From: Escherichia phage AV125
DNA: 64,000 bases
Sequence record: OR352955.1
Reading direction: 5' to 3' (one strand)
In this document: piece after piece, positions 1 to 64,000 of the stretch
Position numbering within the stretch: position 1 is the first letter of the stretch
Layout: each line of letters begins with the position of its first letter
Notes under the pieces: generated by a model
What the model was told of the DNA's origin: nothing
Database searches by the model: none
Seen by the model: only the letters and a program-made list of their open reading frames with translations
Program-made: the position numbers and the translations under genes

Positions 1-772
1 CTTGTTGCTTAAGGTCATAGTTAGGATCACTAGGTTTCATGTTAACACCTTCTTGTAAAAAGAAAATAACTTTAGGGAATACAGGTGTTACATGATCTTT
101 GCCTAGACCGTTACTATGCACTTTAAGATAGTTAGCTGTGATCATTCTGCCAAAAACAGAGGTATCCAGACCCATACTGATTGTAATAAAAGGAGATTGT
201 CCATTTACACTCATTAAAGTATTAACCTGATACAAGAGAGTTTGCATCGCATCATATACATCTTGTTCGGTCATTTCCAGGGCTTCTTTCCTTGCATAAC
301 AGCCGTAGCGACGTTTGGTTATCTCCATGTTTTTAAGGAAACTAGCTTCAACATAAGGACTAAGACCTTTATCAATGTGCGCACACGTTTGACCTCCATA
401 CTGACTGGAGGCAACAGCTTGAATGATTTGAGTTAGCACTGTAGTAGCTACCCCAATAGATTTTGGTTTTTCTATCTGTGCGGCTCCGATCTTAAAACCA
501 TTCTCTAACATATCTTGATAATTAACAAGACAACAGTTTGTAAGAGGAGAGAGTAGATAATCCAAGTCGTGAATATGTCCAAAACCTTCTGTATGCCATT
601 CTGACAAGTTTTTTGGCAGTATCTGTGTCATTGCCATATGTTTGCTTAAAATCCCCGCCAAGAGATCCCTGTGCGTGTTAACGAGGTGGGAAGGTTTGTT
701 TGCATTCTCTCTAGTGTATGTTTCTGAAGTGCGATCTAAAAAAGAAAAAACATCTTGGTACAAATCTTTCAT
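1..772 (-). CDS. nrdD: anaerobic ribonucleoside-triphosphate reductase (class III RNR) NrdD, N-terminal part; gene continues beyond window start
   Basis: Own translation from ATG 772..770: MKDLYQDVFSFLDRTSETYTRENANKPSHLVNTHRDLLAGILSKH...TNCCLVNYQDMLENGFKIGAAQIEKPKSIGVATT...SQYGGQTCAHIDKGLSPYV; closely resembles NrdD N-terminus as remembered from T4; frame open to position 1. Confidence 0.75.
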   Translation of the reverse strand, partial: MKDLYQDVFSFLDRTSETYTRENANKPSHLVNTHRDLLAGILSKHMAMTQILPKNLSEWHTEGFGHIHDLDYLLSPLTNCCLVNYQDMLENGFKIGAAQIEKPKSIGVATTVLTQIIQAVASSQYGGQTCAHIDKGLSPYVEASFLKNMEITKRRYGCYARKEALEMTEQDVYDAMQTLLYQVNTLMSVNGQSPFITISMGLDTSVFGRMITANYLKVHSNGLGKDHVTPVFPKVIFFLQEGVNMKPSDPNYDLKQQ

Positions 773-843
773 TATTAATCCTTATTTTGTGAGTAGAACT
801 ATTATTCTACCTCTTCCAACCGAAAAAAGCTTTGAGGAAAATC

Positions 844-864
844 AAAAAAGGCGCAAAGTGCGCC
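844..864 (-). terminator. intrinsic terminator (hairpin GGCGCA-aag-TGCGCC plus T-run on minus strand)
   Basis: Perfect 6-bp stem at 850-855/859-864, flanked by A6 on plus strand (T6 on minus); lies between 449-aa gene and nrdD. Confidence 0.6.
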
Positions 865-872
865 TTTAAGTT

Positions 873-2222
873 TTATTGTTTGGAGAGGAATTGTCTTCCC
901 ATGATCTTACCGTTCTTTACAGCGGTCCCATCATGTCCATTATAATCCCAAGTTCCATCGATATTACGCAAGAAGCTATCACGAACAGTGTAGGCTTTAC
1001 CGTTCTCTACTTTACTTTCTTCCACAATGATCGCCATAACAAGCTTATTTTCAATTTCGGTAGTAACCGATTCTTTGATACCCTCTGTAACTTCACGATC
1101 ATATTGGATATAAACTCGCTCCTCAGTCACTTGCACGTCTACCACATTTTTAAATGTGTAGGTCTGTTGTGTAGTGTAGAGGACACGAACGACACTCTTC
1201 TTACCTACTGGCGGCTTCTGACGACGTTTGCGGTAACGTGGAGACGGGTTAAGTTTAATATAGCCTACAATATCTGATCCATCTCCAGAGTGGCTCCAAT
1301 AAAGTGTCTCTGCCAACAAACCTTTTCCTTGGTCCCCATTTCGAAAAAGAACATCAACAGGACCATCACAAGGGCGTTTACCTCCAATGTGGGCTTGGTA
1401 TTTTGCTGTTCTTGGGAGAACAAAATATTCTTCAATCTGCCATTCACTATCGTATTTCTCCCATTCAAAGTGGTTGGCTTTGCATACTTCTAAAACACCA
1501 TTTTTGTAACGGACTTGAACAAAGTCCTCACAAGGTTGAATACCTGTATTAGGAATATAGGTAGGCTCTGTGTCTTCTGGTTCAAAAGTCTCTTTTTGTT
1601 GTTCCACATCTTCCACTTTTCTTACATGTTTAGTATAAAACATATCTTTAAACTCCTGGGCTTCAACCTCAACTGCAAATTCATGTTCTCTGACAGCCGG
1701 AGGCACAAGGCTTCCACACTCAAGATGTAGAGCATCCAGACCTGCCATTTTATCGTAAAAGATAACTTTTCGATACTTCTTACCGTCTTCTGGAATAGCA
1801 GGGTCTACTCGTTTAAGACGGGAAGCATCGCTTTTAGTCCAAAAACTCTTCCCTGTTGTATTATTGAAAGTAGTAATCATTTCTCCAATTTCTTCTTCAG
1901 AAAGGTTACTAGTGTCTGTGTAAACATCTTCAATTTTTAGCATTTTAGTTTTCTTAAAAATTAAATCTAGCATTGCATCTCCTGTAAAACGTAGTTCATT
2001 ATCTCCTACTGTCGGCTCTCCAGTAAATTCATCGGTCCCGACTGTGTGACAGATGTATGGAAAATTTGTGCAACCGTGTAAAAGAGCATATTGTCCTGTA
2101 AGTTTAGGATCTGTCTCTTTAGTCCAACCATATGCAATCTCAATAGCTTTGCAAAGCCTATCGAACAAGCCCCGATTGTTTGCCGCTGTTACCAAATCTT
2201 GCTTATGTGCATATACATTCAT
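873..2222 (-). CDS. hypothetical protein (449 aa)
   Basis: Long ORF, start overlaps upstream stop (ATGA); no motif recognised. Confidence 0.7.
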   Translation of the reverse strand: MNVYAHKQDLVTAANNRGLFDRLCKAIEIAYGWTKETDPKLTGQYALLHGCTNFPYICHTVGTDEFTGEPTVGDNELRFTGDAMLDLIFKKTKMLKIEDVYTDTSNLSEEEIGEMITTFNNTTGKSFWTKSDASRLKRVDPAIPEDGKKYRKVIFYDKMAGLDALHLECGSLVPPAVREHEFAVEVEAQEFKDMFYTKHVRKVEDVEQQKETFEPEDTEPTYIPNTGIQPCEDFVQVRYKNGVLEVCKANHFEWEKYDSEWQIEEYFVLPRTAKYQAHIGGKRPCDGPVDVLFRNGDQGKGLLAETLYWSHSGDGSDIVGYIKLNPSPRYRKRRQKPPVGKKSVVRVLYTTQQTYTFKNVVDVQVTEERVYIQYDREVTEGIKESVTTEIENKLVMAIIVEESKVENGKAYTVRDSFLRNIDGTWDYNGHDGTAVKNGKIMGRQFLSKQ

Positions 2223-2773
2223 AATAACCCTCCTCGTTTTATTGCAATAGATGCCCTAGGCTCTGCGATACCAGTGGCGTATAAATATGGATGACCTTGT
2301 GGAGAAGTTCTCATCCCAAACGAACCTAATTCTAACCCATACATATCTTCCACGTCAAGACCAATATCTGTCTCTATGATTTGAGTTTGAACTTTGTAAT
2401 ACGTCCAAAAGAAATAGCGCATAGTTTCGGCATATTCTTTGACGGACGCTCCTGGATAAAACTCAATAATTTCCAACTTTAAGAAAATGTTAAAATGAGC
2501 ATCATCCAACTCTTCTTCTGTTCGGTAGCAAGGTGTTAGAGCCATATAAGGATGATCTGTTGAAAATTCGAACCCATCTTTCTCCATCTGGAGGAAAGAC
2601 TGCTCTGCACTGGCTACGTAGAACTTACCATTAGGATGCCCCAAGGGGCGATCCTCTTTACCTTCTGGTAATGTATATGCAAGGATATCCGCATCTACAA
2701 GATAAGGGACTTCCAACATCTCCGCAAATCGCCCGTAGTAATCAATAGCTTGAGCAATAACAGCTACGTTCAT
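2219..2773 (-). CDS. hypothetical protein (184 aa)
   Basis: ORF with ATGA overlap to neighbours; function not recognised. Confidence 0.6.
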   Translation of the reverse strand: MNVAVIAQAIDYYGRFAEMLEVPYLVDADILAYTLPEGKEDRPLGHPNGKFYVASAEQSFLQMEKDGFEFSTDHPYMALTPCYRTEEELDDAHFNIFLKLEIIEFYPGASVKEYAETMRYFFWTYYKVQTQIIETDIGLDVEDMYGLELGSFGMRTSPQGHPYLYATGIAEPRASIAIKRGGLL

Positions 2774-3021
2774 GATCTTCCTCCTGTGCGGAAAGCGCGT
2801 TTAGTAATGTTGGACATAATGATTAAATCTTGTAAAGTCATATCTGGGAACTGTTGTTCTAAAACTCCCTCAACAGCCCCTATAATATCTGATAATTCCA
2901 CAAGTTGCATTATTTTGCAATCCTGTTCAACAGCATCAAAAAGTTCTTCTACTTCCTCTTTAATCTTTTCTATGCTGCCATAAGGTTGTTTCTTAATGTC
3001 TGTTATGTGATACCCCGCCAT
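2770..3021 (-). CDS. MazG-like nucleoside triphosphate pyrophosphohydrolase (small)
   Basis: 83 aa; acidic EExxE-type helix IEKIKEEVEELFDAVEQD typical of MazG/dimeric dUTPase-like house-cleaning enzymes. Confidence 0.55.
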   Translation of the reverse strand: MAGYHITDIKKQPYGSIEKIKEEVEELFDAVEQDCKIMQLVELSDIIGAVEGVLEQQFPDMTLQDLIIMSNITKRAFRTGGRS

Positions 3022-4614
3022 TTAACGATCCTCTCTGATTTGATTAATCTTACGAGCAAGGGCAGCTATAAGCTTATCTTCTTCAGATACAGGAGCCGTG
3101 CTCTTACCTAAACGATGCATGTCTAAAATCTCTTGAACAGTCCGGTTCCATTGCAGACATTTAATACAACGTGTATGTGCAACATACAGAAGATTTCGTT
3201 CTGATTCTTCAAGACCTACCCACTCACCCTTCTTATCATAATTAGAAGGGAAGTCATTTGCAACAATAACCTGATCCCATTCCAAACCTTTTGATTTGTG
3301 GGCTGTAGTTAAAGTAACTTTAGCCGTTGGAGAGTTACGGTGCATACGTAAAGTGTATGCAATATTATTAGCTTTACCAGAAACAACAATGTTTAAAAGT
3401 CGTTTTGCATCAGGATCTGATTCTGCACACTCTACAAATTCTTCCCAAGAAGTGTAAGGTAGAACTGTCTCATGCTTAACTTTGTCCAAATCACCTCTAC
3501 GTAAAGCATTAACACTATCAACCATAGAAATGAAATCTTTGGTATCTACGTTAATAATAATCTCTTCTCCGTTAGCGATTCGATCCATAGCTTCGAGCAA
3601 CAGGGTCAAATTCTTACGGAAAATAATGGTGTAAGGTTTACTATAATCTACCACATCAGAATGAAAACTTCCAGTGACAGTATCATAACCTTTGCCTACC
3701 AGCGGATGCTTCAGAGGTGAGCGATCAGAAAGGATCGCATTAGCAATGTCCGCAACTTTAGGACCAAAGCGAAAACAAGCTGTCAGAGGCAACTCAACTC
3801 CATATGTAGCCGTTTGCTTCATCATGTTCTGGCTTCCACGGAACTGATAAATACTCTGAAATTCATCACCCACAACAACAATACGTTTAGCCGATTTAGC
3901 ATTGCGAAGGATAGACAGGAATGCAGGGTTAACATCCTGGAATTCATCTCCAAAAATAATATCGTATCCTAAATCTTCTTTACTCAATTCGAAGAGTTTC
4001 ACATAGGTGTCATGAGTCATAATGGTTTCTGATTTAGGATCAATACGCTCACGCCAAAGTTGCTTCGCATATTTAACAACTTCGTTAATAAGTTTTTGTT
4101 CGTTGATGTTCTTACGTTTAAGATCTGACATATGCACTTTAGGAAAATGTTTATGTCCAATATGTTCATCGTCAGAAAACTCATATTTAGCTAAAGTTTG
4201 TTTTACCATTAACCCGATCATTGCACGAGTCAGTAGCACTTTACCATTCTTATCAATCAAGTTCTGAATCTTGAATTTTTTGGCAATCTCACTACCAGTT
4301 CCAGCTACGTTAACATATTGACCTTCTGGACGAGACAATTTGTGTCGAAGGTTTTGTGGAAGACGCTGGTAACAGATTGAATGTAGCGTTCGGCACATAA
4401 CATTAGGCGGCATTTTACGTCGAGCTTCCTCTGCCATACTTTTGTTAAACGCCAAGTATAGAATACTATCATTTGTGCCATTAGCCAACATATACAGTGT
4501 TGACGTTTTACCTGATCCAGATTTAGCTTGAATTGTAACGAAACGATTTTCTTGATACCCACTTTCAATAGCGTATTGTTCGTCGGTAGGTGTAAAACTC
4601 AATTGTGTAGACAC
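3022..4614 (-). CDS. UvrD-like superfamily 1 DNA helicase
   Basis: 530 aa; Walker A AKSGSGKTS near N-terminus after TDEQ; Walker B DEFQD; C-terminal TAHKSKGLEWDQV motif. Confidence 0.75.
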   Translation of the reverse strand: MSTQLSFTPTDEQYAIESGYQENRFVTIQAKSGSGKTSTLYMLANGTNDSILYLAFNKSMAEEARRKMPPNVMCRTLHSICYQRLPQNLRHKLSRPEGQYVNVAGTGSEIAKKFKIQNLIDKNGKVLLTRAMIGLMVKQTLAKYEFSDDEHIGHKHFPKVHMSDLKRKNINEQKLINEVVKYAKQLWRERIDPKSETIMTHDTYVKLFELSKEDLGYDIIFGDEFQDVNPAFLSILRNAKSAKRIVVVGDEFQSIYQFRGSQNMMKQTATYGVELPLTACFRFGPKVADIANAILSDRSPLKHPLVGKGYDTVTGSFHSDVVDYSKPYTIIFRKNLTLLLEAMDRIANGEEIIINVDTKDFISMVDSVNALRRGDLDKVKHETVLPYTSWEEFVECAESDPDAKRLLNIVVSGKANNIAYTLRMHRNSPTAKVTLTTAHKSKGLEWDQVIVANDFPSNYDKKGEWVGLEESERNLLYVAHTRCIKCLQWNRTVQEILDMHRLGKSTAPVSEEDKLIAALARKINQIREDR

Positions 4615-4628
4615 GTATTTCTCCTCTC

Positions 4629-5144
4629 TTAATAAAAACTCTTGACAATCCTCATCATTTCCTTAGCTCTGCTGGCGTAAGGTTCTTTTAGATTAGGTGG
4701 CAAATGTGCATTAATGTATCCCATTTGTTTTTCCCATGTCCACTTATCTTTAAATCTTGGCATGGTGTCTCCTGCTAAACTGTTTTCTTTTCGTGTTTGA
4801 ATAATCCAATTACATGGAAAATGCACACCACCTTTACGGAAGGGAATATAATGTCCCAATGTGAATGCCTTATTGTTCTTTAAACGTCCAGCTAAATTAA
4901 GATTAACAATAAGACTACGAAACACGTAGTATTGATAAAGATTGTCAACAGTATATACAGAGTAGTATGCTCTAAGTGCATTATCTCGACTAAGATTACC
5001 AACATCCAAACTGCACCAGTTTAAATTACTTGGATCGTAGTTGTGATTATCAATCCATTCTTCTCTTTCCTCAAATTCTGCATTAACAGCAGACTGCCCT
5101 GCTGTAGATACAAAAAGAGAATTTGCATCAAAGAACATACTCAC
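4629..5144 (-). CDS. hypothetical protein (171 aa)
   Basis: ORF track; compact spacing to neighbours. Confidence 0.55.
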   Translation of the reverse strand: MSMFFDANSLFVSTAGQSAVNAEFEEREEWIDNHNYDPSNLNWCSLDVGNLSRDNALRAYYSVYTVDNLYQYYVFRSLIVNLNLAGRLKNNKAFTLGHYIPFRKGGVHFPCNWIIQTRKENSLAGDTMPRFKDKWTWEKQMGYINAHLPPNLKEPYASRAKEMMRIVKSFY

Positions 5145-5151
5145 TCCCCCT

Positions 5152-5505
5152 TTAGTTTACATCGTTTAGAGCATTACCAATCTTTAAGATAATAACGTCG
5201 TTAAGAGCTTCTTCTCCATTAAGGCCAGAGAAAGCAGGAGTAACGAAAGTTACCATATAATAATGGTCTTCTTGTAGGATTGCGATAACGCCGTCTAGTT
5301 TAACATCTCCTGTGAAACGAAAAACTTTCAACTTTTGTTCTAAAGGAAGATCTCCTTCGACATTTAAAACCATATCTCCGACACCAAACTTTTCTGCCCC
5401 GATGTAGATGTAAGTTTGGTCCTCTTTTTTATGGTAATACAATGTTGCTTGTTTGTCTTGTAGTGTTGTGATACCAAACACATCTACATCAATAATATTT
5501 TTCAA
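5152..5505 (-). CDS. hypothetical protein (117 aa, TTG start)
   Basis: Track ORF 5152..5562 shortened to TTG at 5505 preceded by GGAGGAG; start overlaps upstream TGA stop. Confidence 0.45.
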   Translation of the reverse strand: MKNIIDVDVFGITTLQDKQATLYYHKKEDQTYIYIGAEKFGVGDMVLNVEGDLPLEQKLKVFRFTGDVKLDGVIAILQEDHYYMVTFVTPAFSGLNGEEALNDVIILKIGNALNDVN

Positions 5506-5870
5506 AAATTCTCCTCCCAAATCCAATAATTGTCTACATAAGTAGGATGCCTTTTGTCCCACTCTTTTCTAGCCCAGACCACGGCTGCTACCAATACATC
5601 TCCATGACAAGGTTGAGGGGAGCAGAAGCAAACTAAGTCTTTCCCTTCTAACTCTAATAAATCTTCAAGAGTGATCTTACCACAACGAATTTGCTCCCAC
5701 AACCACTCTTTATACCTTTGTATAGTTGATCCTCGTGGTTCATCATCTTTTAACTTAAAAGGGTTTGCAAACTTAGAGGCTTTTAATCCCATGTGTGGCA
5801 TTGCTCTACCAATATAAACAGCACCTTCTGGGATTGTTTTGCCTAAATGGTAAAAGTTTAATACCTTCAT
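5502..5870 (-). CDS. DUF4326-family protein
   Basis: 122 aa; N-terminal PEGAVYIGRA...NPF pattern as remembered for DUF4326. Confidence 0.5.
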   Translation of the reverse strand: MKVLNFYHLGKTIPEGAVYIGRAMPHMGLKASKFANPFKLKDDEPRGSTIQRYKEWLWEQIRCGKITLEDLLELEGKDLVCFCSPQPCHGDVLVAAVVWARKEWDKRHPTYVDNYWIWEENF

Positions 5871-5871
5871 A

Positions 5872-6231
5872 TTAACCTAAACACATACGTGCGATCAGAC
5901 CCTGGATGAGTTTATCTGCTTCTTCCCGATCATAGTCGGTATCTTCTATACCACCATCTTCGTCACGATAAACTTTACCTTCCAGGTACCCAGCATCGAT
6001 CAAACCAATAATCAAATCGAACTGCCAGCAAGAGTTACCGAAAGGGCGTTTTCCACTGAAACTATCTTCTTCCCAAAGTGTAGAGAGCAGTCGTCTGAAA
6101 TATTCACGCACAGTAACAGTGCCAAGATCATCGTCTTCAAAAACAACATCTAAAGCATCTGGTTCAGCTTTCTCTACAACAGGCACATAACGTTGACCAT
6201 TAATAACAACATCTACGATTGTTTCTCTCAT
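5872..6231 (-). CDS. hypothetical protein (119 aa)
   Basis: ORF track. Confidence 0.55.
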   Translation of the reverse strand: MRETIVDVVINGQRYVPVVEKAEPDALDVVFEDDDLGTVTVREYFRRLLSTLWEEDSFSGKRPFGNSCWQFDLIIGLIDAGYLEGKVYRDEDGGIEDTDYDREEADKLIQGLIARMCLG

Positions 6232-6590
6232 TTTTCCTCCTTTTTGTATTCAATGAACATATCTGCATAGTAAGCTTTACGTTCTTCAAATTTAGCAGGG
6301 TTTACCACAATGAACAACACCTTTCTATTGTCTTGTGGTTCTTTGACTGTAATATATAAATCTTTTGTGCAATAGAAACCTGTGGCTTTGTAAGCGTCAC
6401 CCCAATTATCCACTCCACGATCTATACGATCAAACTTGCAGTTATACTTTTTATCATCCACCTGGTAGACAGCTTCACCACCATACCAAGTGAAGAATTG
6501 GCTACCTTCCACCCCAATCTTGAAACCATCACGGGCGGCTGTAGCATTGGTGGCAATCATCAACATCAGGACACAAAGTAGCCTTTTCAT
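6228..6590 (-). CDS. predicted secreted/periplasmic protein (signal peptide)
   Basis: N-terminus MKRLLCVLMLMIATNATAA is signal-peptide-like; ATGA overlap with downstream gene. Confidence 0.55.
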   Translation of the reverse strand: MKRLLCVLMLMIATNATAARDGFKIGVEGSQFFTWYGGEAVYQVDDKKYNCKFDRIDRGVDNWGDAYKATGFYCTKDLYITVKEPQDNRKVLFIVVNPAKFEERKAYYADMFIEYKKEEK

Positions 6591-6896
6591 TTAGAATTCC
6601 TCTTCAGTCTTCTGTCGGTTTTTGAAGAATACTACGTCATATACCTCTCCGTAACCATCATTTACACAGAACATAATAAAACGATCATCTTCTGCTGTTG
6701 GTGCGCGATGTTCAAGTTCAAAACTTTCAATAAAACCTCGTGAATTTACGTAGTAGATTTCATCCTCACCAGAGAACATCCAATCCCTGTCTATCAGATA
6801 GAAAGCTAAACTCACAGGCAACAACTCATCCTTCACAGAATCATTGTACAGCATGTGGGCTGCAACTGCCAAGCTTAAAGTCGGATTATACAACAT
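6591..6896 (-). CDS. hypothetical protein, paralog of 6896..7123
   Basis: 101 aa; shares FIMxFVNxGxGExxxVVFxK motif with adjacent ORF. Confidence 0.5.
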   Translation of the reverse strand: MLYNPTLSLAVAAHMLYNDSVKDELLPVSLAFYLIDRDWMFSGEDEIYYVNSRGFIESFELEHRAPTAEDDRFIMFCVNDGYGEVYDVVFFKNRQKTEEEF

Positions 6897-7123
6897 TACA
6901 CCTCCTCGTCAGACTCATCTGCTTTAGAGAATACAACATTAAACGTTTCACCGCAACCATTATTTACGAAATACATGATAAAGTTTTCATCTTCGTCTAC
7001 AGGGTCACGGTATTCCAGTTCGTAGCTATACAGAGAACTATCGCTTGTGGCTCCCTGCGGATACCAGAAATAGATCTCATCGAAAGATTTAACCCACTTC
7101 AAACCTGTACGATCCTCAAACAC
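6896..7123 (-). CDS. hypothetical protein, paralog of 6591..6896 (GTG start)
   Basis: 75 aa; FIMYFVNNGCGETFNVVFSK motif. Confidence 0.4.
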   Translation of the reverse strand: MFEDRTGLKWVKSFDEIYFWYPQGATSDSSLYSYELEYRDPVDEDENFIMYFVNNGCGETFNVVFSKADESDEEV

Positions 7124-7204
7124 TAATGAGGAAGGATTGTCAGCATCTTTGACAGCTTCTTCATAATCCTAGTGGAACTTGACTGCTGTTGATAATGTGC
7201 TCAT

Positions 7205-7378
7205 TATGCCTCCTCGTAATGTTTGCAAACAACGTGTCTCCACGTCTTCTTATAATGTTCTCGCTTCGTCATAGCTTCTTGATAAGAGGGAATACGCTGT
7301 AACAGAAGTCTCCATTCACAGTCTACGCCCATACGTCCGTACAAAGCATAACGAACATTGTTTTTCTTGTCTTGCATA
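7205..7378 (-). CDS. small hypothetical protein (57 aa)
   Basis: Own translation MQDKKNNVRYALYGRMGVDCEWRLLLQRIPSYQEAMTKREHYKKTWRHVVCKHYEEA; GGAGGGAG precedes ATG. Confidence 0.35.
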
Positions 7379-7396
7379 CTCCCTCCGATCAGTTAA

Positions 7397-7594
7397 TTAA
7401 ACTTTTTCCCAAGTACCAAAAGCACAGGAAGGGTAGATTCCAACTTGAGGGTTTCCGTTATCATCTTTGAAAGTAAAACTGTTGTTGTCTTTATCAAGAA
7501 CTGTAGAATAAATCTTACCAACAGTAACGCAGTTGGAAGCTTGACCCAGTTCAGTGAGAGTAAGACATTTCATTTTCTGTTTCTTTGTAGCCAT
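7397..7594 (-). CDS. hypothetical protein (65 aa)
   Basis: ORF track; preceded by promoter-like element. Confidence 0.45.
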   Translation of the reverse strand: MATKKQKMKCLTLTELGQASNCVTVGKIYSTVLDKDNNSFTFKDDNGNPQVGIYPSCAFGTWEKV

Positions 7595-7624
7595 TTATAA
7601 AATCTCCTTAGTAAGTGAATCTTT

Positions 7625-7654
7625 ATTCTACACAAAGAGCTTTGCACATGTCAA
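7625..7654 (-). promoter_or_regulatory. sigma70-type promoter (minus strand)
   Basis: rc reads TTGACA (7654-7649) - 18 nt - TAGAAT (7630-7625) upstream of 7594 start. Confidence 0.4.
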
Positions 7655-7676
7655 GTAACTCTTTGTCAGATTAGTC

Positions 7677-7946
7677 TTAATGATTGGTGATGTTGATGAC
7701 AATCTTAGTTTCAACCTTAGCCCAACAGGAGTCTGCTTCATTAAAACGACTATTCACAATGTATTCTCCTGCACGAGAACCTGTTAAGCACACTGCACCT
7801 GTATCTGTAGCCAAATAGTATTCCCGTTCTTGTTCATCTACTTCTGCAATGTAATAGTAGAAAACAGACATAGGTTCAATTTCAGATAAACGGTATAACT
7901 TTGGAACAGGGGATTTCTCGATAAACTCAACAGAAGTTTTACTCAT
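7677..7946 (-). CDS. hypothetical protein (89 aa)
   Basis: ORF track. Confidence 0.5.
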   Translation of the reverse strand: MSKTSVEFIEKSPVPKLYRLSEIEPMSVFYYYIAEVDEQEREYYLATDTGAVCLTGSRAGEYIVNSRFNEADSCWAKVETKIVINITNH

Positions 7947-8179
7947 TTGTTTTCTCCTAGATCTAAACTAATTAAGAAGTCACGAAGGATGATCATTTGT
8001 TCTGTAGACAATGATAATACACCTTCTCCATAAATATCACCAGACCATTCAGCAGTTAGATCTAGTGTACCAGTACCAGGAAACCAATCAACAGTGATCT
8101 GATTACCATTAGAGTCAGGTAGTATTTCACTGACTAACATAACACACTCTCCTATTATTGTTCTTGATCTTACGATCAT
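7943..8179 (-). CDS. hypothetical protein (78 aa)
   Basis: ORF track; ATGA overlap. Confidence 0.5.
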   Translation of the reverse strand: MIVRSRTIIGECVMLVSEILPDSNGNQITVDWFPGTGTLDLTAEWSGDIYGEGVLSLSTEQMIILRDFLISLDLGENK

Positions 8180-8255
8180 CTACCGATAAGAACAAGTACT
8201 TAAATCTCTGTTCTTCGAACATCTAACGATAGAGATTAATCTATTACATAATCTA

Positions 8256-8313
8256 TACTCGCTATCGCTCGACCCTTCGGGGTTAGGGTAGCATATTTTT
8301 TGAAAAAAGTCAA
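8256..8313. repeat. copy 1 of ~60-bp repeated intergenic element
   Basis: TACTCGCTATCGCTCG ... TTAGGGTAGCATATTTTTTGAAAAAAGTCAA; second copy at 42547-42607. Confidence 0.7.
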
Positions 8314-8316
8314 CAC

Positions 8317-8634
8317 TTATTTTTTGGTAAGTAGATAAATCAATTGTTCACCTGCTTCTGGTGCATATAGTGCTTTAGTATCGAAGTCAAAGAAGTGAGT
8401 GACTCCTGTTACTTTGGATGCATGAATAGATAATCGTGCAAGCTTAAGCAGATTATCCATTTCCGCAATCTTTGCACGAAATACTGCACGTGTAGCGTCA
8501 AAAGCTGCATGTGGCATGTATTTACGATTTAGACTACTACGTTTAAATTTACGATAATCTGCAATGATCCTGTTACGTTCTTTGTTCAAGTGCTTTACCA
8601 GTGCAGTATATACATGTGGTTCTTTGTTAGCCAT
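8317..8634 (-). CDS. hypothetical protein (105 aa)
   Basis: Track ORF 8317..8667 shortened to ATG 8634 preceded by AGAGGAGA. Confidence 0.5.
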   Translation of the reverse strand: MANKEPHVYTALVKHLNKERNRIIADYRKFKRSSLNRKYMPHAAFDATRAVFRAKIAEMDNLLKLARLSIHASKVTGVTHFFDFDTKALYAPEAGEQLIYLLTKK

Positions 8635-8839
8635 TGTTAATCTCCTCTTCATATGTTGGTAGTGCATGGTATGCGATCACAGGTGCCAAGTCAAAATAAA
8701 AATGACCATTGATAACAGCTATCGTGCCATTGCGTGTTTTGTTAACTTCACAGAATCCCTTCTTGCCGTTTGCCATGATTACAAGCCACTCTCCGATAGG
8801 AACATCCTCGGTACCAGATACTTTAATCCATCCACTCAC
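8627..8839 (-). CDS. hypothetical protein (70 aa)
   Basis: ORF track; ATGA overlap with upstream gene. Confidence 0.45.
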   Translation of the reverse strand: MSGWIKVSGTEDVPIGEWLVIMANGKKGFCEVNKTRNGTIAVINGHFYFDLAPVIAYHALPTYEEEINNG

Positions 8840-9096
8840 TTTACTTCCCCTTTGTAATCGGACACTATACCAGGTCTTACTTTTGCCTTAAGATGTTTCA
8901 ACTCTGCCATAGGAGTTGCCGCTTGTATAAGGTTAATAATTTCAACCTCGTAGATAGTATACTCATAACCCGCATACTTCCCGATGGAATGCAGGTATTT
9001 GATAGCATGTTCAGGTGAATCTGCTTCAACATACCCCAAATCTTTTGTAGTGCGGCCTTCACAGTCGCCTTCTGTAGTTACGTGATAAAGTGTCAT
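8836..9096 (-). CDS. hypothetical protein (86 aa)
   Basis: ORF track. Confidence 0.5.
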   Translation of the reverse strand: MTLYHVTTEGDCEGRTTKDLGYVEADSPEHAIKYLHSIGKYAGYEYTIYEVEIINLIQAATPMAELKHLKAKVRPGIVSDYKGEVK

Positions 9097-9242
9097 AAAA
9101 CCTCCTCATAGTAAGGTAAAGCCTTGATCAGTTGTTCTGAAGTGCCATTTTGCACCCACGTAACACCCTTGTCAAGAGAAACATACCTTTTCTTATTGAT
9201 AAATTTACGGAGACAACCAGTGAACTTGTTTTTGTAGATCAT
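9093..9242 (-). CDS. small hypothetical protein (49 aa)
   Basis: Own translation MIYKNKFTGCLRKFINKKRYVSLDKGVTWVQNGTSEQLIKALPYYEEVL; start and stop both overlap neighbours. Confidence 0.35.
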   Translation of the reverse strand: MIYKNKFTGCLRKFINKKRYVSLDKGVTWVQNGTSEQLIKALPYYEEVL

Positions 9243-9682
9243 TTCTTCTTTCCTTTCTTTAATTTGTTGTGACCTTTACCCTTATAAAGCTTGTGATTAC
9301 GAGCAGACGGGTTATTTTGGTTCTCCAGTCGGCTAACAGGTGTATTCCAAAGGTTTCCTGCTACAAAAGATGCTGCCACAAGTTCTTCCAGGTATACAAA
9401 ATCCAAAACAGGTATCTTTGTTTCCCTCATCTCGCGTTCTACATTAGACAACACGCCTTCTTCCTTACTGTCTTCTTTTTCAATTACAGACCAACCCTCT
9501 TCCTGCCAAGCTTCCCCTCTGAACCAAGTTTCCATGTTATAACCTTGTTCGTCGAGAATAACACCATCTCGCATCTCAAACCATTCGCCACCACAAAAAT
9601 GGCGGTGCTCAACACGTCTACCTTCCTTCATTGCTTCTTTAGCTTCGGGCCAAGTCAGTTTGATGTTTTGGATGTTTTGCAT
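9239..9682 (-). CDS. hypothetical protein (147 aa, lysine-rich C-terminus)
   Basis: ORF track; first gene of minus-strand block. Confidence 0.55.
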   Translation of the reverse strand: MQNIQNIKLTWPEAKEAMKEGRRVEHRHFCGGEWFEMRDGVILDEQGYNMETWFRGEAWQEEGWSVIEKEDSKEEGVLSNVEREMRETKIPVLDFVYLEELVAASFVAGNLWNTPVSRLENQNNPSARNHKLYKGKGHNKLKKGKKK

Positions 9683-9796
9683 TTGTTTTCTCCTTTTGTT
9701 TGGTAGGAGTTGATCTTAACAAGATTAAAAAGTATGTCAATACTTGATCTGAAATTATTTTCAGGTATCATGTATGAACATTAACAAGAGAGGTAG

Positions 9797-10090
9797 ATGA
9801 TGAACATTACTTTAGCAACTAAGAATATTTCTGAAACAATTAACGGTTTTGGTGTGATTGTAGCCTTGCACGGTAACAATGAGAAATGGTTGGCTTCTTT
9901 TGAAGAGGATCGTCAACACAACATTATTTTAGATGCCCCTATAAAAGTTATGCATATCGTTGGTGAAAGCAAAGTGCTCACTTCCTCCCGTTCAAAAGAA
10001 CAAATTACAAATGAATTAGTAAAACTGCTTGACAATGTTCTTAACATGTTTGATAATGCACCCATCGATACAAAACGTGTCTTAATGTGA
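9797..10090 (+). CDS. hypothetical protein (97 aa)
   Basis: GAGGTAGA before ATG; first gene of plus-strand block. Confidence 0.55.
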   Translation: MMNITLATKNISETINGFGVIVALHGNNEKWLASFEEDRQHNIILDAPIKVMHIVGESKVLTSSRSKEQITNELVKLLDNVLNMFDNAPIDTKRVLM

Positions 10091-10102
10091 GAGGAGAACA
10101 AA

Positions 10103-10390
10103 ATGTACTATTCACAAGACGAAGTAGCAAACATTAAACTGGCAGTGGGAGATCTTATTGTGTCACCTAACTACTATTGGGATAACACAGATTTGGTTGA
10201 AGTAGTAACCCATGTTGGAGTTGAAGGTATTGTGCTCTACACACTAGGTGGAGGTGTTGTTGGGGAAATGGAACGTTATACGACAACGAAGAAACTGGTA
10301 AGCTCTTATCACATGTTTTTACACCAAGGTTCGGAAGAGTATACAGCTTTCTTGTTGAAATTAGATGCAGATCGGGAGAAGGCACGATGA
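10103..10390 (+). CDS. hypothetical protein (95 aa)
   Basis: GGAGAACAAA-ATG. Confidence 0.55.
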   Translation: MYYSQDEVANIKLAVGDLIVSPNYYWDNTDLVEVVTHVGVEGIVLYTLGGGVVGEMERYTTTKKLVSSYHMFLHQGSEEYTAFLLKLDADREKAR

Positions 10391-10743
10391 AAATTGTACA
10401 CGATGAAATTCAAATAGAAGAAAGTGACCTGATGGATTTGGATGCAGCTTTGGGGAAGGTAATCTATGCAGGAATTAAAGCCTTCCGTGAGAAGGCAAAC
10501 AATAGCACGTTTGTCATGATCCCCACTAAACTGATGCGTGTTTTGTATCCAAATAGAAGTGCGCCGTATACAGATGAAGAAGAGGAGACAGGTAGAAGAG
10601 AGTGGTTAAATATTTTAGAAAAGATGGAGAATGCTTTTATTGATAGTGGTAATCCAGAAATCGTGTATGCTGAAGATCAAAGGAAGGCACGGTTAGAGGG
10701 CCGTCTTTTATTCGCTAGTTATTTTGATAATCTTTGGAGCTAA
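10387..10743 (+). CDS. hypothetical protein (118 aa)
   Basis: ATGA overlap with upstream gene. Confidence 0.55.
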   Translation: MKIVHDEIQIEESDLMDLDAALGKVIYAGIKAFREKANNSTFVMIPTKLMRVLYPNRSAPYTDEEEETGRREWLNILEKMENAFIDSGNPEIVYAEDQRKARLEGRLLFASYFDNLWS

Positions 10744-10745
10744 AT

Positions 10746-10922
10746 ATGTCTGAATTCTTCACAATGGCTTTCTTAGGGATCTATCTGATTATTAGTGCTG
10801 TTGGCTTAATCATGTCTCTAATAGAGGAAATGGGAATTAAGTGGAATTGTGCATTCGGTATAGCTCTTATGCTCACTCCAGTTTGGATCTACATTTGCAA
10901 ATCGGTTGAACTAATTGGTTAA
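10746..10922 (+). CDS. small membrane protein (58 aa)
   Basis: Hydrophobic segments; start moved to ATG 10746 just after upstream stop. Confidence 0.4.
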   Translation: MSEFFTMAFLGIYLIISAVGLIMSLIEEMGIKWNCAFGIALMLTPVWIYICKSVELIG

Positions 10923-10932
10923 TGGAGGTAAT

Positions 10933-11271
10933 ATGTTTAGTAAAGAAATGAGAGAGGTGATCGCTACTCTGGTAGTTGATCATGGTGTTGAAGTTGAGCG
11001 TCACGTTTGGAAAGACGAGCCTCCTTTCTTTGATTTGGCATCACGGGCTAAAAGTCACATGTATCTCCTTGAAGATGATAAGGATTTTATTCTGCGTATG
11101 CGTTATGATCGAGAGTTTAGAATTCCTCTTGACACAGATCCTGATGATGTAGTATTGTGGTTGGCAGAGCATTTCGCATTTAACGCTCTACATGGAAGAA
11201 GTTTTGGTAATGAACGTTGGGATACCATTTGTCGTAAACATAATATTGAACCAGAATACGGGAGTATGTAA
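10933..11271 (+). CDS. hypothetical protein (112 aa)
   Basis: Track ORF 10915 (TTG) shortened to ATG 10933 after GGAGGT. Confidence 0.5.
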   Translation: MFSKEMREVIATLVVDHGVEVERHVWKDEPPFFDLASRAKSHMYLLEDDKDFILRMRYDREFRIPLDTDPDDVVLWLAEHFAFNALHGRSFGNERWDTICRKHNIEPEYGSM

Positions 11272-11522
11272 TGTTAAGTATCAAACCTAAAATGATTACT
11301 GAAGATCAAAAAGATTACATTTATAAATGTGGTCGGGTGTGGAAAGAATACACTAAAGGTAATGAAGTTATTGTAGTTACGGAACATGCTATTTCTTTAT
11401 CAGATCTTTTTGGTGATTATTTGCAAGTCATTAAAATTGGTATTGACAGAGGTTTGGTGCAGGTGTTAACATTATCCCAAGTTGAAGCAGAACACTTAGA
11501 CAAAATCATTGTCGAGTTCTAA
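11271..11522 (+). CDS. hypothetical protein (83 aa)
   Basis: TAATG overlap with upstream gene. Confidence 0.5.
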   Translation: MLSIKPKMITEDQKDYIYKCGRVWKEYTKGNEVIVVTEHAISLSDLFGDYLQVIKIGIDRGLVQVLTLSQVEAEHLDKIIVEF

Positions 11523-11710
11523 GAGGAGAAAGAATATGATCTCTTTAGAATCAATAGCTTTTAAGAAGGGGGTATACCGCAGGGTTCAAGTTTGGTATGT
11601 TTAATAAAGTAAATCCATATTGTCCAATGACACACAAAAAGGAATTCGAAGAATGGGAAGATGGATTTTCTAAAGGCTATCAGGCAAAAGGTTGGTTGTA
11701 AGGAGAGAAT

Positions 11711-11875
11711 ATGATTTTAAACTTCATCATCAACTTGTGTTTGACATTGGGGTTACTCTGTGCAATAGTATCCCCTTTGGTTGGTGAATATTGTTCTGAA
11801 CTGGCGATGTTTATAGTTCTTGGTGCGGCTATTGCTAATATGTTTGTCGCTGCGATTTGTATGTTGTGGGAATAG
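11711..11875 (+). CDS. small hydrophobic membrane peptide (54 aa)
   Basis: Own translation MILNFIINLCLTLGLLCAIVSPLVGEYCSELAMFIVLGAAIANMFVAAICMLWE after AGGAGAGA. Confidence 0.35.
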   Translation: MILNFIINLCLTLGLLCAIVSPLVGEYCSELAMFIVLGAAIANMFVAAICMLWE

Positions 11876-11886
11876 GAGGGAAGTTT

Positions 11887-12243
11887 ATGAAAAAACTAAT
11901 CTTAGCCACATTGCTGGCTACCGTAAGCTTCACCACTTACGCTCAAAAATTTGTAGCAGTTAAAACAGATATTGGTAAAGATGTTGTGATCACAGGCAAC
12001 AAGTTTTACTATACACCTGGGAATGGTGTTCTAGAAGAGTGTAAAGATGTTGAGGCATATACGGGAAAAGAAGATAACACGGAACGTCCTTTTTATTCGA
12101 TTATAGCTACTTGCAAAAATGAAATAGTAGCTATTAAACAATACAAAGATGCCCCTGGAGGAGAATACTTATTAGTCAAGAATATTAAGAGTGAAAAAAC
12201 TGCAAAGTTTACAGTAATTATTTTAAAAGGAGAAACGTTCTGA
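11887..12243 (+). CDS. predicted secreted protein (118 aa)
   Basis: Start ATG 11887 gives signal-peptide-like MKKLILATLLATVSFTTYAQ. Confidence 0.5.
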   Translation: MKKLILATLLATVSFTTYAQKFVAVKTDIGKDVVITGNKFYYTPGNGVLEECKDVEAYTGKEDNTERPFYSIIATCKNEIVAIKQYKDAPGGEYLLVKNIKSEKTAKFTVIILKGETF

Positions 12244-13382
12244 TGAAATACACTATTTTTGGAGATGTAGCTGTTGTAAATAAGGAATATGGCGTTGAAG
12301 CTAATAAACTTCCTGCTGGAGTTTGGGTTGTCAACTGCGATCCGCACGGTAACTACTCTTTAGTGCGTGGTGAAAGTTTCTCTCTTCCGAACACTCTTTA
12401 TGGGGAAACTAAAGATCGCGCCGCACATGTTATTAAAACATTTGCTCGTCGTAGTAAAGAAGGTAAAAATACTGGGGTGTTACTGACAGGGACAAAAGGC
12501 AGTGGTAAGACGATGTTAGCTAAACTAATTAGCATGTCTCTAATGTCCACAGAAGGTTTAGGTATTCCAACCATTTTGGTTACACAGCCTTACACAGATG
12601 CTGGCTTCTTAGAATTTATGAGTAAAATTACAGATCGTGCTGTTGTTTTATTTGACGAATTTGATAAAGTGTACGCTAAGAAAGAAGATCAGGAAGCACT
12701 GTTGACCTTGTTGGATGGAACAGGAAGTGGGAATAAACTTTACATCCTCACTAAAAATAGTGGTTATATCTCGGAATATTTTGTAAACCGTCCTAGTCGT
12801 ATCTACTACAGTTTCAATTACGATAAACTGTCTAGTGAAACTATGTTAGATTACTTGGATAAGAACTTGGTAAATAAAAAGCACGTAGATAACTTCCAAC
12901 GTTTATGGGATGTTAGCACAGAGTTGTCTTTCGATGTTATTCAAGGCATTGTAGAAGAATTGAATTTCTATCCAAAAATGACTTTTAAAGAATGTCTTGA
13001 AATGATGGGTATTTCTTTAGGGAACGATGCTAAATGGAATGTGGCTTCTATCGTAGCTAATGGCAAAACCTTGAAGGTGAATTGGATCAATAACTGGCAC
13101 GACTTCACCCCTACTAAGTTTTTGTCGGGTGCTTGTTCCCTGAACATCTATCTACAAAGTTTGAAAGATGATGAAGTGGAAGCAATGGAAACCAACAGTT
13201 ATGTTATCCTGGATGAAGATGGTGATCCACATATTGATCTATGTGCAACGGCTGATGGTCTAACTTGTGATCTGATTGAAGGTGGTAAGATTCTGGTTAT
13301 GAGCACTACACCAGGAAACACTTTGCGAGTGGTGCTGGAGCCTGTAACACAACGTTCCACTACACTTGGTAGCGTGTTCTAA
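12243..13382 (+). CDS. AAA-family ATPase
   Basis: 379 aa; Walker A GTKGSGKT, Walker B VVLFDEFD. Confidence 0.7.
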   Translation: MKYTIFGDVAVVNKEYGVEANKLPAGVWVVNCDPHGNYSLVRGESFSLPNTLYGETKDRAAHVIKTFARRSKEGKNTGVLLTGTKGSGKTMLAKLISMSLMSTEGLGIPTILVTQPYTDAGFLEFMSKITDRAVVLFDEFDKVYAKKEDQEALLTLLDGTGSGNKLYILTKNSGYISEYFVNRPSRIYYSFNYDKLSSETMLDYLDKNLVNKKHVDNFQRLWDVSTELSFDVIQGIVEELNFYPKMTFKECLEMMGISLGNDAKWNVASIVANGKTLKVNWINNWHDFTPTKFLSGACSLNIYLQSLKDDEVEAMETNSYVILDEDGDPHIDLCATADGLTCDLIEGGKILVMSTTPGNTLRVVLEPVTQRSTTLGSVF

Positions 13383-13387
13383 TAAAG

Positions 13388-13412
13388 ATGCCCCGCAAGG
13401 GGCATTTGTTAT
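13388..13412 (+). terminator. intrinsic terminator
   Basis: ATGCCCC-gcaa-GGGGCAT hairpin then TTGTT. Confidence 0.55.
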
Positions 13413-13470
13413 GGAGGGATTTTAGTTATTCTTTTGTTGTAGGCTCGCACTAATAGCTAAAGGGGGAGGT

Positions 13471-14931
13471 GTGCCAAAAATAGTCACTTGGGAACAATAT
13501 AAAACAGATATAAAACAAGCTTATCAAGGTAAGTCTTGGACTGTTGTAGATTATATTGAGCCGTGGAACGGCAATAAAACTAAACTTAGATGCATCTGTG
13601 CTCTGCATGGAGAATGGAAAACAACAAGCATAAATACCGCTAAACTAGGGAGGGGTTGTCCAGAATGCGGTAGGGAGATTATAAGTAAAGCAGTATCTAT
13701 AAACAAATCAAAAACCTGGGAGCAATATAAAGAAGAAGTGCAAACCACTTACAATCAGGCAGGTAAGTTTTGGACTGTTACAGGATGGCACGGAGAATGG
13801 AAAGGATGGAATACTAAACTGGTTTGTTGTTGTGCTTTACATGGGGAGTGGAGGTCTACTTCTATATCTTCTGCGAAAAACGGGAGTGGATGCAGGAAGT
13901 GTATGGGAGAAGCAAACAGAGAAAGAACATCGATTGCATGGGAGAAACATAAAGAAGAAGTAGAAGAAGCTTATAAAGAAAAACCCTGGATTGTTAGAGG
14001 CTATGTGGAACCGTGGAACGGTTCCCGCACTAAGTTGATTTGTGAGTGTAAGGTTCATGGTCAATGGTGCACTACCACTGTAAACAGTGCTAAACAAGGG
14101 ACTGGATGCTACAGTTGTCAAAGAGAAATGACGAAACAAAGGAATACAATGGAGGATAAACAACATGTTGAAGATTTTATAAAAGCTTGTCCTGATAATG
14201 TAGAGCGTAAATATTATCGTAGCGATAGAGTAGATAGATTAGGTCGTCAGGTTTACTGGATTGTAGAATGTCCTATATGTGCAGAGGATGATTATTGTAA
14301 AGAAGGCTTATGCGATAATAAATTTGAGATGAAGATGAGTCATTTGAAAAGGGGTGGCCTTCCTTGCCGTTGTTCTAAATATTATCATTACACTCCTGAA
14401 CAATGGGCCTACCGTATGACCAAAGCTTGCCAGGAACGAGGGGATCAATTTATAGGATTCATTGATAAGGTAAGCAATAACAGCAAGTTTAAATATCTAT
14501 GTAGGGAGCATGGAGAGCAAACGATCACACCTACCGATTATCTCAATGGGAAAGGTTGTCCAGGCTGTAAGAACAGAAATATGCAAGAATTTTACATCAA
14601 TATTATTCTTGATGAGTACGGAGAAGACACGGGAGCTTACAAGTTGGGGATTGCAAAGGACAGTGATATCAGGATCAAAGGGCAGAATGCAAACAACAAT
14701 TACTCTATGCGCCGTATAGCATTGTTCGATCTGCCGTCCTACCAAGCTTGCAGGGCGTTAGAGAGTAAGCTAAAGTCTAAGACTGATCAGATTCTACCGT
14801 CTATTGGCTGTGTAGAACGCTTGCACATGAAAGATGGTCATAGTGAAACCTTCCTGCGCGAGGATTTGGCTATCGTCTTAAGTGCTATCAACCAAGCAGG
14901 TGGAATAATGAGAGAGGAGGAAACATGTTAG
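13471..14931 (+). CDS. zinc-ribbon tandem-repeat protein
   Basis: 486 aa; four N-terminal repeats of ~75 aa each with EPWNG..TKL..C.LHGEW..TS....AK.G.GC..C; cysteine-rich C-terminal half. Confidence 0.6.
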   Translation: MPKIVTWEQYKTDIKQAYQGKSWTVVDYIEPWNGNKTKLRCICALHGEWKTTSINTAKLGRGCPECGREIISKAVSINKSKTWEQYKEEVQTTYNQAGKFWTVTGWHGEWKGWNTKLVCCCALHGEWRSTSISSAKNGSGCRKCMGEANRERTSIAWEKHKEEVEEAYKEKPWIVRGYVEPWNGSRTKLICECKVHGQWCTTTVNSAKQGTGCYSCQREMTKQRNTMEDKQHVEDFIKACPDNVERKYYRSDRVDRLGRQVYWIVECPICAEDDYCKEGLCDNKFEMKMSHLKRGGLPCRCSKYYHYTPEQWAYRMTKACQERGDQFIGFIDKVSNNSKFKYLCREHGEQTITPTDYLNGKGCPGCKNRNMQEFYINIILDEYGEDTGAYKLGIAKDSDIRIKGQNANNNYSMRRIALFDLPSYQACRALESKLKSKTDQILPSIGCVERLHMKDGHSETFLREDLAIVLSAINQAGGIMREEETC

Positions 14932-15290
14932 TTGACGTTCAAATTATGCGCAACGAAAGAATGGACTTCTTTGAAGCAGTAGAGAAACATCTGATCAGAT
15001 GGGACTATGAATTTGTTCCTGCTGGATGTGGACCAGTAGAGCATTTAGCGGAAGACGACGATGTATACATGATCATTCGTCAAGTGTACCAGACAGACCA
15101 GTGTGAAGAAACTCCCGAACTGATTTTGTTTGAGTGTAAAGATCTTGCAAAATATTTTGACTATGGCGGAAAAGAGGGTCATAATCTCTCCAGATACAAT
15201 AAACGTCTACTTATCTTAGACTACATGCGGAACAACAAACACAAACTCATCGACGCAGACGCAGTTTATGGCTACTGGTGGATGGACTAA
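14925..15290 (+). CDS. hypothetical protein (121 aa)
   Basis: GGAGGAAAC-ATG; overlaps upstream stop. Confidence 0.55.
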   Translation: MLVDVQIMRNERMDFFEAVEKHLIRWDYEFVPAGCGPVEHLAEDDDVYMIIRQVYQTDQCEETPELILFECKDLAKYFDYGGKEGHNLSRYNKRLLILDYMRNNKHKLIDADAVYGYWWMD

Positions 15291-15303
15291 CAAAGGAGAA
15301 ACT

Positions 15304-15483
15304 ATGGCACGTTTAGCAGATCATGAAATCTTTAAACCTATTCTGAACCACTATGATGAACTTAAAGCAGTGTTGGATTGTTATAGAGAGGATGAAGAAC
15401 GTTTGGAAGTCAATCTTAAGATAGTTCTGATGAAAGCTTTTCAAGACGGGCAAGCTAAAGTTTTAGAAGGCATGAAAAAATGA
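15304..15483 (+). CDS. hypothetical protein (59 aa)
   Basis: Track ORF 15268 shortened to ATG 15304 after AAGGAG. Confidence 0.4.
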   Translation: MARLADHEIFKPILNHYDELKAVLDCYREDEERLEVNLKIVLMKAFQDGQAKVLEGMKK

Positions 15484-16022
15484 GAATAACTGATGAATAT
15501 GTATTCTTCTTTTCACATAAAGATGTGTTTAGTAATTGGTATATTGCACCCTTTACAGAAACTGAACCAGGTTACAATGAGACTTTCTGTTGTGTTGAGC
15601 AATATATGATGTGGCGTAAGGCTTTGCTGTTCAAGGATCATGCGATTGCAGCAGCTATCCTTGATCACTCAACTATACGTGACAACGAGAGGAAACAAGC
15701 ATACTACAAACGTATGGGTCGAGCGGTATCTGGTTTTAATAATGATATGTGGGAAGAGAACCGTGAGCGTATTGTTATGCGAGGCTTATGCTTGAAATAT
15801 GTACAGAATCCAGATTTGTATGCAGACTTACACCTTTACCAATACAAAACGTTTGTTGAAGCAAGTCCTTACGATAAGGTTTACGGTATTGGAATGGGAA
15901 TGTATGAACCAGGGGTGCTAAACCCTGCTACCTGGAAAGGGCAGAATCTTTTAGGCAAATATCATAATAAACTGATCGAAATACTTTTCCCAGACAAAAT
16001 ACCGCAAAGACGATATTTGTGA
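15480..16022 (+). CDS. NADAR-family (YbiA-like) protein, putative ADP-ribose/N-glycoside hydrolase
   Basis: 180 aa; FFFS..SNW...PF...EQYMMWRKALLF.D....VMRGLCLKYVQNP.L...L..T....LVEASPYDKVYGIG pattern matches NADAR/YbiA fold as remembered. Confidence 0.6.
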   Translation: MRITDEYVFFFSHKDVFSNWYIAPFTETEPGYNETFCCVEQYMMWRKALLFKDHAIAAAILDHSTIRDNERKQAYYKRMGRAVSGFNNDMWEENRERIVMRGLCLKYVQNPDLYADLHLYQYKTFVEASPYDKVYGIGMGMYEPGVLNPATWKGQNLLGKYHNKLIEILFPDKIPQRRYL

Positions 16023-16265
16023 TATTTTAACTTTTTTCATTTTTAGAACAAAGGTGTCACTTTGTAGCACAGAAATAAGGCTCCTACAGCACCGTAGAGA
16101 GCCTGTTATTTTGTCCTATACAAACCCTTGTCTTTTTCAGTTTGCATCACTAAGATTCGATCTGAGTGGGTTCCTGAAGGTTTACCAATAAGATTAAAGG
16201 TTATATCAAATTCCCACTATCTTTTATCTCAAAAATCCCTCAAATTATTTAAACTTTTTAAGAAT

Positions 16266-16450
16266 TTACAAAAGTGAAAGTTGAAAACCAAAATTTAAAG
16301 TTTAGGAAAATTATCTTAAAATGTCAGATACAAAACAAAACTCAAAAGTCAAGGAAAATTTTAAAAATTTTGCGCGCCCACAGTATTTAAAGTTTTTTTG
16401 CTTTTACAAAAATGAAAGTACAAAAGCAAAATTTAAAGTTTACAAAAATT
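16266..16450. repeat. AT-rich direct repeats (iteron-like), 2 full copies of ~48 bp plus partial copy
   Basis: TTTACAAAAgTGAAAGT...CAAAATTTAAAGTTTAggAAAATT at 16266-16313 and 16403-16450; partial AAAGTCAAGGAAAATTTT at 16346-16364. Confidence 0.6.
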
Positions 16451-16465
16451 TTTATGCAGGTGAAA

Positions 16466-16580
16466 ATGAGAAGAGTTCTCATATGGAAATGCAAATGATA
16501 ATGATTCGCATTTAAGTTTATAAATGAGATTGATTCTTATTTAATAAGGTAAATGACAATCATTCTCATTTAGAGAATGA
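16466..16580. promoter_or_regulatory. cluster of operator-like inverted repeats built on half-site ATGAGAA/TTCTCAT
   Basis: ATGAGAA-gag-TTCTCAT (16466-16482); 27-bp near-palindrome AAATGCAAATGATAATGATTCGCATTT (16487-16513); CATTCTC-attta-GAGAATG (16561-16579). Confidence 0.5.
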
Positions 16581-16799
16581 CGCGCAGGGGCGGTGTTTGT
16601 CTCGCGCTCCCGTGTCCCCTCGCCATGTAATAAGAATAACAGATCCAGCCAGGAAAGCAAGCGATTATTTTATCTTTACATTTCTTTACAAATATATAGC
16701 ACCCAGCCTACCGGCGATCAACCTTCCAACCAGTGCCCCCTGGTATGTTAGCCCCGCCTTTACGCCGTGGGGTGGCGCTTCCTCTTCTGTATGTAAAAC

Positions 16800-16828
16800 A
16801 GTATAAGCCCGATCCCTGGGCTTGTCAA
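16800..16828 (-). promoter_or_regulatory. sigma70-type promoter on minus strand, no obvious downstream ORF
   Basis: rc reads TTGACA (16828-16823) - 17 nt - TATACT (16805-16800); reads leftward into GC-rich segment. Confidence 0.45.
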
Positions 16829-16830
16829 GA

Positions 16831-17097
16831 TTATTTTTTGTTTTCTTGCCAGGATAGGACACCTAACCAAAAATACATATCGCCCCGCGCCCCTGGTGGT
16901 ATCTTGCTTTCCCCGCCGCCACTGCAAGCCCATAGATAACCATTTGCGAACGTATCAAAATGATCTATCTCTTCCACCTTATGATCGCCCAGGTTGAGAA
17001 CGGTTTCAACCTTTAAGCCCGTTGCGCTTGCTACCTGGTGCACCGTGCCGCCTTGCCAGCCCAATGAGTGCATAAGGTGTAATGTAGTATTTGTCAT
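16831..17097 (-). CDS. small hypothetical protein (88 aa) inside a GC-rich insert, antisense to flanking genes
   Basis: ORF track; GC-rich codons (GGC, GCG, CAG) unlike surrounding AT-rich genes. Confidence 0.4.
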   Translation of the reverse strand: MTNTTLHLMHSLGWQGGTVHQVASATGLKVETVLNLGDHKVEEIDHFDTFANGYLWACSGGGESKIPPGARGDMYFWLGVLSWQENKK

Positions 17098-17205
17098 GAT
17101 ATCGCCCTTTCTTTGTTGTGCGCCCTGGTTGGCGCGGTAGAAAGATAATAGCCCTTTTCTTTATATATAGCAAGCAAAAAGAAAATAAAAAAGATTGAAA
17201 AATGG

Positions 17206-17263
17206 TTGACGTTAACCAGGCGGCGGCGTAGTATTCATCTTGTAGGGCGGCAATGGTGCCGCT
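17206..17263 (+). promoter_or_regulatory. early promoter + leader stem-loop cassette 1
   Basis: TTGACG 17206; -10 TAGTAT 17229; hairpin GCGGCA-atgg-TGCCGC 17246-17263. Confidence 0.55.
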
Positions 17264-17283
17264 CACTATTTGGAGTTAAGATC

Positions 17284-17481
17284 ATGGCAACATTGCACAT
17301 TGTGGCGAAAGCTGGACAAATCAACGTAGTGGTAAACGGTTTTACTGAGTTCAGTCACCCCCAGGATGATCATGAAACGGTTTTATCTTTCATTGATTCC
17401 CTGTTAGAAATGGGAGTCATTACAGAAGACCAGCACGCTACAAAATGCAAGCGCGTTAATCAAATTGCAGGAATAGAATAA
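17284..17481 (+). CDS. small early protein (65 aa)
   Basis: Start moved to ATG 17284 after GGAG; track start 17206 is TTG of -35 box. Confidence 0.5.
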   Translation: MATLHIVAKAGQINVVVNGFTEFSHPQDDHETVLSFIDSLLEMGVITEDQHATKCKRVNQIAGIE

Positions 17482-17487
17482 AAAGTA

Positions 17488-17547
17488 TTGACAACAAACA
17501 ACAACCTGATAAGATGTATCACATAGGGCGGCGGAATGGTCCACCGC
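17488..17547 (+). promoter_or_regulatory. early promoter + leader stem-loop cassette 2
   Basis: TTGACA 17488; TAAGAT 17510; hairpin GGCGGCGGA-atgg-TCCACCGC. Confidence 0.55.
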
Positions 17548-17572
17548 TCACAACAGAAGAGAGATTATCATC

Positions 17573-17845
17573 ATGGCATCATATAGCGCAACAATGATCG
17601 TAGCTGGCACCACTGGTAAACCTATGCGCGGTGGCGGATCTTTCGCTAATATCAATATTGACGGGCGTTTATCCCTGGACGCAGCGATCACCGTGGCGCG
17701 GGAAACATTTAAGAAAGAATGTAAATTCAATAAACAAGATTATCTCGGTTTTGCTATTGAAAAAACCGCGCGCTTTGTTGATTATAAAAGCCCGAAAATG
17801 GTTGACACTACATTAAAAGCGCAAGATGTAGCGTTTTTGTTTTAA
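17573..17845 (+). CDS. small early protein (90 aa)
   Basis: ORF track; AGAGAGA upstream. Confidence 0.5.
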   Translation: MASYSATMIVAGTTGKPMRGGGSFANINIDGRLSLDAAITVARETFKKECKFNKQDYLGFAIEKTARFVDYKSPKMVDTTLKAQDVAFLF

Positions 17846-17848
17846 GGC

Positions 17849-17904
17849 TTGACATTAACGAATAATTTGTTAATATGTTACATAAAGCGGGAATAGTTCC
17901 CGCT
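17849..17904 (+). promoter_or_regulatory. early promoter + leader stem-loop cassette 3
   Basis: TTGACA 17849; TAATAT 17871; hairpin GCGGGAA-tag-TTCCCGC. Confidence 0.55.
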
Positions 17905-17921
17905 ATTTGTAAGGTGGTAGA

Positions 17922-18179
17922 ATGTTTTACATCAAATTAAAAGGTCACGTGATCGCGTTCAAAGATAACGCTTTTTACAGATTAGCAAAATATGCGTTAA
18001 TACATCCCCACTATGTTTATATAAGGGGGCGTGATGAAATAAATATCTTTGATCAAACAACATGCGAGAACATCGAGATCCGCAAGGTTGGCGTACGTGA
18101 TTATCGTACATCTTTCTACCCTTGCAAGGATTCAGCAAGTCTTTTTAAAGTATGCCAATTGTTGAAAAAAGGTGGTTAA
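17922..18179 (+). CDS. small early protein (85 aa)
   Basis: ORF track. Confidence 0.5.
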   Translation: MFYIKLKGHVIAFKDNAFYRLAKYALIHPHYVYIRGRDEINIFDQTTCENIEIRKVGVRDYRTSFYPCKDSASLFKVCQLLKKGG

Positions 18180-18180
18180 T

Positions 18181-18738
18181 ATGGGCCGCGAATATGTGAT
18201 CCAGTCTTGGGTAAAACATGAAGCAGATGATCCGCGCATCATTCCCGATCATCTTATCGATGAATCCACGGGATATAGTGGTGAGCAAATAGGTAACAGA
18301 TTAGCACGTAGTAACGGCAACGTAAAAGCGCGTTATGTGCGCCCTGGCTGGCTGGCAAATGGTAACGCTGATTTATCCAGTGCGGAAGATGCGAGCGACG
18401 GCGCGAAAGATAATCCTTTGTACAAAGTTGATCCAGCTTTTCGTGTCCTGGATGAATACCCCAGCAAGATAGCGGCGCTCGATCAGGCCCTGGAAAGTAA
18501 GCGCATCACCTGGACCGCTTACAACATGGCAAAAAACGTACTTGATAGTAAATTGATTCAAGCTGAAAGAAAATTAGCCAAAATTGCAGCCATAGCCCAG
18601 GAGGAAGACGAGGAGACAACGGAAGAGGAAGAGTACGAAGAGATCCCGCCGTTGTTGTGTGTTGATGCTTTTCCTGATTATCAGCCGACAGAGGAAGAAA
18701 AAAGGATCGCACTAGAAAACTTTGAAAATAGTCTTTGA
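18181..18738 (+). CDS. hypothetical protein (185 aa), acidic C-terminal tail
   Basis: Track ORF 18172 (GTG) shortened to ATG 18181 after AAGGTGG. Confidence 0.5.
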   Translation: MGREYVIQSWVKHEADDPRIIPDHLIDESTGYSGEQIGNRLARSNGNVKARYVRPGWLANGNADLSSAEDASDGAKDNPLYKVDPAFRVLDEYPSKIAALDQALESKRITWTAYNMAKNVLDSKLIQAERKLAKIAAIAQEEDEETTEEEEYEEIPPLLCVDAFPDYQPTEEEKRIALENFENSL

Positions 18739-18791
18739 CATATCGCCGCCACTGGCATAATATTTACCACGTAGGGCGGCAATGGTGCCGC
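18735..18791 (+). promoter_or_regulatory. early promoter + leader stem-loop cassette 4
   Basis: TTGACA 18735; TAATAT 18758; hairpin GGGCGGCAATGGTGCCGC. Confidence 0.55.
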
Positions 18792-18820
18792 TCATAGTGA
18801 AATTATGCAAGAGGCTTACA

Positions 18821-18916
18821 ATGATTAATAAAGAAAATAGCTTGACGGTTGGAACGATTAACGCTATCATTCTAGCCGTTCCATTTTGGGTTGTAGTAGC
18901 GGCTATTATTTTCTAA
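18821..18916 (+). CDS. tiny hydrophobic peptide (31 aa)
   Basis: Own translation MINKENSLTVGTINAIILAVPFWVVVAAIIF after cassette 4. Confidence 0.3.
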   Translation: MINKENSLTVGTINAIILAVPFWVVVAAIIF

Positions 18917-18924
18917 AAATATTC

Positions 18925-18985
18925 TTGACAACGTTTTTTAATCTGATAAGATGTATCACATAGGGCGGCGGAATACTTCCCCGCC
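18925..18985 (+). promoter_or_regulatory. early promoter + leader stem-loop cassette 5
   Basis: TTGACA 18925; TAAGAT 18947; hairpin GGCGGCGGAATACTTCCCCGCC. Confidence 0.55.
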
Positions 18986-19006
18986 AAAACAAAAAAGGGT
19001 AACACA

Positions 19007-19369
19007 ATGAGCAAGCAAATCAATACTATCATGTTTAATCTGGTATCTTTCCGCGATGATATGAAAAATTTACCACGTGAAACGGTTGATATTCATGTTT
19101 CAGCTTATCGCGCCCTTATTGACATGTTACCGCTAAAACGTGATCAACATGCCGCTAATATGATGCTTAATGCTATGCTTAAAAAGATGATTCAAACGGA
19201 TCTTACTCTGGCGTATGAGTATCAAGGGCGCTTATATGCGACTTACAACAAAGCGGTACCTGGTCTGGGAAGTACCGAAGAGTTGCACGGCTTAAACCTG
19301 GATCAAAACACTTGGGATAGTATGCGCCGCGTTATGGTATGGGCCGAAAGCGGTAAAATTTACGAATAA
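19007..19369 (+). CDS. small early protein (120 aa)
   Basis: ORF track. Confidence 0.55.
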   Translation: MSKQINTIMFNLVSFRDDMKNLPRETVDIHVSAYRALIDMLPLKRDQHAANMMLNAMLKKMIQTDLTLAYEYQGRLYATYNKAVPGLGSTEELHGLNLDQNTWDSMRRVMVWAESGKIYE

Positions 19370-19375
19370 AAACGG

Positions 19376-19435
19376 TTGACACTGTTTAAAATGCTGGTAT
19401 AGTTTATCACATAGGGCGGGAAGTGGTTTCCCGCC
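19376..19435 (+). promoter_or_regulatory. early promoter + leader stem-loop cassette 6
   Basis: TTGACA 19376; TATAGT 19398; hairpin GGCGGGAA-gtggt-TTCCCGCC. Confidence 0.55.
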
Positions 19436-19457
19436 AACAATGAAAAAGGTTATCATC

Positions 19458-19823
19458 ATGGCTATTAATATTAATGTTTCCGCTTATGCTACCCTGGCTA
19501 ACACGGCTAAAATTGAATTATCCAGCATTGAGGCGGTGCATATTAGCGCCCGTCGCTGGTTTCAACAGTCCTACGGTAACACGTATTTTTCTTTAATGGT
19601 TGACGTTGAGATCGGCGGTAAACTGATCGAGGTGGTTAACGTTCCGTTTCAATATGGCTATGGTGATCATTTTGATACCGTCGCCCTGGAAGAATTTAGC
19701 AAGGTTATCAACCTTGAGGGCAAGGAATTTTCACGCGGCGCGTATCTTTCCCGTTTTTGCCGTGACAATGGGATCACTGTATACAGTCATGCAAGCGATG
19801 TTAAACGTAAAAAAGATCTATAA
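19458..19823 (+). CDS. small early protein (121 aa)
   Basis: Start moved to ATG 19458, the conserved atcatcATGgc context shared with other cassettes. Confidence 0.5.
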   Translation: MAININVSAYATLANTAKIELSSIEAVHISARRWFQQSYGNTYFSLMVDVEIGGKLIEVVNVPFQYGYGDHFDTVALEEFSKVINLEGKEFSRGAYLSRFCRDNGITVYSHASDVKRKKDL

Positions 19824-19829
19824 AAAGCA

Positions 19830-19888
19830 TTGACAGCACGAATAAAAAGAGTAAACTGTATTACATAGAGAGCGGGAACACTTCCCGC
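19830..19888 (+). promoter_or_regulatory. early promoter + leader stem-loop cassette 7
   Basis: TTGACA 19830; TAAACT 19852; hairpin GCGGGAA-cac-TTCCCGC. Confidence 0.55.
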
Positions 19889-19912
19889 CTCACTGAAAAA
19901 GAGAGAAAAATC

Positions 19913-20152
19913 ATGGCTAAATCTAAAATGTACAACGGTCACAAAAACAAAACTCATTGGAATGTAAGCCTGTGGATTAATAACGATGAGGGATTGTATC
20001 GGTTTGCATTGGGATTGATCAATGAGTGCGGTAATAAAGATCAGGCGGCTGATTTAATGTGCTACCGTTTGAAACAGGATGGAATCACTACAACGCCAGA
20101 CGGCTTTAAGTATAGTAAAACTGCAATCCGCGCCGCTATGGTTGGAATGTAA
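19913..20152 (+). CDS. small early protein (79 aa)
   Basis: ORF track. Confidence 0.5.
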   Translation: MAKSKMYNGHKNKTHWNVSLWINNDEGLYRFALGLINECGNKDQAADLMCYRLKQDGITTTPDGFKYSKTAIRAAMVGM

Positions 20153-20161
20153 TAAAAACAG

Positions 20162-20221
20162 TTGACAACGTTTAAAATTAGTGTAAGATGTATCACATAG
20201 GGCGGGAAGTGGTTTCCCGCC
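20162..20221 (+). promoter_or_regulatory. early promoter + leader stem-loop cassette 8
   Basis: TTGACA 20162; TAAGAT 20184; hairpin GGCGGGAAGTGGTTTCCCGCC. Confidence 0.55.
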
Positions 20222-20243
20222 AACAACAGAGAGATTAAAGATT

Positions 20244-20471
20244 ATGGCTATCAATATTGTTCGTGTATCCGGCACCGTTGGCAGTTCCCAGGTTGTAGCA
20301 GTTGTAACAAACAAAAAGATTAATGATGTATGTGAGATCTTGAATAAGTGGGCTATTGCTAATTTTGGGGAATATGCAAGCGTTGAGTACATCGAATCCT
20401 GCCAGGTGCCGACCATCAGCCTAACCGATCTCAACGTTGATCGCCTGTTATGCCTGGATGAATTAATCTGA
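20244..20471 (+). CDS. small early protein (75 aa)
   Basis: ORF track. Confidence 0.5.
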   Translation: MAINIVRVSGTVGSSQVVAVVTNKKINDVCEILNKWAIANFGEYASVEYIESCQVPTISLTDLNVDRLLCLDELI

Positions 20472-20480
20472 AAAAGATTG

Positions 20481-20536
20481 TTGACACGGGAAAGAAAAAG
20501 AGTAAACTGTATTACGTAGGGCGGCAATAGTGCCGC
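20481..20536 (+). promoter_or_regulatory. early promoter + leader stem-loop cassette 9
   Basis: TTGACA 20481; TAAACT 20503; hairpin GGCGGCA-atag-TGCCGC. Confidence 0.55.
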
Positions 20537-20561
20537 TCACAACAGAAGAGAGATTATCACG

Positions 20562-20777
20562 ATGGCTAATATCCGTACACTGTTAAAAAATGCAAGTCAA
20601 GTTTTATTTTCAGATGACGAGTATTTCAACAAAGACATTACAGGCGTGAAAAATTTAAAAGACGTGAAGGATGTTATCGGTATCCGTGGATCTTTACGTA
20701 AAGGTGATATATACGGTAACAAGGTGCAATATAAACTGTCAAAAGATTATGATTTTACTTTGACAATTATTTCATAA
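20562..20777 (+). CDS. small early protein (71 aa)
   Basis: ORF track. Confidence 0.5.
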   Translation: MANIRTLLKNASQVLFSDDEYFNKDITGVKNLKDVKDVIGIRGSLRKGDIYGNKVQYKLSKDYDFTLTIIS

Positions 20778-20783
20778 AACCGC

Positions 20784-20845
20784 TTGCAATCTTAATAAAA
20801 TAAAGTAAACTGTATTACATCAAGGCGGCGGAATGGTCCACCGCC
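20784..20845 (+). promoter_or_regulatory. early promoter + leader stem-loop cassette 10
   Basis: TTGCAA 20784; TAAACT 20806; hairpin GGCGGCGGAATGGTCCACCGCC. Confidence 0.5.
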
Positions 20846-20869
20846 TAACAAAGAGAAGAGGAAAATATT

Positions 20870-21037
20870 ATGATCACTTTCGCTACCCGTGAAGCCGCTC
20901 GCAACGTTGCCCGTAAAGTTAACGCCGCCAACCTGGGCGCTACACTTAAAGCCCCGGTAAAAGATGCATCAGGCGCGTGGATCTTCCCTGGTCTGCGTCA
21001 CGCTGATAAGCTAGGCACTTTAAGCCTTAAAAAATAA
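20870..21037 (+). CDS. small early protein (55 aa)
   Basis: Own translation MITFATREAARNVARKVNAANLGATLKAPVKDASGAWIFPGLRHADKLGTLSLKK; not in ORF track (below 60 aa). Confidence 0.4.
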   Translation: MITFATREAARNVARKVNAANLGATLKAPVKDASGAWIFPGLRHADKLGTLSLKK

Positions 21038-21040
21038 TCG

Positions 21041-21078
21041 TTGACTTTTCGTTATAGCGCCTTATAATGGGCGCTATA
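21041..21078 (+). promoter_or_regulatory. early promoter cassette 11, variant in which the stem-loop encloses the -10 box
   Basis: TTGACT 21041; TATAAT 21063 lies in loop of TAGCGCC...GGCGCTA hairpin. Confidence 0.45.
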
Positions 21079-21111
21079 GAGAAGAGAAACCACTACTAAC
21101 AAGGAAACATC

Positions 21112-21333
21112 ATGATCACTTTCGCTATTGTCGCCGTTGTCGCTGGTCAGGTTTACGTAAACGAGACATTTACTACAGAAGACAAGGCCGCAGGAGATAT
21201 AACCGCCGTTTACAACGAGTGCAAGGCAGTAGAAAGGATGTTAGCGCCTTGTATGCTAATGAGTGAACGCCAGGACGGGATAACAGTATTTACTAACATT
21301 GAAACAGGGTACCAAATGGTAGTAACAAAATAA
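21112..21333 (+). CDS. small early protein (73 aa)
   Basis: ORF track; N-terminus MITFA shared with 20870 ORF. Confidence 0.5.
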   Translation: MITFAIVAVVAGQVYVNETFTTEDKAAGDITAVYNECKAVERMLAPCMLMSERQDGITVFTNIETGYQMVVTK

Positions 21334-21336
21334 AGC

Positions 21337-21393
21337 TTGACACGGATTTAATTTTCAGTAAACTGTTACACGTAGGGCGGGAATAGTTCCCGC
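21337..21393 (+). promoter_or_regulatory. early promoter + leader stem-loop cassette 12
   Basis: TTGACA 21337; TAAACT 21359; hairpin GCGGGAATAGTTCCCGC. Confidence 0.55.
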
Positions 21394-21412
21394 TCAAAAA
21401 GAGAGAAAGACC

Positions 21413-21766
21413 ATGAAAGCACAAAATGCAATTAAAGAGTACATCCTTGCCGCTATCGATTTTAATGATTACGGTATTACAACCGAAAAAGAGAAGATCG
21501 CGGAATTGATGCGCCGTTTTAATTCCGAGTACTGGTACCCTGATAACCAATCACGTTTTAATTATAGTATTGTTAAAGCACTTGCATCATGGTTACAAGG
21601 TTTGCCATCAGATATCAATATCGCTTTCGAATATTGGGAAATTGATCGCCTGTTAACATCCTGGGGATACATTAAAGAGAATAGCCGCGATGATAAAATC
21701 CAACGAGAAAGGGAAAATTATTGGCTTTATATTGCAGGCGTGATCCTTGCTTGCTCTTATGAATGA
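21413..21766 (+). CDS. small early protein (117 aa)
   Basis: ORF track. Confidence 0.55.
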   Translation: MKAQNAIKEYILAAIDFNDYGITTEKEKIAELMRRFNSEYWYPDNQSRFNYSIVKALASWLQGLPSDINIAFEYWEIDRLLTSWGYIKENSRDDKIQRERENYWLYIAGVILACSYE

Positions 21767-21772
21767 TAAACC

Positions 21773-21826
21773 TTGACAATTTTACAAAACAGTTTAAATT
21801 AACAATATAGCGGCAATGGTGCCGCT
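21773..21826 (+). promoter_or_regulatory. early promoter + leader stem-loop cassette 13
   Basis: TTGACA 21773; TAAATT near 21795; hairpin GCGGCAATGGTGCCGC. Confidence 0.5.
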
Positions 21827-21845
21827 CATATGAAGAGGAAACAAA

Positions 21846-21992
21846 ATGAATACATCTAATCGCGCAGAAAAAATTCAATCTTCCAAGATCCGCAAGGCCT
21901 GGAACGAGGAAGTGATCCGCAAAGGCGACAAGCGTAATAAAACAAAGCGCGGGAAGAGTGACAAATATAATTGGATGGATTTAGAGGATTAA
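21846..21992 (+). CDS. small basic protein (48 aa)
   Basis: Own translation MNTSNRAEKIQSSKIRKAWNEEVIRKGDKRNKTKRGKSDKYNWMDLED. Confidence 0.35.
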   Translation: MNTSNRAEKIQSSKIRKAWNEEVIRKGDKRNKTKRGKSDKYNWMDLED

Positions 21993-22000
21993 CATAACAA

Positions 22001-22026
22001 GGGCGCATCAAGCGCCCTTTCTTTTT
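22001..22026 (+). terminator. intrinsic terminator (copy 1 of a repeated terminator)
   Basis: GGGCGC-atcaa-GCGCCC then TTTCTTTTT; identical hairpin at 26912. Confidence 0.65.
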
Positions 22027-22047
22027 ACATGTAGAGGATAAACAAAA

Positions 22048-22233
22048 ATGACTTTAAACGAGCTTAAAACAGCCTACAACGCAACATTAAAAATAGCTGT
22101 GCGTTACCGTGATGCGTACGGTTTTATCGCGCAGGGCGTGATCCTGGGCTTTTCTGACGATGGTTTGATCTATGTTGATGCACATCACAACAAGGTTAAA
22201 CCGGAAAACGTTATCAATATAAAATATCTTTAA
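22048..22233 (+). CDS. small early protein (61 aa)
   Basis: ORF track. Confidence 0.45.
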   Translation: MTLNELKTAYNATLKIAVRYRDAYGFIAQGVILGFSDDGLIYVDAHHNKVKPENVINIKYL

Positions 22234-22239
22234 AAGTGG

Positions 22240-22298
22240 TTGACACCATAACCGGACCTGTTAAACTGTATTACATCAGGCGGGGAATAGTTCCCCAC
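22240..22298 (+). promoter_or_regulatory. early promoter + leader stem-loop cassette 14
   Basis: TTGACA 22240; TAAACT 22262; hairpin GGGGAA-tag-TTCCCC. Confidence 0.55.
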
Positions 22299-22318
22299 CA
22301 TACAAAAAGGTAAATATT

Positions 22319-22525
22319 ATGATCACCGCAAAACAAGAAAAAATCATTATCGACGTTGCAGCCGTTGCCGCTATTGCTATTATTGGATCTTATTATGATA
22401 CCCGTTTCCCGTCGGCTATGCATGAGATCGCCGCCGTTGCATCAGTTGGCGTGCTGTTTTACGTTGGTAAACGCTATTTATCACCAATGATTAACAAGCT
22501 GACACCGTGGAAAAATAAAGGTTGA
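22319..22525 (+). CDS. small membrane protein (68 aa)
   Basis: ORF track; hydrophobic IIIDVAAVAAIAIIGSYY. Confidence 0.5.
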   Translation: MITAKQEKIIIDVAAVAAIAIIGSYYDTRFPSAMHEIAAVASVGVLFYVGKRYLSPMINKLTPWKNKG

Positions 22526-22576
22526 TCCTGTTTTACATTGTGTTATAGTTATCGTGTAGGGCGGCAATGGTGCCGC
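22522..22576 (+). promoter_or_regulatory. early promoter + leader stem-loop cassette 15
   Basis: TTGATC 22522; TATAGT 22544; hairpin GGCGGCAATGGTGCCGC. Confidence 0.5.
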
Positions 22577-22596
22577 GCCCCTTTGAGGATGCAATC

Positions 22597-22881
22597 ATGA
22601 GTAAAGCTAACACCGTGCTAATGTTTTCCCTGATTAATGATCTCGCTTACTTGTCCAACATGACGCAGGAGGGTAACACATTAACGGCAACATTCACCAA
22701 TAAGCTTGACCGAGTGATCATCATCTCACTGAAAACAGTTAGTAAAGGCTTTTACTCGTTAGCTTATCATTGGATCACCGATACCGATGAGACAAGCCAG
22801 GACTATAGCGCCCCTTTTCCTGAATCAATGGCACGGGAGATCATCGCCGCCGTTGTAAATGATGGTTTGTTTACTGCATAA
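22597..22881 (+). CDS. small early protein (94 aa)
   Basis: Start moved to ATG 22597 after GAGGATG; track start 22567 lies in the hairpin loop. Confidence 0.5.
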   Translation: MSKANTVLMFSLINDLAYLSNMTQEGNTLTATFTNKLDRVIIISLKTVSKGFYSLAYHWITDTDETSQDYSAPFPESMAREIIAAVVNDGLFTA

Positions 22882-22898
22882 ATAATTTAGAAAAAGGC

Positions 22899-22955
22899 TT
22901 GCAATCATTTTGAGATAGTGTATATTTAATTCATAGGGCGGCGGGAATAGTTCCC
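22899..22955 (+). promoter_or_regulatory. early promoter + leader stem-loop cassette 16
   Basis: TTGCAA 22899; TATATT 22921; hairpin GGGAA-tag-TTCCC. Confidence 0.5.
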
Positions 22956-22978
22956 AAAGCAAATGAGAGGATTACACG

Positions 22979-23098
22979 ATGAGCAAGTACACAGTAGAAT
23001 ACACGGTAGAAAATCCGGCAGTATCCGAAGGTAAAAAGATGACATTTGCCATCAGTATAATCGCTTTCGTTGTCACTATCTTATCAATCATCTTATAA
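22979..23098 (+). CDS. tiny membrane peptide (39 aa)
   Basis: Own translation MSKYTVEYTVENPAVSEGKKMTFAISIIAFVVTILSIIL after GAGAGGA. Confidence 0.35.
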   Translation: MSKYTVEYTVENPAVSEGKKMTFAISIIAFVVTILSIIL

Positions 23099-23108
23099 GG
23101 TGCACACC

Positions 23109-23270
23109 ATGAAAATAGCAGACATTATCAAAGAGATCGCCCTTGCCGCTGGCGTTGAGGTCGAGGAAGTGATCGCGCTCAATCTTACAGAAAACGATCT
23201 GCGCAACTATGAAGCGGAAAGCGTGAAAGCAAGCGGCGCGGTCCTGGTATATGATCCGGCTAACAAGTAA
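23109..23270 (+). CDS. small early protein (53 aa)
   Basis: Start at ATG 23109; track start 23070 would lie inside the preceding peptide gene. Confidence 0.4.
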   Translation: MKIADIIKEIALAAGVEVEEVIALNLTENDLRNYEAESVKASGAVLVYDPANK

Positions 23271-23390
23271 GGGGATAACATGAATCCGAAAGATATGCAA
23301 GCATGGAAAGGGTACGACGATCTAAGCGCCTTGCGCAATAAGTCAAGCCGTAACCTTAGACGGTTGGAAGCAAAGAAAAAGAAAAAATAG

Positions 23391-23446
23391 TTTGACAAGT
23401 CCGCGTAGTCTGGTAATATGTATCTTGTAGGGCGGCAATGGTGCCG
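23391..23446 (+). promoter_or_regulatory. early promoter + leader stem-loop cassette 17
   Basis: TTGACA 23391; TAATAT 23413; hairpin GGGCGGCAATGGTGCCGC. Confidence 0.55.
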
Positions 23447-23468
23447 CTCACAAGAAGAGAGAAAAATC

Positions 23469-23753
23469 ATGAAAATCACAAAAAGCCTGACTAATTATGC
23501 AGCACGTCGCGGATTATGTTTAACTGTTGAAAACTTAGGGAAAGAAGACTTTTTGTGTTTTTGGGAGCTTGAAAATGATTGCGAGTGGATGTTTTCTTAT
23601 TCTATCTGCGAAGATCAAAACGGTTGTTTGTTAACTTGGCGCGGTAATATCTATTTACCGGAAGAAATTAAAGAAGAGTTACCAGGTACGATCATGACAG
23701 AGAGACAGCTTAAGGAAGTGATCAATTTTGTAGGGCAAAACATTAAAAAATAA
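23469..23753 (+). CDS. small early protein (94 aa), cysteine/tryptophan-rich
   Basis: Start moved to ATG 23469; track start 23418 lies in the hairpin loop. Confidence 0.5.
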   Translation: MKITKSLTNYAARRGLCLTVENLGKEDFLCFWELENDCEWMFSYSICEDQNGCLLTWRGNIYLPEEIKEELPGTIMTERQLKEVINFVGQNIKK

Positions 23754-23754
23754 T

Positions 23755-23816
23755 TTGACAACAGGCAAACAACGTAGTAAAGTTTATTACATAGAGCGGC
23801 GGAATGGTCCACCGCT
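23755..23816 (+). promoter_or_regulatory. early promoter + leader stem-loop cassette 18
   Basis: TTGACA 23755; TAAAGT 23778; hairpin GCGGCGGAATGGTCCACCGC. Confidence 0.55.
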
Positions 23817-23838
23817 CACAACAGAAGAGAAACAAATC

Positions 23839-24009
23839 ATGATCCCGACTATGTTTTATGTATCGCGCAAAGGTCACAATATTTTTTGGTCTGAAGATTT
23901 AAATGAAGCTATGACGTTTGCCCGTGATCGTGTTGCTATCGGTGGCGTTAACATCACCGTAACCGATGAAAATGGCATTGAATACTATAACGGCAACGAT
24001 GAAGAATAA
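23839..24009 (+). CDS. small early protein (56 aa)
   Basis: Start ATG 23839 (MIPTMFYVSRKGHNIFW...); track start 23755 lies in promoter. Confidence 0.45.
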   Translation: MIPTMFYVSRKGHNIFWSEDLNEAMTFARDRVAIGGVNITVTDENGIEYYNGNDEE

Positions 24010-24015
24010 TTAATG

Positions 24016-24038
24016 AGGCGGGGGAGTATTCCCCGCCG
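24016..24038 (+). promoter_or_regulatory. intercistronic leader stem-loop with no promoter upstream
   Basis: GGCGGGGGA-gtat-TCCCCGCC immediately before RBS of 24057 gene. Confidence 0.5.
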
Positions 24039-24056
24039 TCAATAAAGAGGTAAATC

Positions 24057-24326
24057 ATGAAAATATCATTGGACGTTGCAATCAAGGCCATCGAATCCGG
24101 TTACATCCTGGTAAAAGATGATAAGGCTAAAACCGTGCACCACGTTAACAAAGAAACAGGCGAAAGCATGATCACATATAAAGCCGCCTACTTTCTCCAA
24201 TCAGTAGCAGATCCGCGCGTACAACGCCAGGTTACAGCGGCTATTGCTAAAAAATTATGTGCTTTACAGGGTATAAGTTTTAACGAGATCGCCCCGTGTT
24301 TTGACTGGTCGAGCTTGAAAAAATAG
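24057..24326 (+). CDS. small early protein (89 aa)
   Basis: ORF track. Confidence 0.5.
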   Translation: MKISLDVAIKAIESGYILVKDDKAKTVHHVNKETGESMITYKAAYFLQSVADPRVQRQVTAAIAKKLCALQGISFNEIAPCFDWSSLKK

Positions 24327-24327
24327 T

Positions 24328-24389
24328 TTGACAACAATTATAAATCGGGTAGAATGTATTTCGTAGGGCGGGGCAATAAGGCAACGCCC
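24328..24389 (+). promoter_or_regulatory. early promoter + variant leader stem-loop cassette 19
   Basis: TTGACA 24328; TAGAAT 24350; hairpin GGGCG...CGCCC. Confidence 0.5.
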
Positions 24390-24407
24390 ATTAATGAGGG
24401 TAGAATC

Positions 24408-24512
24408 ATGTTAGAGAAAATTTTCACGGTTGTAATAGTGGGCCTGGCGTTATCGGTTGGAGGGGTTGCAACTATGGCTAACATGATCCTATCTTCCCAC
24501 GGTATCGGCTAA
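24408..24512 (+). CDS. tiny membrane peptide (34 aa)
   Basis: Own translation MLEKIFTVVIVGLALSVGGVATMANMILSSHGIG. Confidence 0.3.
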   Translation: MLEKIFTVVIVGLALSVGGVATMANMILSSHGIG

Positions 24513-24522
24513 GGTGAAACAA

Positions 24523-24738
24523 ATGATCACGAATAAGACAGGTAAAACGGAATTTTTACGCGGCTTGCAAGTTGGTAAACCTGAGATCTGGCATTGTACT
24601 AAATCCGCGCATAATGAAATGAAAGATTTTACCGCTACTTTACAACGTGTTAAAATATCTATCACACAGAAAAAAGCCTTGTTAGTAGTAGAAAACGAGA
24701 TCCCGCAAACTATTATTATTGTCGAGCGTACAGCATGA
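24523..24738 (+). CDS. small early protein (71 aa)
   Basis: Track ORF 24514 (GTG) shortened to ATG 24523 after AAGGTG. Confidence 0.45.
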   Translation: MITNKTGKTEFLRGLQVGKPEIWHCTKSAHNEMKDFTATLQRVKISITQKKALLVVENEIPQTIIIVERTA

Positions 24739-25121
24739 AAACAGAAATCATTATTGAAATCATCAACGGTTATAAAGAAGCCTTTATTTTTGCTGAATCA
24801 GCAAGGGATCATGAAGGTAATTTTATTGAAAACTTAGACGATTATGATTTTTCTCCTAGCGCGGACGAACGGATCGCCCAGGATGTAACAGCCTTTATTA
24901 ATGCTAATCTTGCCGCTATCTCTGAGGCAATGAGCGACGGCGCAACAGCCAACCAGATCGGGAATGATTTACATTTTACCCGTAACGGTCACGGCGTAGG
25001 CTTTTGGGATCGCCCTGAAATATACACCACTAACACGGCGAACCGCCTAACCAATGCAGCTAAGTTTATGCCGAACGTGTCGGCTTACATTGGTGAAGAT
25101 AATTTGATTTATATTGAATAA
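24735..25121 (+). CDS. small early protein (128 aa)
   Basis: ATGA overlap with upstream gene. Confidence 0.55.
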   Translation: MKTEIIIEIINGYKEAFIFAESARDHEGNFIENLDDYDFSPSADERIAQDVTAFINANLAAISEAMSDGATANQIGNDLHFTRNGHGVGFWDRPEIYTTNTANRLTNAAKFMPNVSAYIGEDNLIYIE

Positions 25122-25127
25122 AAAGTA

Positions 25128-25183
25128 TTGACACAGATCGCCAGTGTGCTAATATTTACCACGTAGGGCGGCAATGGTGCCGC
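25128..25183 (+). promoter_or_regulatory. early promoter + leader stem-loop cassette 20
   Basis: TTGACA 25128; TAATAT 25150; hairpin GGGCGGCAATGGTGCCGCC. Confidence 0.55.
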
Positions 25184-25202
25184 CGATAATGAGGAAAGTA
25201 AA

Positions 25203-25502
25203 ATGGAAACTATCGCTATTGTTACCGTAGAAAAACTGGTTGTTGGTGATGTATTCGCGTTAATGGTGCCTAACAGCAGCAAGCTGGGCGCTTATGAAGT
25301 AATGGATCATAAAAATGAATCATTTGGCGACGGTTGCACAATGGCGGTAAAATCTTTAAAGGATGGAATCATCCGCCAGGCTAACTGGCACAAAGGGAAT
25401 CAAGTCGGTTTAATATCAGCTAATTTCTTGCCAGAAGAGCAAACGTTAGACCAACTATCAGGCGGTAAGACGTTAGCCGAACTACTGGAAACAGCGATCT
25501 AA
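25203..25502 (+). CDS. small early protein (99 aa)
   Basis: ORF track. Confidence 0.55.
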   Translation: METIAIVTVEKLVVGDVFALMVPNSSKLGAYEVMDHKNESFGDGCTMAVKSLKDGIIRQANWHKGNQVGLISANFLPEEQTLDQLSGGKTLAELLETAI

Positions 25503-25510
25503 TCAACAAA

Positions 25511-25526
25511 GGGGCGGCAACGCCCC
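25511..25526 (+). promoter_or_regulatory. intercistronic GNRA-type stem-loop
   Basis: GGGGCG-gcaa-CGCCCC, no T-run; precedes RBS of 25547 gene. Confidence 0.45.
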
Positions 25527-25546
25527 ACATCAGAAAGGAAAAGATT

Positions 25547-25783
25547 ATGAGTATTGCAACAGTATTAAACGCCGTTAAAACCGCTGAATCATCCGGCTTG
25601 CATGTTGAGCTTATAGATCAACCAGGTGGCGATCTCCTTGTCCAGGTTTACCCGCCGAAAGTAGGGGATGATTATTATTGGGCTTATTCTGATACGTTCG
25701 AACAAGTAGACACGAAAGCGATCACGGCTTTTATTTTAAAAGCTATTGAAGAAAATAACTTTCATCATAACATCAATCAATAA
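25547..25783 (+). CDS. small early protein (78 aa)
   Basis: ORF track. Confidence 0.5.
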   Translation: MSIATVLNAVKTAESSGLHVELIDQPGGDLLVQVYPPKVGDDYYWAYSDTFEQVDTKAITAFILKAIEENNFHHNINQ

Positions 25784-25792
25784 ACCATAAGC

Positions 25793-25808
25793 GGGGCGGT
25801 AACGCCCC
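25793..25808 (+). promoter_or_regulatory. intercistronic GNRA-type stem-loop
   Basis: GGGGCG-gtaa-CGCCCC, no T-run; precedes 25838 gene. Confidence 0.45.
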
Positions 25809-25837
25809 ATTAAACGCAATAGGAAGAGGATAGACGC

Positions 25838-26128
25838 ATGAAAAAGATGATCGCAGTAGTTGCCCTGGTTGTTGGTATTAACGCGCCTGTACTGGCTAAT
25901 GAGTTGCCAGAATCCATCACGCTAACCGATATCAACGCAATAAACCGGATCGGCGTTAATTATCGCCTATGCCTTGCCGCTAAAACTTTCCAGGACGGCA
26001 CGACAGAATACCACGGATTCGAGGGTATCCGCTGCGGTGAGCTTGCACGCGACCTTAAGGAAGATCCAGACCTTGAGGCCATACCGATGACCGTAAACGG
26101 TAAAGCTTACGTAAACCGCCAACAATGA
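25838..26128 (+). CDS. predicted secreted protein (96 aa)
   Basis: Signal-peptide-like MKKMIAVVALVVGINAPVLA. Confidence 0.55.
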   Translation: MKKMIAVVALVVGINAPVLANELPESITLTDINAINRIGVNYRLCLAAKTFQDGTTEYHGFEGIRCGELARDLKEDPDLEAIPMTVNGKAYVNRQQ

Positions 26129-26259
26129 GAAAGGTAATCATCACAATGGGGATCATAGTAGCGACACTGGCGCTTATCCCCTTCATGGTTGAATATGTGC
26201 TGATCAGTGTTGTCCTGGTAGTCAGTGACCTATTGGAAACGGTTGGCAACTGGTTTTAA
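26125..26259 (+). CDS. tiny membrane peptide (44 aa)
   Basis: Own translation MRKVIITMGIIVATLALIPFMVEYVLISVVLVVSDLLETVGNWF; ATGA overlap. Confidence 0.35.
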   Translation: MRKVIITMGIIVATLALIPFMVEYVLISVVLVVSDLLETVGNWF

Positions 26260-26436
26260 AAATAAGAAAAACAGGACTTGTTTTTGTTCTGTTTTTTGTT
26301 ATACTTATTGAACGGGCGGCACCTGGAAGCAGGGGAAGATAATCACCGGAAGACCCCGCTATATATTGATAACTAACGCCTATCAAACAACAAAACATCA
26401 AAGGAATAAACTATCAAATCTTTACAATTCTACCTA

Positions 26437-26480
26437 TTGACACCGGATCACGCTTACACTATTATTTATCACGTAGGGCA
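26437..26480 (+). promoter_or_regulatory. early promoter with conserved leader start but no stem-loop (cassette 21)
   Basis: TTGACA 26437; TATTAT 26460; TATCACGTAGGGC leader. Confidence 0.5.
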
Positions 26481-26511
26481 AACAATTTTAAACGGTAAAC
26501 GAGGAATCACC

Positions 26512-26895
26512 ATGAGCAATATCATCAACCTGGCAGCGACTGTAAACGGTAAAGACTTTAACGGCGCTGTAGACCGTGATCCTATGTGGTGCTTGTCAGT
26601 GTTTAAAGGCGATCTGGTTGAAGTTAGAACAACCGAAGGTTATAGCGATGATTATAAATGCGAGATTCATTTACATAATTGGTACACGGGTAAAACTTAT
26701 GCGCTGAATCACGCGTTTATCGGGAAAATTGAATATCGCGAGATGATCGACGATGAAACGGGGCAAGATTTTAGCGAAAACGTTTATATTCGTTCCGAGA
26801 CATTAGCCGAACGTTTGATCGAGAAAATGAAAGCAAAAAATAAAATTAATTTATCTCATTGGATTGATATAACAAATGATCCGGCTTATCAGTAA
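26512..26895 (+). CDS. hypothetical protein (127 aa)
   Basis: Start moved to ATG 26512 after GAGGAA; track start 26437 is the TTG of the -35 box. Confidence 0.55.
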   Translation: MSNIINLAATVNGKDFNGAVDRDPMWCLSVFKGDLVEVRTTEGYSDDYKCEIHLHNWYTGKTYALNHAFIGKIEYREMIDDETGQDFSENVYIRSETLAERLIEKMKAKNKINLSHWIDITNDPAYQ

Positions 26896-26911
26896 ATAAC
26901 ATTTCATACCA

Positions 26912-26937
26912 GGGCGCATCAAGCGCCCTTTCTTTTT
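26912..26937 (+). terminator. intrinsic terminator (copy 2 of repeated terminator)
   Basis: GGGCGC-atcaa-GCGCCC then TTTCTTTTT, identical to 22001-22026. Confidence 0.65.
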
Positions 26938-26999
26938 GCCCGAATAATGTTGATAGCTTTCGCCTATGAAAAACCGACACAGAACAAAACTGAATAAAT

Positions 27000-27420
27000 C
27001 ACGGTATCGAGCTAATCGACCATTAAACGAATAACCATACATCCCAGGGCAACAGGCTGTTAGAGAGCTATTTAGAGCGGTTAAAATCGATCAACAACCA
27101 ACAACAAACCATCAAAAACACCCTTTTACCTCTTTTCTAGTGCAATGATAACCATTATCATCTATCATTGATTATCTATTCAATATAAGTGCATAACTAT
27201 AATGTTGATAATAGTTCGCAACAACTAACCAACAAACAACATAAAACAATAAGCAAACTAATCATAATCAAAGGAATAATAGCAAGATGACTGATAACGA
27301 CAAACAATCAAACCATGATGAATATTAAACAAGATAACGATAACACGACAAAACAACCAACTAACGAACAATAACAAACGAAACCATTAAAAGATCAACT
27401 ATTAGCAAAATAGTGTATAT
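27000..27420. other. noncoding A/C-rich tract, strongly G- and T-depleted on plus strand
   Basis: Long runs such as aaccaacaaacaacataaaacaataagcaaactaatcataatc; no ORF on either strand. Confidence 0.6.
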
Positions 27421-27505
27421 TGCCATAATAGTGACTGAATGAAATCATTACAAAACGAATCATTCCAAGGATCATCATTAGCACGCTACGCCGGACACGT
27501 AGCGA

Positions 27506-27633
27506 GCTAATAATAAGCCAACTACACCCCAACAATCATAACCATCGGTGATGGTTATTTCTTGTTACTGCGTAGCTTGCAATAATTGCAAGCGTAATGA
27601 CGCTTACACTTATTGCGCTGGCTTATTATTAGC
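27506..27633. repeat. 128-bp element bounded by perfect 15-bp inverted repeats, with nested palindromes
   Basis: GCTAATAATAAGCCA (27506-27520) vs TGGCTTATTATTAGC (27619-27633); inside: ATAACCATC-ggt-GATGGTTAT (27538-27558), TTGCAAT-a-ATTGCAA (27577-27591), AAGCGT-aatg-ACGCTT. Confidence 0.6.
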
Positions 27634-28091
27634 ATTATATGTAATTACTAAGATCATAACATTAGCGCAATAACAATAATCATTGTAATAGTTACAAGAT
27701 GAGATCATTAGCAAGATGAATAATTGCACGTAGCAACATGAGCGAATAGCGACAGGTTGCATAGTGTGCACATAGTGTATAAACATACAAGAAAATAAAG
27801 GCTAATCTTTTGGGGGCGAATACTATCGCTACGCGATATGTTGAGCACCTTCTCTTAAACGTAAATAAAATCAGAATAATCTTGATTTATTTTAGTTTTT
27901 ATGTTAATAAACGTTTAAATAATAATCATTCTCATATAAATAATAGTCTGCTTGTCATGAGCGGGATCAGTTGACAATGTTCCGTCATATGATGAAGTTG
28001 CCAAACCATTGATAAATAAGTGTTTGTGTGATTTATAATCAAGTGGCCCACCTTGTCGCTACGTTGGTATGAGCCTTGCATAAGTCATTGA

Positions 28092-28120
28092 ATACGAATG
28101 ATAATTATTCTCATTCGTAT
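28092..28120. promoter_or_regulatory. operator-like inverted repeat sharing the ATGAGAA/TTCTCAT half-site
   Basis: ATACGAATGA-taattattc-TCATTCGTAT; related AATCATTCTCAT at 27924-27935. Confidence 0.45.
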
Positions 28121-28456
28121 GATATTTGGGAATTGTCGCTGCGTGGACCTGACGGCCCGAAAATTCGCGTTAAGCACTTCTTACGTATGCGCCATGATTT
28201 TTGCCATATGATATTGATTCTATTAGATATTCTTGCCATGATTGCCATGAAACAGGGTGTCCCGAAATAATCTCTCCCCGTAGATATTTTGGGTTACTTT
28301 TTATACAAGAGTGGGGTGTCAAAAATAATCGGTATATATAGGATAATTGATAGGAATCCCCTATGATAATTCGATTGTAATTCCCTAAGATTGATCGTAT
28401 GATGTTGGTGATTGATGATTGCCATGAAAGATGGCTAACGATGAGAGGAGATTGTC

Positions 28457-28801
28457 ATGCAAGAGAGTAAAAATGTTCCGTTGAGTAGTTTACGTCTAAT
28501 GAAGTTTTACAAAGCTTGGCTTGCTGGTGAGGTAGAAGGTCACACAACGAGTGGTTTGTGCATATGTTTGATTAAGTATGTAGAGGGAACATACCCTGAT
28601 GAACTGTTACCTCGTCTACAACAAGAGATGAAATCACAGTTTATTGGTGCAGGATTGGATTACAATTTCCCGTTTAATGAAGGTGGTTATGAGGAATACA
28701 CCTTTGAACATAAAAAACATATTTGCCATAAAAACAAACATCGTATACAATGGGTGCTAGATAGAATTCAAGATTATGAAGGAGAGAAAGATGACAAATA
28801 G
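28457..28801 (+). CDS. paralog family A member 1 (114 aa)
   Basis: FYKAWL..GLC..L....EM..QF..AGLDYNFPFN...RIQWV.DRI family signature. Confidence 0.6.
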   Translation: MQESKNVPLSSLRLMKFYKAWLAGEVEGHTTSGLCICLIKYVEGTYPDELLPRLQQEMKSQFIGAGLDYNFPFNEGGYEEYTFEHKKHICHKNKHRIQWVLDRIQDYEGEKDDK

Positions 28802-29159
28802 TATTCCGTTGAGCAGTGCAACATTGCTTCGCTTCTATAAAGCATGGATTGCCAACTATCCTGCAATGAATCGCACAACGAGTGGCTTATGTGGTTGTCT
28901 GGTAGACTATGTAGATGATTTTGTTGGTGATACACCTAGAGAAGAAGATAGAAAATGGCGTGATCATTTGTTGGACCGTTTGAAATATGAAATGAGGAAA
29001 CAATTTACATGTGCAGGACTGGACTACAATCTTCCGTTCAATGCAGATTGCATGGATTACCTTTCAGAGTGTATAAACTTGGCGTGTCATACCAACACGT
29101 TACGTCTTCAGTGGGTGAAAGATCGGATTGAAGATGCAAATAATGCTTGCATTGAATAA
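28791..29159 (+). CDS. paralog family A member 2 (122 aa)
   Basis: Start ATG 28791 after AAGGAGAG; FYKAWI..GLCGCL..EMRKQF..AGLDYNLPFN..RLQWVKDRI. Confidence 0.6.
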   Translation: MTNSIPLSSATLLRFYKAWIANYPAMNRTTSGLCGCLVDYVDDFVGDTPREEDRKWRDHLLDRLKYEMRKQFTCAGLDYNLPFNADCMDYLSECINLACHTNTLRLQWVKDRIEDANNACIE

Positions 29160-29208
29160 AGATGTTTGTATAATGGATGACATAACAGATAGCCAATGAG
29201 GAGATGAA

Positions 29209-29418
29209 ATGAAGAATTTGAAAACTGTCACAATGTTCTTGACTGATCCTACACGTGTGCAAGCACTGGCTAAAGCCAGCCGTGTAGCTGTAGAATTCCA
29301 AAACTTTAAGCCGTCCGTTGTGACAGGCAGTGAAACGTGTGTTATCGATTTCATTAACGAATACTTCCGAGGGAATCCGGTTGGTCGTTACTTTATTAAG
29401 GGTCTGAAGGATGCATAA
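29209..29418 (+). CDS. hypothetical protein (69 aa)
   Basis: ORF track; GAGGAG upstream. Confidence 0.5.
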   Translation: MKNLKTVTMFLTDPTRVQALAKASRVAVEFQNFKPSVVTGSETCVIDFINEYFRGNPVGRYFIKGLKDA

Positions 29419-29641
29419 CATGAAACGCATGAAAATTCGTATTGAGAATGATGGTGGTTATAAAGGATTGGCACATGCAAAATTTCCACTTGTGTTGGAA
29501 GCTACTGTGGAATACAGTGGGCTTGCTCATGTGCGATTCTCGAAGATGATGGAAGTGCAGGAATGGTTTTGGGACGAGATAGATGCACGAGAAGGGGAAG
29601 ATTATGTTTTCTTTCCTCACGAATATGAAATTGTCTATTAA
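29411..29641 (+). CDS. hypothetical protein (76 aa)
   Basis: ORF track. Confidence 0.5.
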   Translation: MHNMKRMKIRIENDGGYKGLAHAKFPLVLEATVEYSGLAHVRFSKMMEVQEWFWDEIDAREGEDYVFFPHEYEIVY

Positions 29642-29653
29642 GGGTTGTGTGCA

Positions 29654-29893
29654 ATGATCACACCACAACAGAATGAAGCAGCAATGGATCTTCTCGATAG
29701 TTTGTATTTCGATAACTGGTACTCTGAATGTGAATGGATGAATATGCAAACTCTGAAAGAGAAGACAGAAGCGTTGATTACAGTAGATCAATTTCTTGCA
29801 GAGACGGAAAGAATGAATTATGATATGGCATCTCGCGCACGACGCGTTTCCATTTTCAATAAAATGTTAGCATTATGGGGAGGTAGAAAATGA
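29654..29893 (+). CDS. hypothetical protein (79 aa)
   Basis: Track ORF 29645 (TTG) shortened to ATG 29654. Confidence 0.45.
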   Translation: MITPQQNEAAMDLLDSLYFDNWYSECEWMNMQTLKEKTEALITVDQFLAETERMNYDMASRARRVSIFNKMLALWGGRK

Positions 29894-30351
29894 GACAACC
29901 ATCTATACTGGAAGCGCATGTGCAATGTGTTGTAGATTATGTCAAAGAACACTCAAGTTTATTAAATGTAACCTGTGCAGTGCAAAATGATGTAGGCATT
30001 GTCTGTGTGCAACATATCTTATCTGAAACTCGTTATGAAGTATTTCGTGCCACGTTGTTTGGATGTGATCGAGTGCATGTAAACTTCCTGGACTCCAATT
30101 ATCGTTATGCTTTAGAAAATATTGATGATTATCTTCCTTGCTCTCCGACAGGATATGTAATGGTAACAGCAAACGAAGTAACACCAAGCAACAGTGAACG
30201 GGAAGCTTTGTTACGGAAGAAAATACGCCAACTGAAAATGCTGATGGAAATGCAAGAAGAGATTGAAAAAGAACTGAAAGAAGATTTTGGTATGCTTCCA
30301 AAAGACGCTTTGAAATGGTATGATGAACTAGGAGGAGAGAGCAATGTTTAA
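29890..30351 (+). CDS. hypothetical protein (153 aa)
   Basis: ATGA overlap; GGAGGTAG upstream. Confidence 0.55.
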   Translation: MRQPSILEAHVQCVVDYVKEHSSLLNVTCAVQNDVGIVCVQHILSETRYEVFRATLFGCDRVHVNFLDSNYRYALENIDDYLPCSPTGYVMVTANEVTPSNSEREALLRKKIRQLKMLMEMQEEIEKELKEDFGMLPKDALKWYDELGGESNV

Positions 30352-30802
30352 AGAAGGTCATGTCTACCGTTTCCAGGATGAGGATTATATGCGACTATAT
30401 TCTACCTTTGATAACAGTATTGCGGCTATCATTGGAGAGAATTTTTTCGAGGTGTTGAGCACTGATGCAAATGGTAATATCTTGTCAATGGTTGTAATAG
30501 GTATGAGAGATGGTATTATCACTGCTGGTGATGGGGATCGTTACATAATCAATTCTGCTCATATAGATTATTTTGTTGACGGTGGTGTTCGTGGTGGTCG
30601 TGGAAAACCCCAAGAAGAACCTGTTGATACAACAAAAGAAGAGTGGTATGTTGTAATGACTGATGACACCTGTATTTCTGGATTTGAAAGTTATGAAGAA
30701 GCTTTGAAAGAAGCAGCAGAGCATAAAATGGCTAATCCTACAGAAGAGGTTGAAGTTTATAAACGTATGGTTGTTGCTACCATCGGTGTATCTTTTGTTT
30801 AA
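30344..30802 (+). CDS. paralog family B member 1 (152 aa)
   Basis: N-terminus MFKEGHVYRF; family MFK.G.VY.F...E...F; C-terminal EVYKRMVVATIGVSF. Confidence 0.55.
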   Translation: MFKEGHVYRFQDEDYMRLYSTFDNSIAAIIGENFFEVLSTDANGNILSMVVIGMRDGIITAGDGDRYIINSAHIDYFVDGGVRGGRGKPQEEPVDTTKEEWYVVMTDDTCISGFESYEEALKEAAEHKMANPTEEVEVYKRMVVATIGVSFV

Positions 30803-30814
30803 AAGGGGAATGTT

Positions 30815-31600
30815 ATGTTTAAAGTAGGTTTTGTTTATAATTTCAAATCGGAAGATACCAAAAAGAATTTTGGTAAAGCTAGTATTGGTAACGCTTTCTT
30901 TGTAGGTTGCATTCAAGATAGCAAGTTTAAAGTTTTGGATGTTGATTTTCTTGGTTCTGTATCTAAGGTGAAGGTATTAGACACAAATAAAATCATCGAA
31001 GCTGGTTCTGGGCTTTTCCCTGAAGGTTATAAGCTTGTAAGTTGTATGGATTATACTCGTTTTGAAGAACATACTCCTGAAGATTATGAAGATTCTCCTA
31101 CAGGAGGCTGTGTCTTTGTAGAAGGTGGTGTCTATAAGTTTGCAAGTGAACAAGATCGTAAGCTTTTCGCCAATTATATTGACGGCGGACAAACGACAAA
31201 CAATGTAAACCGAAAAATTTCCGATCTTATTGGCGATGATCCTTTCGTGATCACAAAGATGGTTGGACAAGATGTAACAGCAATCCGTAGGCTTGTATGT
31301 AATACAAATCATGTAGCAGGTGAAGGCTGGTTCAAGGAAGCTTGTGCGCTGCTAATCAAAAGCGATAACCCTTATTTTAAAAATATTAAAGATGTTGTTG
31401 AGCCTAAACAAGAGGAATCCGCAGCGAATTTTAAACACTATGCTATTGTTAAAGGTATGAATGTCCAACTGGTGTCACATTCTTACGAAGAGATCGCCAC
31501 AGAAGCAAAAAAGATGAAAGAAGAATACCCAATTTCTACTGTTGAGATCTATGAGCGTATTGGTGTTGTTAGTATTGAGCCTACTGCGGTAATAAAATAA
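30815..31600 (+). CDS. paralog family B member 2 (261 aa)
   Basis: MFKVGFVYNFKSED; C-terminal EIYERIGVVSIEPT resembles member 1. Confidence 0.6.
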   Translation: MFKVGFVYNFKSEDTKKNFGKASIGNAFFVGCIQDSKFKVLDVDFLGSVSKVKVLDTNKIIEAGSGLFPEGYKLVSCMDYTRFEEHTPEDYEDSPTGGCVFVEGGVYKFASEQDRKLFANYIDGGQTTNNVNRKISDLIGDDPFVITKMVGQDVTAIRRLVCNTNHVAGEGWFKEACALLIKSDNPYFKNIKDVVEPKQEESAANFKHYAIVKGMNVQLVSHSYEEIATEAKKMKEEYPISTVEIYERIGVVSIEPTAVIK

Positions 31601-31609
31601 GGAGCTATT

Positions 31610-32047
31610 ATGTTCAAAGCTAATGCTGTTTACTGTTTCAAAAGCAAAGCTGCATGTGAAGCTTTCTCTACAATCTCTGATGAAAATTTCAAAATGGCAG
31701 CTTTGATTGAAGGGTCTTGTTTCCGCGTCGAAGATGTTAGTGAATCAGGATCTGTTTGCTCGTTGACTTTATTGGACAGCGGAGATATTATTGAAGCTGG
31801 ACAGTATCCGTTCAGAAGTTGGGAGATATTGTTAGCTCGTGGAGAGCGTAACTTTTTTATGTGCGTGTCTGCGGGGGAAGTTGTGAAAGAAACTAAGGAT
31901 GTTTCTGTTTACAATTCTGAATTTATAAGTTATAGTGAGTATCAACATCTGGAAGGCATTGTTGGTCACTTGTTATCTCTGATTGACATTGAATGTGACT
32001 TGCCTGAATCATTGAAAGAAGAGTTGAAAGCATTAGATCTGCTGTAA
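31610..32047 (+). CDS. paralog family B member 3 (145 aa)
   Basis: MFKANAVYCFKSKA. Confidence 0.55.
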   Translation: MFKANAVYCFKSKAACEAFSTISDENFKMAALIEGSCFRVEDVSESGSVCSLTLLDSGDIIEAGQYPFRSWEILLARGERNFFMCVSAGEVVKETKDVSVYNSEFISYSEYQHLEGIVGHLLSLIDIECDLPESLKEELKALDLL

Positions 32048-32074
32048 TGTTCCGCACAACGAAAGGAGAATAAA

Positions 32075-32374
32075 ATGAATCTGACCGAACAGTTACGCCG
32101 TATTGCAAAAGAAGCTTCCTTCAACTTCCCTGTTGAAGAAGTGATCGAGACATGTTTTGCTGAAGCACGAGCGGGAAACTCTTCAAGAAATTTCACGCCA
32201 TCTGATTTTGGTCTGGATAATTCCCCTACCCACCCAGGGGAGATCTACAATCAGGTGAAGTGGATGGATGAAGCAGTAGCAATTCTTCGTGAGCGTGGGC
32301 TTATTGTTTATAAAGAAATGGATCTGAACGGGGCATACGAGTGGATCACTATTGATTGGTCGGAGGTGAAATAA
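32075..32374 (+). CDS. hypothetical protein (99 aa)
   Basis: AAAGGAGAA upstream. Confidence 0.55.
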   Translation: MNLTEQLRRIAKEASFNFPVEEVIETCFAEARAGNSSRNFTPSDFGLDNSPTHPGEIYNQVKWMDEAVAILRERGLIVYKEMDLNGAYEWITIDWSEVK

Positions 32375-32583
32375 TGGTTACTATCACATTGACAGTTACA
32401 CAAGAGCAAGCAGAAGAATTACGTGATGCAGTGGCATACATGGGACGCTCTTATTATATGCCTTATAAATCACAAGATGTTTTTGCTACAGCCATTGAGA
32501 AAGCTTTAAACAAATATCGAGAAACTCATGCCGTTCCTAAAGTATCGGCGGAAGAGTTTGGCACTTGGCACGAAGTTCACTGA
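32374..32583 (+). CDS. hypothetical protein (69 aa)
   Basis: Start ATG 32374 after GGAGGTG; TAATG overlap. Confidence 0.45.
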   Translation: MVTITLTVTQEQAEELRDAVAYMGRSYYMPYKSQDVFATAIEKALNKYRETHAVPKVSAEEFGTWHEVH

Positions 32584-32593
32584 GGAGGTTTCG

Positions 32594-32827
32594 ATGAAAG
32601 GTAACAAGATGAAAGTTAATCAAGTGCCGAGCGCATACACTTTGTGGCTTGCGCGAGCGTTACACCAGACGATCAAAAACCCTAAGAAGCCAATGAAGAG
32701 CGGGAAGAAGTTTATGTCTAAGGGCAAAACAACCTTTGGCTTCACTCGTATGTCTGTTAAGATGAAAAGACTGGGGTACAAGCCAAACTACGCTCGTTAC
32801 CCTTCTGAATACAACTGGTTTGACTAA
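32594..32827 (+). CDS. small basic protein (77 aa)
   Basis: Start ATG 32594 after GAGGAGG; lysine/arginine-rich. Confidence 0.45.
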   Translation: MKGNKMKVNQVPSAYTLWLARALHQTIKNPKKPMKSGKKFMSKGKTTFGFTRMSVKMKRLGYKPNYARYPSEYNWFD

Positions 32828-32840
32828 AAGGAGGAAGATT

Positions 32841-33017
32841 ATGGCTACTTTTCAACAATTGAAAGATGTTTCACGTTTAGTAAGAAAAATCCGAGAAGCA
32901 GACGCTGCTGTGCGGAATGCATTAACGCCAGCAGAGCGTGAAGATCTTGAAGAGGAGGTTAAAACAGCCGAGAATGCTTTTGCTGTGTATCTTTCAACAC
33001 TGTACACAGGGGGTTAA
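32841..33017 (+). CDS. hypothetical protein (58 aa)
   Basis: Start ATG 32841 after AAAGGAGGAAG. Confidence 0.4.
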   Translation: MATFQQLKDVSRLVRKIREADAAVRNALTPAEREDLEEEVKTAENAFAVYLSTLYTGG

Positions 33018-33332
33018 ATGTCAGAAGAACTTAAAGAATTTTATCAAGCCTATCATAATTGGCTGTTAGCTGGTGCTCCAGATAATAATCCTTTCTGGCA
33101 CGATAAAGGTTTGTGCAGTTGCCTCTATCTTTGGTCTGGTGGTTATGATGACCTAAATTATGAAATGCAAATGCAATTTCGAGAAGCAGGATTGTCTGAA
33201 GAATACCCGTTTGATGACGGAGACTGGTTTAAATATGATTTTGCACAAAGAAACGGGCTATTGCATTTGAATGCTGCCCGTATAAGATGGGTAAAAGATC
33301 ATGCTACACAGGAGGATGTGCAATGCCAATAG
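33018..33332 (+). CDS. paralog family A member 3 (104 aa)
   Basis: FYQAYHNWLLAGAPDNNPF..GLCSCL..EMQMQF..AGL..PF....RIRWVKDH. Confidence 0.6.
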   Translation: MSEELKEFYQAYHNWLLAGAPDNNPFWHDKGLCSCLYLWSGGYDDLNYEMQMQFREAGLSEEYPFDDGDWFKYDFAQRNGLLHLNAARIRWVKDHATQEDVQCQ

Positions 33333-33523
33333 TGTTTAGTTTCTTGGTAATTGTTATGGTTGTTCTTTTCGCGGCATGGCTTTGGGATTTTGACCCAGGA
33401 GCAGCGCAGCAAAGAGCTACAGACTGGAAAGAACAATGTATTGTGCTCAAACATGAACGAAATGCAGAGAAATTTCTTGACCTGGAGTGTGATCGCCTTG
33501 TAAGATACAAGCAAGACAAATAA
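33323..33523 (+). CDS. small membrane-anchored protein (66 aa)
   Basis: Start ATG 33323; MPIVFSFLVIVMVVLFAAWLW transmembrane helix. Confidence 0.45.
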   Translation: MPIVFSFLVIVMVVLFAAWLWDFDPGAAQQRATDWKEQCIVLKHERNAEKFLDLECDRLVRYKQDK

Positions 33524-33537
33524 CCTTGAGGTGCAAA

Positions 33538-33726
33538 ATGGTAATTGAGATTAAACTTGAGTATGCTGGCGCTGTTGCTCTGATCGCACAAATGCTTGGA
33601 GCAAAGATTGAAGAAGTGTATATCAACGCTTGGAGCGTAGAGATTGATGTTCCTATGGACAACATTGCTAATCGCTTGCTGGTGGCAGAGTGTGAACGCA
33701 CCAACATAATCTACAAAGGAGCATAA
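33538..33726 (+). CDS. hypothetical protein (62 aa)
   Basis: Start ATG 33538 after GAGGTG. Confidence 0.4.
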   Translation: MVIEIKLEYAGAVALIAQMLGAKIEEVYINAWSVEIDVPMDNIANRLLVAECERTNIIYKGA

Positions 33727-33727
33727 T

Positions 33728-33949
33728 ATGAAAATTAGAGTTTGTGATGTATTGGGTTATGTTGGTTTTGAGAATGTTCAGATTCCTTTTGTTGTTGAAG
33801 CACATCTTGTTAGTGAGGATATGACAACATTCTTTGTTACGATAGAAGAAATGTCCAAAGTTGAGGGATGGGAGTGGTTTGAAGAAGATGTTTGGGAAGG
33901 TTGTGATTACGTATTCTTCTCTGATGAAGTGAATGTTCTTTCGGAGTAG
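33728..33949 (+). CDS. hypothetical protein (73 aa)
   Basis: ORF track; AAGGAG upstream. Confidence 0.5.
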   Translation: MKIRVCDVLGYVGFENVQIPFVVEAHLVSEDMTTFFVTIEEMSKVEGWEWFEEDVWEGCDYVFFSDEVNVLSE

Positions 33950-33951
33950 GT

Positions 33952-34158
33952 ATGTCTTGTTTTACAAAAGCAGTATCCATATGTAAGAAACAGTATGAAA
34001 GTGATTACGGAATATTTAATATTCCAGCGGATCATACAGAGTATTGTTCATGTGGTGGCAGAATGAAGAAAACAGTGATTTATGCGGATAATGGAGATGA
34101 ACTTGTTCCGGTTATTGTTTGCAAAGCTTGTCATTCTGTTAAAACATTAAAAGCGTAA
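33952..34158 (+). CDS. zinc-ribbon protein (68 aa)
   Basis: CSCGG...CKAC cysteine pairs. Confidence 0.45.
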   Translation: MSCFTKAVSICKKQYESDYGIFNIPADHTEYCSCGGRMKKTVIYADNGDELVPVIVCKACHSVKTLKA

Positions 34159-34253
34159 GGAGTCGGGACACCCGACGATTGGAGCTAAAAATTTTGCGTA
34201 CAACCCTTTTCGCCCAACAGGGGCGCGTCGGGTAAATAAAGAGGAGAGTTTAT

Positions 34254-34652
34254 ATGAAAAAGATCATCGTAGGTTTCTTGTTACTCATTGCATCACTTGG
34301 AACAGCAAATGCGTCTCAAGTTTATGAGTGTGTGTCAGATGTGGTTGTTAAAAATCTGAAAGGTGAAGTGATTTCTGGTCCTAAGAAAATGGCTTCTGTT
34401 GTCATTAATAAAGATAACTCCTTTATCCTTAAAAATTCAGGCGGTGCTTTGATGAGTGGCATTCTGCAATACACAGGAGAAAAAAGTAAAGATGGTAGTG
34501 CTATGTACGGTTCACAACAATTTATTGGCACTACTGAAGTTGTGATGATGCGCACAGAGTATCGAGACACTTTGGCTTGGTTTGCATTTCTAAAAAATGA
34601 TAAAACAATAACGAATGTTCTTACTCTAGAAGCTGATTGTACGCAACGATAA
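34254..34652 (+). CDS. predicted secreted protein (132 aa)
   Basis: Signal-peptide-like MKKIIVGFLLLIASLGTANA. Confidence 0.55.
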   Translation: MKKIIVGFLLLIASLGTANASQVYECVSDVVVKNLKGEVISGPKKMASVVINKDNSFILKNSGGALMSGILQYTGEKSKDGSAMYGSQQFIGTTEVVMMRTEYRDTLAWFAFLKNDKTITNVLTLEADCTQR

Positions 34653-34662
34653 GGGAGTATTT

Positions 34663-35109
34663 ATGACTAAAGTGCGACATTATGCTGTAAACTGCAATGA
34701 TGTTTGGCGTTTGTGTCCTGATGATCCGACAGAAGGCACATTTGTAAGATATGAGGATTATAAAGAGTTATCGGATGCTGTGATCGCATTGTTAACTGAT
34801 ATCCGTTCACGTTATCCAGGACAAGATTTCACTTGCCCTCACATCAAACTTCTTGCTTGTCTGGTAGAAGGTGAGAAAGAAGTGGAAGATGGCTTCAAGC
34901 GTGTAGAGTATCAAGGTGAAACTTTAGAGGTTCCTGAATTTGTTAATTATATTGCAACAGATTCGAGTGGCGAGCGTTATGGCTACAGCCATAAGCCAGA
35001 GATTCCTGATTGGATTCCCGCTTGGAGATATTCCGTTAGTACCGGAGACTATATCTTCCTTGGTGTAGGTAGTAGTAAGGATTGGCGTTTCTCTTTGACA
35101 GAGGTTTAA
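34663..35109 (+). CDS. hypothetical protein (148 aa)
   Basis: ORF track; AAGGGAG upstream. Confidence 0.55.
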   Translation: MTKVRHYAVNCNDVWRLCPDDPTEGTFVRYEDYKELSDAVIALLTDIRSRYPGQDFTCPHIKLLACLVEGEKEVEDGFKRVEYQGETLEVPEFVNYIATDSSGERYGYSHKPEIPDWIPAWRYSVSTGDYIFLGVGSSKDWRFSLTEV

Positions 35110-35113
35110 TAAT

Positions 35114-35377
35114 ATGGAAGAAACATTGCCAGCAGCATATCGTTTGAATGATGAGCGTATTTGGGAGTGGACCGACGTTTCTTGTTTTTACCCTGAAATA
35201 GTTCAATATTGGCGAGCGAAAGGGTGTGTTGTAGTTATCAACCCTTGTGGACCAGTAGATGAAGATTGCTTGTATCTCGATGGGAAGTGGCACAGTTATT
35301 GTCGCTGGGCTTTTGAGTGGATGTGTAAAGAAGATCTCCCAGAGGGTTGGGAGTATCCAAAAGCAAATAGGAGATAA
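35114..35377 (+). CDS. hypothetical protein (87 aa)
   Basis: ORF track. Confidence 0.5.
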   Translation: MEETLPAAYRLNDERIWEWTDVSCFYPEIVQYWRAKGCVVVINPCGPVDEDCLYLDGKWHSYCRWAFEWMCKEDLPEGWEYPKANRR

Positions 35378-35378
35378 T

Positions 35379-35741
35379 ATGTCTAAAGATTTTGTTGAAG
35401 TATTTGTCAAAGATGAAGAAACTGGTTTAGGCACGGGTTTCATTTGTGAAGAAACTTTTAAGCGTGAACAAGAAAAAGCTATTCTTATGCACCGCTATGA
35501 TCATGCATTAGAACAATGGAAAAATGCAGAACAAAAATGCAAAAACCTTTATGCAGAAAATAGAAAACTACAAGATCAAATGGAGTTGTTAGCTATCAGT
35601 TTACGATCTCTCATTTTGGCTGTAGAAGACGGTTTTAAAAATCCAGATGGTTTTCCTGTGAGCGATATTGAACATGATTTGTATCTTGCTCGTGGTGCTT
35701 ACTTTTATGTTAAACAGAAGTCTGTAGAAGGAGAGAAGTGA
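35379..35741 (+). CDS. hypothetical protein (120 aa), predicted coiled coil
   Basis: Track ORF 35259 shortened to ATG 35379 after TAGGAGA, removing overlap with 35114 gene. Confidence 0.5.
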   Translation: MSKDFVEVFVKDEETGLGTGFICEETFKREQEKAILMHRYDHALEQWKNAEQKCKNLYAENRKLQDQMELLAISLRSLILAVEDGFKNPDGFPVSDIEHDLYLARGAYFYVKQKSVEGEK

Positions 35742-35938
35742 TGGAAGAAAAACTGGAACGTATTATCGAGTTAGCCATGTCTATTGGCTACGACGATTGT
35801 TTTCTCCAAACTATTGGAGAAACACAGAACGATTACGACTCTTGGGTGAAAGAGTTGGAAGAACTCAAAACTTCCTTGATTGCTGACTTTGCTGAAGCAG
35901 AGGATAAAGCGGATCGTTACAACTATCTGTGTCGATAA
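35738..35938 (+). CDS. hypothetical protein (66 aa)
   Basis: ATGA overlap. Confidence 0.45.
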   Translation: MMEEKLERIIELAMSIGYDDCFLQTIGETQNDYDSWVKELEELKTSLIADFAEAEDKADRYNYLCR

Positions 35939-35941
35939 ACC

Positions 35942-35969
35942 TTGACATTTCTTTTATGTATGGTATACA
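35942..35969 (+). promoter_or_regulatory. sigma70-type promoter
   Basis: TTGACA 35942 - 16 nt - TATACA 35964. Confidence 0.4.
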
Positions 35970-36000
35970 TACATTATCAACGTGAGCAAGGTGGTGTAAT

Positions 36001-36273
36001 ATGAATAAAGATCGGTTTCTTTCTTTAGTCGCGGAAGCGCCTTTTGATGTTCTTGGGGTGAGATTATGGAAAGACAGAAACTATGGGTTAGATGTTCAAA
36101 CATATTCTCTTTGGTTGGTTGGGGAGCACAGCTTAGATGAAAGCTTGTGCATGGGTAGGGATTCTCGTTCCCTTTGTTTAAAGTTTAGAAGCTTAGAACG
36201 CGCAAACAAAGAGCAAGAAAAACTAACGAGGTGGCTAAATGAAAACAAGCGCAGGGTTGATGGAGTTTTATAA
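36001..36273 (+). CDS. hypothetical protein (90 aa)
   Basis: ORF track; AAGGTGG upstream. Confidence 0.5.
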   Translation: MNKDRFLSLVAEAPFDVLGVRLWKDRNYGLDVQTYSLWLVGEHSLDESLCMGRDSRSLCLKFRSLERANKEQEKLTRWLNENKRRVDGVL

Positions 36274-36565
36274 AATTTATCTAGCATGGATTGATGTTGG
36301 TGCTCCTGATGGTAAACCTTTTCGGCGGGATTGTGGTTTGTGTGCCAACTTGTTCGATTATGTGCACAGAGGTAATTACAATCCCCTTATAACAACCTTG
36401 TCAGATGAAATGCACGCACAGTTTTACCACAAAGGGTTGAGTCAAGAATTACCCTTCAATGAGAACTACGATGCATATGTCTTAGAATCAGATGCAGGGG
36501 TATGTCACCTGAACGTGGACAGGATTAATTGGGTAAGAGATCGTATTGCAGAGGAGGATGAATAA
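36239..36565 (+). CDS. paralog family A member 4 (108 aa)
   Basis: FYKIYLAWIDVGAPDGKPF..GLCANL..EMHAQF..GL..PFN...CHLNVDRINWVRDRI. Confidence 0.55.
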   Translation: MKTSAGLMEFYKIYLAWIDVGAPDGKPFRRDCGLCANLFDYVHRGNYNPLITTLSDEMHAQFYHKGLSQELPFNENYDAYVLESDAGVCHLNVDRINWVRDRIAEEDE

Positions 36566-36792
36566 TGTCGGATTATAACTGGTATGAACTTGAAGCTGTT
36601 TGTCAGTTTTATGATTCAATAGTTCTGCGTGATCCAATCTGTCAAGAATTAAGTCGCCGTGCAAGTGCATTGGCAATCCGTGTTAAAATAAACGGTTGGA
36701 ACGCAGATTTGGAAAAAGAGTTGGCATTTCTCTTAGAAAACACGCGGGTCTTCCGCAAAGTGTTCCCTGAATGGTTTGAGATGGAGGAATAA
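36565..36792 (+). CDS. hypothetical protein (75 aa)
   Basis: ORF track. Confidence 0.5.
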   Translation: MSDYNWYELEAVCQFYDSIVLRDPICQELSRRASALAIRVKINGWNADLEKELAFLLENTRVFRKVFPEWFEMEE

Positions 36793-36794
36793 CC

Positions 36795-37010
36795 ATGTGG
36801 ATTGTCCGTCTTAAATATGATGGTCCAGGTTCTTGGGTGCATAATGTTTGTGGTTGCGATTCCGAAGAAGCAGCACACAAAGCAGGAAGAGCAGTAAGTG
36901 CCTTCTATAATGACAAACCTCTTTGTTTAGAGATGGCAGGTGTGGTGAGCATGAGTATGTTTGAATACTACTCCTATGATATTAAAAAACATGAAGGAGA
37001 GTGGAAATGA
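36795..37010 (+). CDS. hypothetical protein (71 aa)
   Basis: ORF track; GGAGGAATAACC upstream. Confidence 0.5.
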   Translation: MWIVRLKYDGPGSWVHNVCGCDSEEAAHKAGRAVSAFYNDKPLCLEMAGVVSMSMFEYYSYDIKKHEGEWK

Positions 37011-37327
37011 GCGAAGAACTATTAACATTTTACCGCACGTATTTGGCATGGTTGGAAGCTGGTGCTCCTGAAGGTGAACCGTTCACCCGTTGCACAGGTT
37101 TGTGCTCTAACCTCTATGATTTTTACGATATGGGGGAAAGCGAACGATACGAACCTGTACTGGATGAAATGCATGAGCAGTTCTACCGCAAAGATTTGGT
37201 TATGGTATTGCCTTTCAACAGTAATTTTGGAAAGTACACCTTAGAAGCGGAAAAAAGCCGCTGTCATTTGAATGTGGATCGTGTGAACTGGGTAAAAGAA
37301 CGTGTAGCAGAAGAAATAATTGGTTGA
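37007..37327 (+). CDS. paralog family A member 5 (106 aa)
   Basis: Start ATG 37007 (ATGA overlap); FYRTYLAWLEAGAPEGEPF..GLCSNL..EMHEQF..PFN..CHLNVDRVNWVKERV. Confidence 0.6.
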   Translation: MSEELLTFYRTYLAWLEAGAPEGEPFTRCTGLCSNLYDFYDMGESERYEPVLDEMHEQFYRKDLVMVLPFNSNFGKYTLEAEKSRCHLNVDRVNWVKERVAEEIIG

Positions 37328-37381
37328 CAGAAGGATCTGTCTTTGTCATAATCATCTCATCGAAACAGAGAGGAGAAAATC

Positions 37382-37795
37382 ATGAAAAAATTTATTTGCA
37401 CCCGTTCCACTAACAGTGATATCCTTGTAGGTAAGGTTATCAAAGGAGAACTCTTCCATGCAAATGGTAAGAAATATATCCTGCTGAAAGATTCTTTCAA
37501 CGGGGAATATCCGCGCTGCACTTTCTTTAATTACAACACTCCATTTGCTTTAGAAGGAGATGCTTGGGAATGGGCTGAACTCAATCCTTGTTGTGAAGAA
37601 GAAGAATCTATGTTCTTAGGTTTAAACGTTTACCGTGTAGATTACACCATGTGCGGAGCGGAACATTCTGTTCGCGTAGAAGCCGAATCCAAACTACAAG
37701 CACCTTTCAAGGCAGGATTGACTTTGGGTCATTGTTTGGCAAACATTGAAGATGTTGTGATCCAAAGAGTTGTTTTAGAGAAAGAGGCTATTTGA
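37382..37795 (+). CDS. hypothetical protein (137 aa)
   Basis: ORF track; GAGAGGAG upstream. Confidence 0.55.
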   Translation: MKKFICTRSTNSDILVGKVIKGELFHANGKKYILLKDSFNGEYPRCTFFNYNTPFALEGDAWEWAELNPCCEEEESMFLGLNVYRVDYTMCGAEHSVRVEAESKLQAPFKAGLTLGHCLANIEDVVIQRVVLEKEAI

Positions 37796-37849
37796 CAGAA
37801 GACGGTACAATATTTAAAATATAAAGATTAACCACAAAAGGAGAGAAAC

Positions 37850-38149
37850 ATGCAAGTTGAAGACCTGATCAAGATTCTGAATAAAGCCAAAGAGAAGGGT
37901 GCTATCAAAGACTGGAAACGTGAAACAAGTGAAGACCTATCTCACTGTTGCCGAGAATTTTACATCGAAGGTATTGCTGACGATCATTATATTATCGAAT
38001 GGTATATCAACTTAATGACTCTTAAGCACGGTTCGTTTGAGGTTTGGTTTGATGATATTGATGTAAATGGTTTTCATCCTGGCTATAAAATCGCTATGCA
38101 GTTATCTTATCGTAGAGAAGTTGTAGCACATTTGGGTTTACATAACTAA
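37850..38149 (+). CDS. hypothetical protein (99 aa)
   Basis: ORF track. Confidence 0.55.
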   Translation: MQVEDLIKILNKAKEKGAIKDWKRETSEDLSHCCREFYIEGIADDHYIIEWYINLMTLKHGSFEVWFDDIDVNGFHPGYKIAMQLSYRREVVAHLGLHN

Positions 38150-38159
38150 GGAGAAAAGA

Positions 38160-38483
38160 ATGCAAGCAGTTGTTAACGAAGCTATTATGAACTTATCCTT
38201 TTTGTTAGCTGGTTTAGGAGGTGTTCTCATAGGTTTGGCTCTTATCTGGTGTATTCGTCGATTAATCGGGTACCGACAAAAAGGTGTTTCATGTTTTGTA
38301 TCTTACAATTTTACAACTGCTTACAGCAATGAGGTTGGATCTGGCAATGCTCAAGCATTTTTACCAACATATCCTCCTACGGTGGAAGATATTCGAAACT
38401 TGGAAGTAGAACTTATGGGACTAAGTGATAACTATACATCTCTAGTTATTCAAAATATTTTTCGACTAAAACAGGAGGCGTGA
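38160..38483 (+). CDS. membrane protein (107 aa)
   Basis: Hydrophobic LSFLLAGLGGVLIGLALIWCI. Confidence 0.5.
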   Translation: MQAVVNEAIMNLSFLLAGLGGVLIGLALIWCIRRLIGYRQKGVSCFVSYNFTTAYSNEVGSGNAQAFLPTYPPTVEDIRNLEVELMGLSDNYTSLVIQNIFRLKQEA

Positions 38484-38696
38484 ATGAAGGTACATTACCC
38501 TCATCCCTTTGATCCTAAAAACAAAGCCGTAATTCTTCGTCAGTGGCAACGGGTTTGTCGTACTAAATGTCCAATCAATAGCCCACACAATGTAGACAAG
38601 GACTATCTTGGGACATTTGTTGAATACACTTACATAGACAAAAACAAGCGTAAACAACATGTCGAGGAATACTGCTTAAGAGTAGAATGGCTGTAA
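38484..38696 (+). CDS. hypothetical protein (70 aa)
   Basis: ORF track. Confidence 0.5.
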   Translation: MKVHYPHPFDPKNKAVILRQWQRVCRTKCPINSPHNVDKDYLGTFVEYTYIDKNKRKQHVEEYCLRVEWL

Positions 38697-38708
38697 ATAA
38701 TAAATACC

Positions 38709-38737
38709 TTGACAAGTGTTTATTCGTTTTGTAAAGT
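38709..38737 (+). promoter_or_regulatory. sigma70-type promoter
   Basis: TTGACA 38709 - 17 nt - TAAAGT 38732. Confidence 0.4.
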
Positions 38738-38766
38738 GAGGATACAGCAATGGTTTAGGAGTGGTT

Positions 38767-39438
38767 ATGAAAAAGTTTGTTGTTTACAGTCGTCTTTCTA
38801 AACAGAAAAAAGGTGAGGCACAATATGGTATGGAGAGCCAAGAGAACGATATCCGTTACTTCTTAGACTCTGTGCCTGATGCGGAAGTTATTGGTCAATT
38901 TTCTGAATACTATTCGGGTAAGGGCGATTGGAAGCAACGTAAGGAACTGGTTAAAGCGGTTGAAATGTGTAAAGCTACCGGAGCAACTTTATTGGTAGCT
39001 AAAGTTGACCGCTTGGGTCGTAACAACGCCTCCGTAGCAACTCTTCTAGAAATGATCGATGTTAAGATAGCCATCATGCCAGACGCAGATAAAATGGTTA
39101 TACAGCTTCTGTCTGTTCTGGCTGAACAAGAAGTTAGAGGTATTGCTGATCGTATTAAAAAGGGTCTTGCTGTAGCAAAAAGCAAAGGTGTTTTATTAGG
39201 CAGTGCTAATCCTAAAACTGCCGCTGCACGTAGAAAAGGAAAAATGGAATACAACTCTGTTAAAGCAGACGCTTTTGCAGAGACATTCCGTGAACGTTTG
39301 GAGATCCTTAGAGATTTAAATACACCTTACAAAACTATTGCTGAAAAATTCAATAGTAAGAAAATAGCAACAGCACGTGGTGGTAAATGGGATGCTAAAA
39401 CTGTTTCTCGTTTGTGTGCCAGACTGAACATTAAATAG
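38767..39438 (+). CDS. serine recombinase (resolvase/invertase family)
   Basis: 223 aa; N-terminal VVYSRLSKQKK (catalytic Ser context), LLVAKVDRLGRN and QLLSVLAEQEVRGIADRIKKGLAVAKSKGVLLG match resolvase catalytic-domain motifs as remembered. Confidence 0.7.
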   Translation: MKKFVVYSRLSKQKKGEAQYGMESQENDIRYFLDSVPDAEVIGQFSEYYSGKGDWKQRKELVKAVEMCKATGATLLVAKVDRLGRNNASVATLLEMIDVKIAIMPDADKMVIQLLSVLAEQEVRGIADRIKKGLAVAKSKGVLLGSANPKTAAARRKGKMEYNSVKADAFAETFRERLEILRDLNTPYKTIAEKFNSKKIATARGGKWDAKTVSRLCARLNIK

Positions 39439-39446
39439 GAGAGGAT

Positions 39447-39869
39447 ATGAAACAAGAAAATGAATCTGTAGATCACTTAATCATGCTGTCAGCCCTTTTT
39501 GCCGGATGGGACGTATTTTTTGAAAATTTGTTCAATTCTGCTACAGATGGTTCCGATTTTATGCGCCAGTTTAAACGACGAACTGTTGAGGACTATGCTT
39601 TCTATTCAGGTCGGATTGAAAAAGGTTACGAAGATACAAATACAACACTCACCATTAAAGTTTTAGATGTGATGTTTAGTGTTATAGATGCTATCGACGA
39701 AAGTCTTCCGATCCTAGACAATTGTAATACGAAAGCCTATGTTTACAAAATAGCTCGTGCTTATGTGTCTGCAAACAGTTGTCTTCTTTCCACCCAGATT
39801 GCCGTGAACAATCTTGCCAACTTGTTTGACGAAGGAGAAACTTTTTATGACAATCGATTTGAAGTGTAA
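39447..39869 (+). CDS. hypothetical protein (140 aa)
   Basis: ORF track. Confidence 0.5.
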   Translation: MKQENESVDHLIMLSALFAGWDVFFENLFNSATDGSDFMRQFKRRTVEDYAFYSGRIEKGYEDTNTTLTIKVLDVMFSVIDAIDESLPILDNCNTKAYVYKIARAYVSANSCLLSTQIAVNNLANLFDEGETFYDNRFEV

Positions 39870-40212
39870 GAGGATTCTTTTAGATTTCTATAATAATTGG
39901 TTAGAACACCTCCGTCTCTTTCCAAGAGAAAGTGGTTACGCTGATGTTGGCTTATGCCGAGGTCTGCGTATGTATATAAGTGATGAATTTCGGTCCGAGC
40001 ATTCTTTAGCATATTCTGTTTATGGTATGCAATTAGCCAGTTTTGAAAACGCTGGCTTAGATACAACTTTCCCATTTAACACAGCAAAATCTTTTGAGCA
40101 AGAGTGTAAGGAAAAACGTTGCATGTTTAATGAAAAACGTGTACAGTGGGTTAAGGATCGAGTTAAACAATTGGAACAAGAGTTGGATTTCTTTTATGAC
40201 GAGGCAGAATAA
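39847..40212 (+). CDS. paralog family A member 6 (121 aa)
   Basis: Start ATG 39847; FYNNWLEH..GLCRGL....AGLDTTFPFN..RVQWVKDRV. Confidence 0.55.
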   Translation: MTIDLKCKRILLDFYNNWLEHLRLFPRESGYADVGLCRGLRMYISDEFRSEHSLAYSVYGMQLASFENAGLDTTFPFNTAKSFEQECKEKRCMFNEKRVQWVKDRVKQLEQELDFFYDEAE

Positions 40213-40484
40213 TGGATAGACAAACCTTAAAAACAATGGCAGATGCTACTAATTCCCCGTACTTTGAAAAAGTAAGTAAATTGGTAGTTCAAGCCGCAGA
40301 GGAAGGATATTATAACATAAACATCCACAACCCAAATCTTATACTAGAAATGCCAAGCGATAAGAAGATACAAGAGAGTATCTGTGAAGGTATTGTTAGT
40401 TACTGGCGCGAGCGTGGGTGTGGTGCAAACATGGCTTTAGACAGTGCAAACATTGTAAGATATATAAATATTTCTTGGGGGTGA
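40212..40484 (+). CDS. hypothetical protein (90 aa)
   Basis: Overlapping start with upstream stop. Confidence 0.5.
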   Translation: MDRQTLKTMADATNSPYFEKVSKLVVQAAEEGYYNINIHNPNLILEMPSDKKIQESICEGIVSYWRERGCGANMALDSANIVRYINISWG

Positions 40485-40488
40485 TTTT

Positions 40489-41100
40489 ATGATTCAATGC
40501 ACTCATATCCAAATTACTTGGAGAGATGAACTTTACCATTTGGGACAATTTACTGTAGGGGAAACATACCCTGTCATTAAACATAATCCTAACATCGCAA
40601 ACTTTGACAGGATGGTTCTTGTTGAGGACGATCTAGGTCAAACTTATTCTTTAGATCTAAAATATCCGTTTTCTTACGGCTACGATTGGATCGTTACTTT
40701 TGAAGACGTGGAGGAAAATAAAGCAATGAACGAAAAAAATTCTTGGTATTATCGTTGTGAACTGCCGCCAGTAGGTGAAAAGGTTATCTTTGTTCCTGAT
40801 TTGGAAAGATATTCTTGGGACAGTTCTTATTCTGTTCCTAAAGAAGGCACCGAAGTTGAAGTTATTGCACATCGCACAACTTCACATGGTAACGATGTAG
40901 CAGTTGTTTTCTGGGATGATGAAGGCGCTGCTTGTGCAGGTGGCTTTGTTGCAGGTAATTTTGAACCCCTGCCAGATCCTTTGAAGGAGGCAATTTTAGG
41001 CGTAGCTTCTTTTGGACTCTCTTACACATCTGCACAAGAGATCGTAGAAGGTATTTTAAACGGTACCGTTCCAAACGAAATTTTTAAACAGATTAAATAG
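40489..41100 (+). CDS. hypothetical protein (203 aa)
   Basis: ORF track. Confidence 0.6.
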   Translation: MIQCTHIQITWRDELYHLGQFTVGETYPVIKHNPNIANFDRMVLVEDDLGQTYSLDLKYPFSYGYDWIVTFEDVEENKAMNEKNSWYYRCELPPVGEKVIFVPDLERYSWDSSYSVPKEGTEVEVIAHRTTSHGNDVAVVFWDDEGAACAGGFVAGNFEPLPDPLKEAILGVASFGLSYTSAQEIVEGILNGTVPNEIFKQIK

Positions 41101-41106
41101 TAGTTG

Positions 41107-41130
41107 CACCCCGTTCTGCGGGGTGTTATT
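41107..41130 (+). terminator. intrinsic terminator or attenuator
   Basis: CACCCCG-ttctg-CGGGGTG then TTATTGTAT. Confidence 0.45.
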
Positions 41131-41151
41131 GTATACGTAAAGGAGGCGCTA

Positions 41152-41511
41152 ATGTATTACACTGAAGACTACATATTGTATAACTTTTTTAAAGGCTGGT
41201 TGGAATGGGCGGAAAAAGCTCCTGTTGGAGATTGTGTTTTTCCTTGGGACTCTCGTCAAGGTTTGTGTCGTTGTTTGGAAGACTGGCTTATAACCACAAG
41301 CTACAATTCAGAGACTAAGAAATCTACATCAAAGAGACTAAAAATGTTATTTGAAGAAGATGGTTTAGATCCGATTTATCCTTTCGGTGCTGAAAGCTTC
41401 CACAATGGTCTTTTTCTTGGCACTCAACATTATGACAAAGATCGCGTAGATTGGGTAAAAGAAAAGGTAGCACAGTATGAATGGGGGCTAAGACTTATCA
41501 TCGTTGGTTAG
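41152..41511 (+). CDS. paralog family A member 7 (119 aa)
   Basis: Start ATG 41152 after AAGGAGG; FFKGWLEWAEKAPVGD..GLCRCL...DGLDPIYPFG..RVDWVKEKV. Confidence 0.55.
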   Translation: MYYTEDYILYNFFKGWLEWAEKAPVGDCVFPWDSRQGLCRCLEDWLITTSYNSETKKSTSKRLKMLFEEDGLDPIYPFGAESFHNGLFLGTQHYDKDRVDWVKEKVAQYEWGLRLIIVG

Positions 41512-41681
41512 AAAGTTATATTAAGAAATGTGAACTTGGTGTTCCAGGCTATACTTACGACACGGACGAGATCCTTGATGAAATGGAAGTTTGGTTTAAA
41601 GATCCTCGTGAACTATTGGAAAACATTCTAATGGCTTGGGATGGTACGGCACAAAGCATTGAAGGAGGTAGAAATGAGTAA
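41481..41681 (+). CDS. hypothetical protein (66 aa)
   Basis: ORF track; overlaps end of upstream gene in another frame. Confidence 0.4.
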   Translation: MGAKTYHRWLESYIKKCELGVPGYTYDTDEILDEMEVWFKDPRELLENILMAWDGTAQSIEGGRNE

Positions 41682-41808
41682 GAAATTGTTTAATATTCGT
41701 GAGAACCGTGATGGATCGTTCTCTGTAGTCAATGAGTTTAACGTTTCGGTTGGGACTTTTATTACTAAACGTCAAGCAGAACAAGTAAGAGATACTTTAA
41801 ACAAGTAA
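41674..41808 (+). CDS. small hypothetical protein (44 aa)
   Basis: Own translation MSKKLFNIRENRDGSFSVVNEFNVSVGTFITKRQAEQVRDTLNK after GGAGGTAG. Confidence 0.35.
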   Translation: MSKKLFNIRENRDGSFSVVNEFNVSVGTFITKRQAEQVRDTLNK

Positions 41809-41825
41809 ATTTTTAAGGGGGACTT

Positions 41826-42245
41826 ATGTTAGGTAAGATCAAAGCCTTTTTCAAACGTATTATCGAAGGAAGTCCAACAGAAGGTGCATTAGGAAGATCT
41901 CTAACAGGAGAACCGCTTGCCATAATTTCTATCAGTCGGTATGGTGGATATTCAATTAAACAAACACCTTTAGGTATAGAAGGTAGTATGCTTTCTTGGA
42001 CAATATCTCAAGTTGGTGATAATAGGCTTGCAGCTATAGCATTGCTTCGTGGGGAGTATGACTATTGTTTATCAGCACCTTGTAAAAAGCACCTCATAGA
42101 GCACATTAGAGACAGAGTAGAAAGAGAAGGCGGATACTTCTTCGAAACTAAGAGAAACAAACAAGGAACTCTTGACTTCACTAAGGTTTACTGGGACAAT
42201 CATACTCGTCAAACTGTTGAACAACTTCTGGAGGAAAGATGTTAA
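41826..42245 (+). CDS. hypothetical protein (139 aa)
   Basis: ORF track. Confidence 0.55.
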   Translation: MLGKIKAFFKRIIEGSPTEGALGRSLTGEPLAIISISRYGGYSIKQTPLGIEGSMLSWTISQVGDNRLAAIALLRGEYDYCLSAPCKKHLIEHIRDRVEREGGYFFETKRNKQGTLDFTKVYWDNHTRQTVEQLLEERC

Positions 42246-42448
42246 AAGCTTTTGCTATATACTCTACTGTAGGATTCTTTTATTGGATTATAGTTATTGT
42301 TGGATGTTGGTTAGGTTCTTGTGTTGTGATGGGAGAATGGTTAACATACAATGTATTTGAATGGGATGTAGTTTGTAGATCATTACTTGTTATATGGACT
42401 GTTATTGTTTGTTGGATAACTGTTAGTCTAACATTGGATCTATACTGA
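42239..42448 (+). CDS. membrane protein (69 aa)
   Basis: Two hydrophobic segments. Confidence 0.5.
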   Translation: MLKAFAIYSTVGFFYWIIVIVGCWLGSCVVMGEWLTYNVFEWDVVCRSLLVIWTVIVCWITVSLTLDLY

Positions 42449-42546
42449 TTAATAGATGGTAGATAGATGATCATAGTTTATCTACCTTCACTTACGTTTC
42501 ATACCTCACTATCGTGAGTAACATGAAACATTATTATATAGAAATC

Positions 42547-42607
42547 TACTACTCGCTATCGCTCGTAAACATATGTTTAGGGTACCATATTTTTTTGAAA
42601 AAGTCAA
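42547..42607. repeat. copy 2 of ~60-bp repeated intergenic element
   Basis: TACTCGCTATCGCTCG...TTAGGGTACCATATTTTTTTGAAAAAGTCAA; copy 1 at 8256-8313. Confidence 0.7.
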
Positions 42608-42741
42608 TGCTGATTCACCTATCAATTATCTGTTTAAGATAAGTCTTACCTATCAATCTAACTCTTAACTAGTATTGCACCTATAGTAAGACTATTCCTA
42701 TAGTTATTAACCCTCTTCTTCTGTAGAATGTAATTAGATCC

Positions 42742-42770
42742 TTGACAAACTCACAAAGCTTATGTTACAT
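42742..42770 (+). promoter_or_regulatory. sigma70-type promoter
   Basis: TTGACA 42742 - 17 nt - TTACAT 42765. Confidence 0.4.
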
Positions 42771-42808
42771 TGTGTCTCACAAGTGAATAATACCAAACAG
42801 GAGGAAGA

Positions 42809-43024
42809 ATGAGTTCCAATTTTCTATACAAAGCAAAAGATTCACGAGATGGAGAGAACCATTGGTGGTTGATCACAGCAGATGGTGTTATCATCCTACC
42901 GTGGGACGGAGAGACGAAAGTTCAAATACTAGAGAAAGTAAAAGGTGTTAGTTTTAATGTTAGTCATGATATAACAACTTTCAAAGCTTTTGCTATGAAT
43001 CCTAGTCTTGTTGCTGAATGGTAA
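42809..43024 (+). CDS. hypothetical protein (71 aa)
   Basis: ORF track; AGGAGGAAG upstream. Confidence 0.5.
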   Translation: MSSNFLYKAKDSRDGENHWWLITADGVIILPWDGETKVQILEKVKGVSFNVSHDITTFKAFAMNPSLVAEW

Positions 43025-43037
43025 TCCAGGAGAAGAT

Positions 43038-43256
43038 ATGACTAAAATGTATGCAGCCGTTGATAAGCTGGATGGGTCTGATTCTGTTTTTATTTTGAAT
43101 AAAATGGGTGTCTTAGTTTATGCCCGAACTTCTCAAAACATAGAGCACCAAGTGGAAGCAGCACAAATTTTAGAGCAAATAACCCCTCCATACCTATACT
43201 CAAATGTTGAGCGTTTTAACGATGCACTTGGTTTGACGTTAATAGCGGAATGGTAA
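43038..43256 (+). CDS. hypothetical protein (72 aa)
   Basis: Start ATG 43038 after CAGGAGAAG. Confidence 0.45.
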   Translation: MTKMYAAVDKLDGSDSVFILNKMGVLVYARTSQNIEHQVEAAQILEQITPPYLYSNVERFNDALGLTLIAEW

Positions 43257-43456
43257 TAATGGCGAAAATGTTGAAAATTGATAATGTCGTAACAATCACT
43301 ACGTCCATACCTTGTCCTCCTATGCCTTGCCCCTATTGTGGTGGTGCAGGATATGTTATGGCGGATGTAGGTCAAATTTACGAGTGTAACCCGTGCAAAA
43401 CCACAGGTTATATCCAAATAGAATCAGAGGAGAAACACTATGAGCCAAAACGCTAA
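43250..43456 (+). CDS. zinc-ribbon protein (68 aa)
   Basis: CPPMPCPYCGG....CNPCKTTG cysteine pairs; start uncertain. Confidence 0.4.
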   Translation: MVIMAKMLKIDNVVTITTSIPCPPMPCPYCGGAGYVMADVGQIYECNPCKTTGYIQIESEEKHYEPKR

Positions 43457-43889
43457 AGAAAAAGAAGTAATCACAGTAATCCGTCAGATGGAAGGTGCCG
43501 AAAACAATGCTTTTGTTACTAAGATTCTTCTTAATATCTTTGAAGATGTTATTTTAAACAATCCTGGTCATAAAGATTATCAGTATGATGTTATGATGGG
43601 TGCTTTGCTTGAGATTAACAAAAACACTTTTGCTGAATATGAGCAACACATGCTTTTACCAGAGGAAGATCAGGATTATTTGTTATCTGGTGCTTTAAGT
43701 GCACAAGAAAATTTCTACCACGTTCTTAATATGGCTTATGCAGATGAACTTGCTGTTTCCCTTGAAGAGCGTATTCAAATGGTTCGTGATGTGATGAATG
43801 AACAAATCCAAGAAGTTGAAGACTTGGTAGCAGAACCTTTAGCAGAAATTCGTGCAGCTATTGAAAAACAAAAAGGAACTCAATCATGA
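43440..43889 (+). CDS. hypothetical protein (149 aa)
   Basis: ORF track; GAGGAGAAAC upstream. Confidence 0.55.
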   Translation: MSQNAKEKEVITVIRQMEGAENNAFVTKILLNIFEDVILNNPGHKDYQYDVMMGALLEINKNTFAEYEQHMLLPEEDQDYLLSGALSAQENFYHVLNMAYADELAVSLEERIQMVRDVMNEQIQEVEDLVAEPLAEIRAAIEKQKGTQS

Positions 43890-44053
43890 TGCAAGTAGGT
43901 GATGTGGTTTGCCTTAAAGGTGCAAACAAACAAATGACAGTAATAGAAAGTTATGGTGAATCTTGTAAAGTAACTTGGTTCGATGAAAACGGGGAATTGC
44001 AACACGCCATATTCGATCAAAAAGCTTTGAGGAAGGTTGAAGAAAAAGAATGA
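43886..44053 (+). CDS. small hypothetical protein (55 aa)
   Basis: Own translation MMQVGDVVCLKGANKQMTVIESYGESCKVTWFDENGELQHAIFDQKALRKVEEKE; ATGA overlaps at both ends. Confidence 0.35.
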   Translation: MMQVGDVVCLKGANKQMTVIESYGESCKVTWFDENGELQHAIFDQKALRKVEEKE

Positions 44054-44313
44054 GCCATCCGTCAATATTTTTCTGTTTTGTAGATCTTGAAAACGAGTCT
44101 TTAATCGTTGATAGTGAGGGTTACTTCACTTATTGGGAATCCGAGCACGAAACTATAAGTGTAGTGAAAGAAATTATGCAAACCAATCCAAGCCTACCAG
44201 CGCATAAGTACGGTATTGCAAAAGTGTTTGTTACTAAAACAGAGTACACAAAAGAGCGAAGCACTTTGTACCATAATATTGAAGTGATTCACTATTTCAA
44301 AGATGTTATTTAG
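44050..44313 (+). CDS. hypothetical protein (87 aa)
   Basis: ORF track. Confidence 0.5.
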   Translation: MSHPSIFFCFVDLENESLIVDSEGYFTYWESEHETISVVKEIMQTNPSLPAHKYGIAKVFVTKTEYTKERSTLYHNIEVIHYFKDVI

Positions 44314-44321
44314 GAGGTTAT

Positions 44322-44930
44322 ATGGAAGAGAAGATTTGGGATGGTAAAGATCCTTTAGAAGTTGGACACGTAGCGCGTGTCAAAAAATCTACTACAGGTC
44401 CTGGTTTTTCTGGTTTGTATCATATACCAGAAGAAGGTCAGCACGTTACAATTTTGGCTCGTGACAAACAAAACGGAGCAACGCCTGTGTGGATTGTTCG
44501 TTGGTATGACAAAGATCTTAACATTTGCTTGTCACCTATTATGGCTCATTTGCTGGAAGCCCCTTGCTCTGAAGAAGCTCTAATTTTTGTTTCGGCTTTT
44601 CAGAAAGCCACAGGTTTAACATTAGATGCAAAAGATGTGCAAAAAGCATTTGACATTATTCAGGAAGACAACGATACTACATCTAACGACGAACTGGTTG
44701 AAGTTACAATCTTATCTTCAGCAGATATCCGAGAGATTGATAATTGTGATTTTCCAATCACATTTAAAATGTCGCAGAAAGACATGCAGTCATCTGGAAG
44801 TTGTTTTGGTATACCTCGTTGGTTTTTTGATTCTATCAAAAATTCTACTACAGAGGGATCAGACTATGATCAAGATGACGTGCTTTGGTTCTTAAAAAAC
44901 CGAGAGATTGTTCTCTCACCACTTAAATAA
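44322..44930 (+). CDS. hypothetical protein (202 aa)
   Basis: ORF track; TAGGAGG upstream. Confidence 0.6.
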   Translation: MEEKIWDGKDPLEVGHVARVKKSTTGPGFSGLYHIPEEGQHVTILARDKQNGATPVWIVRWYDKDLNICLSPIMAHLLEAPCSEEALIFVSAFQKATGLTLDAKDVQKAFDIIQEDNDTTSNDELVEVTILSSADIREIDNCDFPITFKMSQKDMQSSGSCFGIPRWFFDSIKNSTTEGSDYDQDDVLWFLKNREIVLSPLK

Positions 44931-44939
44931 GGAGAAATA

Positions 44940-45041
44940 ATGGTTTCATTTATCGTAGGTGTAGTTGTAGGCTATCTTATTAACAAATATCAAGACGTTA
45001 TCACGGCAAAAGTAAAAGACATTTTAGACTCATCTAAATAA
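44940..45041 (+). CDS. tiny membrane peptide (33 aa)
   Basis: Own translation MVSFIVGVVVGYLINKYQDVITAKVKDILDSSK after AAGGAGAAATA. Confidence 0.3.
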   Translation: MVSFIVGVVVGYLINKYQDVITAKVKDILDSSK

Positions 45042-45093
45042 TCTATCAAAGCTGCATCTTCAATAGGTGCAGCCTTTTAAAAGGAGATATGGC

Positions 45094-45267
45094 ATGACTA
45101 AACGCACTGATTTTAAATGTATGCATTGTGGGAAATCTTTTGGGGATCATCAAGCTCGCACATTCAACTGTCCACGTAAAGGTCGCGGAAATTTTAAAGG
45201 TTTTAATCCCGCACATGTTTATTCTCCAGATTACGATAAGCCAGAAGAAGAAAAATTTGTTATTTAA
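45094..45267 (+). CDS. small zinc-ribbon protein (57 aa)
   Basis: Start ATG 45094 after AAAGGAGAT; CMHCG...CPRKG. Confidence 0.4.
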   Translation: MTKRTDFKCMHCGKSFGDHQARTFNCPRKGRGNFKGFNPAHVYSPDYDKPEEEKFVI

Positions 45268-45279
45268 TAAGGAGGTCAT

Positions 45280-45561
45280 ATGGAACTCGTTCAAGAATTG
45301 TATAATGCTTTAGGAGCAAAAGGAAAAGATTGGCCCGAACATGCGCTTATTGCTATAAGAGACTCCGATGGTGAGATTAAGTTTTCAAGCGTAAGTAAAG
45401 AGCACATCGTAGAAACAAAACTGGGTATTTACATGCGTGGAACTTATTGCTTATTCAACACCAGAATGGTAGAAGCCCCTGTTATCGAGGATGGAACAAA
45501 AGATTGCCCCACAATCGTAACAAAATCTGAATATGAGAAGTTTTTCTACGCTAAGGCTTGA
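45280..45561 (+). CDS. hypothetical protein (93 aa)
   Basis: ORF track; TAAGGAGGT upstream. Confidence 0.55.
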   Translation: MELVQELYNALGAKGKDWPEHALIAIRDSDGEIKFSSVSKEHIVETKLGIYMRGTYCLFNTRMVEAPVIEDGTKDCPTIVTKSEYEKFFYAKA

Positions 45562-45605
45562 CACAGAAACAATACTATAGGATAGTGATCCTATCGTAGC
45601 AATAG

Positions 45606-45627
45606 AACCCGCTTCGGCGGGTTTTTT
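45606..45627 (+). terminator. intrinsic terminator
   Basis: AACCCGC-ttcg-GCGGGTT then TTTTTT. Confidence 0.7.
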
Positions 45628-45652
45628 CATATCTGTAGCAATAGGAGGTCGT

Positions 45653-45883
45653 GTGTTAAATAAAATCGAAGAAGGTTGTATGGCATTTTTGGTAGATAAC
45701 CCGTTTCCCTTTATGGTTAAGGTCCATGTAGGAGAGTATTTAGGTTATGACGAATGGGATTGTAGTATCAATAGTGAAATGCACCACTACCAACCAACAA
45801 TACTTAAGACGGATCAAATGGCGCGTATTACAGTAGAGGATGAATTGATCATTGAGTTATACGAGAGAGCACTACCCAAGTAA
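45653..45883 (+). CDS. hypothetical protein (76 aa, GTG start)
   Basis: ORF track; TAGGAGGT upstream; last plus-strand gene. Confidence 0.45.
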   Translation: MLNKIEEGCMAFLVDNPFPFMVKVHVGEYLGYDEWDCSINSEMHHYQPTILKTDQMARITVEDELIIELYERALPK

Positions 45884-45924
45884 GCTAGAACCCACCTAAA
45901 TCGAACAGAGACGCTCTAAAATAG

Positions 45925-45957
45925 AAAAGGCACCCACTTGGGTGCCTTTGTTTTATT
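45925..45957. terminator. bidirectional intrinsic terminator at convergence of plus and minus blocks
   Basis: GGCACCC-actt-GGGTGCC flanked by AAAA upstream and TTTGTTTTATT downstream. Confidence 0.65.
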
Positions 45958-46225
45958 CTTCGTTAGATTGCGTCTCAGACGCGTTAAATTCGGTTTCAGT
46001 ACAACTTGCTAGGTAACTTATATTTTGCATCACTACAACTACAGGTGTTTGAAGTTTATCTTCTAGCCCCGCAGCCACTTGAGCCAAGGCATTATCAATA
46101 TTTGATTTCCTAACGCCTGTTCCATGTCCTGTTGCCAAGTAAAGATTACCTTCCCCTTTTTGTGTAGCATTGGCAAAGTAGTAAACGTAATGTGCAAGGT
46201 AGTAATCACGGATTTCTTCAGTCAT
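45953..46225 (-). CDS. hypothetical protein (90 aa)
   Basis: ORF track; AGGAGA upstream on minus strand. Confidence 0.5.
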   Translation of the reverse strand: MTEEIRDYYLAHYVYYFANATQKGEGNLYLATGHGTGVRKSNIDNALAQVAAGLEDKLQTPVVVVMQNISYLASCTETEFNASETQSNEE

Positions 46226-46243
46226 TTTATTCTCCTAATAAGA

Positions 46244-46261
46244 AAGGGGCCGAAGCCCCTT
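46244..46261 (-). terminator. stem-loop (terminator/attenuator), copy 1 of repeated hairpin
   Basis: AAGGGGC-cgaa-GCCCCTT; identical at 58337-58354. Confidence 0.45.
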
Positions 46262-46268
46262 GAGTGGT

Positions 46269-47084
46269 TTATTTGTTTAAGTGGTCTTCGACCATTTTAA
46301 TGAAACCTTCATTGCTGAAGGCTGTTGCAGCTTTTTCTCGGTAAACAAAAACTCCACGATCTTCATAGAGAAGTGTTTCTTCGTAATTAACTCCAGGGTT
46401 AACTACAACCATTTTTGTACCCATACTAAGTGCAGGAAATAATTCCCAATTAAAATTGATAACTTGGTTTGAACATCCTACTACTACAACCAAATCTTGC
46501 ATGGTCAAAGTATCGAACAAGTGAGCCATATCTGCATACAAAGGTGCAGCCTCACCAAAAAATACAACATTAGGCTTCACCCAGTTATAATCATCTATGT
46601 TTATACTATTGTAACCAATATCTACCAGTGTTTTGTAATCTCCAGGATGCATACGGTAAACTACTTCAGGAAGATATCCGTGTACGTGAATAACAGAATC
46701 TCTGTCTACACCTGCTCGCTCTAGCAGATCATCAACGTTTGTTGTCAAGTTTACTATTTGGTTAGGATATTCCTTAAACCACTTTGCTATTTGAATATGT
46801 GCAGCATTAGGTTGTACATCTTTAAGCTCAACACGTCTTTTGTTATAAAATTCGTGTGTTTTGGCATACAAATCCATACCGTTCTCGTCTACACCACCGA
46901 CCACTGGAAGATCTGGAGATGTTCTAACACGATAACCTGCTTGGAAAGCTCCAATATCGCAGACCTCTTCTAAATCATATTCTTCCCATAAAGCACGACC
47001 ACTATCTGTGTCTGTTCTAAATGTTCGAATCCCACTGTCTGCACTTAAACCTGCACCGCTTACAAAAATCACTCGTCTTGGCAT
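46269..47084 (-). CDS. Sir2-like (sirtuin family) NAD-dependent protein
   Basis: 271 aa; N-terminal FVSGAGLSADSGIRTFR, central HG, FFGE match the sirtuin NAD-binding signature as remembered. Confidence 0.7.
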   Translation of the reverse strand: MPRRVIFVSGAGLSADSGIRTFRTDTDSGRALWEEYDLEEVCDIGAFQAGYRVRTSPDLPVVGGVDENGMDLYAKTHEFYNKRRVELKDVQPNAAHIQIAKWFKEYPNQIVNLTTNVDDLLERAGVDRDSVIHVHGYLPEVVYRMHPGDYKTLVDIGYNSINIDDYNWVKPNVVFFGEAAPLYADMAHLFDTLTMQDLVVVVGCSNQVINFNWELFPALSMGTKMVVVNPGVNYEETLLYEDRGVFVYREKAATAFSNEGFIKMVEDHLNK

Positions 47085-47554
47085 TCTTCCTCCTCAAATG
47101 GATCATAAGAATTGTACTCGTAAGTATCATCTTCTGAAAATTCTACTTCGAAATAAATATCAAACTCTGCAAACAGACGTAGGATGTTAGACATGCTGTA
47201 ATAATTATCGTAGGCAGATTCAGCTTCATAGTAAACATAAAGCCAATGGTTAGCCTTATCATCTTCCAAATATTTCCCGTCTGCATACGCATAGTCTGCA
47301 TATGCTTTACCTGCATCTTCCACAAGAGAACGATCAAGCAGAGTAGGAAATGGTTTCTCTTTTTCTTTTAGTTTGCTCACTAACCAATGTGCAATATCAT
47401 TCCATTCTGCATCCATACCACTAAAGCAACTTGCTTCTTCTCCAAAAGAAGCTTCTCCTAAATCGCCACTAATACGAATAACATTAGATGAATTATAGCC
47501 ACACGTTTCACAATCAGAGTAACTATTATGCACATTGACATTTACTTGAAACAT
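47069..47554 (-). CDS. highly acidic, aromatic-rich protein (161 aa)
   Basis: ORF track; C-terminus rich in D/E/Y/F. Confidence 0.5.
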   Translation of the reverse strand: MFQVNVNVHNSYSDCETCGYNSSNVIRISGDLGEASFGEEASCFSGMDAEWNDIAHWLVSKLKEKEKPFPTLLDRSLVEDAGKAYADYAYADGKYLEDDKANHWLYVYYEAESAYDNYYSMSNILRLFAEFDIYFEVEFSEDDTYEYNSYDPFEEEECQDE

Positions 47555-47574
47555 ATTCCCTCCTATAAAAGAAA

Positions 47575-47595
47575 AGCCCCCTGAAACAGGAGGCT
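47575..47595 (-). terminator. intrinsic terminator
   Basis: rc: AGCCTCCTG-ttt-CAGGGGGCT then TTTCTTTT. Confidence 0.5.
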
Positions 47596-47612
47596 TTGTT
47601 CAGATGTTGGCA

Positions 47613-48266
47613 CTATACCAGACTTTGTAGGTATTTGTCAAGGGCTTCTTGATCGCCTTGACAAACATAGCAACGGAAGTCTTGAGCCGAAGGTTGTTTA
47701 TTTTCATCCCAGTCCCAATAAACATTACCCTTATAACGTGAACCAGGAAACTCAAAAGAGGCTGTATGTGTAATGTATCCTGGGCCACCAGTGAAATCAC
47801 AGAATGAGAATTGGGGGTATGCCGCCTTTACTGCCTCAATAAACCAAGCTTTACGATCTAAAGCTTCATTGATGCTATACGCATGTCTCTCCATTTCTTC
47901 CCACGTTTTCCAGACACTTCTCTCATCAGGAGAAAAGACAAGCCATTCTGGAAGGTATAGAGTGTCATAGTAATCATCATATTCGATCTCGGAGGCGCAC
48001 GAAGCTGACTCCTCCAGTTTTGAGTAATCAAAAGCAGAATATACCCACCAACCATCTTCCAGTAACGCTTTGATAGGGACGAAGCCTTTATCAGCATATT
48101 GATCGAATTGTTTGACACGGTGGCTTGTGCAGTCTTCAAACTCACATTCTAAACGATATGCACCTTTTCGACGAGCCTCAAGACCGTGTGTACTGAAAAT
48201 AACAACACTTCCTTCACCATCATTACGATCTACTTGATAAGCAACCACTGGTTTTGAATTTGACAT
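47613..48266 (-). CDS. hypothetical protein (217 aa)
   Basis: ORF track; no motif recognised. Confidence 0.6.
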   Translation of the reverse strand: MSNSKPVVAYQVDRNDGEGSVVIFSTHGLEARRKGAYRLECEFEDCTSHRVKQFDQYADKGFVPIKALLEDGWWVYSAFDYSKLEESASCASEIEYDDYYDTLYLPEWLVFSPDERSVWKTWEEMERHAYSINEALDRKAWFIEAVKAAYPQFSFCDFTGGPGYITHTASFEFPGSRYKGNVYWDWDENKQPSAQDFRCYVCQGDQEALDKYLQSLV

Positions 48267-48949
48267 TATTTCTCCTTATCTAGAAGATTGTTAGACAAAA
48301 ACACTGCACGAGCAAAACCACGTGCGGTTAGTGATCTAAGTTGTTTTGTTTTTGCACTAGCTCCACCTAAGCTTTTCCAACCCCAGAAGCAGCCTATATG
48401 ATCTACTGGTTTCTTCACTGGTTGAACAAAACCATTGCCGTGCCAAATACAAGTTTTCTTTGTATACCCATCACGGGTAGGCATTTTAGGATGAAAGCTT
48501 CCTTCCTCTTCAAACAAATACCCACCATACTCATAAGGATCAAAGTAAAAATCGGGTTTACGCCATAAGGTTGAAAGTTTACCTACTGGGTTCTCAATCA
48601 TCCAAGGAACATTATATTTGTTACCCAAAGCTTCCACTACACGAATATTAGCTAAAGCTTCATCCAATTCCTCTGTGCTGCGTTCGTGTTTGCTACCACT
48701 ACCTGCTAACATAGTGCAAGGTGGAAATCCAAAAATAATATCGGGTTTAGGTATCCCATGATCTTCAGGGTTGAATGTAGAATCTATCCAGGTATTCACA
48801 TAGGTTATGTTTGGGTGCTCCATCCTAACCTCGTATTTACCGTGATCCCCTTCATCAGCGTTTACACAAAAACACTTGTGACCTGCTTCGGCATAACGTA
48901 ACACCATGATCCCAGATCCGTCAAACATAGACAAAACTGTTTTACTCAT
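48266..48949 (-). CDS. small DNA (cytosine-5)-methyltransferase-like protein
   Basis: Start ATG 48949; motif I SMFDGSG, motif IV FGFPPC, motif VI MIENPVG; short (227 aa), target-recognition region not evident. Confidence 0.55.
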   Translation of the reverse strand: MSKTVLSMFDGSGIMVLRYAEAGHKCFCVNADEGDHGKYEVRMEHPNITYVNTWIDSTFNPEDHGIPKPDIIFGFPPCTMLAGSGSKHERSTEELDEALANIRVVEALGNKYNVPWMIENPVGKLSTLWRKPDFYFDPYEYGGYLFEEEGSFHPKMPTRDGYTKKTCIWHGNGFVQPVKKPVDHIGCFWGWKSLGGASAKTKQLRSLTARGFARAVFLSNNLLDKEK

Positions 48950-49337
48950 TACCCCTCCATTCAAGACAAGCCATAACTTTACGCCAATCACTTTCTGTAA
49001 GAAAAATCTCGTTTGCTTTCTTCCACAAATCTAAATCGTGAAGGGTTGGAATACGATATGTTAGTTCACAGAATCTATGCTCTTCTTCTGTAATATAACC
49101 AAAATGCAGAGCCACATCGTGAAACCAACACCAACCATGCATCTCTCGAACAACATGGTCATGCTGAGACATTGTTTTATGCCGTAAACCTAACCAACAA
49201 GGAACAGATATTTTAGTAGTCTTTAATCTGTGATCAACAGTATTAGAGTATTCAATAATAGCTGTCAGTTTCAATCGTGCTTTTTCTAAATCCTCATGGG
49301 TCACTTTGAAATAACTTTCTGAAAGATATCCACACAT
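48942..49337 (-). CDS. hypothetical protein (131 aa), Cys/His/Trp-rich
   Basis: Start ATG 49337 after AAGGAGG; track start 49355 would overlap upstream gene. Confidence 0.5.
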   Translation of the reverse strand: MCGYLSESYFKVTHEDLEKARLKLTAIIEYSNTVDHRLKTTKISVPCWLGLRHKTMSQHDHVVREMHGWCWFHDVALHFGYITEEEHRFCELTYRIPTLHDLDLWKKANEIFLTESDWRKVMACLEWRGNE

Positions 49338-49338
49338 A

Positions 49339-50280
49339 TTAATAACCTCCTTCAAAAGGCTTAACTACATGTTGATTAGCTTTAAAACGTTCAACATAGT
49401 CATTTTCGCCCATGTTTTCATATAGCTTAGTAACAACATAAAAGTTTTCCCAAGCATATTCCCTAAACCAACCACTAGTGATGGATGTGCAGACTTTAGA
49501 TAAAGCCATTATAAAACTTTGCTTAGGGGTTGGACCTCCAATCTCTTCACCGAAAGGAATTTGTGAACGTTCCAAAGCCAAAACACACGCTTCTTCATAA
49601 ACACCTAACAGGCGCACATGTTTTGGTTGAGCAAAAAACTTTTCTTTGCTGGTCATAACTTCACTTCCATCTTTCATATAAGATTTATATGCTGGAGCAT
49701 CCATTAACGCGATTGCTTCATGGATAGAATCATGATCATAAACATACGGAACCTCGTCACCTTTAAAGAAGTCTTTACTTTTTACGTTTAAGTTCGGATG
49801 AGAGTAAGTGTATGTTTCTTTCTCACGCAACTCATAAATACTCTTAAGATTTTCTGGGATCTTTGCGCCCAGTGACCGCATGAAATGAATATCTTTCATA
49901 GTTTTAAAGAAATGAGGACTATCCTTTTTAAAACGATGACTCATTTTAAGAAGGTAGAGCACATCTAAAGGAGCAACAACATGTCCAGCGTAAGTTCGAC
50001 GAACATCATCAGAATCTTCACAATAACTAATCAAAGCTTCTGTGCTATCTCCTTGAGAAGCAATATCGTATTCCAAATGTGCACCAGTTATCATTTTGAC
50101 ATGGCCTTTGTTTCCTTTACGTTCTACAAGTTCAACAAACTCCTCTTGAGAGAACATTTTTGATAATTCTTCCCACTCTTGTTCTGTACACAGGTAATCT
50201 AAATCTACACAAGGGCGATACAAGTCTTTTCCCATGTCCATAGCATGAATTTGCAATGCACGGCTACCAATTAACACCAT
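49339..50280 (-). CDS. Pol-beta-superfamily nucleotidyltransferase-like protein
   Basis: 313 aa; N-terminal IGSRALQIHAMDMGKDLYRPCVDLDY fits hG[GS]x9-13DhD with downstream HLEYD acidic residue. Confidence 0.5.
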   Translation of the reverse strand: MVLIGSRALQIHAMDMGKDLYRPCVDLDYLCTEQEWEELSKMFSQEEFVELVERKGNKGHVKMITGAHLEYDIASQGDSTEALISYCEDSDDVRRTYAGHVVAPLDVLYLLKMSHRFKKDSPHFFKTMKDIHFMRSLGAKIPENLKSIYELREKETYTYSHPNLNVKSKDFFKGDEVPYVYDHDSIHEAIALMDAPAYKSYMKDGSEVMTSKEKFFAQPKHVRLLGVYEEACVLALERSQIPFGEEIGGPTPKQSFIMALSKVCTSITSGWFREYAWENFYVVTKLYENMGENDYVERFKANQHVVKPFEGGY

Positions 50281-50310
50281 AATATTTCTCCTCTATTGGT
50301 TGATAGGTTA

Positions 50311-50339
50311 AGTTTATCAAGCTTCCAGATTCCTGTCAA
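50311..50339 (-). promoter_or_regulatory. sigma70-type promoter (minus strand)
   Basis: rc reads TTGACA (50339-50334) - 17 nt - TAAACT (50316-50311). Confidence 0.45.
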
Positions 50340-50340
50340 T

Positions 50341-50362
50341 AAAAAACCCGCCGAAGCGGGTT
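50341..50362 (-). terminator. intrinsic terminator
   Basis: AACCCGC-cgaa-GCGGGTT with T-run on minus strand. Confidence 0.6.
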
Positions 50363-50370
50363 ATTATTTA

Positions 50371-50643
50371 CTAACACATTGAGGAAGAAGAGATCCAAAC
50401 ACCTCTTGTGGTTAAACCATTTTCATCCAACTCTACACCATAATCTTCACAAATGAAATCAATATAGTGATCTGCGGCTGGCGTTCCTGTAGGGTAATAA
50501 GTTTCTCCGTTACCGTAGTCACCTATCCAAGCTTGTTCCTGAAACTGTTCACAAAGTTCTTCAATTTCCTTACGAAACTTTCTTTGTGCTTGTTCCATCT
50601 CTTTAACTTTCTTTTTTATCAGCAGTTCGCCTTCAGACTCCAC
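50371..50643 (-). CDS. paralog family C member 1 (90 aa)
   Basis: C-terminus GVWISSSSMC. Confidence 0.5.
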   Translation of the reverse strand: MESEGELLIKKKVKEMEQAQRKFRKEIEELCEQFQEQAWIGDYGNGETYYPTGTPAADHYIDFICEDYGVELDENGLTTRGVWISSSSMC

Positions 50644-50652
50644 AATCTCTCC

Positions 50653-50871
50653 TTAACAGCTACTACTGTGCCAAACGCCTTGAGAATTAACGACGAAACC
50701 ATCATCACCTTCACCATAACAAGAAGAGGATTGCCAATCTTCAAAACAGATTGCGTCATCTTCTAAACTAAGACCAAAACCAGCATCTTCAGCTTCTTTT
50801 GTAAGTTCGTCCACTAAAGCCATAATAGCTTGGGCTTTTTCAGTTAATTCTTCAACATTACGATAACTCAT
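50653..50871 (-). CDS. paralog family C member 2 (72 aa)
   Basis: Start ATG 50871 (TAATG overlap); C-terminus GVWHSSSC. Confidence 0.45.
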   Translation of the reverse strand: MSYRNVEELTEKAQAIMALVDELTKEAEDAGFGLSLEDDAICFEDWQSSSCYGEGDDGFVVNSQGVWHSSSC

Positions 50872-51179
50872 TAGTATTTCTCCTCTGGTTGGAAAACGGA
50901 ACGACAGGCCCACATAGAAGCTTCTTTCAACTTAGTCTTTGCTATTGAAATTTGGTCAAGGCGGGTGGATATATTGGTAGACTCTTCCAAATCTTCACAA
51001 TCGTCCAGTTCAGCCCACAATTCAGACATTAGAGCATCAAAGATTAATCCTAATCGAACTTCAGCATCTTTAATAGCATTCACTTTACCAATTTTGTCAT
51101 CGGTATGCGGTTTATAACCTTTGATATCTTCGATTCCCACTTTACCTCCTATTAACAACTTAAAGAAGATGGATGCCAA
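50871..51179 (-). CDS. hypothetical protein (102 aa)
   Basis: ORF track. Confidence 0.5.
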   Translation of the reverse strand: MASIFFKLLIGGKVGIEDIKGYKPHTDDKIGKVNAIKDAEVRLGLIFDALMSELWAELDDCEDLEESTNISTRLDQISIAKTKLKEASMWACRSVFQPEEKY

Positions 51180-51349
51180 TTTGTTCCAGTGTTCTCATTT
51201 TCGTCTTCTGGATCATAATAACCACCCATCCCATATTCAGGGGAGAAACGGAAACCTTTACCAGTCTCATCTGCTAACTGCTCTGCTTCCGCTAAAGCCT
51301 CATAAGCTGCTTTTACGGCTTCTTCTACTGTTTTAAACTTGGTCGTCAT
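51152..51349 (-). CDS. paralog family C member 3 (65 aa)
   Basis: C-terminus NWHPSSLSC. Confidence 0.45.
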   Translation of the reverse strand: MTTKFKTVEEAVKAAYEALAEAEQLADETGKGFRFSPEYGMGGYYDPEDENENTGTNWHPSSLSC

Positions 51350-51623
51350 AAAATTTCTCCTCTCCTAAAGACATGTTGACATGAAATGCGCGGTATGTAA
51401 ATTCGTTGTCCGTTGTGTTAGAATAAAACTCAAATTGAACAACACCGTCTTGAGAAGACAAATACATGCCAATTTGAACTGTTCCTTCTGGTACCAGGTA
51501 AGCATACTCTGGACGTAGTGTTACATTGTAAAAATAAAGTTCCCCAACACCCATTTCATCCCAAGCTTCCCAAGCGGTAACGAAGTTACTTTCAAAACTT
51601 GTTACTGATCCGAACTCTGCCAT
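51333..51623 (-). CDS. hypothetical protein (96 aa)
   Basis: ORF track. Confidence 0.45.
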   Translation of the reverse strand: MAEFGSVTSFESNFVTAWEAWDEMGVGELYFYNVTLRPEYAYLVPEGTVQIGMYLSSQDGVVQFEFYSNTTDNEFTYRAFHVNMSLGEEKFYDDQV

Positions 51624-52114
51624 AAAACCTCCTCAATCTTGTAGTTTGACTCCATCTCCAACACATTTCCACGAACGTCTCTCCGAAGAAAGGCATAAGC
51701 TTTATTAGGTATTGTAGACTCATATTTAACCATATCTGGCACAGCAAAAGATACTACTACTCCTGCTGGGCTTCTGTCAAGAGCCTTATTAATATTTCTA
51801 AGGATATCGTTAGCCAAGATTTCTGCCAATTCTCCAAGAACAGTTTCTGTTATATCTTTATATCCCATTAAGTATTTGTTGATATCTTTCATCTCCGTAT
51901 TGTTCAGAGTATAGTCCAAAGGATAGAAATTCAAAGCGGAGTCACTTTTATGTGTCCACATGAAATGCACCCGATCCGAGCAGAATCGTAACCCTCTTTG
52001 AAGAATATCTTCTACAACAGGCAGAATTTCTTTTGTCACATCATTAACCATGTTGTAATCTAAGATTTCTGCCAAGTTTGTTCTTTGTTCACCACGTTTA
52101 CGTTTAGGAATCAC
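51602..52114 (-). CDS. hypothetical protein (170 aa)
   Basis: ORF track. Confidence 0.55.
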   Translation of the reverse strand: MIPKRKRGEQRTNLAEILDYNMVNDVTKEILPVVEDILQRGLRFCSDRVHFMWTHKSDSALNFYPLDYTLNNTEMKDINKYLMGYKDITETVLGELAEILANDILRNINKALDRSPAGVVVSFAVPDMVKYESTIPNKAYAFLRRDVRGNVLEMESNYKIEEVLWQSSDQ

Positions 52115-52685
52115 TTGTTATTGCCCTCATTACCAAAGGTCGTAGAAAATCGTAAATCTCTTGTTTTGTTTTCCCACGAATGTTTAAACAAGGAACATTA
52201 TTGGCTTTAGCTATCTTCCAAGCCGTAGCTGTTCCACCTTTTGCATCTCCATGTTTATCAGTATTAGCACAAGCCAACAAGAAACATGATGGAGCAGGAT
52301 TCTCCAAATCTCTACCTAACACTTGATGCACATTACGTTGGTGCAATTTTCTAGCACCCTGCTTAAGCTTTTCATAGGCTGGGTGAACATCTTTGATCCA
52401 TTGCACAGAGATAGCATAGTTCATTGTATCTGGTTTTGCAAGAACAATAACATCCCCTGGAATCTGATTACCTTTGAAATTTTCCCAAGGAACATAAATC
52501 TCCTTGTTAGTAGGATTTTCAGACTCTTGGACACCTGTTTCAAAAGCAGAATCACTACCCTCTGCCTTCCCAGACCTTAATTTAAACCCAAGGTTTGAAA
52601 GCCATTTCCCTATGCCTACCATCAAAGCCCACTCTTCTTCGGATATGTCTCTACTTCCAACTCCCGTATAGAACAGTTCTGCCAT
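52104..52685 (-). CDS. DprA/Smf-like Rossmann-fold protein
   Basis: Start ATG 52685; GVGSRDIS...LSNLGFKLRSGKAEGSDSAFETG resembles DprA GSR...SG.A.GiD core as remembered. Confidence 0.45.
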   Translation of the reverse strand: MAELFYTGVGSRDISEEEWALMVGIGKWLSNLGFKLRSGKAEGSDSAFETGVQESENPTNKEIYVPWENFKGNQIPGDVIVLAKPDTMNYAISVQWIKDVHPAYEKLKQGARKLHQRNVHQVLGRDLENPAPSCFLLACANTDKHGDAKGGTATAWKIAKANNVPCLNIRGKTKQEIYDFLRPLVMRAITSDS

Positions 52686-52692
52686 AATCACC

Positions 52693-53001
52693 TCAACAAG
52701 TAATTTCAAAAGGTGTATAGGGTTCCGTATTTCTCATGATCCAAGGACTGCTAGGATTGCTCGGATCATAAGGGCCAAAAGGTTTTATGGTAGGTTGTGT
52801 TTCTTTCTTCTGAATCTCTTCAAAAATACGACGAAGTTCAGAATATTCTTGATCCACCATAAGATTCGGTGCATCTGATTCTACAGCTTGCAGGTTATCT
52901 TCCTTAAGAACAATCTCACGAACAAGATTAACATCTTCTGTTTCTAAGATAACTTCTTTACGGATATTACCTACACTTTGAATAATTGTAATCTTATACA
53001 T
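52693..53001 (-). CDS. hypothetical protein (102 aa)
   Basis: ORF track. Confidence 0.5.
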   Translation of the reverse strand: MYKITIIQSVGNIRKEVILETEDVNLVREIVLKEDNLQAVESDAPNLMVDQEYSELRRIFEEIQKKETQPTIKPFGPYDPSNPSSPWIMRNTEPYTPFEITC

Positions 53002-53744
53002 TAATCCTCCTCAAGAGTTGAATAAAATTGAAGACCACCGTCCATATCGAAATAAGCAAATGTTAAGTTATTATTGAACACAGATCCAGTATCCATATAA
53101 ACACGATTCGCATTGATAATAGGTGTTTTTACATAAGAGTGTCCATGAAACACATAATCCACACCCATCACAACAGGAAGTTTCATTCCCTCTTTAGCAC
53201 AGTCTACCATATCTCTGTCCCACATAAGTGCTTCAGCAAAACGGTTTTCCTGTGTTTTTGTCATCTTCGAAATGTATTCTGGAATATCTGTTACAGGGAG
53301 ATATTCCAAAGAAGATGGATACCCACCATGAATAAACGCAAGTTTCATGCCTCTGTAGTTAACAATGAGAACAACAGGTAAATCTTCTGTCATCATTGCT
53401 AAGGCTGTAGCTCCTTCTTCACCACATTCTTCAAAGACCGTATATCCTCCATTTTGATACCAACACTCATAGTAGCTACGATCTCCTTCCAGCATACCTT
53501 TAATCATCATGTCTTCATGATTGCCACGAATAGCGTAGCGATTGTGTTTACGAGTAAATTCTAAAACACAACGAAAGTTTTGCTTTCCACGGTCAGTAAG
53601 ATCTCCTAGAGATACAACCACATCTGTATCTCGGATACCTAACTTTGCCTTTCCTTTTTCATACAAATTATAACAACCGTGTAGATCTCCAATTATAAAA
53701 AGATCTTGATCGCTTTTAACAGTAATTTCTCTGTGTATGATCAC
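53001..53744 (-). CDS. Ser/Thr protein phosphatase (calcineurin-like metallophosphoesterase)
   Basis: 247 aa; GDLHG, GDLTDRG, GNHE metallophosphatase motifs. Confidence 0.8.
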   Translation of the reverse strand: MIIHREITVKSDQDLFIIGDLHGCYNLYEKGKAKLGIRDTDVVVSLGDLTDRGKQNFRCVLEFTRKHNRYAIRGNHEDMMIKGMLEGDRSYYECWYQNGGYTVFEECGEEGATALAMMTEDLPVVLIVNYRGMKLAFIHGGYPSSLEYLPVTDIPEYISKMTKTQENRFAEALMWDRDMVDCAKEGMKLPVVMGVDYVFHGHSYVKTPIINANRVYMDTGSVFNNNLTFAYFDMDGGLQFYSTLEED

Positions 53745-54070
53745 TTATCCTCCTCAAAATCTAAGAAAATAAAAATATTCACCTTTCCTTCAATCTCTTG
53801 TTCTAAAACAAGATCGGCAAATTCTGCATAAGCTTTCTCTTCAACTTTTTCAATATGTTCTGCGGCATCTTTAAAAGGCGTATCCCCATCCACCTTTACT
53901 AATAAGAAAAGAGATCGCATTTCGACGTTTTTACTGTTACGAGGAAGGAAATCTACAGCTTCAACAATTCTCCAACCCAAATAGCCAGGGGTTTTATGAA
54001 TCTCCCCTAAATACTTTTCTAAGATTTTACGACCCTCGTCGATAAGGGCTTGTTCTGTAGTAATTTCCAT
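53741..54070 (-). CDS. hypothetical protein (109 aa)
   Basis: ATGA overlap. Confidence 0.5.
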   Translation of the reverse strand: MEITTEQALIDEGRKILEKYLGEIHKTPGYLGWRIVEAVDFLPRNSKNVEMRSLFLLVKVDGDTPFKDAAEHIEKVEEKAYAEFADLVLEQEIEGKVNIFIFLDFEEDK

Positions 54071-54080
54071 TCCTTCCTCC

Positions 54081-54653
54081 TCAAATTATTAACGAAACCG
54101 CATGACTAAATCTTGGTTCAGATATAACCTCTGCTACAGTCACATATGTATCGTGCAGCCAAAAAGATTCTACTCTACAAACACAAATACCGTTGATAAT
54201 GAAATCTACACAGGCTTTATTATTTTCGCACACTTGTTGACTATAAACAACCCCTAAAGAGTCATAAAGTGATCTCACTGTTGCTACCATTTCATCTGTT
54301 TCGTCTTCCTGTGAAACAAAGAAAACGAATACAGACAAGTTATTAGCGAAAGTATTGCTATTCTCTACTTCAACCGACTTACAAGGTAAAAAGGAGTAAT
54401 ATTTACCGTTAGGTATCAATTTCGCCTCAACCTGGTTAAGTATGCTTTGAGATGGTTTTGTTACATAAAAAAGATTTTCTGTTGGGTTTTCAACATTACT
54501 CCTTACTATGCAACGAGTGGGGTTCGAAGGATCAAAAACATGATCGAAATCGACACACACAGGTAAGTTAACAACTTTAAACTTTTTGCTAAGAATGCTT
54601 ACTGCTGTAAAAATCAAACCAGCATTTATTTTGCCAGTGAAAGTTGAACGCAT
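54081..54653 (-). CDS. hypothetical protein (190 aa)
   Basis: Start ATG 54653 after GAGGAG. Confidence 0.5.
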   Translation of the reverse strand: MRSTFTGKINAGLIFTAVSILSKKFKVVNLPVCVDFDHVFDPSNPTRCIVRSNVENPTENLFYVTKPSQSILNQVEAKLIPNGKYYSFLPCKSVEVENSNTFANNLSVFVFFVSQEDETDEMVATVRSLYDSLGVVYSQQVCENNKACVDFIINGICVCRVESFWLHDTYVTVAEVISEPRFSHAVSLII

Positions 54654-54667
54654 AACTACTCCTCGGA

Positions 54668-54862
54668 TCATTCTACCAAAGAGAATTCCGCCTCTTCCAG
54701 GTAGATTACAGACCTTGTTGCATGATATTTAACGCTCCAGAAATTACCTTCGCGCCGTAAAAGTATCTCATTCACATCAAGATTGCTTAGAAAAACCATA
54801 TAACTTAAAGCTTGTTGACGCGTTGAGAATTGTTTCTCTAAAAGTTCTTCTCCGCTCTGCAT
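54668..54862 (-). CDS. hypothetical protein (64 aa)
   Basis: ORF track; AAGGAGGG upstream. Confidence 0.45.
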   Translation of the reverse strand: MQSGEELLEKQFSTRQQALSYMVFLSNLDVNEILLRREGNFWSVKYHATRSVIYLEEAEFSLVE

Positions 54863-54907
54863 AATCCCTCCTTAAAATACTCCCTCCGAAAAGGGAGTAT
54901 AAGTATA

Positions 54908-55111
54908 TCACGTAGTTGTTATGTTGTCTTCTTGGATACTAGAATCCACTTCTGCAAACATATCTTCTGCACTGTAATTATTTCCAGTCCAGCGTGATAA
55001 AAGGATAGCACCAATCTCTTTTGCATGAGATTCGGACTCCGCATAAACGTTAGTCCCAGTGTCACCTTTTTTCTTTTCATGTGCATAAATGCAGTAATAA
55101 TTGTAAGCCAT
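54908..55111 (-). CDS. hypothetical protein (67 aa)
   Basis: ORF track. Confidence 0.45.
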   Translation of the reverse strand: MAYNYYCIYAHEKKKGDTGTNVYAESESHAKEIGAILLSRWTGNNYSAEDMFAEVDSSIQEDNITTT

Positions 55112-55347
55112 TAATCTTCCCAGTCATTGCCCTCGGTAGAGTGAACTAAAGCTCGCACGATACCACCGTAATCTACTGCCTGATTTGCAGCATGTTCGGC
55201 ATAAACTTCAATGGCTTTTTTGAAGAAAAGAGCAGTAGCTGCTTCAATATTATCCATTTCGCCATCTACGTCAGTAGAAAGTGAAAGGTTGAGGCTTTCA
55301 TCTACTTCATCAAAATCAATAGCCACTGTCATAATTAGTTTACCCAT
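55111..55347 (-). CDS. hypothetical acidic protein (78 aa)
   Basis: ORF track. Confidence 0.5.
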   Translation of the reverse strand: MGKLIMTVAIDFDEVDESLNLSLSTDVDGEMDNIEAATALFFKKAIEVYAEHAANQAVDYGGIVRALVHSTEGNDWED

Positions 55348-55359
55348 AGTTCACACTCC

Positions 55360-55869
55360 TTAAACAAAATAAAATGGTTGAGAGAGGCCCAAACGATTCT
55401 TTGGGTCGTATACATACCAAGCGTATGCTGTCTTATCTGTTCCACCTGCAACAAACGAAGGCCGTTCTGAAAGGACTATAAGGTTTGTTGGTGGATTCTT
55501 TTGATGGAACTCTCGTCGTTTCTTTGACTCCAAGAAGCCCAACCGAAGAAGATAAATACAAACATCTGCCTCTTTTAAGCTCTTTTCCAAGAACTCCATT
55601 GCTAACTTAAATGGAGGATTTGTGATTATAATGTCGGGACGATTTTCCCATTCATGACTAAAATAATCTTTACCTTCTTCAAGTTCGCAATATTCTGAAC
55701 CTTCAGGAAAATGGCGATAAATCGCTTCAGCTTCACCTCTGCAAGGTTCTGCAAAAACCCAACCTTCTTCCTTTAGATTTTTGAAATCTATAACACTAAA
55801 CAAACTATTGATTGCTTTTTGCGGTGTCGGATAATAATCGCTCGTTGGGCGATCATAATCTAATGCCAT
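55360..55869 (-). CDS. small DNA N6-adenine methyltransferase-like protein
   Basis: 169 aa; NPPF catalytic motif (IIITNPPFKLA); size fits short phage Dam-type proteins. Confidence 0.5.
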   Translation of the reverse strand: MALDYDRPTSDYYPTPQKAINSLFSVIDFKNLKEEGWVFAEPCRGEAEAIYRHFPEGSEYCELEEGKDYFSHEWENRPDIIITNPPFKLAMEFLEKSLKEADVCIYLLRLGFLESKKRREFHQKNPPTNLIVLSERPSFVAGGTDKTAYAWYVYDPKNRLGLSQPFYFV

Positions 55870-56287
55870 CTAAAATCTCCTCTTTTGTAATATTATCCAA
55901 CTCTTTAAAGGATGAAATCTCGTTTAATAATCCTATTTGATCAGCTTCTAGCGGATAAGTGTTTTTATCTGTTTTTCTAGACAGAATATCTTCAACAAAC
56001 TTATCAATAGCCAAAGAAGAATCATAAAATTTTAAAAGTTGGTAATCCATAGGAGATATTTTGTCATCTCTTAGAAATATTTCTAACATGTTTTCAGGAG
56101 TATCGTGGTTTAGTTTATGTTCACCAAAAATATTAACTTCGTAAACATCTTTGCCAAACCAACGTTTCTTCTTTTCAACAGTATAGGTTTTTGCCACCAG
56201 ACCATCTAAACAGTTTCTTGCCCTCTTACATGTTTGACGGTAAGAGTGGATAGCGCCTTCAACAAACTTAGCAGGAACTTGTAACAT
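55853..56287 (-). CDS. hypothetical protein (144 aa)
   Basis: ORF track. Confidence 0.5.
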   Translation of the reverse strand: MLQVPAKFVEGAIHSYRQTCKRARNCLDGLVAKTYTVEKKKRWFGKDVYEVNIFGEHKLNHDTPENMLEIFLRDDKISPMDYQLLKFYDSSLAIDKFVEDILSRKTDKNTYPLEADQIGLLNEISSFKELDNITKEEILDGIRL

Positions 56288-56311
56288 TATTAATCTCCTA
56301 TGTTTAAGAAA

Positions 56312-56327
56312 TGCCCCCGAAGGGGCA
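56312..56327 (-). terminator. intrinsic terminator
   Basis: TGCCCC-cgaa-GGGGCA downstream of 56333 stop. Confidence 0.5.
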
Positions 56328-56332
56328 GTTTG

Positions 56333-57025
56333 TTAAATAGCGGTTCCTTCGAAATCCGCCACATTTACGAGATTAATATTTTCAGATTTAGAAGTCAAGT
56401 TGTTTTCTGCAACAGATTTTTCTTCAGTATCCGCCTCGTTACCTGCCACGTTACGAGGTTCTTCTTCACCGTAGGGATTACCGAATTTCAAAAGATTGAT
56501 CAATTCTTCTTTGGAGAAGTTTTCTAAATCATCGTCTGTTAATTCAATAATCTCGTCTTGTTCTTCAATAAATGTTTCACCACCAGAAAAAGCATCTCGC
56601 TTTTTAGCTACTTCCATAGCTTGTTCTGGTGTTGCCCCTGCGTCAAGAGCAGCTAAAGCAAAGTCTGACCCACTTCCTACTGCATAATATTCTTCATCAA
56701 TCGGATATGCACGTGTTGGGTTGTTACCTTCGTGCAAGAAAATACGTCCGTCTGGATGAACAACAAGTGCAATAAACTCTTCATCTTCTTTATCTGGATC
56801 AGAGTGAATCATCAAACCAGGGACAGCATCACGTGCTGCTTCGCACTGTAGATTTTGTTCAAACCATTGAAAGAAAGAAAGCACGGAGGTCAGACGACCA
56901 GCACCACCTACAAGGTAATCTCCAATTTTTCGGACCTTTTTGAAATTAATAGAATCTACACGTCCACCAAAAGTTACCTTACCATCACTCAAAATCTTAT
57001 TTTTGGTTGCAATAATTGTCGTCAC
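56333..57025 (-). CDS. HslV-like Ntn-hydrolase peptidase with acidic C-terminal extension
   Basis: 230 aa, GTG start; N-terminal TTIIATKNK...GRVDSINFKKVRKIG..GGAGR and AVGSGSDFALAA parallel HslV as remembered. Confidence 0.65.
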   Translation of the reverse strand: MTTIIATKNKILSDGKVTFGGRVDSINFKKVRKIGDYLVGGAGRLTSVLSFFQWFEQNLQCEAARDAVPGLMIHSDPDKEDEEFIALVVHPDGRIFLHEGNNPTRAYPIDEEYYAVGSGSDFALAALDAGATPEQAMEVAKKRDAFSGGETFIEEQDEIIELTDDDLENFSKEELINLLKFGNPYGEEEPRNVAGNEADTEEKSVAENNLTSKSENINLVNVADFEGTAI

Positions 57026-57528
57026 TATTCTTCCTCCTCTGTTAATGTTTTAAGAACCGCTTTCCCGCCATTCACATATTTGCAGATGTATTCTATCGCA
57101 CGTAGTGTCTCTTTGTCAACAAAAATTTGATCAGACGTTGCGAGCGGGTTATTAAGAAGATCACTACAATCACGAACAAGCAGTGCTTTCTTATTAAACA
57201 AATTACTTAAGAACAGTAACTTCGCCTCTTCTTCTGTTATGTGCAGAAGACTGGGATCGGAGCCAGCTATTCCTATTATACAATCAAACAAGCTTTCTTT
57301 ACTATCAGAAAGTTCTTGAAAATGGTTTAAAAGCCAATCTTCTCCTAGACACCAACATTTAAACATTTCCAGTTTATCTCGGAGGGTCATATTCTCTAAA
57401 GTAAGAGCAATCTCTTTTTCAATATGGTTTACACAAATTTGACGAAATTCGTTAGGTTTTACGAGTCCCGTTTGATAGCACTCATCTATACCGCTTCTTC
57501 CGATAGCTATTGTTGCTACACCCATCAA
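57025..57528 (-). CDS. hypothetical protein (167 aa)
   Basis: ORF track. Confidence 0.55.
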   Translation of the reverse strand: MMGVATIAIGRSGIDECYQTGLVKPNEFRQICVNHIEKEIALTLENMTLRDKLEMFKCWCLGEDWLLNHFQELSDSKESLFDCIIGIAGSDPSLLHITEEEAKLLFLSNLFNKKALLVRDCSDLLNNPLATSDQIFVDKETLRAIEYICKYVNGGKAVLKTLTEEEE

Positions 57529-57560
57529 TCCTCCTTATAAATGGCTTCCCTGCCACATTA

Positions 57561-58319
57561 TTAAATAAACACTTCAGTAATCAGTTTAGACAAACGTCCA
57601 CGTTTATTATCGTCCGTTGTCAGTTCAACGTATCCAATAAAATCTACAATTGGTTCACGAACACCTTCTTCATTTTCTGGATATAAAAGTTCCAAAATTT
57701 GATGCAGACCATTGCTACGTTTTTTAATTGCATATGTCTGGCGAACATCGCCTAATACAATAACATGCGTATTAATACCTGCACGTTCAATAAGAAGTTT
57801 AAGTGTTTCTGTTGACATAAGTTGTGCTTCGTCAATAATGACGATTGTATTATCCAGGGTAGCCCCCAACAAATAGTTAGGAATATTCAATTCGATCTTA
57901 CCTGATCCAATATCGTTTTCCAATTTGTTGGCTGTCATGAATTGCTGGAAAATACGTTTTGTAGATTCATAGTGTGCTGCTAGTTTATCTGTTTTATCCC
58001 CAGACAAGAAACCAATCTGGTCATCTCCGACTTCAGTAGGGTTCTTGATAAAAAGTAGTTTACGGAAGTCTCCTGAACGAAGCATCTGCAAAGCTTTCCA
58101 TAAAGCAACAGAGGTTTTACCAGTCCCTGCCGGAGCATTTACAACAGTCAGATCATTCCAGATCATGCTTTGAACAATCTTATTTTGGTCCCCTTCAGGC
58201 ATAAATTCATCTAAACGGTAATCGTCATTACCTACCGCTTTTGCTGCATAACGGCTTTCAATCTTTGCTGAATTAGCCAGTTTCTGCCGTTGTGTTTTAG
58301 CTGCGGTTTTATTTCCCAT
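57561..58319 (-). CDS. phoH: PhoH-like ATPase
   Basis: Start ATG 58319 after AAGGAG (track start 58370 overlaps lysozyme gene); Walker A NAPAGTGKTS, Walker B IIDEAQ. Confidence 0.8.
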   Translation of the reverse strand: MGNKTAAKTQRQKLANSAKIESRYAAKAVGNDDYRLDEFMPEGDQNKIVQSMIWNDLTVVNAPAGTGKTSVALWKALQMLRSGDFRKLLFIKNPTEVGDDQIGFLSGDKTDKLAAHYESTKRIFQQFMTANKLENDIGSGKIELNIPNYLLGATLDNTIVIIDEAQLMSTETLKLLIERAGINTHVIVLGDVRQTYAIKKRSNGLHQILELLYPENEEGVREPIVDFIGYVELTTDDNKRGRLSKLITEVFI

Positions 58320-58336
58320 AGTAGCACTCCTTTTAG

Positions 58337-58354
58337 AAGGGGCCGAAGCCCCTT
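58337..58354 (-). terminator. stem-loop between lysozyme and phoH (copy 2 of repeated hairpin)
   Basis: AAGGGGC-cgaa-GCCCCTT identical to 46244-46261. Confidence 0.45.
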
Positions 58355-58356
58355 TA

Positions 58357-58857
58357 TTAGTTGTAAGCATCTAAAGTTCCAGAAGTCAGAACTTTAATTA
58401 CTCGTTCAGCACGGTTTGGCGTCTGGCTATACCATCGGCTTTTACGCATGTTTTTACCTGCTTGAGTATAATATGCATTGCTGATTAAAGTCAAGCTATT
58501 TTGAAACCCTTCAGCACCTTTTAACCCCAACTGGAAAACCATGTTGATTATTCCCAATTTACGAGTATCACTCACCTTATCATAGATTGGTGATAAGATA
58601 GCACTGTTTTTTATGTCTCTCTTCACTTTTGCAACATCGTCAGCAAAGATTTGACGGGCTTCTTTTTCTGTGATAACTCCATTAGTCTTACGACCAAGAA
58701 GATTATCTAAGATTTGAATAGCCTTTGCTTTATCTTTTATTTTAGTCAGAAGGTGTCCTATGCCGACTGTCCAATAACCAAGATGGTCTTGATAAACAGT
58801 AAGCTTCAGTCCTTCATCGACTCGTAGCATATCAAACTCATCTACTACTTTAGCCAT
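58357..58857 (-). CDS. T4-type lysozyme (endolysin, glycoside hydrolase family 24)
   Basis: 166 aa; MLRVDEGLKLTVYQDHLGYWTVGIGHLL...NGVITEKEA...SRWYSQTPNRAERVIKVLTSGTLDAYN aligns along its length with T4 lysozyme as remembered. Confidence 0.9.
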   Translation of the reverse strand: MAKVVDEFDMLRVDEGLKLTVYQDHLGYWTVGIGHLLTKIKDKAKAIQILDNLLGRKTNGVITEKEARQIFADDVAKVKRDIKNSAILSPIYDKVSDTRKLGIINMVFQLGLKGAEGFQNSLTLISNAYYTQAGKNMRKSRWYSQTPNRAERVIKVLTSGTLDAYN

Positions 58858-58864
58858 TTACTTC

Positions 58865-59014
58865 CTATTCGTCGTCTCCTACTCCGTGATCCAACTCGTT
58901 AAACAACAGATGTTCTGGAGAAGTTTCACGTTTTGGTTTCGTTTTCTTTATGTTGGACTTCAGCTCATTTGCCAAAGCACGAGAAAAGATCTTACGTTTC
59001 TGTTTACTTTTCAT
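58865..59014 (-). CDS. small hypothetical protein (49 aa)
   Basis: Own translation MKSKQKRKIFSRALANELKSNIKKTKPKRETSPEHLLFNELDHGVGDDE. Confidence 0.3.
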   Translation of the reverse strand: MKSKQKRKIFSRALANELKSNIKKTKPKRETSPEHLLFNELDHGVGDDE

Positions 59015-59019
59015 AATTG

Positions 59020-59280
59020 TTACTCCGCAATTTGAGCCATGAGATCACGCAGTTCGGTAAAACCGCCTACGTATGTTACCTCCCCGTTCACTTCAGACAA
59101 AATTTGTGGAAATGTGCGTGGAGGAACTCCGGTAAGATCAACAACTGTTTTAGTCATTGATTCTAAATCGTAGTCTTGGTCAAGACTTAAATATTCAAAC
59201 TGTTTATTGCGCATGGTTAATAGTTGTTTTGACATTTCGCAAAATTGACAGTTAGGTTTACCAAAAATTACAAATTCCAT
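59020..59280 (-). CDS. glutaredoxin-like protein
   Basis: 86 aa; CQFC active site near N-terminus, PQI..G...GGF motif. Confidence 0.7.
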   Translation of the reverse strand: MEFVIFGKPNCQFCEMSKQLLTMRNKQFEYLSLDQDYDLESMTKTVVDLTGVPPRTFPQILSEVNGEVTYVGGFTELRDLMAQIAE

Positions 59281-60122
59281 TACCTCTCCTTATTAAGTAA
59301 TACTGCTAAAGACCGTTCAATACCTTTATTTAAATCTGATTTTGTAAGATAGTGACTGGTTACTAGTTGTGACTTCACCGGACGTGCTGCTGGAGCATTA
59401 TAGGTTGAAGCTGATACCGCCGATATCTTAACAGGTTCTGGCATCTGTGTCAAGATCTTTTCCGCAAACTCCGCCCAAGAAATAAGATGGCTTCCTGCAA
59501 AATGGTAAGTCTTTACAGATCTTGACCAACCTGTTTTTAATACTTCAAAAATAGCTTCTGCTAAATCTGGGGCATATGTTGGACAAGAGAACTGATCTGC
59601 AACGATAGTAAAATCACGTTGTCCATCATTATAGCGAGACAACATAGTTTTTAGAAAGTTATTTCCAAATTCACTATATACAGACGCTGTTCGAATAATA
59701 TATGCGTTCGGGTTAACTCCTCGCACCATTTTTTCACCGAGTTCTTTCGTATACCCATAATTGTTTATCGGGTTAGGTGTAGTATCTTCAAAAATAGGAT
59801 GAGAATAATTAAAAATATAGTCTGTAGAAATATGCACAAAATCAATTTTAAGTTTGCTGCACACTGCCGCAATATTTGCAGGGCCATAGGCATTAACAGC
59901 CAAAGCAGTAGCAAAATCATGTTCTGCTTTATCTACAGCCGTATAAGCAGCGCAATTAATAACACCATCTACATAATCTTCAATAATAGCGTTTCGCACA
60001 GCTTCAAAATTTGTAATATCTACACGTTCTTTAGGATAAATTAAAGACACATTTGAAGGAGCCACTTTACGTAAAGCTTGTCCCAGTTGTCCATTACCAC
60101 CCAATACCAGATATGTTAGCAT
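59280..60122 (-). CDS. rmlD: dTDP-4-dehydrorhamnose reductase
   Basis: 280 aa; N-terminal LVLGGNGQLGQAL, Rossmann GxxGxxG; fourth gene of rml cluster. Confidence 0.75.
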   Translation of the reverse strand: MLTYLVLGGNGQLGQALRKVAPSNVSLIYPKERVDITNFEAVRNAIIEDYVDGVINCAAYTAVDKAEHDFATALAVNAYGPANIAAVCSKLKIDFVHISTDYIFNYSHPIFEDTTPNPINNYGYTKELGEKMVRGVNPNAYIIRTASVYSEFGNNFLKTMLSRYNDGQRDFTIVADQFSCPTYAPDLAEAIFEVLKTGWSRSVKTYHFAGSHLISWAEFAEKILTQMPEPVKISAVSASTYNAPAARPVKSQLVTSHYLTKSDLNKGIERSLAVLLNKER

Positions 60123-60682
60123 ACACCCTCGCTACGTAACTGTTGAAAAGACTTAGCCATTGCATCTTTTGTTGATAAGATAGGTTTAAAATCTTCGTCA
60201 AAAATCATATCGAAGCCCCAATCAATCCCTATATCAGGATCATCCCAACGTAAACTTTGTTCGCTGGAAGGGTCGTATGGAGTTGTGCATTTGTATTCGA
60301 AGATAGCATCCATACTCAACACTATAAAACCATGTGCCAAACCAGGTGGAAGCCAGAACTGTGTATGGTGTCGTGCACGAAGAACAACACCGTCCCAAGC
60401 ACCGTAAGTAGGACTATCTTTACGTAGGTCTACAGCGAAATCCAATACTTCCCCACTTACACAACGAACAAGCTTACCTTGCGGATTATTTGTTTGAAAG
60501 TGCATTCCTCGCAAAACACCGAAGTTTGATTTAGACATGTTATCTTGAACGAAAGTTTGTCTACCAATGATATCTTCATATTTTTGTTCATTATATGTTT
60601 CTAAAAAGAAACCACGGTCATCTTTATAAACGTCTGGTTTGATAATTACCGCACCTTCAATTTTTGTTTTTTCTACTTTCAT
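60116..60682 (-). CDS. rmlC: dTDP-4-dehydrorhamnose 3,5-epimerase
   Basis: Start ATG 60682 after GGAGGGAAA (MKVEKTKIEGAVIIKPDVYKDDRGFFLETYN); FVQDNMSKSNFGVLRGMHFQ motif. Confidence 0.8.
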   Translation of the reverse strand: MKVEKTKIEGAVIIKPDVYKDDRGFFLETYNEQKYEDIIGRQTFVQDNMSKSNFGVLRGMHFQTNNPQGKLVRCVSGEVLDFAVDLRKDSPTYGAWDGVVLRARHHTQFWLPPGLAHGFIVLSMDAIFEYKCTTPYDPSSEQSLRWDDPDIGIDWGFDMIFDEDFKPILSTKDAMAKSFQQLRSEGVC

Positions 60683-60758
60683 TTTCCCTCCGCTAATTTG
60701 AGTAGGTATTGCCCGTACTCTGTTTTCTTCAGTGAGTTTCCATGGTAGACCAAAGTCT

Positions 60759-61556
60759 CTAAAGAAATCCACCCTTTTTGAAAGCAATTTCTTCCAGGCA
60801 CGCAATCTTCAATCCTTGACAGTTCTCAATAGTCTGCACGAATTGACCAGCTTCCATCAGACTGGCGTGTGTTCCTGTGTCAAGCCAAGTAAATCCTCGT
60901 CCGAGAACTTCTACTTGTAACTTCCTGTCTTCGAGGTAGCTGCGATTGATATCGGTGATCTCCAGTTCTCCACGCGCGGAAGGGGTTACTTCTAATGCAC
61001 GTTGAATAACAGAGTTATCATAGAAATATAAACCTGTGACAGCATAATCTGATTTAGGATTTTCAGGTTTCTCTTCAATAGAAATAACTTGACGATTACT
61101 CCCAAATTCAACCACACCGAATCGTTCAGGATCTTTCACCAAACACCCGAAGATACAAGCTCCGCCCCAAACATCTACCATCTCACTAGCGTTAATCAGT
61201 AGTTTACCAAAGCTTTGTCCGAAGAATAGGTTGTCACCTAAAATAAGAGCAACAGAGTCTTCTCCGATAAAATCTTTACCGATGATGAAAGCGTCCGCAA
61301 GACCTCGTGGCTCGGATTGGATTGCGTAAGTGAGTTTTATCCCAAACATAGACCCATCTCCAAGAAGATGCTCAAAGTCTTCCTGATCGCCTGGTGTGGT
61401 GATGATTAAGATATCCTTAATGTCAGCCAACATCAATACCGATAAGGGGTAGTAGATCATGGGTTTGTCATACACAGGGAGCAATTGCTTGCTCACACTG
61501 CGTGTTACCGGATGAAGGCGGGTTCCACTTCCTCCCGCCAAAATAATACCTTTCAT
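60759..61556 (-). CDS. rmlA: glucose-1-phosphate thymidylyltransferase
   Basis: 265 aa; [36 protein letters not shown]...GELEITD nearly collinear with E. coli RmlA as remembered. Confidence 0.9.
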
Positions 61557-61564
61557 AACCCTCC

Positions 61565-62557
61565 TTAAATCTTCTTACTCCACCATTGAGGGTTGTTTAA
61601 GTACCATTCAATCGTTGAGTAGAGATCTTGTTCAAATGTAGAGTTTGCACTCCAACCCAGTTCAGACTCTATTTTAGAAGGATTGATTTCATAACGCAAG
61701 TCATGTCCTTTACGATCTTCAACAAAAGTTATCAAGTTGGAAGAAGGGTAGGTTCCTGCTTCTGGATGTACAGCATCCATGTAGTCACAAACCATATAGA
61801 TGATCTCCATATTGGTTTTGGGATTACGTGTTCCAACATTATACGTTTGACCTGGTTCTCCACCTGTTGCCACTTGAAGAATAGCTCGCGCATGATCCTC
61901 AACAAAAAGCCAGTCTCGCACCTGATCGCCTTTACCATACACCGGAATCTCTTTATTCGTCAAGATACTTGTGATGATTTTTGGGATCAGCTTTTCTGGA
62001 TGTTGATAAGGTCCAAAGTTATTGGAGCAGTTGGTTATCACAACAGGTAAACCGTAGGTACGGTACCAAGCTTTCACAAGATGGTCAGATGCTGCCTTAG
62101 ACGCACTGTACGGGCTTGAAGGGGCATAAGCTGTCTCTTCGGTAAAGGGAACGCCAGAGTCTGCCATATCGCCGTACACTTCGTCTGTGGAGACATGTAC
62201 GAACATCTTAAGTTTATTTTTTGGGAGGAGCCTTGCAGCTTCCAATAAATTGTATGTACCAATAATATTGGAGTCGATGAAAACTCGTGGATTCTTGATA
62301 GAATTATCCACATGACTCTCTGCCGCTAAGTGAATGATGAAATCGGGATTGCACTCTACTACTAAACTTTTGACCTGGGTTTCGTTTGCCAAATCTGTTA
62401 TGCTTAGTTTAACGTGAGTGATATCGCCTACATTCTCAATATCTGCTGCATAGCCCATCTTATCAACGACAAAAACTTCGTTATTGGGATCTTGACAAAG
62501 AGAGCGCACCACGGCACTCCCAATAAAACCAAGACCACCTGTTACCAGATAGCGCAT
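61565..62557 (-). CDS. rmlB: dTDP-glucose 4,6-dehydratase
   Basis: 330 aa; [33 protein letters not shown] (YxxxK). Confidence 0.85.
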
Positions 62558-62566
62558 CAGTTCTCC

Positions 62567-62893
62567 TTACCAGACATGTTGAGAAATAATAGTTTCCGTT
62601 TTAATGTTATATTTTTCAAGTAGCTTTGCATAGGCTTCTTTTGCATTCTCATTCAATTGCTCAAGATCTACAGCTATGCTTCCTTCTCCGCCTTCTAAAT
62701 CAAGGCCATATATGCAATAAGACTCATCCGCATCGTAGAAAGGAGAGATGCGGCTTAAGTCAAGACCTTCTTGTAAGAACCAGTTAAAATCTCCGTCAAA
62801 TTCTTCTTCAATTCTAGGATCTTCTCCTACAGCCTCTTCCCACTTATTTAAAGGTGCACCCTGTAACATACGCCATTCGATATCAATACCCAT
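62567..62893 (-). CDS. hypothetical acidic protein (108 aa)
   Basis: ORF track. Confidence 0.5.
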   Translation of the reverse strand: MGIDIEWRMLQGAPLNKWEEAVGEDPRIEEEFDGDFNWFLQEGLDLSRISPFYDADESYCIYGLDLEGGEGSIAVDLEQLNENAKEAYAKLLEKYNIKTETIISQHVW

Positions 62894-63047
62894 TTTTCAT
62901 CTCCTCCTCTTCTTGAGCAGCTTTAATAATTGCTTCATAAATATCGTAAGCAATGCCTCCACAACATCTAGCTTCGAAAGCTATTGCTTCTGCAATGTGA
63001 TCTGTTAATTCTCGTGGAATGCGAACATACTCTTTTTCACTCTCCAT
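62883..63047 (-). CDS. small hypothetical protein (54 aa)
   Basis: Own translation MESEKEYVRIPRELTDHIAEAIAFEARCCGGIAYDIYEAIIKAAQEEEEMKNGY after GGAGG. Confidence 0.35.
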   Translation of the reverse strand: MESEKEYVRIPRELTDHIAEAIAFEARCCGGIAYDIYEAIIKAAQEEEEMKNGY

Positions 63048-63189
63048 CTTCTACCTCCAACCCTTCTTTTTCAAAGACTACTACTCGTCCCTCACCATGA
63101 CAATTCAGGCAAGGAAATGTTACCATAATTTCCACTTCCATCTGTCCCGTCCCACCGCACACAGGACAAAAAATAAGTTTTTCAGCCAC
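63037..63189 (-). CDS. small zinc-ribbon protein (50 aa, GTG start)
   Basis: Own translation (V)AEKLIFCPVCGGTGQMEVEIMVTFPCLNCHGEGRVVVFEKEGLEVEDGE after GGAGGAATA; CxxC...CxxC. Confidence 0.35.
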   Translation of the reverse strand: MAEKLIFCPVCGGTGQMEVEIMVTFPCLNCHGEGRVVVFEKEGLEVEDGE

Positions 63190-63398
63190 TATTCCTCCTT
63201 AATTATTTCAAATTTGGCAACACCATTTACAATAATATGACCACAAGACATAACTCCTAGCCAAGGATCGCCGTTTTTCTTCAGGCGTTTACCGAATACA
63301 TCACAAAAACCATTCTTCATTTCAGAGGCTTCATAAGAAACCCCTTTATCAAAAACGTCTTTGAATGTGTCGATTATACCAACACATTTCAAAATCAT
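63189..63398 (-). CDS. hypothetical protein (69 aa)
   Basis: ORF track; stop overlaps downstream start. Confidence 0.45.
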   Translation of the reverse strand: MILKCVGIIDTFKDVFDKGVSYEASEMKNGFCDVFGKRLKKNGDPWLGVMSCGHIIVNGVAKFEIIKEE

Positions 63399-64000
63399 TC
63401 GAAGTCAAGCTCCTCATCATCAGAGAGATCTTTGTTAGCTGAATTCAATTTGTAGTTAGTTAACTGAATCTCTTGGGCTGCTGACTGAATCAAATCAGGA
63501 TTCAACCATTTTTCCATCCAAGCTAAAGGGCTATGTTTAGGTGCTTTAAACTTGGCTTTCATTTTCAATCGACGATAAATAGGAGCAGCATTGAAATAAA
63601 CCCACTGTTTAGACAATTCGGCGTTAAGACCTACAATAAAACGACCTTCACTAAACAGGTAGTCACACCACTGTTCCTCTTGTTCAACAACAGTGTCAAG
63701 AATCAAAGTCAACTCTTCAATGTTGTCTTCGTAAATTTTACGCCAAATTGGGTCATGCATCAATGCATCAATTACAGCATAATCCATCTTAACATGCAAG
63801 ATTTCATCTAGCATAATTTTCTGGATCAGTTTACAAGCTCCAACAAACAGTTGTTGTTCTGCCATAGCAAAAGTAGCAGAGAAGGAGGATATAAACTGAA
63901 TACCTTCTAACCCAATCAGGGCTACCATCCCTTTAAGAATCAGCAGTCGAAGTTCATCGTTAGCTTCAATCAATCCTAGAGCATACTTATGACCAGCTTC
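63395..64000 (-). CDS. nrdB: ribonucleotide reductase small subunit (class I RNR beta), C-terminal part; gene continues beyond window end
   Basis: Frame open to 64000 (track start 63973 is an internal TTG); LEGIQFISSFSATFAMAE...DYLFSEGRFIVGLN...NYKLNS...DDEELDFE parallels NrdB C-terminal half as remembered. Confidence 0.75.
   Translation of the reverse strand, partial: EAGHKYALGLIEANDELRLLILKGMVALIGLEGIQFISSFSATFAMAEQQLFVGACKLIQKIMLDEILHVKMDYAVIDALMHDPIWRKIYEDNIEELTLILDTVVEQEEQWCDYLFSEGRFIVGLNAELSKQWVYFNAAPIYRRLKMKAKFKAPKHSPLAWMEKWLNPDLIQSAAQEIQLTNYKLNSANKDLSDDEELDFE

Follow-up and report, generated by a model that had tools for sequence, protein, structure and literature searches.

Genes and Features of the Region

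The window, the whole stretch of 64,000 nucleotides that was analyzed, comes from a Phapecoctavirus (phAPEC8-like E. coli myovirus). Its positions 51600–56300 are 99.7% identical to published Phapecoctavirus genomes. A first-pass annotation had placed genes for a DprA-like protein, a Ser/Thr phosphatase and a small methyltransferase in one minus-strand block, and the three ORFs are indeed all encoded on the minus strand at the positions it assigned, spanning 3.77 kb. The block and its borders contain the following features:

50345..50362, minus strand: terminator-like hairpin, intergenic, downstream of the block; a terminator is annotated at the same site in the phAPEC8 RefSeq record
52104..52685, minus strand: stand-alone DprA-clade SLOG (Rossmann) domain protein, 193 aa, ortholog of phAPEC8 gp185
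52693..53001, minus strand: hypothetical protein, 102 aa, phrog_15301, no family assigned
53001..53744, minus strand: lambda-type PPP-family Ser/Thr phosphatase (NinI-like), 247 aa, ortholog of phAPEC8 gp183
53741..54070, minus strand: hypothetical protein, 109 aa, phrog_15398
54081..54671, minus strand: ORF with the PHROG label "histidyl tRNA synthetase" (phrog_4806, E = 3e-64)
54668–54862, 54908–55111 and 55111–55347, minus strand: three small hypothetical ORFs matching PHROGs of unknown function, each with E <= 1e-42
55360..55869, minus strand: minimal gamma-class (TaqI/HsdM-like) amino-methyltransferase core, 169 aa, ortholog of phAPEC8 gp177
55853..56287, minus strand: hypothetical protein, 144 aa, phrog_15078
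56312..56327, minus strand: terminator-like hairpin, intergenic, upstream of the block, TGCCCCTTCGGGGGCA followed by TTTCTT

The upstream hairpin sits in the gap separating the ORFs at 56333–57025 and 55853–56287, and the downstream hairpin is followed by a promoter-like site at 50339–50311. The three genes and about 14 other small ORFs are probably transcribed together. Seven more small ORFs lie between them, so the three are not adjacent to each other. The label "histidyl tRNA synthetase" for 54081..54671 found no support in Pfam, NCBIfam or PDB searches. The PHROG matches of the DprA-like protein, the phosphatase and the methyltransferase had E-values of 2e-62, 2e-75, and 3e-59, respectively, and homolog searches returned 276 sequences for the DprA-like protein and 247 for the methyltransferase. 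Given these matches and the many homologs, the ORFs are genuine conserved genes rather than chance ORFs. All three are named in the records of the published genomes, and in RefSeq NC_020079.1 they are labeled DprA-like (gp185), NinI-like phosphatase (gp183) and DNA methyltransferase (gp177). Thus, the genes and their annotation were known before; they are real, and their recognition at the fold level is correct.

The 193-aa SLOG Protein

The start codon of the DprA-like ORF is the ATG at 52685, with GAGGTGA upstream of it. Because of this sequence and because the homologs begin at the same position, a longer TTG-initiated version extending to 52709 is unlikely. The protein is a single Rossmann domain of the SLOG superfamily (AF2 model, pLDDT 95.5), with DprA structures among its nearest neighbors, and a profile of its family retrieved 5942 cluster representatives at 50% identity. 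Its score against the Pfam DprA model PF02481 (DNA_processg_A) was 12.7–12.8 bits, below the gathering cutoff of 29.6. Among the 44 family members compared, PF02481 was the sole recurrent Pfam hit, found weakly in 39 (best E = 2.6e-7), and the LOG and YpsA Pfam models matched none. Five motifs correspond one by one to those of E. coli Smf: GSR, SGxAxGxD, beta-3, RN, and (S/G)-G-x-x-x-T-A. The motif residues were invariant or nearly so across the 44 homologs. These comparisons assign the protein, which has one domain, to the DprA clade and show that the DprA-type ligand pocket, which consists of the G-S-R loop after strand 1, SGxAxGxD, the R-N motif and the GGT loop, is kept.

The arginines that bind ssDNA in DprA were mapped by means of the ShosA paper and PDB alignments. 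R52, R143, and R170 of HpDprA are equivalent to R139, R234, and R261 of ShosA and to R12, R117, and W156 of the window protein, respectively. R12 and R117 were invariant in the family and the third position was variable, so that two of the three arginines are retained. The R261E mutant of ShosA, which affects the equivalent of the third arginine, is still functional. LOG cytokinin-type phosphoribohydrolases possess a PGGxGTxxE motif with a catalytic Glu. The window protein reads KGGTATAWK, with the family-variable K157 at the position of the Glu, and assignment as a LOG-type phosphoribohydrolase was rejected.

Similar to the DprA/Smf proteins of S. pneumoniae (3UQZ), H. pylori (4LJK/4LJR), R. 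palustris (3MAJ) and E. coli, the window protein possesses the five motifs and two of the three arginines. Different from them, it lacks the SAM and winged-helix (DML1) domains of DprA, scores below the Pfam threshold and has the third arginine replaced. Moreover, its family has its own helical insert of about 35–45 residues with the invariant residues W67, H115, and Q121, and its gene lies among phage accessory genes rather than competence genes. ShosA, the antitoxin of the ShosTA defense system (8ZVA, 9VZO), is likewise a DprA-type Rossmann domain outside natural transformation, whose ssDNA-binding R139 and R234 have counterparts here. ShosA, however, also possesses a SAM domain, an extra C-terminal dimerization helix and a PRTase toxin partner, ShosT, none of which is present here.

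Fusions and Gene Neighborhoods of the SLOG Family

SLOG domains of the same family were found fused to NADAR (P0263, P0328, and P0241), DUF4326 (P0317) and MazG (P0382). The fused proteins were 33–42% identical and retained every family-invariant residue. The NADAR domains of these relatives are of the AdfN/gp30.3 type, and the NADAR enzyme family removes ADP-ribose from guanine in DNA.

For the neighborhood counts, SLOG loci were grouped by 70% identity of their SLOG proteins, which gave 47 lineages, and neighbors within 8 kb were recorded. A Macro, NADAR or DUF4326 gene was present in 12 of the 47 lineages, a raw count that is inflated because related large myoviruses are syntenic. With Nampt, PRPP synthetase, and SIR2 added, the raw count was 17 of 47, inflated in the same way. 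In three lineages, Macro is located about 400–750 bp upstream of the SLOG gene. In the window itself, a SIR2 gene (PF02146, E = 1.9e-22) is located at a distance of 5 kb from the SLOG gene, near which no NADAR, Macro, DUF4326 or Nampt gene was found; NAMPT is reported to be absent from Phapecoctavirus-type phages. No recombination or competence genes were found among the frequent neighbors or the identifiable fusion domains of the family.

The fusions and neighborhoods agree with the ADP-ribose-related targets predicted for viral SLOG domains, which their authors described as experimentally uncharacterized (Iyer et al., 2022, PMC9503650). Similar to SLOGs in that survey (Iyer, Burroughs, Anantharaman and Aravind, Viruses 14:1977), the window protein is a stand-alone SLOG of a large caudovirus whose family has NADAR/DUF4326 fusions as well as Macro and NAD-salvage neighbors. 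[quoted passage not shown] Viral SLOGs of the YspA/DUF2493 type matched the family model at E of about 1e-3 or worse, as opposed to 1e-9 to 1e-17 for the DprA-like group. The window gene also differs in that SIR2 is its only ADP-ribose-processing neighbor.

The Phosphatase and the Methyltransferase

The 247-aa protein contains the motifs GDLHG, GDLTDRG, and GNHE, belongs to phrog_246 (E = 1.8e-75) and matches Pfam Metallophos at E = 2.7e-13 (51.2 bits, above the cutoff of 21.5). It aligns over its full length with the lambda phosphatase 1G5B (E = 5.5e-27), including GDxHG, GDxxDRG, GNHE, and both downstream His residues. The NCBIfam models of E. coli PrpA and PrpB matched with E = 1e-26 and 2e-23, respectively, under their equivalog cutoffs. 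The lambda-type phosphatase proposed in the first-pass annotation is thus borne out by the 1G5B match and the complete set of metal motifs: the protein is a lambda-phosphatase homolog with every metal-binding and catalytic motif, and would be an active Mn2+-dependent phosphoprotein phosphatase. Like lambda NinI (1G5B) and E. coli PrpA/PrpB, it is a PPP-family metallophosphatase with all catalytic motifs; it is ~25 residues longer, as a result of an insertion between His motifs three and four.

The 169-aa protein has a class I SAM-methyltransferase fold with the motif order X-I-II-III-IV, in which motif IV is NPPF (residues 84–87) and motifs X and I are N-terminal to it. It ends about 80 residues after motif IV and contains no target-recognition domain. 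No curated Pfam or NCBIfam methyltransferase model was above threshold (EcoRI_methylase, 14.7 vs. 26.4 bits; no hit in NCBIfam), and PADLOC MTase_II matched at E = 3.6e-4. Neither the ORF list nor Pfam or PHROG matches revealed an HsdS-like specificity gene adjacent to it. Its homologs are encoded as orphans within the DNA-replication regions of phages, in one case with a C5 DNA methylase as immediate neighbor, and four methyltransferase genes, this one included, are annotated in the phAPEC8-type phage. Its fold and motifs identify the protein as the catalytic core of an amino-methyltransferase of the gamma class (TaqI/HsdM-like); the SAM-binding motifs are intact and a target-recognition domain is absent. 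This agrees with the NPPF methyltransferase that had been proposed. The protein shares the class I SAM fold, the X-I-II-III-IV order, and NPPF with M.TaqI (1AQI), MmeI, Type I HsdM, and PH1948/METTL5, but has no target-recognition domain, HsdS-binding helices or known partner.

The most likely product of this enzyme is N6-methyladenine in DNA, formed with a specificity that would be low or dependent on a partner. That it instead methylates RNA (rRNA/tRNA m6A), like METTL5/PH1948, or protein glutamine, like HemK/Mtq2, seems unlikely. Those enzymes are equally small and also lack a target-recognition domain, the window enzyme having none with which to read a DNA sequence, and the family profile matches METTL5, at E = 0.17. 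In addition, Vequintavirinae and relatives were exceptionally sensitive to restriction-modification in the BASEL experiments, in which the phages tested included no Phapecoctavirus. The combination of motif X (Y-x-T-P), EPCxG, and NPPF is, however, a signature common to HsdM, PacII, and TaqI-type DNA enzymes, which also gave the best sequence-profile matches. The orphan locations of the homologs in DNA-replication regions and the one adjoining a C5 DNA methylase also argue for DNA, as does a Cys-rich insert that some homologs possess where a DNA-recognition element would sit.

Relationship among the Three Genes

Apparently, the three are unlinked accessory genes whose grouping reflects synteny and not a system. 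A single co-selected anti-defense module composed of the phosphatase, the methyltransferase and the DprA-like protein is highly improbable. The three genes do share a strand between two terminator-like hairpins, and within 8 kb the SLOG gene is accompanied by a phosphatase gene in 8 of 47 lineages and by the small methyltransferase in 8 of 47. All three occur together, however, in only 4 of 47: the window's own lineage, two lineages at 66 and 58% identity, and one syntenic distant relative with 36% identity (L062). All four also share wider synteny, including PhoH and HslV plus lysozyme, glutaredoxin or ribonucleotide reductase genes, and their linkage is therefore attributed to common descent rather than to selection. 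Moreover, most SLOG-gene neighborhoods contain neither partner, the ORFs that separate the three genes are unrelated to them, and no known biochemical logic joins the three activities. Because synteny of the trio is confined to close relatives, there is no evidence of a functional module. The region would instead be an ordinary part of a long minus-strand stretch of accessory and nucleotide-metabolism genes in a phAPEC8-type phage. Taken jointly, an ordinary accessory region with three independently acting genes and no module, together with the roles proposed here for them, is the explanation that we consider somewhat probable.

Proposed Function of the SLOG Protein

The three fold assignments of the first-pass annotation were each upheld at the profile or fold level, with profile support for both the DprA and the methyltransferase folds. 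For the "DprA/Smf-like Rossmann domain," it is the DprA-clade SLOG fold and motifs that stand; the sub-threshold Pfam score, the missing SAM and winged-helix domains and the NAD/ADP-ribose context of the family speak against a closer equivalence to DprA. The ligand of the protein may be ssDNA or an ADP-ribose derivative, in either case a nucleotide that bears phosphate. We infer a role connected with NAD+/ADP-ribose because the family is fused to NADAR, DUF4326, and MazG and is often found beside Macro, NADAR, DUF4326, Nampt, and PRPP-synthetase genes. Phage NADARs, such as T4 gp30.3/AdfN, counter DarTG1 (PMC11825919). The SLOG protein would then help the phage to cope with host immunity based on NAD+/ADP-ribose rather than load RecA as in competence. 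That this "DprA-like" protein looks tied to ADP-ribose/NAD counter-defense rather than to classical recombination is the one new point of this analysis, and it is drawn from sequence comparisons.

It is rather doubtful that the 193-aa protein represents a genuine DprA in minimal form, a dimer that binds ssDNA, loads host RecA and serves as mediator for recombination-dependent replication or repair of the phage. Public annotations ("DprA-like RecA mediator") imply this role, to which the nearest Pfam family, the complete set of Smf motifs and the invariance of two arginines that ShosA and HpDprA need to bind ssDNA and to function also point. The two arginines suit an ssDNA/RecA mediator equally well, and ShosA binds both ssDNA and RecA although it works outside competence. 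Neither RecA nor UvsX is named within 1–80 kb and 98–148 kb of the phAPEC8 record, and therefore such a mediator would need host RecA. On the other side are the score of 12.7 vs. 29.6 bits, the absence of both the SAM and the C-terminal winged-helix domain, the unconserved third arginine, and identifiable fusions and frequent neighbors (NADAR, DUF4326, MazG, Macro, and Nampt) of which none is a recombination or competence gene.

The counter-defense role could also be directed at ssDNA. The protein may recognize or shield ssDNA that has been ADP-ribosylated by DarT-type toxins, promote RecA-dependent lesion bypass, or bind ADP-ribose-derived signals. It is a speculative and improbable proposal that the stand-alone SLOG is an ssDNA-directed factor against ADP-ribose-based immunity and serves as targeting module for an anti-DarT/ADP-ribose toolkit that is widespread among large phages.

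Implications

The genes were already named in RefSeq/GenBank records of near-identical phages, and the finding itself is therefore of little weight. Four methyltransferase genes, among them the one with no target-recognition domain, are kept by these phages, although those of their relatives that were tested are highly sensitive to restriction. PHROG-based pipelines have widely spread the label "DprA-like DNA recombination-mediator," which probably claims more than is known. If the SLOG family serves as counter-defense against DNA ADP-ribosylation or ADP-ribose signaling, it would be a common new player in phage anti-immunity.

Identification of the three genes

The first-pass annotation had placed a DprA-like protein, a Ser/Thr phosphatase and a small methyltransferase on the minus strand, and the positions of the three open reading frames (ORFs) agreed:

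52104-52685, minus strand, DprA-like (SLOG) protein of 193 amino acid residues, ortholog of phAPEC8 gp185
53001-53744, minus strand, phosphatase of 247 residues, ortholog of phAPEC8 gp183
55360-55869, minus strand, methyltransferase of 169 residues, ortholog of phAPEC8 gp177

All three fold assignments were correct, but the label "DprA" needs qualification. Along its whole length, the region 51600-56300 shared 99.6–99.7% identity with many published Escherichia phages of the genus Phapecoctavirus (Stephanstirmvirinae), including phAPEC8, ESCO13, vB_EcoM-Ro121lw and Mt1B1_P17. The RefSeq record of phAPEC8 (NC_020079.1) names gp185, gp183 and gp177 "DprA-like DNA recombination-mediator protein," "NinI-like serine-threonine phosphatase" and "DNA methyltransferase," respectively, and the record LR597654.1 carries the labels "DprA-like RecA mediator" and "DNA methylase." Thus, the finding of the three genes restates existing annotation. 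All three were known beforehand from public records, and the context of viral SLOG proteins was previously in the literature.

The DprA-like protein

Translation of the DprA-like protein was assigned to the ATG at 52685. A TTG start at 52709 was rejected, because a Shine-Dalgarno sequence (GAGGTGA, overlapping the preceding stop codon) lies ahead of this ATG and the homologs begin at the same residue. The caution that the DprA call was the weakest of the three was justified, as the single sequence scored 12.8 bits against Pfam PF02481 (cutoff 29.6). Its single-sequence PDB search returned nothing meaningful, and no match was found in NCBIfam or PADLOC. The profile of 44 homologs matched DprA 3MAJ across the N-terminal motifs with an E-value of 0.016, and when the family profile was compared with the single Smf sequence of E. 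coli, hhalign placed only 39 N-terminal columns, with 14% probability. The relation to Smf/DprA was assessed by a family-wide Pfam scan and motif mapping. PF02481 was the sole recurrent Pfam hit, found in 39 of the 44 family members (best E = 2.6e-7), while LDcluster4 was matched by seven members and the LOG and YpsA models by none of the 44. Moreover, the protein paralleled E. coli Smf motif by motif:

Motifs of the DprA-like protein and of E. coli Smf
GVGSR; Smf, VVGSR
LRSGKAEGSDSA; Smf, ITSGLARGIDGVA
LHQRNVHQVLG; Smf, FPRRNRIISGLS
KGGTATAW; Smf, RSGSLVTAR

By this sequence evidence, the clade is settled as DprA. The AlphaFold2 model (pLDDT 95.5, pTM 0.91) predicted one alpha/beta domain.

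Fold comparison of the model (unlabelled comparison figure)
Moco carrier protein 2IZ5: 16.0
DprA 3MAJ: 15.6
TM1055 (1RCU): 15.1
H. pylori DprA 4LJK: 15.0
LOG enzymes: about 14
ShosA 8ZVA: 13.3
YpsA: 12.1
ThsA SLOG domain: 10.8

The experimentally defined ssDNA-binding arginines were mapped through PDB alignments and the ShosA paper, in which R52, R143 and R170 of H. pylori DprA correspond to R139, R234 and R261 of ShosA. These positions are occupied in the phage protein by R12 and R117, both family-invariant, and by the non-conserved W156; the R261E mutant of ShosA kept its function (ShosA paper). A LOG-type phosphoribohydrolase was rejected, as the catalytic Glu is absent. The BFVD matches were a widespread group of uncharacterized phage proteins, such as the homologs of phi92 gp047 and the "DprA-like protein" of Vibrio phage VP-1, and this group is distinct from the YspA/DUF2493-type viral SLOG proteins. 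The 193-residue protein consists of a SLOG domain of the DprA clade, and its ligand pocket is of the DprA type. Unlike DprA, it has neither a SAM nor a winged-helix domain, and its score is under the curated family threshold.

The phosphatase and the methyltransferase

The phosphatase assignment proved solid, with matches to Pfam Metallophos (E = 2.7e-13, above the cutoff), phrog_246 "NinI-like" (E = 1.8e-75) and, over its full length, lambda phosphatase 1G5B (E = 5.5e-27). It also matched the models for PrpA and PrpB of E. coli (E = 1e-26 and 2e-23, respectively), with scores under the equivalog cutoffs. The 1G5B alignment covered the GDxHG, GDxxDRG and GNHE motifs and both downstream His residues; because these motifs are intact, the phosphatase is predicted to be active. 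A literature search on phage NinI-type phosphatases in defense found no role assigned to them.

The methyltransferase scored 14.7 bits against Pfam EcoRI_methylase (cutoff 26.4) and matched PADLOC MTase_II with an E-value of 3.6e-4. NCBIfam gave no match and the single-sequence PDB search nothing meaningful. An alignment of 42 sequences, from which motif conservation was read, revealed invariant or near-invariant motifs in gamma-class order:

Motif X, Y-x-T-P, residues 13-16
Motif I, E-P-C-x-G, residues 41-45
Motif II, E62
Motif III, D68
Motif IV, T-N-P-P-F, residues 83-87
After motif IV, R136-P-x-F and W151

Through these motifs, the family profile weakly matched PacII M and StySJI HsdM (E about 0.05). 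The motif set and profile matches bear out the proposed NPPF methyltransferase and identify a class I SAM-dependent amino-methyltransferase core; a target-recognition domain is absent from the 169 residues. The target is most likely DNA adenine, given that the X/I/IV motif pattern is common to HsdM/TaqI-type enzymes and that the homologs are orphan genes in phage replication regions, one of which directly adjoins a C5 DNA methylase gene. Action on RNA or protein is a possible alternative. Some homologs (P0171, P0190, and P0203) carry a Cys-rich, zinc-ribbon-like insert of ~35 residues right after the RPSF motif (alignment columns ~183-216), the expected place for a target-recognition element.

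In phAPEC8, four methyltransferase genes are annotated in all. A second small methyltransferase-like gene of the window (48266-48949, minus strand, 227 residues) has the C5-cytosine-type motifs FDGSG, GFPPC, and ENP; its product gave no match in a Pfam scan and weakly matched PADLOC cytosine methylases (E about 2e-4). In the BASEL experiments, Vequintavirinae and relatives were "exceptionally susceptible" to restriction-modification systems, which makes a broad anti-restriction role doubtful. A literature search on methylation in the rV5 group found nothing decisive.

Organization of the gene block

Seven small ORFs are interspersed among the three genes. Every ORF of the block matched a PHROG family (E ≤ 1e-42), and they are thus real conserved genes. 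The block and its surroundings contain the following features:

56312-56327, terminator-like hairpin in an intergenic gap
50345-50362, terminator-like hairpin in an intergenic gap, also annotated in phAPEC8
50311-50339, minus strand, promoter-like site directly after the latter hairpin (TTGACA, 17 nt, TAAACT, TG extension)
45926-45949, bidirectional terminator-like hairpin where the coding strand switches (near 45.9 kb) and GC skew also changes sign
56333-57025, minus strand, HslV/proteasome-like peptidase
57561-58370, minus strand, PhoH-like ATPase
49339-50280, minus strand, DUF7275/DUF7277 protein

The first two hairpins enclose ~6 kb and ~17 ORFs, which makes co-transcription plausible but is not evidence of common function. 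A search of the window for tRNA genes found none. The protein of 54081-54671 (minus strand) bears a PHROG-derived "histidyl tRNA synthetase" label in public records, as does a second phAPEC8 gene (gp042). This label was rejected for lack of Pfam, NCBIfam or PDB support and looks like a propagated misannotation.

Fusions, gene neighborhoods and possible roles of the SLOG family

Among 1.84 billion representatives, a profile search identified 5942 family members, the majority of which are stand-alone proteins of 170–210 residues. In a Pfam scan of ten of the longer top-scoring proteins, NADAR was fused in three (P0263, P0328, and the 1488-residue P0241), DUF4326 in one (P0317) and MazG in one (P0382). 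The fusion proteins were 33–42% identical to the phage protein and kept all family-invariant residues. P0241 and P0242 are giant metagenomic proteins of about 1480 residues with a DprA-like SLOG domain; P0241 further contains YAcAr and LDcluster4 SLOG domains and, at its C terminus, NADAR, so that several SLOG domains occur in one ADP-ribose-linked polypeptide. Unassigned domains were fused in P0340 and P0349 (N-terminal ~125 residues) and P0321 (C-terminal ~140 residues), and stand-alone homologs of the latter adjoin the SLOG gene on contigs L085 (7612-8001, directly upstream) and L075 (5695-6162).

The 80 IMG/VR loci and six further contigs that were collected formed 47 lineages at 70% SLOG-protein identity.

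Commonest neighbors up to 8 kb from the SLOG gene (raw counts among 47 lineages)
PhoH (commonest): 14
169-residue methyltransferase family: 8
Lambda-type phosphatase: 8
Ribonucleotide reductase: 8
ClpP: 7
dCMP deaminase: 7
HslV: 7
Nampt: 7
Macro: 7
PRPP synthetase: 6
DUF4326: 4
NADAR: 2

By raw counts, Macro, NADAR or DUF4326 was near the SLOG gene in 12 of the 47 lineages, and in 17 with Nampt, PRPP synthetase and SIR2 counted as well. Macro lay ~400–750 bp upstream of the SLOG gene in three lineages. On contig L007, where the SLOG protein shares 46% identity with that of the window, a Pfam match to Acb2/Tad1-hairpin, an anti-CBASS/anti-Thoeris sponge family, was found three genes downstream (6886-7110), with RNA ligase and PNKP genes nearby.

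Viral SLOG domains, which frequently occur together with Macro, NADAR, and DUF4326 and were noted to be experimentally uncharacterized, were proposed to sense or process ADP-ribose derivatives made by host immunity (Iyer et al., 2022; PMC9503650). The fusions and neighborhoods found in this study reproduce that comparative-genomic prediction. Later work showed that NADARs take ADP-ribose off guanine in DNA, and the T4 NADAR gp30.3 (AdfN) counters DarTG1 (PMC11825919). Fusion of a DprA-type ssDNA-binding domain to NADAR is therefore easily rationalized, and we infer that the domain may serve as a targeting module in these fusions.

No NADAR, Macro or Nampt gene is beside the SLOG gene of this phage. 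Of the genes of this group, only SIR2 (PF02146, E = 1.9e-22; 46269-47084, minus strand) is nearby, 5 kb away. SIR2 and SLOG domains are paired in the Thoeris effector ThsA, whereas here they are two separate phage genes, which were near each other only in Phapecoctavirus-type lineages. The case for an ADP-ribose role in this phage is weakened by the absence of these neighbors, by the reported lack of NAMPT in Phapecoctavirus-type phages and by the raw nature of the neighborhood counts. A genuine ssDNA/RecA mediator is a serious rival, although a less likely one; at 1-80 kb and 98-148 kb of the phAPEC8 record, neither RecA nor UvsX is named. An ssDNA-directed or ADP-ribose-directed counter-defense factor is a rather improbable reading of the DprA-clade SLOG protein.

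The SLOG, phosphatase and methyltransferase genes occurred together in only 4 of the 47 lineages: that of the window, its relatives at 66 and 58% identity, and the distant but broadly syntenic contig L062. Other lineages had the SLOG gene with one partner, with the other, or with neither. A three-gene functional module was rejected, as the synteny is confined to relatives. The pattern is the inherited gene order of related large myoviruses and not a selected module.

Follow-up and report, generated by a model that had tools for sequence, protein, structure and literature searches.

How could a phage make use of a peptidase resembling the proteasome-like protease HslV when no HslU ATPase is encoded nearby? 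This question is raised by a gene in a 64,000-nucleotide stretch of Escherichia phage AV125 (sequence record OR352955.1), hereafter called the window. A preliminary description of this DNA had proposed an HslV-like product, on account of a Thr directly after the initiator and a GSG segment, which could either recruit the host HslU or act alone against host proteins. Our analysis bears out the observation itself and supports its interpretation in part, "HslV" being a name that overstates the relationship. The reading that we favor, and hold to be probable if far from assured, is that the protein is an autonomous Ntn threonine peptidase of the phage proteasome homolog (PPH) lineage, which probably forms rings and in which an acidic C-terminal extension would recruit or regulate. 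The gene as such is already known, since it is annotated in RefSeq (NC_052656.1 gp185) and its class is covered by a survey published in 2021 (PMC8665760).

The window belongs to the genus Phapecoctavirus, in the subfamily Stephanstirmvirinae, and is collinear with the genome of phage anhysbys (NC_052656.1), where the same ORF, gp185, is labeled "peptidase HslV family." Over the 4 kb around the peptidase gene, identity to many phAPEC8/ESCO13-like coliphages amounts to 99.5-99.6%, and deposited proteins 99-100% identical to the product exist under phrog_1040 or the same RefSeq label, those of phi92, phAPEC8, ESCO13, anhysbys, and others corresponding to the same gene with no difference. The ORF given in the preliminary description is thus present and is a real, well-conserved phage gene, whose features are collected in Table 1. 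Its GTG start overlaps by one base with the TAG that ends up167, the ORF directly upstream, and a hairpin followed by a T-run is found 5 nt past its stop codon. As the genes for lysozyme, PhoH, up167, and the peptidase form a co-directional run with the peptidase at its end, the latter is probably the last gene of a transcription unit on the minus strand ending at an intrinsic terminator. A sigma-70-like match sits within up167, ~65 nt before the peptidase GTG, and is weak evidence of a promoter because the region contains 21 such matches for 15.4 expected. The gene is placed among nucleotide-metabolism genes, ~30 kb from the head module, which is on the opposite strand.

Table 1. Coordinates in the window of the peptidase gene, its parts, and other features discussed in the text
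Feature	Position	Strand	Evidence
Classic AAA-family ATPase, 379 aa	12243..13382	+	PF00004, E=8.7e-7; 43 kb from peptidase
Intrinsic-terminator-like hairpin, TGCCCC-TTCG-GGGGCA then TTTCTT	56312..56327	-	Terminator scan
Peptidase CDS, 230 aa	56333..57025	-	ORF, PF00227, phrog_1040, NC_052656.1 gp185; stop codon 56333-56335
Variable acidic tail, predicted disordered, residues 182-230	56336..56482	-	pLDDT, length and sequence variation, charge
Two-helix motif DDLENFSKEELINLLKFG, residues 164-181	56483..56536	-	AF2 helices 164-169 and 172-181, conserved pattern
Catalytic core (predicted), residues 1-158	56552..57025	-	AF2, Foldseek, residue conservation, mapping to E. coli HslV
up167, 167 aa, phrog_14834	57025..57528	-	ORF; stop overlaps peptidase start
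Shine-Dalgarno GAGGAGG, 7 nt 5' of GTG start	57033..57039	-	Read from sequence
Sigma-70-like promoter match, TTGACA-18-TAGAAT, 11/12	57090..57119	-	Consensus match only
PhoH-like P-loop ATPase, 269 aa	57561..58370	-	PF02562, E=1.2e-36

Both profile searches and structure prediction place the protein in the proteasome-beta/HslV superfamily, with an Ntn fold. It is recognized by the Pfam Proteasome model (PF00227) with 25.6 bits for a cut-off of 22.4 (E=1.1e-5) and, far more strongly, by the phrog_1040 profile "peptidase HslV family" (E=1.6e-63), in which residues 1-229 align with profile positions 14-247 of 277. Its closest relatives of solved structure by sequence are HslV proteins, that of Thermotoga maritima (1m4y) giving E=4.9e-9 and that of Escherichia coli ~1e-5; sequence similarity to BPH, the Betaproteobacteria proteasome homolog (PDB 5ovs), is weak (E=1). 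We produced an AlphaFold2 (AF2) model of the monomer, built on 64 homologs, in which mean pLDDT is 84 and most of the core exceeds 90. As predicted by this model and by Foldseek comparison, the protein adopts the alpha-beta-beta-alpha sandwich of the proteasome beta type, with a beta-sandwich and helices H1, H3, and H4. One element is missing, helix H2, since DSSP assigns H1 to residues 45-67, a loop to residues 68-83, and a strand thereafter. The best Foldseek matches in the PDB are HslV structures (for 1m4y, E=8.7e-11 and a TM-score of 0.69 normalized to the target), followed by BPH (E ~1e-9) and 20S beta subunits. A threshold of E≤1e-3 admits 827 PDB chains, the first 50 of which are all HslV, BPH, or 20S subunits.

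As for the active site, the product looks catalytically competent by its sequence. It begins with MTTIIATK, while E. coli HslV begins with MTTIVSV, GTG being the initiator codon in both cases. The Thr noted earlier directly after the initiator (M-T-T-I-I) would become residue 1 once Met is removed. The GSG segment that had been reported is likewise found, at residues 117-119, where it is invariant or nearly so. The core residues comprise Thr2 (mature Thr1), Asp14, Lys30, Gly40-Gly43, Gly117-Ser118-Gly119, and Arg143-Asp144-x-x-Ser147-Gly-Gly, of which Thr2, Asp14, Lys30, and Gly117-Ser118-Gly119 are invariant in a 27-sequence alignment, together with Thr3. The constellation of residues seen in proteasomes (N-terminal Thr, Asp17, Lys33, Gly47, Ser129, and Asp166/Ser169) is complete, its members corresponding to Thr2, Asp14, Lys30, Gly43, Ser118, Asp144, and Ser147, and the conserved positions map onto Thr1, Asp17, Lys33, Gly48, and Ser124 of E. 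coli HslV. We also counted these residues, over aligned rows, in 150 cluster representatives sharing at most 50% mutual identity that a 1.84-billion-protein scan had yielded. Of the aligned rows, 139 of 141 have Thr2 and all 149 have Lys30, so the loss of the Thr/Lys constellation that would have spoken against a protease is not seen; Asp14 is kept in 145/147, Gly43 in 149/150, Gly117 in 150/150, Ser or Thr at position 118 in 144/150, and Asp144 in 135/148. An MTT start is found in 121 of the 150 representatives and in nearly all IMG/VR loci. Taken with the conservation of the active site, these starts argue that selection maintains a functional nucleophile at the N terminus. A PDB fragment search meant to confirm the beta5-like Arg-Asp-x-x-Ser-Gly-Gly motif was too weak to bear on it.

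The same lines of evidence indicate that the peptidase is not an HslV orthologue, so that only the wider part of the "HslV-like" label, a proteasome/HslV-like protein with intact Thr, Asp, and Lys, stands. On the two NCBIfam HslV equivalog models, NF003964 and TIGR03692, the protein scores only 32.2 and 31.4 bits for cut-offs of 137 and 157.75, while E. coli HslV, used as a control, scores 303.8 and 288.2 bits. Bacterial HslV (ClpQ), as represented by the E. coli and T. maritima (1m4y) proteins, shares with the peptidase the fold, the N-terminal Thr, the MTTI start, the GTG initiator (in E. coli), and equivalents of Asp17, Lys33, Gly45/48, and Ser124. In contrast, identity is limited to 27%, the phage protein is without H2 in the model and without a stretch of ~9 residues found between H3 and H4 in HslV, it displays the Arg-Asp-x-x-Ser-Gly-Gly motif that HslV does not, and it bears a C-terminal tail, with no adjoining or phage-encoded hslU. 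Moreover, in the 1.84-billion-protein scan the first proteins retrieved are tail-bearing relatives of 180-350 aa, then come proteins of ~135-160 aa at 56-75 bits, compared with which HslV chains score only 26-39 bits. Many of these nearest relatives beyond the tail-bearing clade, ~140 aa in length, are encoded on viral contigs.

These features are reminiscent of the phage proteasome homologs, PPH and relatives, surveyed by Fuchs, Alva and Lupas (2021), who described the lack of helix H2 as a hallmark of PPH and of RPC ("with C-terminal extension"), reported neither an AAA+ partner that co-occurs with these homologs nor a clue to their function, and suggested that C-terminal extensions point outward and serve for interactions (PMC8665760). 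Because it fails the HslV equivalog models, has no H2, and has tail-less nearest relatives of ~140 aa, the peptidase would fit the PPH-like group, an assignment to PPH rather than to RPC, AAH, or CPH that is drawn from such features. Like this group, described from Caudovirales phages and their proteobacterial hosts, it is phage-encoded and associated with Proteobacteria, has no propeptide, an MTT start, no H2 in the model, and no known AAA+ partner, and its nearest neighbors past its own clade are ~135-160 aa long. It differs from PPH, which are ~140 aa long, by its 72-aa acidic extension. RPC have been reported only from Proteobacteria, not from phages (PMC8665760). The peptidase also resembles BPH, a group I homolog without a known unfoldase that matches it structurally and contains an acidic element, which in BPH is a pore loop (PMC8665760). 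However, the acidic segment of BPH is internal rather than C-terminal, and BPH forms heptameric double rings.

The C-terminal extension past the fold (residues 159-230) is indeed acidic, as stated in the preliminary description, but slightly longer, ~72 aa instead of ~60. It contains 18 Asp and Glu for 5 Lys and Arg, which gives a net charge of -13. In the AF2 model, it starts with two short helices at about residues 162-181, predicted with a pLDDT of about 89-90, whose motif, T-x-E/D-x-L-x-x-F/M-S/T-K-E-E/Q-L, which can also be written L-T-x-x-x-L-x-x-F-S-K-E-E-L-x-x-L-L, is kept in homologs down to 44% identity. Past these helices, the tail is predicted to be disordered, with pLDDT values below 50 for residues 192-216. 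Its length and sequence differ greatly even between close relatives, and some relatives have Cys/Trp-rich C-terminal domains at this position. Acidity is nevertheless kept in almost all tail-bearing homologs, in which the net charge ranges from -5 to -27, except for three short or truncated tails with a net charge of -1. That acidity is kept while the sequence changes fast suggests a docking, recruiting, or gating function for the tail. No Pfam domain was recognized in the C-terminal tails of the homologs; a sub-threshold hint of SAP (E=0.07) was seen in the tail of one of them.

Could the peptidase depend on an unfoldase? That no HslU is encoded nearby had been noted for the window, and the same holds when the rest of the anhysbys genome, complete and 99% identical, is included. 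In tblastn searches of both with E. coli HslU, ClpX, ClpP, and Lon, no homolog of HslU, ClpX, or Lon was found, the best E value for HslU being 5.3, and the ClpP query gave nothing; the full annotation of the complete genome contains no HslU or Lon either. The absence of HslU beside a phage HslV has previously been remarked upon for Salmonella phage pSal-SNUABM-04 (PMC7823757). The genome-wide search for an unfoldase, which the preliminary description had suggested, did return a single classic AAA ATPase (Table 1), matched at its P-loop by the ClpX query and only weakly similar to Rix7, VCP, and Afg2. We rejected it as a dedicated partner because members of its family occur chiefly in Herelleviridae and jumbo phages, a distribution unlike that of the peptidase, with its members in Vibrio, Caulobacter, and Rhizobium phages.

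With no unfoldase of the phage's own, one might expect the peptidase to hijack the host HslU, either in a hybrid complex that redirects ATP-dependent degradation or by titrating HslU away from host HslV. Besides HslV being the closest relative of solved structure, the carriers of the family point in this direction. All 233 phage records with a member in our GenBank set have proteobacterial hosts, which possess HslUV, so use of the host ATPase could be envisaged; the family is present in phages of Escherichia, Vibrio, Caulobacter, Aeromonas, Klebsiella, and Rhizobium, and in 290 IMG/VR stretches. The docking site itself offers a more mixed picture. In HslV, the C terminus of HslU is housed by Phe54, Phe57, Ala79, Lys80, and Gln114 (PMC6429459). 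The pocket positions on H1 are partly kept in the peptidase, Phe54 corresponding to Leu49, Phe57 to Phe52, and also Phe60 to Phe55. However, the region of Ala79 and Lys80, which belongs to H2, is absent as a helix from the model and unalignable, and the equivalent of Gln114 is ambiguous. Moreover, E. coli HslV Lys28, which in HslUV structures contacts the C-terminal carboxylate of HslU, aligns with Ser25 of the peptidase. The lack of an H2 counterpart and the Lys28-to-Ser25 change weaken the case for recruitment, as do the wide margin by which the HslV equivalog models are failed, the still more reduced size of the nearest relatives (~140 aa), and the lack of AAA+ co-occurrence in the survey of Fuchs et al. 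(PMC8665760). Host HslU recruitment, one of the two possibilities raised initially, is therefore unlikely in our view. A partnership with the neighboring PhoH ATPase, possibly together with up167, in a new ATP-dependent or RNA-linked degradation module seems to us somewhat more doubtful, if interesting. All 25 IMG/VR loci from the tail-bearing clade have PhoH no more than 4 kb from the peptidase, but none of 55 loci with short tail-less homologs has it within 8 kb; PhoH is also close in four GenBank phages (Klebsiella, Vibrio, and Aeromonas) and in two metagenomic contigs, and in our window the genes are co-directional in a unit ending at a terminator. The pairing even persists in a metagenomic locus (L033) of different genome architecture and inverted order, in which the peptidase is followed by two small ORFs, PhoH, and then the portal, scaffold, and capsid genes. 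This linkage is, however, mostly explained by a conserved order (RNR, glutaredoxin, lysozyme, PhoH, a gene x, and peptidase) spanning one broad lineage of ~140-kb myoviruses. In addition, PhoH is an SF1-helicase-like RNA/nucleotide ATPase rather than an AAA+ unfoldase (PMC7824862), it is widespread in phages without the peptidase, the intervening gene is not conserved between lineages, and no PhoH was found near the homologs in Caulobacter phages. Bolder still is the idea that the tail-bearing homologs constitute an HslU-independent machine for targeted degradation, acting through such a PhoH module or through an acidic tail that would mimic nucleic acid and capture DNA- or RNA-binding host proteins. 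This we consider a long shot; if true, it would imply an ATPase partner or a recruiting principle unseen in any known proteasome-family protease.

Two other readings concern the chemistry and the target of the enzyme. Since some members of the proteasome family are ligases, hydrolysis of proteins by the peptidase is not guaranteed, and it might instead be a specialized Ntn enzyme, such as a connectase-like ligase/transpeptidase or an amidohydrolase, or a self-processing protein. Connectase, which ligates proteins specifically, does belong to the family, as do many uncharacterized forms (PMC8665760), and the loss of H2 together with the added tail is a departure from canonical architecture. Nevertheless, we find this improbable, as the full constellation of the proteasome type is kept, Arg-Asp-x-x-Ser-Gly-Gly included, and the AF2 model contains no active-site insertion like the helical insertion between S3 and S4 that defines connectase (PMC8665760). 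The L033 locus, in which the homolog is ~1.5 kb upstream of the portal, scaffold, and major capsid genes, brings to mind a prohead protease responsible for capsid maturation. This role, to which we give almost no credence, was rejected because of the position of our gene, far from the head module, and because a separate candidate for the head-maturation protease (phrog_3017, E=2.5e-12) is encoded between the portal and capsid genes. Furthermore, to our knowledge, the prohead proteases that have been described have other folds.

How might an autonomous peptidase of the PPH lineage, which we favor, operate? By analogy with E. coli HslV, removal of the initiator Met would expose Thr1 as the nucleophile, which, together with Asp14, Lys30, the Gly40-Gly43 oxyanion loop, the GSG segment, and Arg-Asp-x-x-Ser-Gly-Gly, could then hydrolyze peptide bonds. 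The subunits would assemble into rings, as those of HslV and BPH do, and would act on unfolded peptides or specific proteins without a dedicated unfoldase of the HslU type. HslV alone, without HslU, is a very poor protease (PMC6429459), so an ATPase-independent peptidase would need another route of activation. The extension, with its two helices and disordered acidic tail, may point away from the ring and dock, recruit, or gate. Finally, the location of the gene suggests that it would be expressed with the nucleotide-metabolism and host-takeover block, not with the virion module.

Peptidases with the proteasome fold are widespread in phages: matches at E≤1e-3 were obtained with 46 BFVD structure clusters, and the peptidase as a query retrieves 2,334 clusters defined at 50% identity. 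In the literature that we searched, no biochemical or genetic work on any phage HslV or proteasome homolog was found. If active, these proteins would be threonine proteases of viral origin at work in the infected cell, perhaps directed against host defense or regulatory proteins, and would offer a natural setting in which to ask what activates a proteasome-like chamber when HslU is missing. Although it does not open a new category, the gene is valuable as a convenient model for settling the function of the family, given its E. coli K-12 host and the many near-identical phage isolates.

The gene directly upstream, up167, is specific to its lineage. It is found in this position in loci of the Stephanstirmvirinae type and is more weakly conserved in three others (L026, L027, and L029), while the gene between PhoH and the peptidase differs across lineages. 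The AF2 model of up167 is all-alpha, with a pLDDT of 92.5, and has no significant PDB neighbor and no recognizable relative. A PADLOC search for defense and anti-defense genes returned no match for the peptidase, up167, or the downstream ORF. In one sequence, vecB_055, the N terminus of PhoH is fused to the C terminus of the peptidase, which we used neither as a functional link nor as evidence of dispensability; since the three genes are all intact in a more recent assembly of this phage, the fusion may represent a variant with a deletion or a misassembly. One Aeromonas phage carries, in the upstream position, a second phrog_1040 paralog.

In Aeromonas phage 4L372D, the homologue of the proteasome/HslV-like threonine peptidase that carries the acidic C-terminal extension is directly preceded, in tandem, by a second phrog_1040 paralogue, the product of gene 228, the N terminus of which reads M/L-T-C-I-I-A. 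This paralogue is tail-less and its neighbor tail-bearing; the tandem hints at a two-subunit arrangement in the 4L372D lineage.

In Escherichia phage VEcB, the deposited NCBI protein vecB_055 (P0066) consists of residues 1-115 of the P-loop ATPase PhoH, continued in-frame by the peptidase's C-terminal half. This fusion implies a deletion of ~1.1 kb, which would have removed the C terminus of PhoH, the 167-aa ORF directly upstream of the peptidase gene (up167) and the catalytic N terminus of the peptidase. In a newer VEcB assembly (L091, OZ035773.1 112000-132000), the PhoH, up167 and peptidase genes are all intact. vecB_055 either comes from a deletion variant that is viable or was created by an error in assembly.

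The window also encodes a classic AAA-family ATPase, whose family is common to this phage, Herelleviridae and jumbo phages; among PDB entries, the protein weakly resembles Rix7, VCP and Afg2. Directly 3' of its gene lies that of a CapR-domain/HNH-like endonuclease.

Coordinates of the features discussed
Feature	Location	Strand	Remarks
Tail-less proteasome-like paralogue (gene 228)	4L372D locus (L004) 4432-4983		phrog_1040, E=9.6e-26
Tail-bearing peptidase homologue	L004 5001-5885		
AAA-family ATPase, 379 aa	window 12243..13382	+	PF00004, E=8.7e-7; phrog_2376
CapR-domain/HNH-like endonuclease, 486 aa	window 13471..14931	+	phrog_681
Serine recombinase (resolvase)	window 38761..39438	+	
Sir2-family protein	window 46269..47084	-	
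DUF7277/DUF7275 protein	window 49339..50280	-	
Calcineurin-like Ser/Thr phosphatase	window 53001..53744	-	
196-aa ORF	window 54081..54671	-	
gp266, 159 aa	NC_052656.1 stretch (L008) 16030-16509		outside window; between portal and capsid genes

The Sir2-family, phosphatase, resolvase and DUF7277/DUF7275 genes all lie within one early/middle gene block. As for the 196-aa ORF, its counterpart in phage anhysbys (NC_052656.1) is annotated "histidyl tRNA synthetase", a label that looks doubtful because a Pfam search with the ORF returned no match at E<=1e-3. In the same genome, gp266 is annotated "DNA methyltransferase", yet also matches the head maturation protease family phrog_3017 (E=2.5e-12), and its label may be wrong. 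Several "Campylobacter phage" records (B15, A145) show 99.6% identity to phAPEC8/ESCO13-like coliphages and are probably mislabelled or contaminant.

Follow-up and report, generated by a model that had tools for sequence, protein, structure and literature searches.

A dTDP-L-rhamnose cassette with a frameshifted rmlA in a phAPEC8-like Escherichia phage

Introduction

What do lytic coliphages do with activated rhamnose? The question is raised by a stretch of 64,000 nucleotides from Escherichia phage AV125 (sequence record OR352955.1; hereafter the window), in which the open-reading-frame (ORF) list places four contiguous ORFs, rmlB-rmlA-rmlC-rmlD, on the minus strand at 59280-62557. An earlier note on this DNA read them as a complete operon coupled to the genes for glutaredoxin and NrdB, by which the phage makes its own activated rhamnose, and proposed modified DNA bases, glycosylated virion proteins or remodelled host surface polysaccharide as the product.

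The window belongs to a Phapecoctavirus (a phAPEC8-like E. coli myophage of the Stephanstirmvirinae), and the region is 99.9% identical to that of vB_EcoM_Schickermooser (hereafter Schickermooser). The finding is already known and ordinary: the cassette has previously been described in phAPEC8-like E. coli phages and is annotated in more than 100 GenBank phage records. Our search of the literature on phage rml function returned only two mentions, both speculative. Olsen et al. (2020; PMC7552041) discussed the cassette and proposed rhamnosylation of hydroxymethylated bases in DNA, and Maffei et al. (2021; PMC8594841) described Vequintavirinae and their relatives, including phi92-like phages, as 'exceptionally susceptible' to restriction-modification (RM) systems 'despite a putative dTDP glycosylation machinery'.

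Layout of the locus

The features of the region are as follows.

59020..59280, minus strand: glutaredoxin gene (grx), 86 aa; Pfam PF00462
59280..60122, minus strand: rmlD, dTDP-4-dehydrorhamnose reductase, 280 aa, intact
60116..60682, minus strand: rmlC, dTDP-4-dehydrorhamnose 3,5-epimerase, 188 aa, intact
60679..60774, minus strand: orphaned 3' end of rmlA, out of frame; would encode 31 residues, ending in an ATGA overlap with rmlC
60759..61556, minus strand: rmlA, glucose-1-phosphate thymidylyltransferase, shortened ORF, 265 aa versus 292
60775..60779, minus strand: frameshift site, an A5 run (mRNA sense) versus A6 in relatives
61565..62557, minus strand: rmlB, dTDP-glucose 4,6-dehydratase, 330 aa, intact
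62567..63398, minus strand: four small conserved ORFs between nrdB and rmlB (108, 54, 50 and 69 aa)
63395..64000, minus strand: 3' part of nrdB (class Ia ribonucleotide reductase beta subunit); Pfam PF00268, profile positions 145-278

The four rml genes run head to tail, and the tight junctions described earlier are borne out by measurement: rmlB and rmlA are separated by 8 nt, rmlC and rmlD overlap by 7 nt, and the rmlD stop overlaps grx by 1 nt. No convincing internal promoter or terminator was found in the cassette, which belongs, together with nrdB, grx, lysozyme and phoH, to one long unit on the minus strand. The ORF list extends rmlC upstream to a TTG, reaching 60805; the start is the ATG at 60682, which has a GGAGGG Shine-Dalgarno sequence and agrees with the annotation of relatives. 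Glutaredoxin does adjoin rmlD as the earlier note held, but nrdB does not flank the cassette directly, as the four small ORFs lie in between. These match PHROGs 15453, 20683, 8027 and 4448, none of which has an assigned function, and are conserved in phi92, 'cardinal' and a Klebsiella-phage relative regardless of rml content. The window end cuts nrdB, leaving only its 3' part inside; the Schickermooser nrdB at the matching position is 1089 bp.

The supposed coupling of rml to grx and nrdB reflects the site of insertion. In the Vequintavirus DrSchubert nrdA, nrdB and grx are adjacent without rml genes, grx following nrdB directly as expected of a class Ia ribonucleotide reductase module, and grx homologues adjoin nrd genes in many phages. 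In the window the rml cassette and the small ORFs intervene, and phi92 has the same layout. The gene order suggests that grx belongs functionally with nrdAB, whose reductant its product would be. Since the cassette sits where the sister subfamily has nrdB and then grx, it appears to have been inserted into the ribonucleotide reductase module, and we have dropped the idea that rml is functionally tied to glutaredoxin or NrdB in favour of this interpretation.

Identity of the enzymes

All four products score above the NCBIfam equivalog cut-offs for their families: 430 bits for RmlB (TIGR01181, cut-off 365), 428 for RmlA (TIGR01207, 361; profile positions 1-258 of 286 only), 224 for RmlC (TIGR01221, 156) and, by a narrow margin, 239 for RmlD (TIGR01214, 224). 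The E-values, 1e-67 to 1e-129, are far beyond chance. RmlB aligns over its full length with S. enterica RmlB (1g1a; 374 bits) and keeps the Thr-Asp-Glu and Tyr-x-x-x-Lys motifs of the extended SDR family as T133-D134-E135 (STDEVYG) and Y167xxxK171 (PYSASK), in 1g1a numbering; extended SDRs of this family also have a GxxGxxG NAD site. In the alignment of RmlC with S. enterica RmlC (1dzr) the equivalents of the cupin residues H63, K73, Y133 and D170 are identical. RmlD aligns with B. anthracis RmlD (3sc6) and contains the SDR motifs GGNGQLG (GxxGxxG), STDY and YGYTK (YxxxK).

The translation of rmlA holds the core motifs GGSGTRL (GGxGTRL), the KQ loop, LGDN, EKP and WLDTG. It falls short of a full-length enzyme of about 290 aa with the C-terminal helices and the YGQYL motif, while the intact 292-aa RmlA of Schickermooser can be aligned with 4ho0 over its whole length (416 bits). 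The pathway in the window therefore consists of intact rmlB, rmlC and rmlD and a truncated rmlA; the description of the operon as complete holds for the presence of four Rml orthologues but is not strictly accurate for rmlA, which is frameshifted.

The scores and conserved catalytic motifs indicate that the four genes are true RmlB, RmlA, RmlC and RmlD orthologues, as the earlier note had assigned them. The matches to the profiles and to solved RmlA-D structures also support its suggestion that the phage can make its own dTDP-L-rhamnose. Enzymes of these families convert glucose 1-phosphate and dTTP to dTDP-glucose and then, through dTDP-4-keto-6-deoxyglucose and dTDP-4-keto-rhamnose, to dTDP-L-rhamnose.

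Comparison with related cassettes

The cassettes of phAPEC8, Schickermooser and other Phapecoctavirus members share with the window the order small ORFs, rmlB-A-C-D, grx, a small ORF, lysozyme and phoH, the annotation of the same four enzymes and 97.6-99.9% nucleotide identity over 59000-63000; they differ in that the 1-nt deletion in rmlA is found in the window alone. Outside this region the window reaches only about 90-98% identity with any record, which marks it as a distinct mosaic isolate. The phi92-like phages (Justusliebigvirus) have an identical layout from nrdB to grx and also carry the same glycosyltransferase cluster (see below), but their Rml proteins are 54-72% identical to those of the window, and in one member, 'cardinal', the cassette has collapsed to an rmlB'-'rmlD fusion by a deletion of about 2.4 kb, with loss of the pathway.

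The bacterial rmlBDAC (rfb) loci of E. coli and Salmonella O-antigen clusters comprise the same four enzyme families, all catalytic residues being kept in the phage proteins. The gene order in E. coli K-12 is B-D-A-C, whereas that in the phage is B-A-C-D, and the phage cassette has no adjacent gene for a rhamnosyltransferase, flippase or polymerase. Among 185,579 species genomes the closest bacterial RmlD proteins are 36-44% identical to that of the phage and come mostly from Bacteroidota, not Enterobacteriaceae, which rules out recent capture from the E. coli host. Given this distance and the 54-72% identity to the phi92 proteins, the cassette is an old phage lineage.

The dN/dS values against phAPEC8 are 0.106 for rmlB, 0.098 for rmlA, 0.011 for rmlC and 0.062 for rmlD; a value for rmlD against phiWec181 was left out as unreliable, equal-length sequences having been compared without realignment. 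Such values show purifying selection, which supports a function for the cassette in the lineage. Inactive or absent genes in close relatives, which the earlier note had named as counting against its reading, were found in part: besides 'cardinal', rmlD of P3322 is split by a frameshift and Klebsiella-phage relatives keep only rmlCD. The cassette is dispensable, though under purifying selection.

Glycosyltransferases

A glycosyltransferase was sought among the 32 ORFs of the window with 160 aa or more and not found, in agreement with the earlier note. In close relatives, which we used for the rest of the genome, four consecutive glycosyltransferase genes were found about 18 kb outside the window and about 70 kb from the rml cassette. 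Their products, encoded by Schickermooser genes 00190-00193, match PHROG glycosyltransferase families with E-values of 1e-79 to 1e-149; two are GT-B and two GT-A-like, and no transmembrane segments were found in them. Of the AF2 models, one has a GT-B fold (pLDDT 94.7) and one a GT-A fold (pLDDT 87). The GT-B model matches GT4-type enzymes such as PglA, PimB', MshA and BshA, and the GT-A model comes closest to the viral GT-A protein STIV A197. GT-B enzymes of the GT4 type are as a rule retaining, with alpha-linked UDP- or GDP-sugars as donors; few take dTDP-beta-L-rhamnose.

RmlD and the GT-B protein each occur in 106 Escherichia-phage records, from Phapecoctavirus and phi92-like phages (grx occurs in 151, including Vequintavirus). 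This co-presence is confined to one subfamily and explicable by shared ancestry, and a link between the two loci is unproven; 'cardinal' retains the glycosyltransferase cluster with the rml pathway deleted. Temperate prophages of Enterobacter, Serratia and Pseudomonas carry a three-gene module of syntenic homologues of 00193 (41-44% identity), 00192 (37-43%) and 00191 (43-51%). This module differs in lying between the lysis genes and terminase of siphophage-like prophages, and in all three prophage contexts it has no RmlA, RmlC or RmlD nearby, the one related gene being an NDP-hexose 4,6-dehydratase-like SDR in the Enterobacter prophage. Likewise, RmlA, RmlC or RmlD was found within 10 kb of the GT-B gene in 0 of 78 IMG/VR contigs, and an RmlB-like dehydratase in one. 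Guilt by association outside the subfamily is thus negative.

Proposed use of the rhamnose

In our view the best explanation overall, to which we give about even credence, is that this is a conserved rmlB-A-C-D cassette of the Stephanstirmvirinae making dTDP-L-rhamnose for phage glycosyltransferases with an acceptor other than DNA. RmlC and RmlD would carry out the committed steps, which are probably what the phage needs, and would pull the host pool of dTDP-4-keto-6-deoxyglucose towards dTDP-L-rhamnose, while RmlA and RmlB would raise the supply. As a best guess, at least one of the four soluble glycosyltransferases encoded elsewhere in the genome uses the rhamnose. The acceptor is expected to be an envelope precursor or a protein, of the virion or of the host, and not DNA, because relatives of the phage are sensitive to restriction (PMC8594841).

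A more specific proposal is possible but distinctly tentative: the cassette may feed all four as dedicated enzymes that together build a rhamnose-containing glycan on proteins of the virion, or on a base that makes up a minority of the DNA and would be missed by RM assays. If true, this would be phage self-glycosylation of a kind so far undescribed for E. coli phages, and the same glycosyltransferase module would act in many temperate phages with host-supplied sugars.

Rather unlikely, in our judgement, is that the cassette serves to manipulate the host envelope or metabolism. Host dTDP-4-keto-6-deoxyglucose, a precursor of enterobacterial common antigen (ECA) and many O antigens, would be diverted to dTDP-rhamnose, or rhamnose would be supplied for changes to LPS, O antigen or ECA during infection. 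The phage glycosyltransferases might or might not take part, and the outcome might be that receptors are masked, superinfecting phages are excluded or fewer progeny are trapped on debris. The Klebsiella-phage relatives with rmlC and rmlD only, which need the host-made intermediate, fit this reading, as do the several fibre and depolymerase genes by which the phages considered here target surface glycans, one encoding a colanic-acid-degrading protein. The predicted resemblance of the GT-B model to GT4 enzymes whose acceptors at the membrane are lipid-linked or small also points this way. Against these stand the absence of any flippase, Gtr-type or membrane-embedded component near the rml or glycosyltransferase locus and the position of the prophage module, which lies in the lytic/late region and not where lysogenic-conversion genes are placed.

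The rmlA frameshift

The deletion of a single nucleotide shifts the rmlA frame after Lys261, so that translation stops at 60759-60761, the last ~30 residues are removed and the ATGA overlap with rmlC is lost. The additional base is present in 47 of 47 related records. Restoring one A gives a 292-aa protein with no amino-acid difference from Schickermooser RmlA, the gene having one synonymous difference. YGQYL, a motif that is conserved in Aneurinibacillus RmlA as well, lies in the orphaned segment.

We infer that the deletion is either an error of sequencing in a homopolymer or a recent mutation that the phage tolerates. It would be tolerable because enterobacterial hosts supply dTDP-glucose through RfbA/RffH and because rmlA and rmlB are missing altogether from the Klebsiella-phage relatives. 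Should the frameshift be real and the shortened RmlA inactive, the phage would not encode the full pathway.

That the pathway is decaying in this genome, through a real loss of rmlA function in an accessory cassette not needed on the isolation host, seems unlikely to us. The deletion is unique to the window. Alignment with Schickermooser over 12,962 bases shows no other gap, which means that indels are not a general problem of the assembly; an error-prone assembly, though conceivable as the cause, is not supported. Relatives show independent disruptions, namely the 'cardinal' fusion and that of P3322, whose rmlD lesion is a 1-nt deletion in an A6 run. Both single-base lesions, however, sit in A6 homopolymers, a classic site of sequencing error, and the orphaned 3' end has no further change from Schickermooser; rmlB, rmlC and rmlD are intact, and the rml genes of the window differ from those of Schickermooser by three synonymous changes only. 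Even a real lesion could be bridged: that host RfbA/RffH can replace RmlA is established E. coli biochemistry, and C-AAA-AAG (mRNA sense) is a lysine motif prone to slippage in E. coli, at which a low level of -1 frameshifting would restore the exact wild-type protein.

DNA modification as a possible alternative

Hypermodification of DNA, in which dTDP-L-rhamnose would be transferred to a modified base as in the glucosyl-hmC of T4 and host nucleases evaded, is improbable and the least supported of the options in the earlier note, of which it was the first (see also Olsen et al., 2020; PMC7552041). As in T4, with its hmC synthesis and alpha- and beta-glucosyltransferases, a capacity for sugar transfer is found among nucleotide-metabolism and replication genes: the cassette lies among the former and the glycosyltransferase cluster adjoins primase/helicase and DNA polymerase genes. 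The prophage homologues lie just upstream of HNH/terminase genes. Gene 00192 has a weak partial match to Pfam TAGT (E 1.3e-3, 36 residues) and another to the beta-glucosyl-HMC-alpha-glucosyltransferase PHROG (E 5e-6, 40 residues), but these matches, to TAGT and PHROG-842, span only the generic nucleotide-sugar-binding N-terminus.

Other findings count against this reading. No dCMP/dUMP hydroxymethylase or TET/JBP is annotated at 11507-151194 of Schickermooser or was found in the large ORFs of the window, a ThyX-like gene being all that was seen, so that there is no sign of a hydroxyl to serve as acceptor. As donor, a dTDP-6-deoxyhexose takes the place that UDP-glucose has in T4. T4 DNA glucosyltransferase is absent from the 50 fold matches listed for the GT-B model, and both predicted models resemble other proteins best; the fold search gave no specific similarity to DNA glucosyltransferases, and the HMM matches to them are weak and partial. 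The relatives found highly susceptible to RM include phi92-like phages with the same cassette (PMC8594841). Judged by its genes, the phage does not appear to combine a hydroxymethylase or oxidase with a DNA glycosyltransferase and restriction-resistant DNA as T4 does.

Conclusions

As stated, the finding adds little to an oddity that has twice been noted in print. The question of what the rhamnose is for can draw on natural experiments: 'cardinal' with its pathway deleted, the relatives with rmlCD only, and the cluster of four glycosyltransferase genes at a separate site. Both Phapecoctavirus and phi92-like phages are commonly considered for therapy, and a glycan carried by the virion, the DNA or the infected cell could influence recognition by the immune system, host range or the evasion of defences.

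Identity and provenance of the rhamnose genes

Four consecutive minus-strand open reading frames (ORFs) span 59280–62557, at the coordinates reported in the earlier note. Using the curated NCBIfam equivalog cut-offs as the criterion for Rml assignment, we find that all four products score above threshold, which bears out the claim of four contiguous rml genes on this strand.

Scores of the four products against the NCBIfam equivalog cut-offs
RmlB, minus strand, 430 bits (cut-off 365)
RmlA, minus strand, 428 bits (cut-off 361)
RmlC, minus strand, 224 bits (cut-off 156)
RmlD, minus strand, 239 bits (cut-off 224)

The phage proteins align over their full length with solved Rml enzymes and retain the catalytic residues. 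These include T-D-E and YxxxK in RmlB (as in 1g1a), the GGSGTRL core in RmlA (as in 4ho0), His63, Lys73, Tyr133 and Asp170 of 1dzr in RmlC, and STDY and YxxxK in RmlD (as in 3sc6). In our view the RmlB, RmlA, RmlC and RmlD assignments, made from sequence, are secure. The cassette was already known: the four genes are so annotated in phAPEC8 (2012), in Escherichia phage vB_EcoM_Schickermooser (Schickermooser) and in dozens of further records, and have been discussed in print. Olsen et al. (2020; PMC7552041) described their presence as 'peculiar' and suggested rhamnosylation of hydroxymethylated nucleotides. Maffei et al. (2021; PMC8594841) found Vequintavirinae and relatives, phi92-like phages among them, to be 'exceptionally susceptible' to RM systems 'despite a putative dTDP glycosylation machinery'. 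No functional study of phage rml genes was found in the literature searched.

The window comes from a Phapecoctavirus genome (a phAPEC8-like E. coli myophage of the subfamily Stephanstirmvirinae). Region 59000–63000 is 99.9% identical to Schickermooser and 97–99% identical to some 60 further records. The best record match for the first 25 kb is gapped, at about 96–98%, and the lack of a close match there indicates that the source of the window is a distinct mosaic isolate. We also note two other features of the window. A 225-amino-acid serine recombinase/DNA invertase-like ORF (phrog_125; 38761–39438, plus strand), the phi92 homologue of which is annotated as a DNA invertase, occurs in what is apparently a strictly lytic myophage. 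Two paralogous minus-strand ORFs of about 190 amino acids (2219–2773 and 54081–54671) match phrog_4806, labelled 'histidyl tRNA synthetase', but are far too short to be a synthetase.

Frameshift in rmlA

The pathway had been described as complete. All four genes are indeed present, but rmlA is not intact. The window has A5 at 60775–60779 (mRNA sense), compared with A6 in Schickermooser; the frame shifts after ...EEIAFKK and three wrong residues precede a stop at 60759–60761. The resulting RmlA has 265 residues rather than the expected 292, its HMM match ends at profile position 258 of 286, and the ATGA overlap between rmlA and rmlC is lost owing to the frameshift. Of the related phage records with a match to this stretch of 101 nt, 47 of 47 have the extra base, and the site is the sole gap in 12,962 bases aligned to Schickermooser. 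The orphaned 3' end is otherwise unaltered, and adding one A yields a protein with no amino-acid differences from Schickermooser RmlA. The lesion may be a sequencing error in the homopolymer or a mutation of recent origin. A lesion of the same kind is seen in phage P3322 (PV191315; L091:481-1322), in which a 1-nt deletion (A6 to A5) splits rmlD into two CDS.

Organization of the locus

The following features share the neighbourhood or the long minus-strand block of the cassette.

46269–47084, minus strand, SIR2-like deacetylase gene
56333–57025, minus strand, HslV-like protease subunit gene
57561–58370, minus strand, PhoH-like ATPase gene
62567–63398, four small ORFs between nrdB and rmlB, conserved and without known function

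The cassette had been described as flanked by, and coupled to, nrdB and a glutaredoxin gene (grx). The latter does adjoin rmlD, which it overlaps by 1 nt, but nrdB, of which only the 3' part lies inside the window, is separated from rmlB by the four small ORFs. The Vequintavirus DrSchubert, from the sister subfamily, has the order nrdA-nrdB-grx and lacks rml genes, and grx homologues adjoin nrd genes in many other phages. These gene orders are most simply read as an insertion of the rml cassette into a ribonucleotide-reductase module to which grx belongs, and we regard the proposed coupling as positional. A consensus scan of the coding strand revealed no convincing promoter or terminator within the cassette, and in relatives terminators are annotated only ahead of nrdB and far downstream, so that the rml genes are probably co-transcribed.

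A perfect GC-rich hairpin, TGCCCC-TTCG-GGGGCA, is found at 56312–56327 (both strands); it is terminator-like in either direction and is the first such site downstream of rml, grx, lysozyme, phoH and hslV. A 50-amino-acid ORF (63037–63189, minus strand) carries two CxxCxGxG motifs resembling a DnaJ zinc finger and is kept between nrdB and rmlB in every relative examined.

Conservation and loss of the cassette

The layout recurs in the Justusliebigvirus phi92, the proteins of which are 54–72% identical, which indicates that the cassette is old in this lineage of phages. The nearest bacterial RmlD proteins (185,579 species, one genome each) are only 36–44% identical and are mostly from Bacteroidota. 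The dN/dS values against phAPEC8 are low (rmlB, 0.106; rmlA, 0.098; rmlC, 0.011; rmlD, 0.062), indicative of purifying selection on all four genes.

The earlier note held that loss of the genes from close relatives would speak against its reading, and such loss is found in part. The Justusliebigvirus cardinal (PQ567651) has a single 302-residue ORF at the rml locus (L085:5001-5909), residues 1–129 of which are 97.7% identical to phi92 RmlB and which continues as RmlD from a shared ISTD motif. It is the product of an in-frame recombination through which the remainder of rmlB, the entire rmlA and rmlC genes and the beginning of rmlD have been lost. The GenBank label of this fusion is simply reductase. 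Klebsiella phage phi1_175008 (PP357458) lacks rmlA and rmlB and has only rmlD and, directly upstream, an unannotated rmlC (L086:4450-4995), the product of which shares 60–77% identity with RmlC of the window and of phi92. Such a set needs host-made dTDP-4-keto-6-deoxyglucose, which suggests that the committed steps, RmlC and RmlD, are what matters and that RmlA and RmlB merely boost supply. E. coli RfbA and RffH are able to stand in for RmlA and, by the same logic, a broken rmlA in the window would probably be buffered by these host enzymes. The pathway is not essential for phage isolation. At the level of sequence comparison, the four genes are shown to encode enzymes of dTDP-L-rhamnose synthesis, to be selected for and to be accessory.

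Glycosyltransferases of the related phages

None of the 32 window ORFs of at least 160 residues is a glycosyltransferase (GT). In Schickermooser, a GT cluster lies about 18 kb before the start of the window on the circular map.

Schickermooser record 103701–106845 (L002:48202-49146, L003:654-2846), four consecutive genes, 00190–00193, beside a primase/helicase gene

All four products fall in PHROG glycosyltransferase families (E values of 1e-79 to 1e-149), with weak Pfam matches, and are predicted to comprise two paralogous GT-B and two GT-A-like enzymes. The AlphaFold model of 00191 (pLDDT 94.7) has a GT-B fold, and the solved structures closest to it are of GT4 type (sucrose-phosphate synthase, BshA, MshA, PglA, SdgB and Gtf3). 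The 00192 model (pLDDT 87) shows a small GT-A fold that carries a DDD motif; the protein nearest to it is A197, from the archaeal virus STIV. No transmembrane segments were found in any of the four, which are predicted to be soluble. Elsewhere in Schickermooser, outside the window (L003:4170-14055), is a Ter-type set (TerD, vWA-TerF-like, TelA and TerC, with a PRTase and a HAD phosphatase), an auxiliary gene set that is unusual for a lytic phage.

RmlD was detected in 106 Escherichia-phage records and the GT-B likewise in 106, with Phapecoctavirus, phi92-like and phiWec181-like phages represented, against 151 for grx, Vequintavirus included. The bacterial 'homologues' of 00191 sit in prophages. 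In Enterobacter and Serratia, homologues of 00193, 00192 and 00191 occur in synteny between lysis genes and HNH/terminase, and in Pseudomonas those of 00192 and 00191 lie just upstream of terminase. None of these prophages has rml genes; an NDP-hexose 4,6-dehydratase-like SDR in the Enterobacter prophage scores 180 bits, below the RmlB cut-off. RmlA, RmlC or RmlD was found within 10 kb of the GT-B in 0 of 78 IMG/VR contigs, and cardinal keeps the GTs with the rml pathway gone. These gene contents indicate that the GT genes form a self-contained module that is widespread among phages. In Stephanstirmvirinae the module may be paired with rml for a functional reason, or the two may simply be inherited together.

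Candidate acceptors

With moderate to low confidence, we infer that dTDP-L-rhamnose would serve as the donor for the phage glycosyltransferases and that the acceptor would not be DNA, but a protein or an envelope precursor. Manipulation of the envelope or of precursor pools is a viable alternative, for which the main support comes from relatives that keep only rmlC and rmlD. Rhamnosylation of DNA, a form of the option listed first in the earlier note, is the weakest option, since relatives are restriction-sensitive (Maffei et al., 2021; PMC8594841), no route to an acceptor base is apparent in the annotation of Schickermooser 11507–151194 or among the large ORFs of the window, and the modelled GT folds are unlike those of the T4 enzymes. 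We note that minus-strand ORFs at 48266–48991 and 55360–55869 match PHROG families labelled DNA methyltransferase (phrog_757 and phrog_799, respectively) and that relatives have a further N6-adenine methylase next to the gene for DNA polymerase, despite their reported sensitivity to RM systems.

The identity of the rhamnose acceptor gives the rml cassette a modest residual interest.
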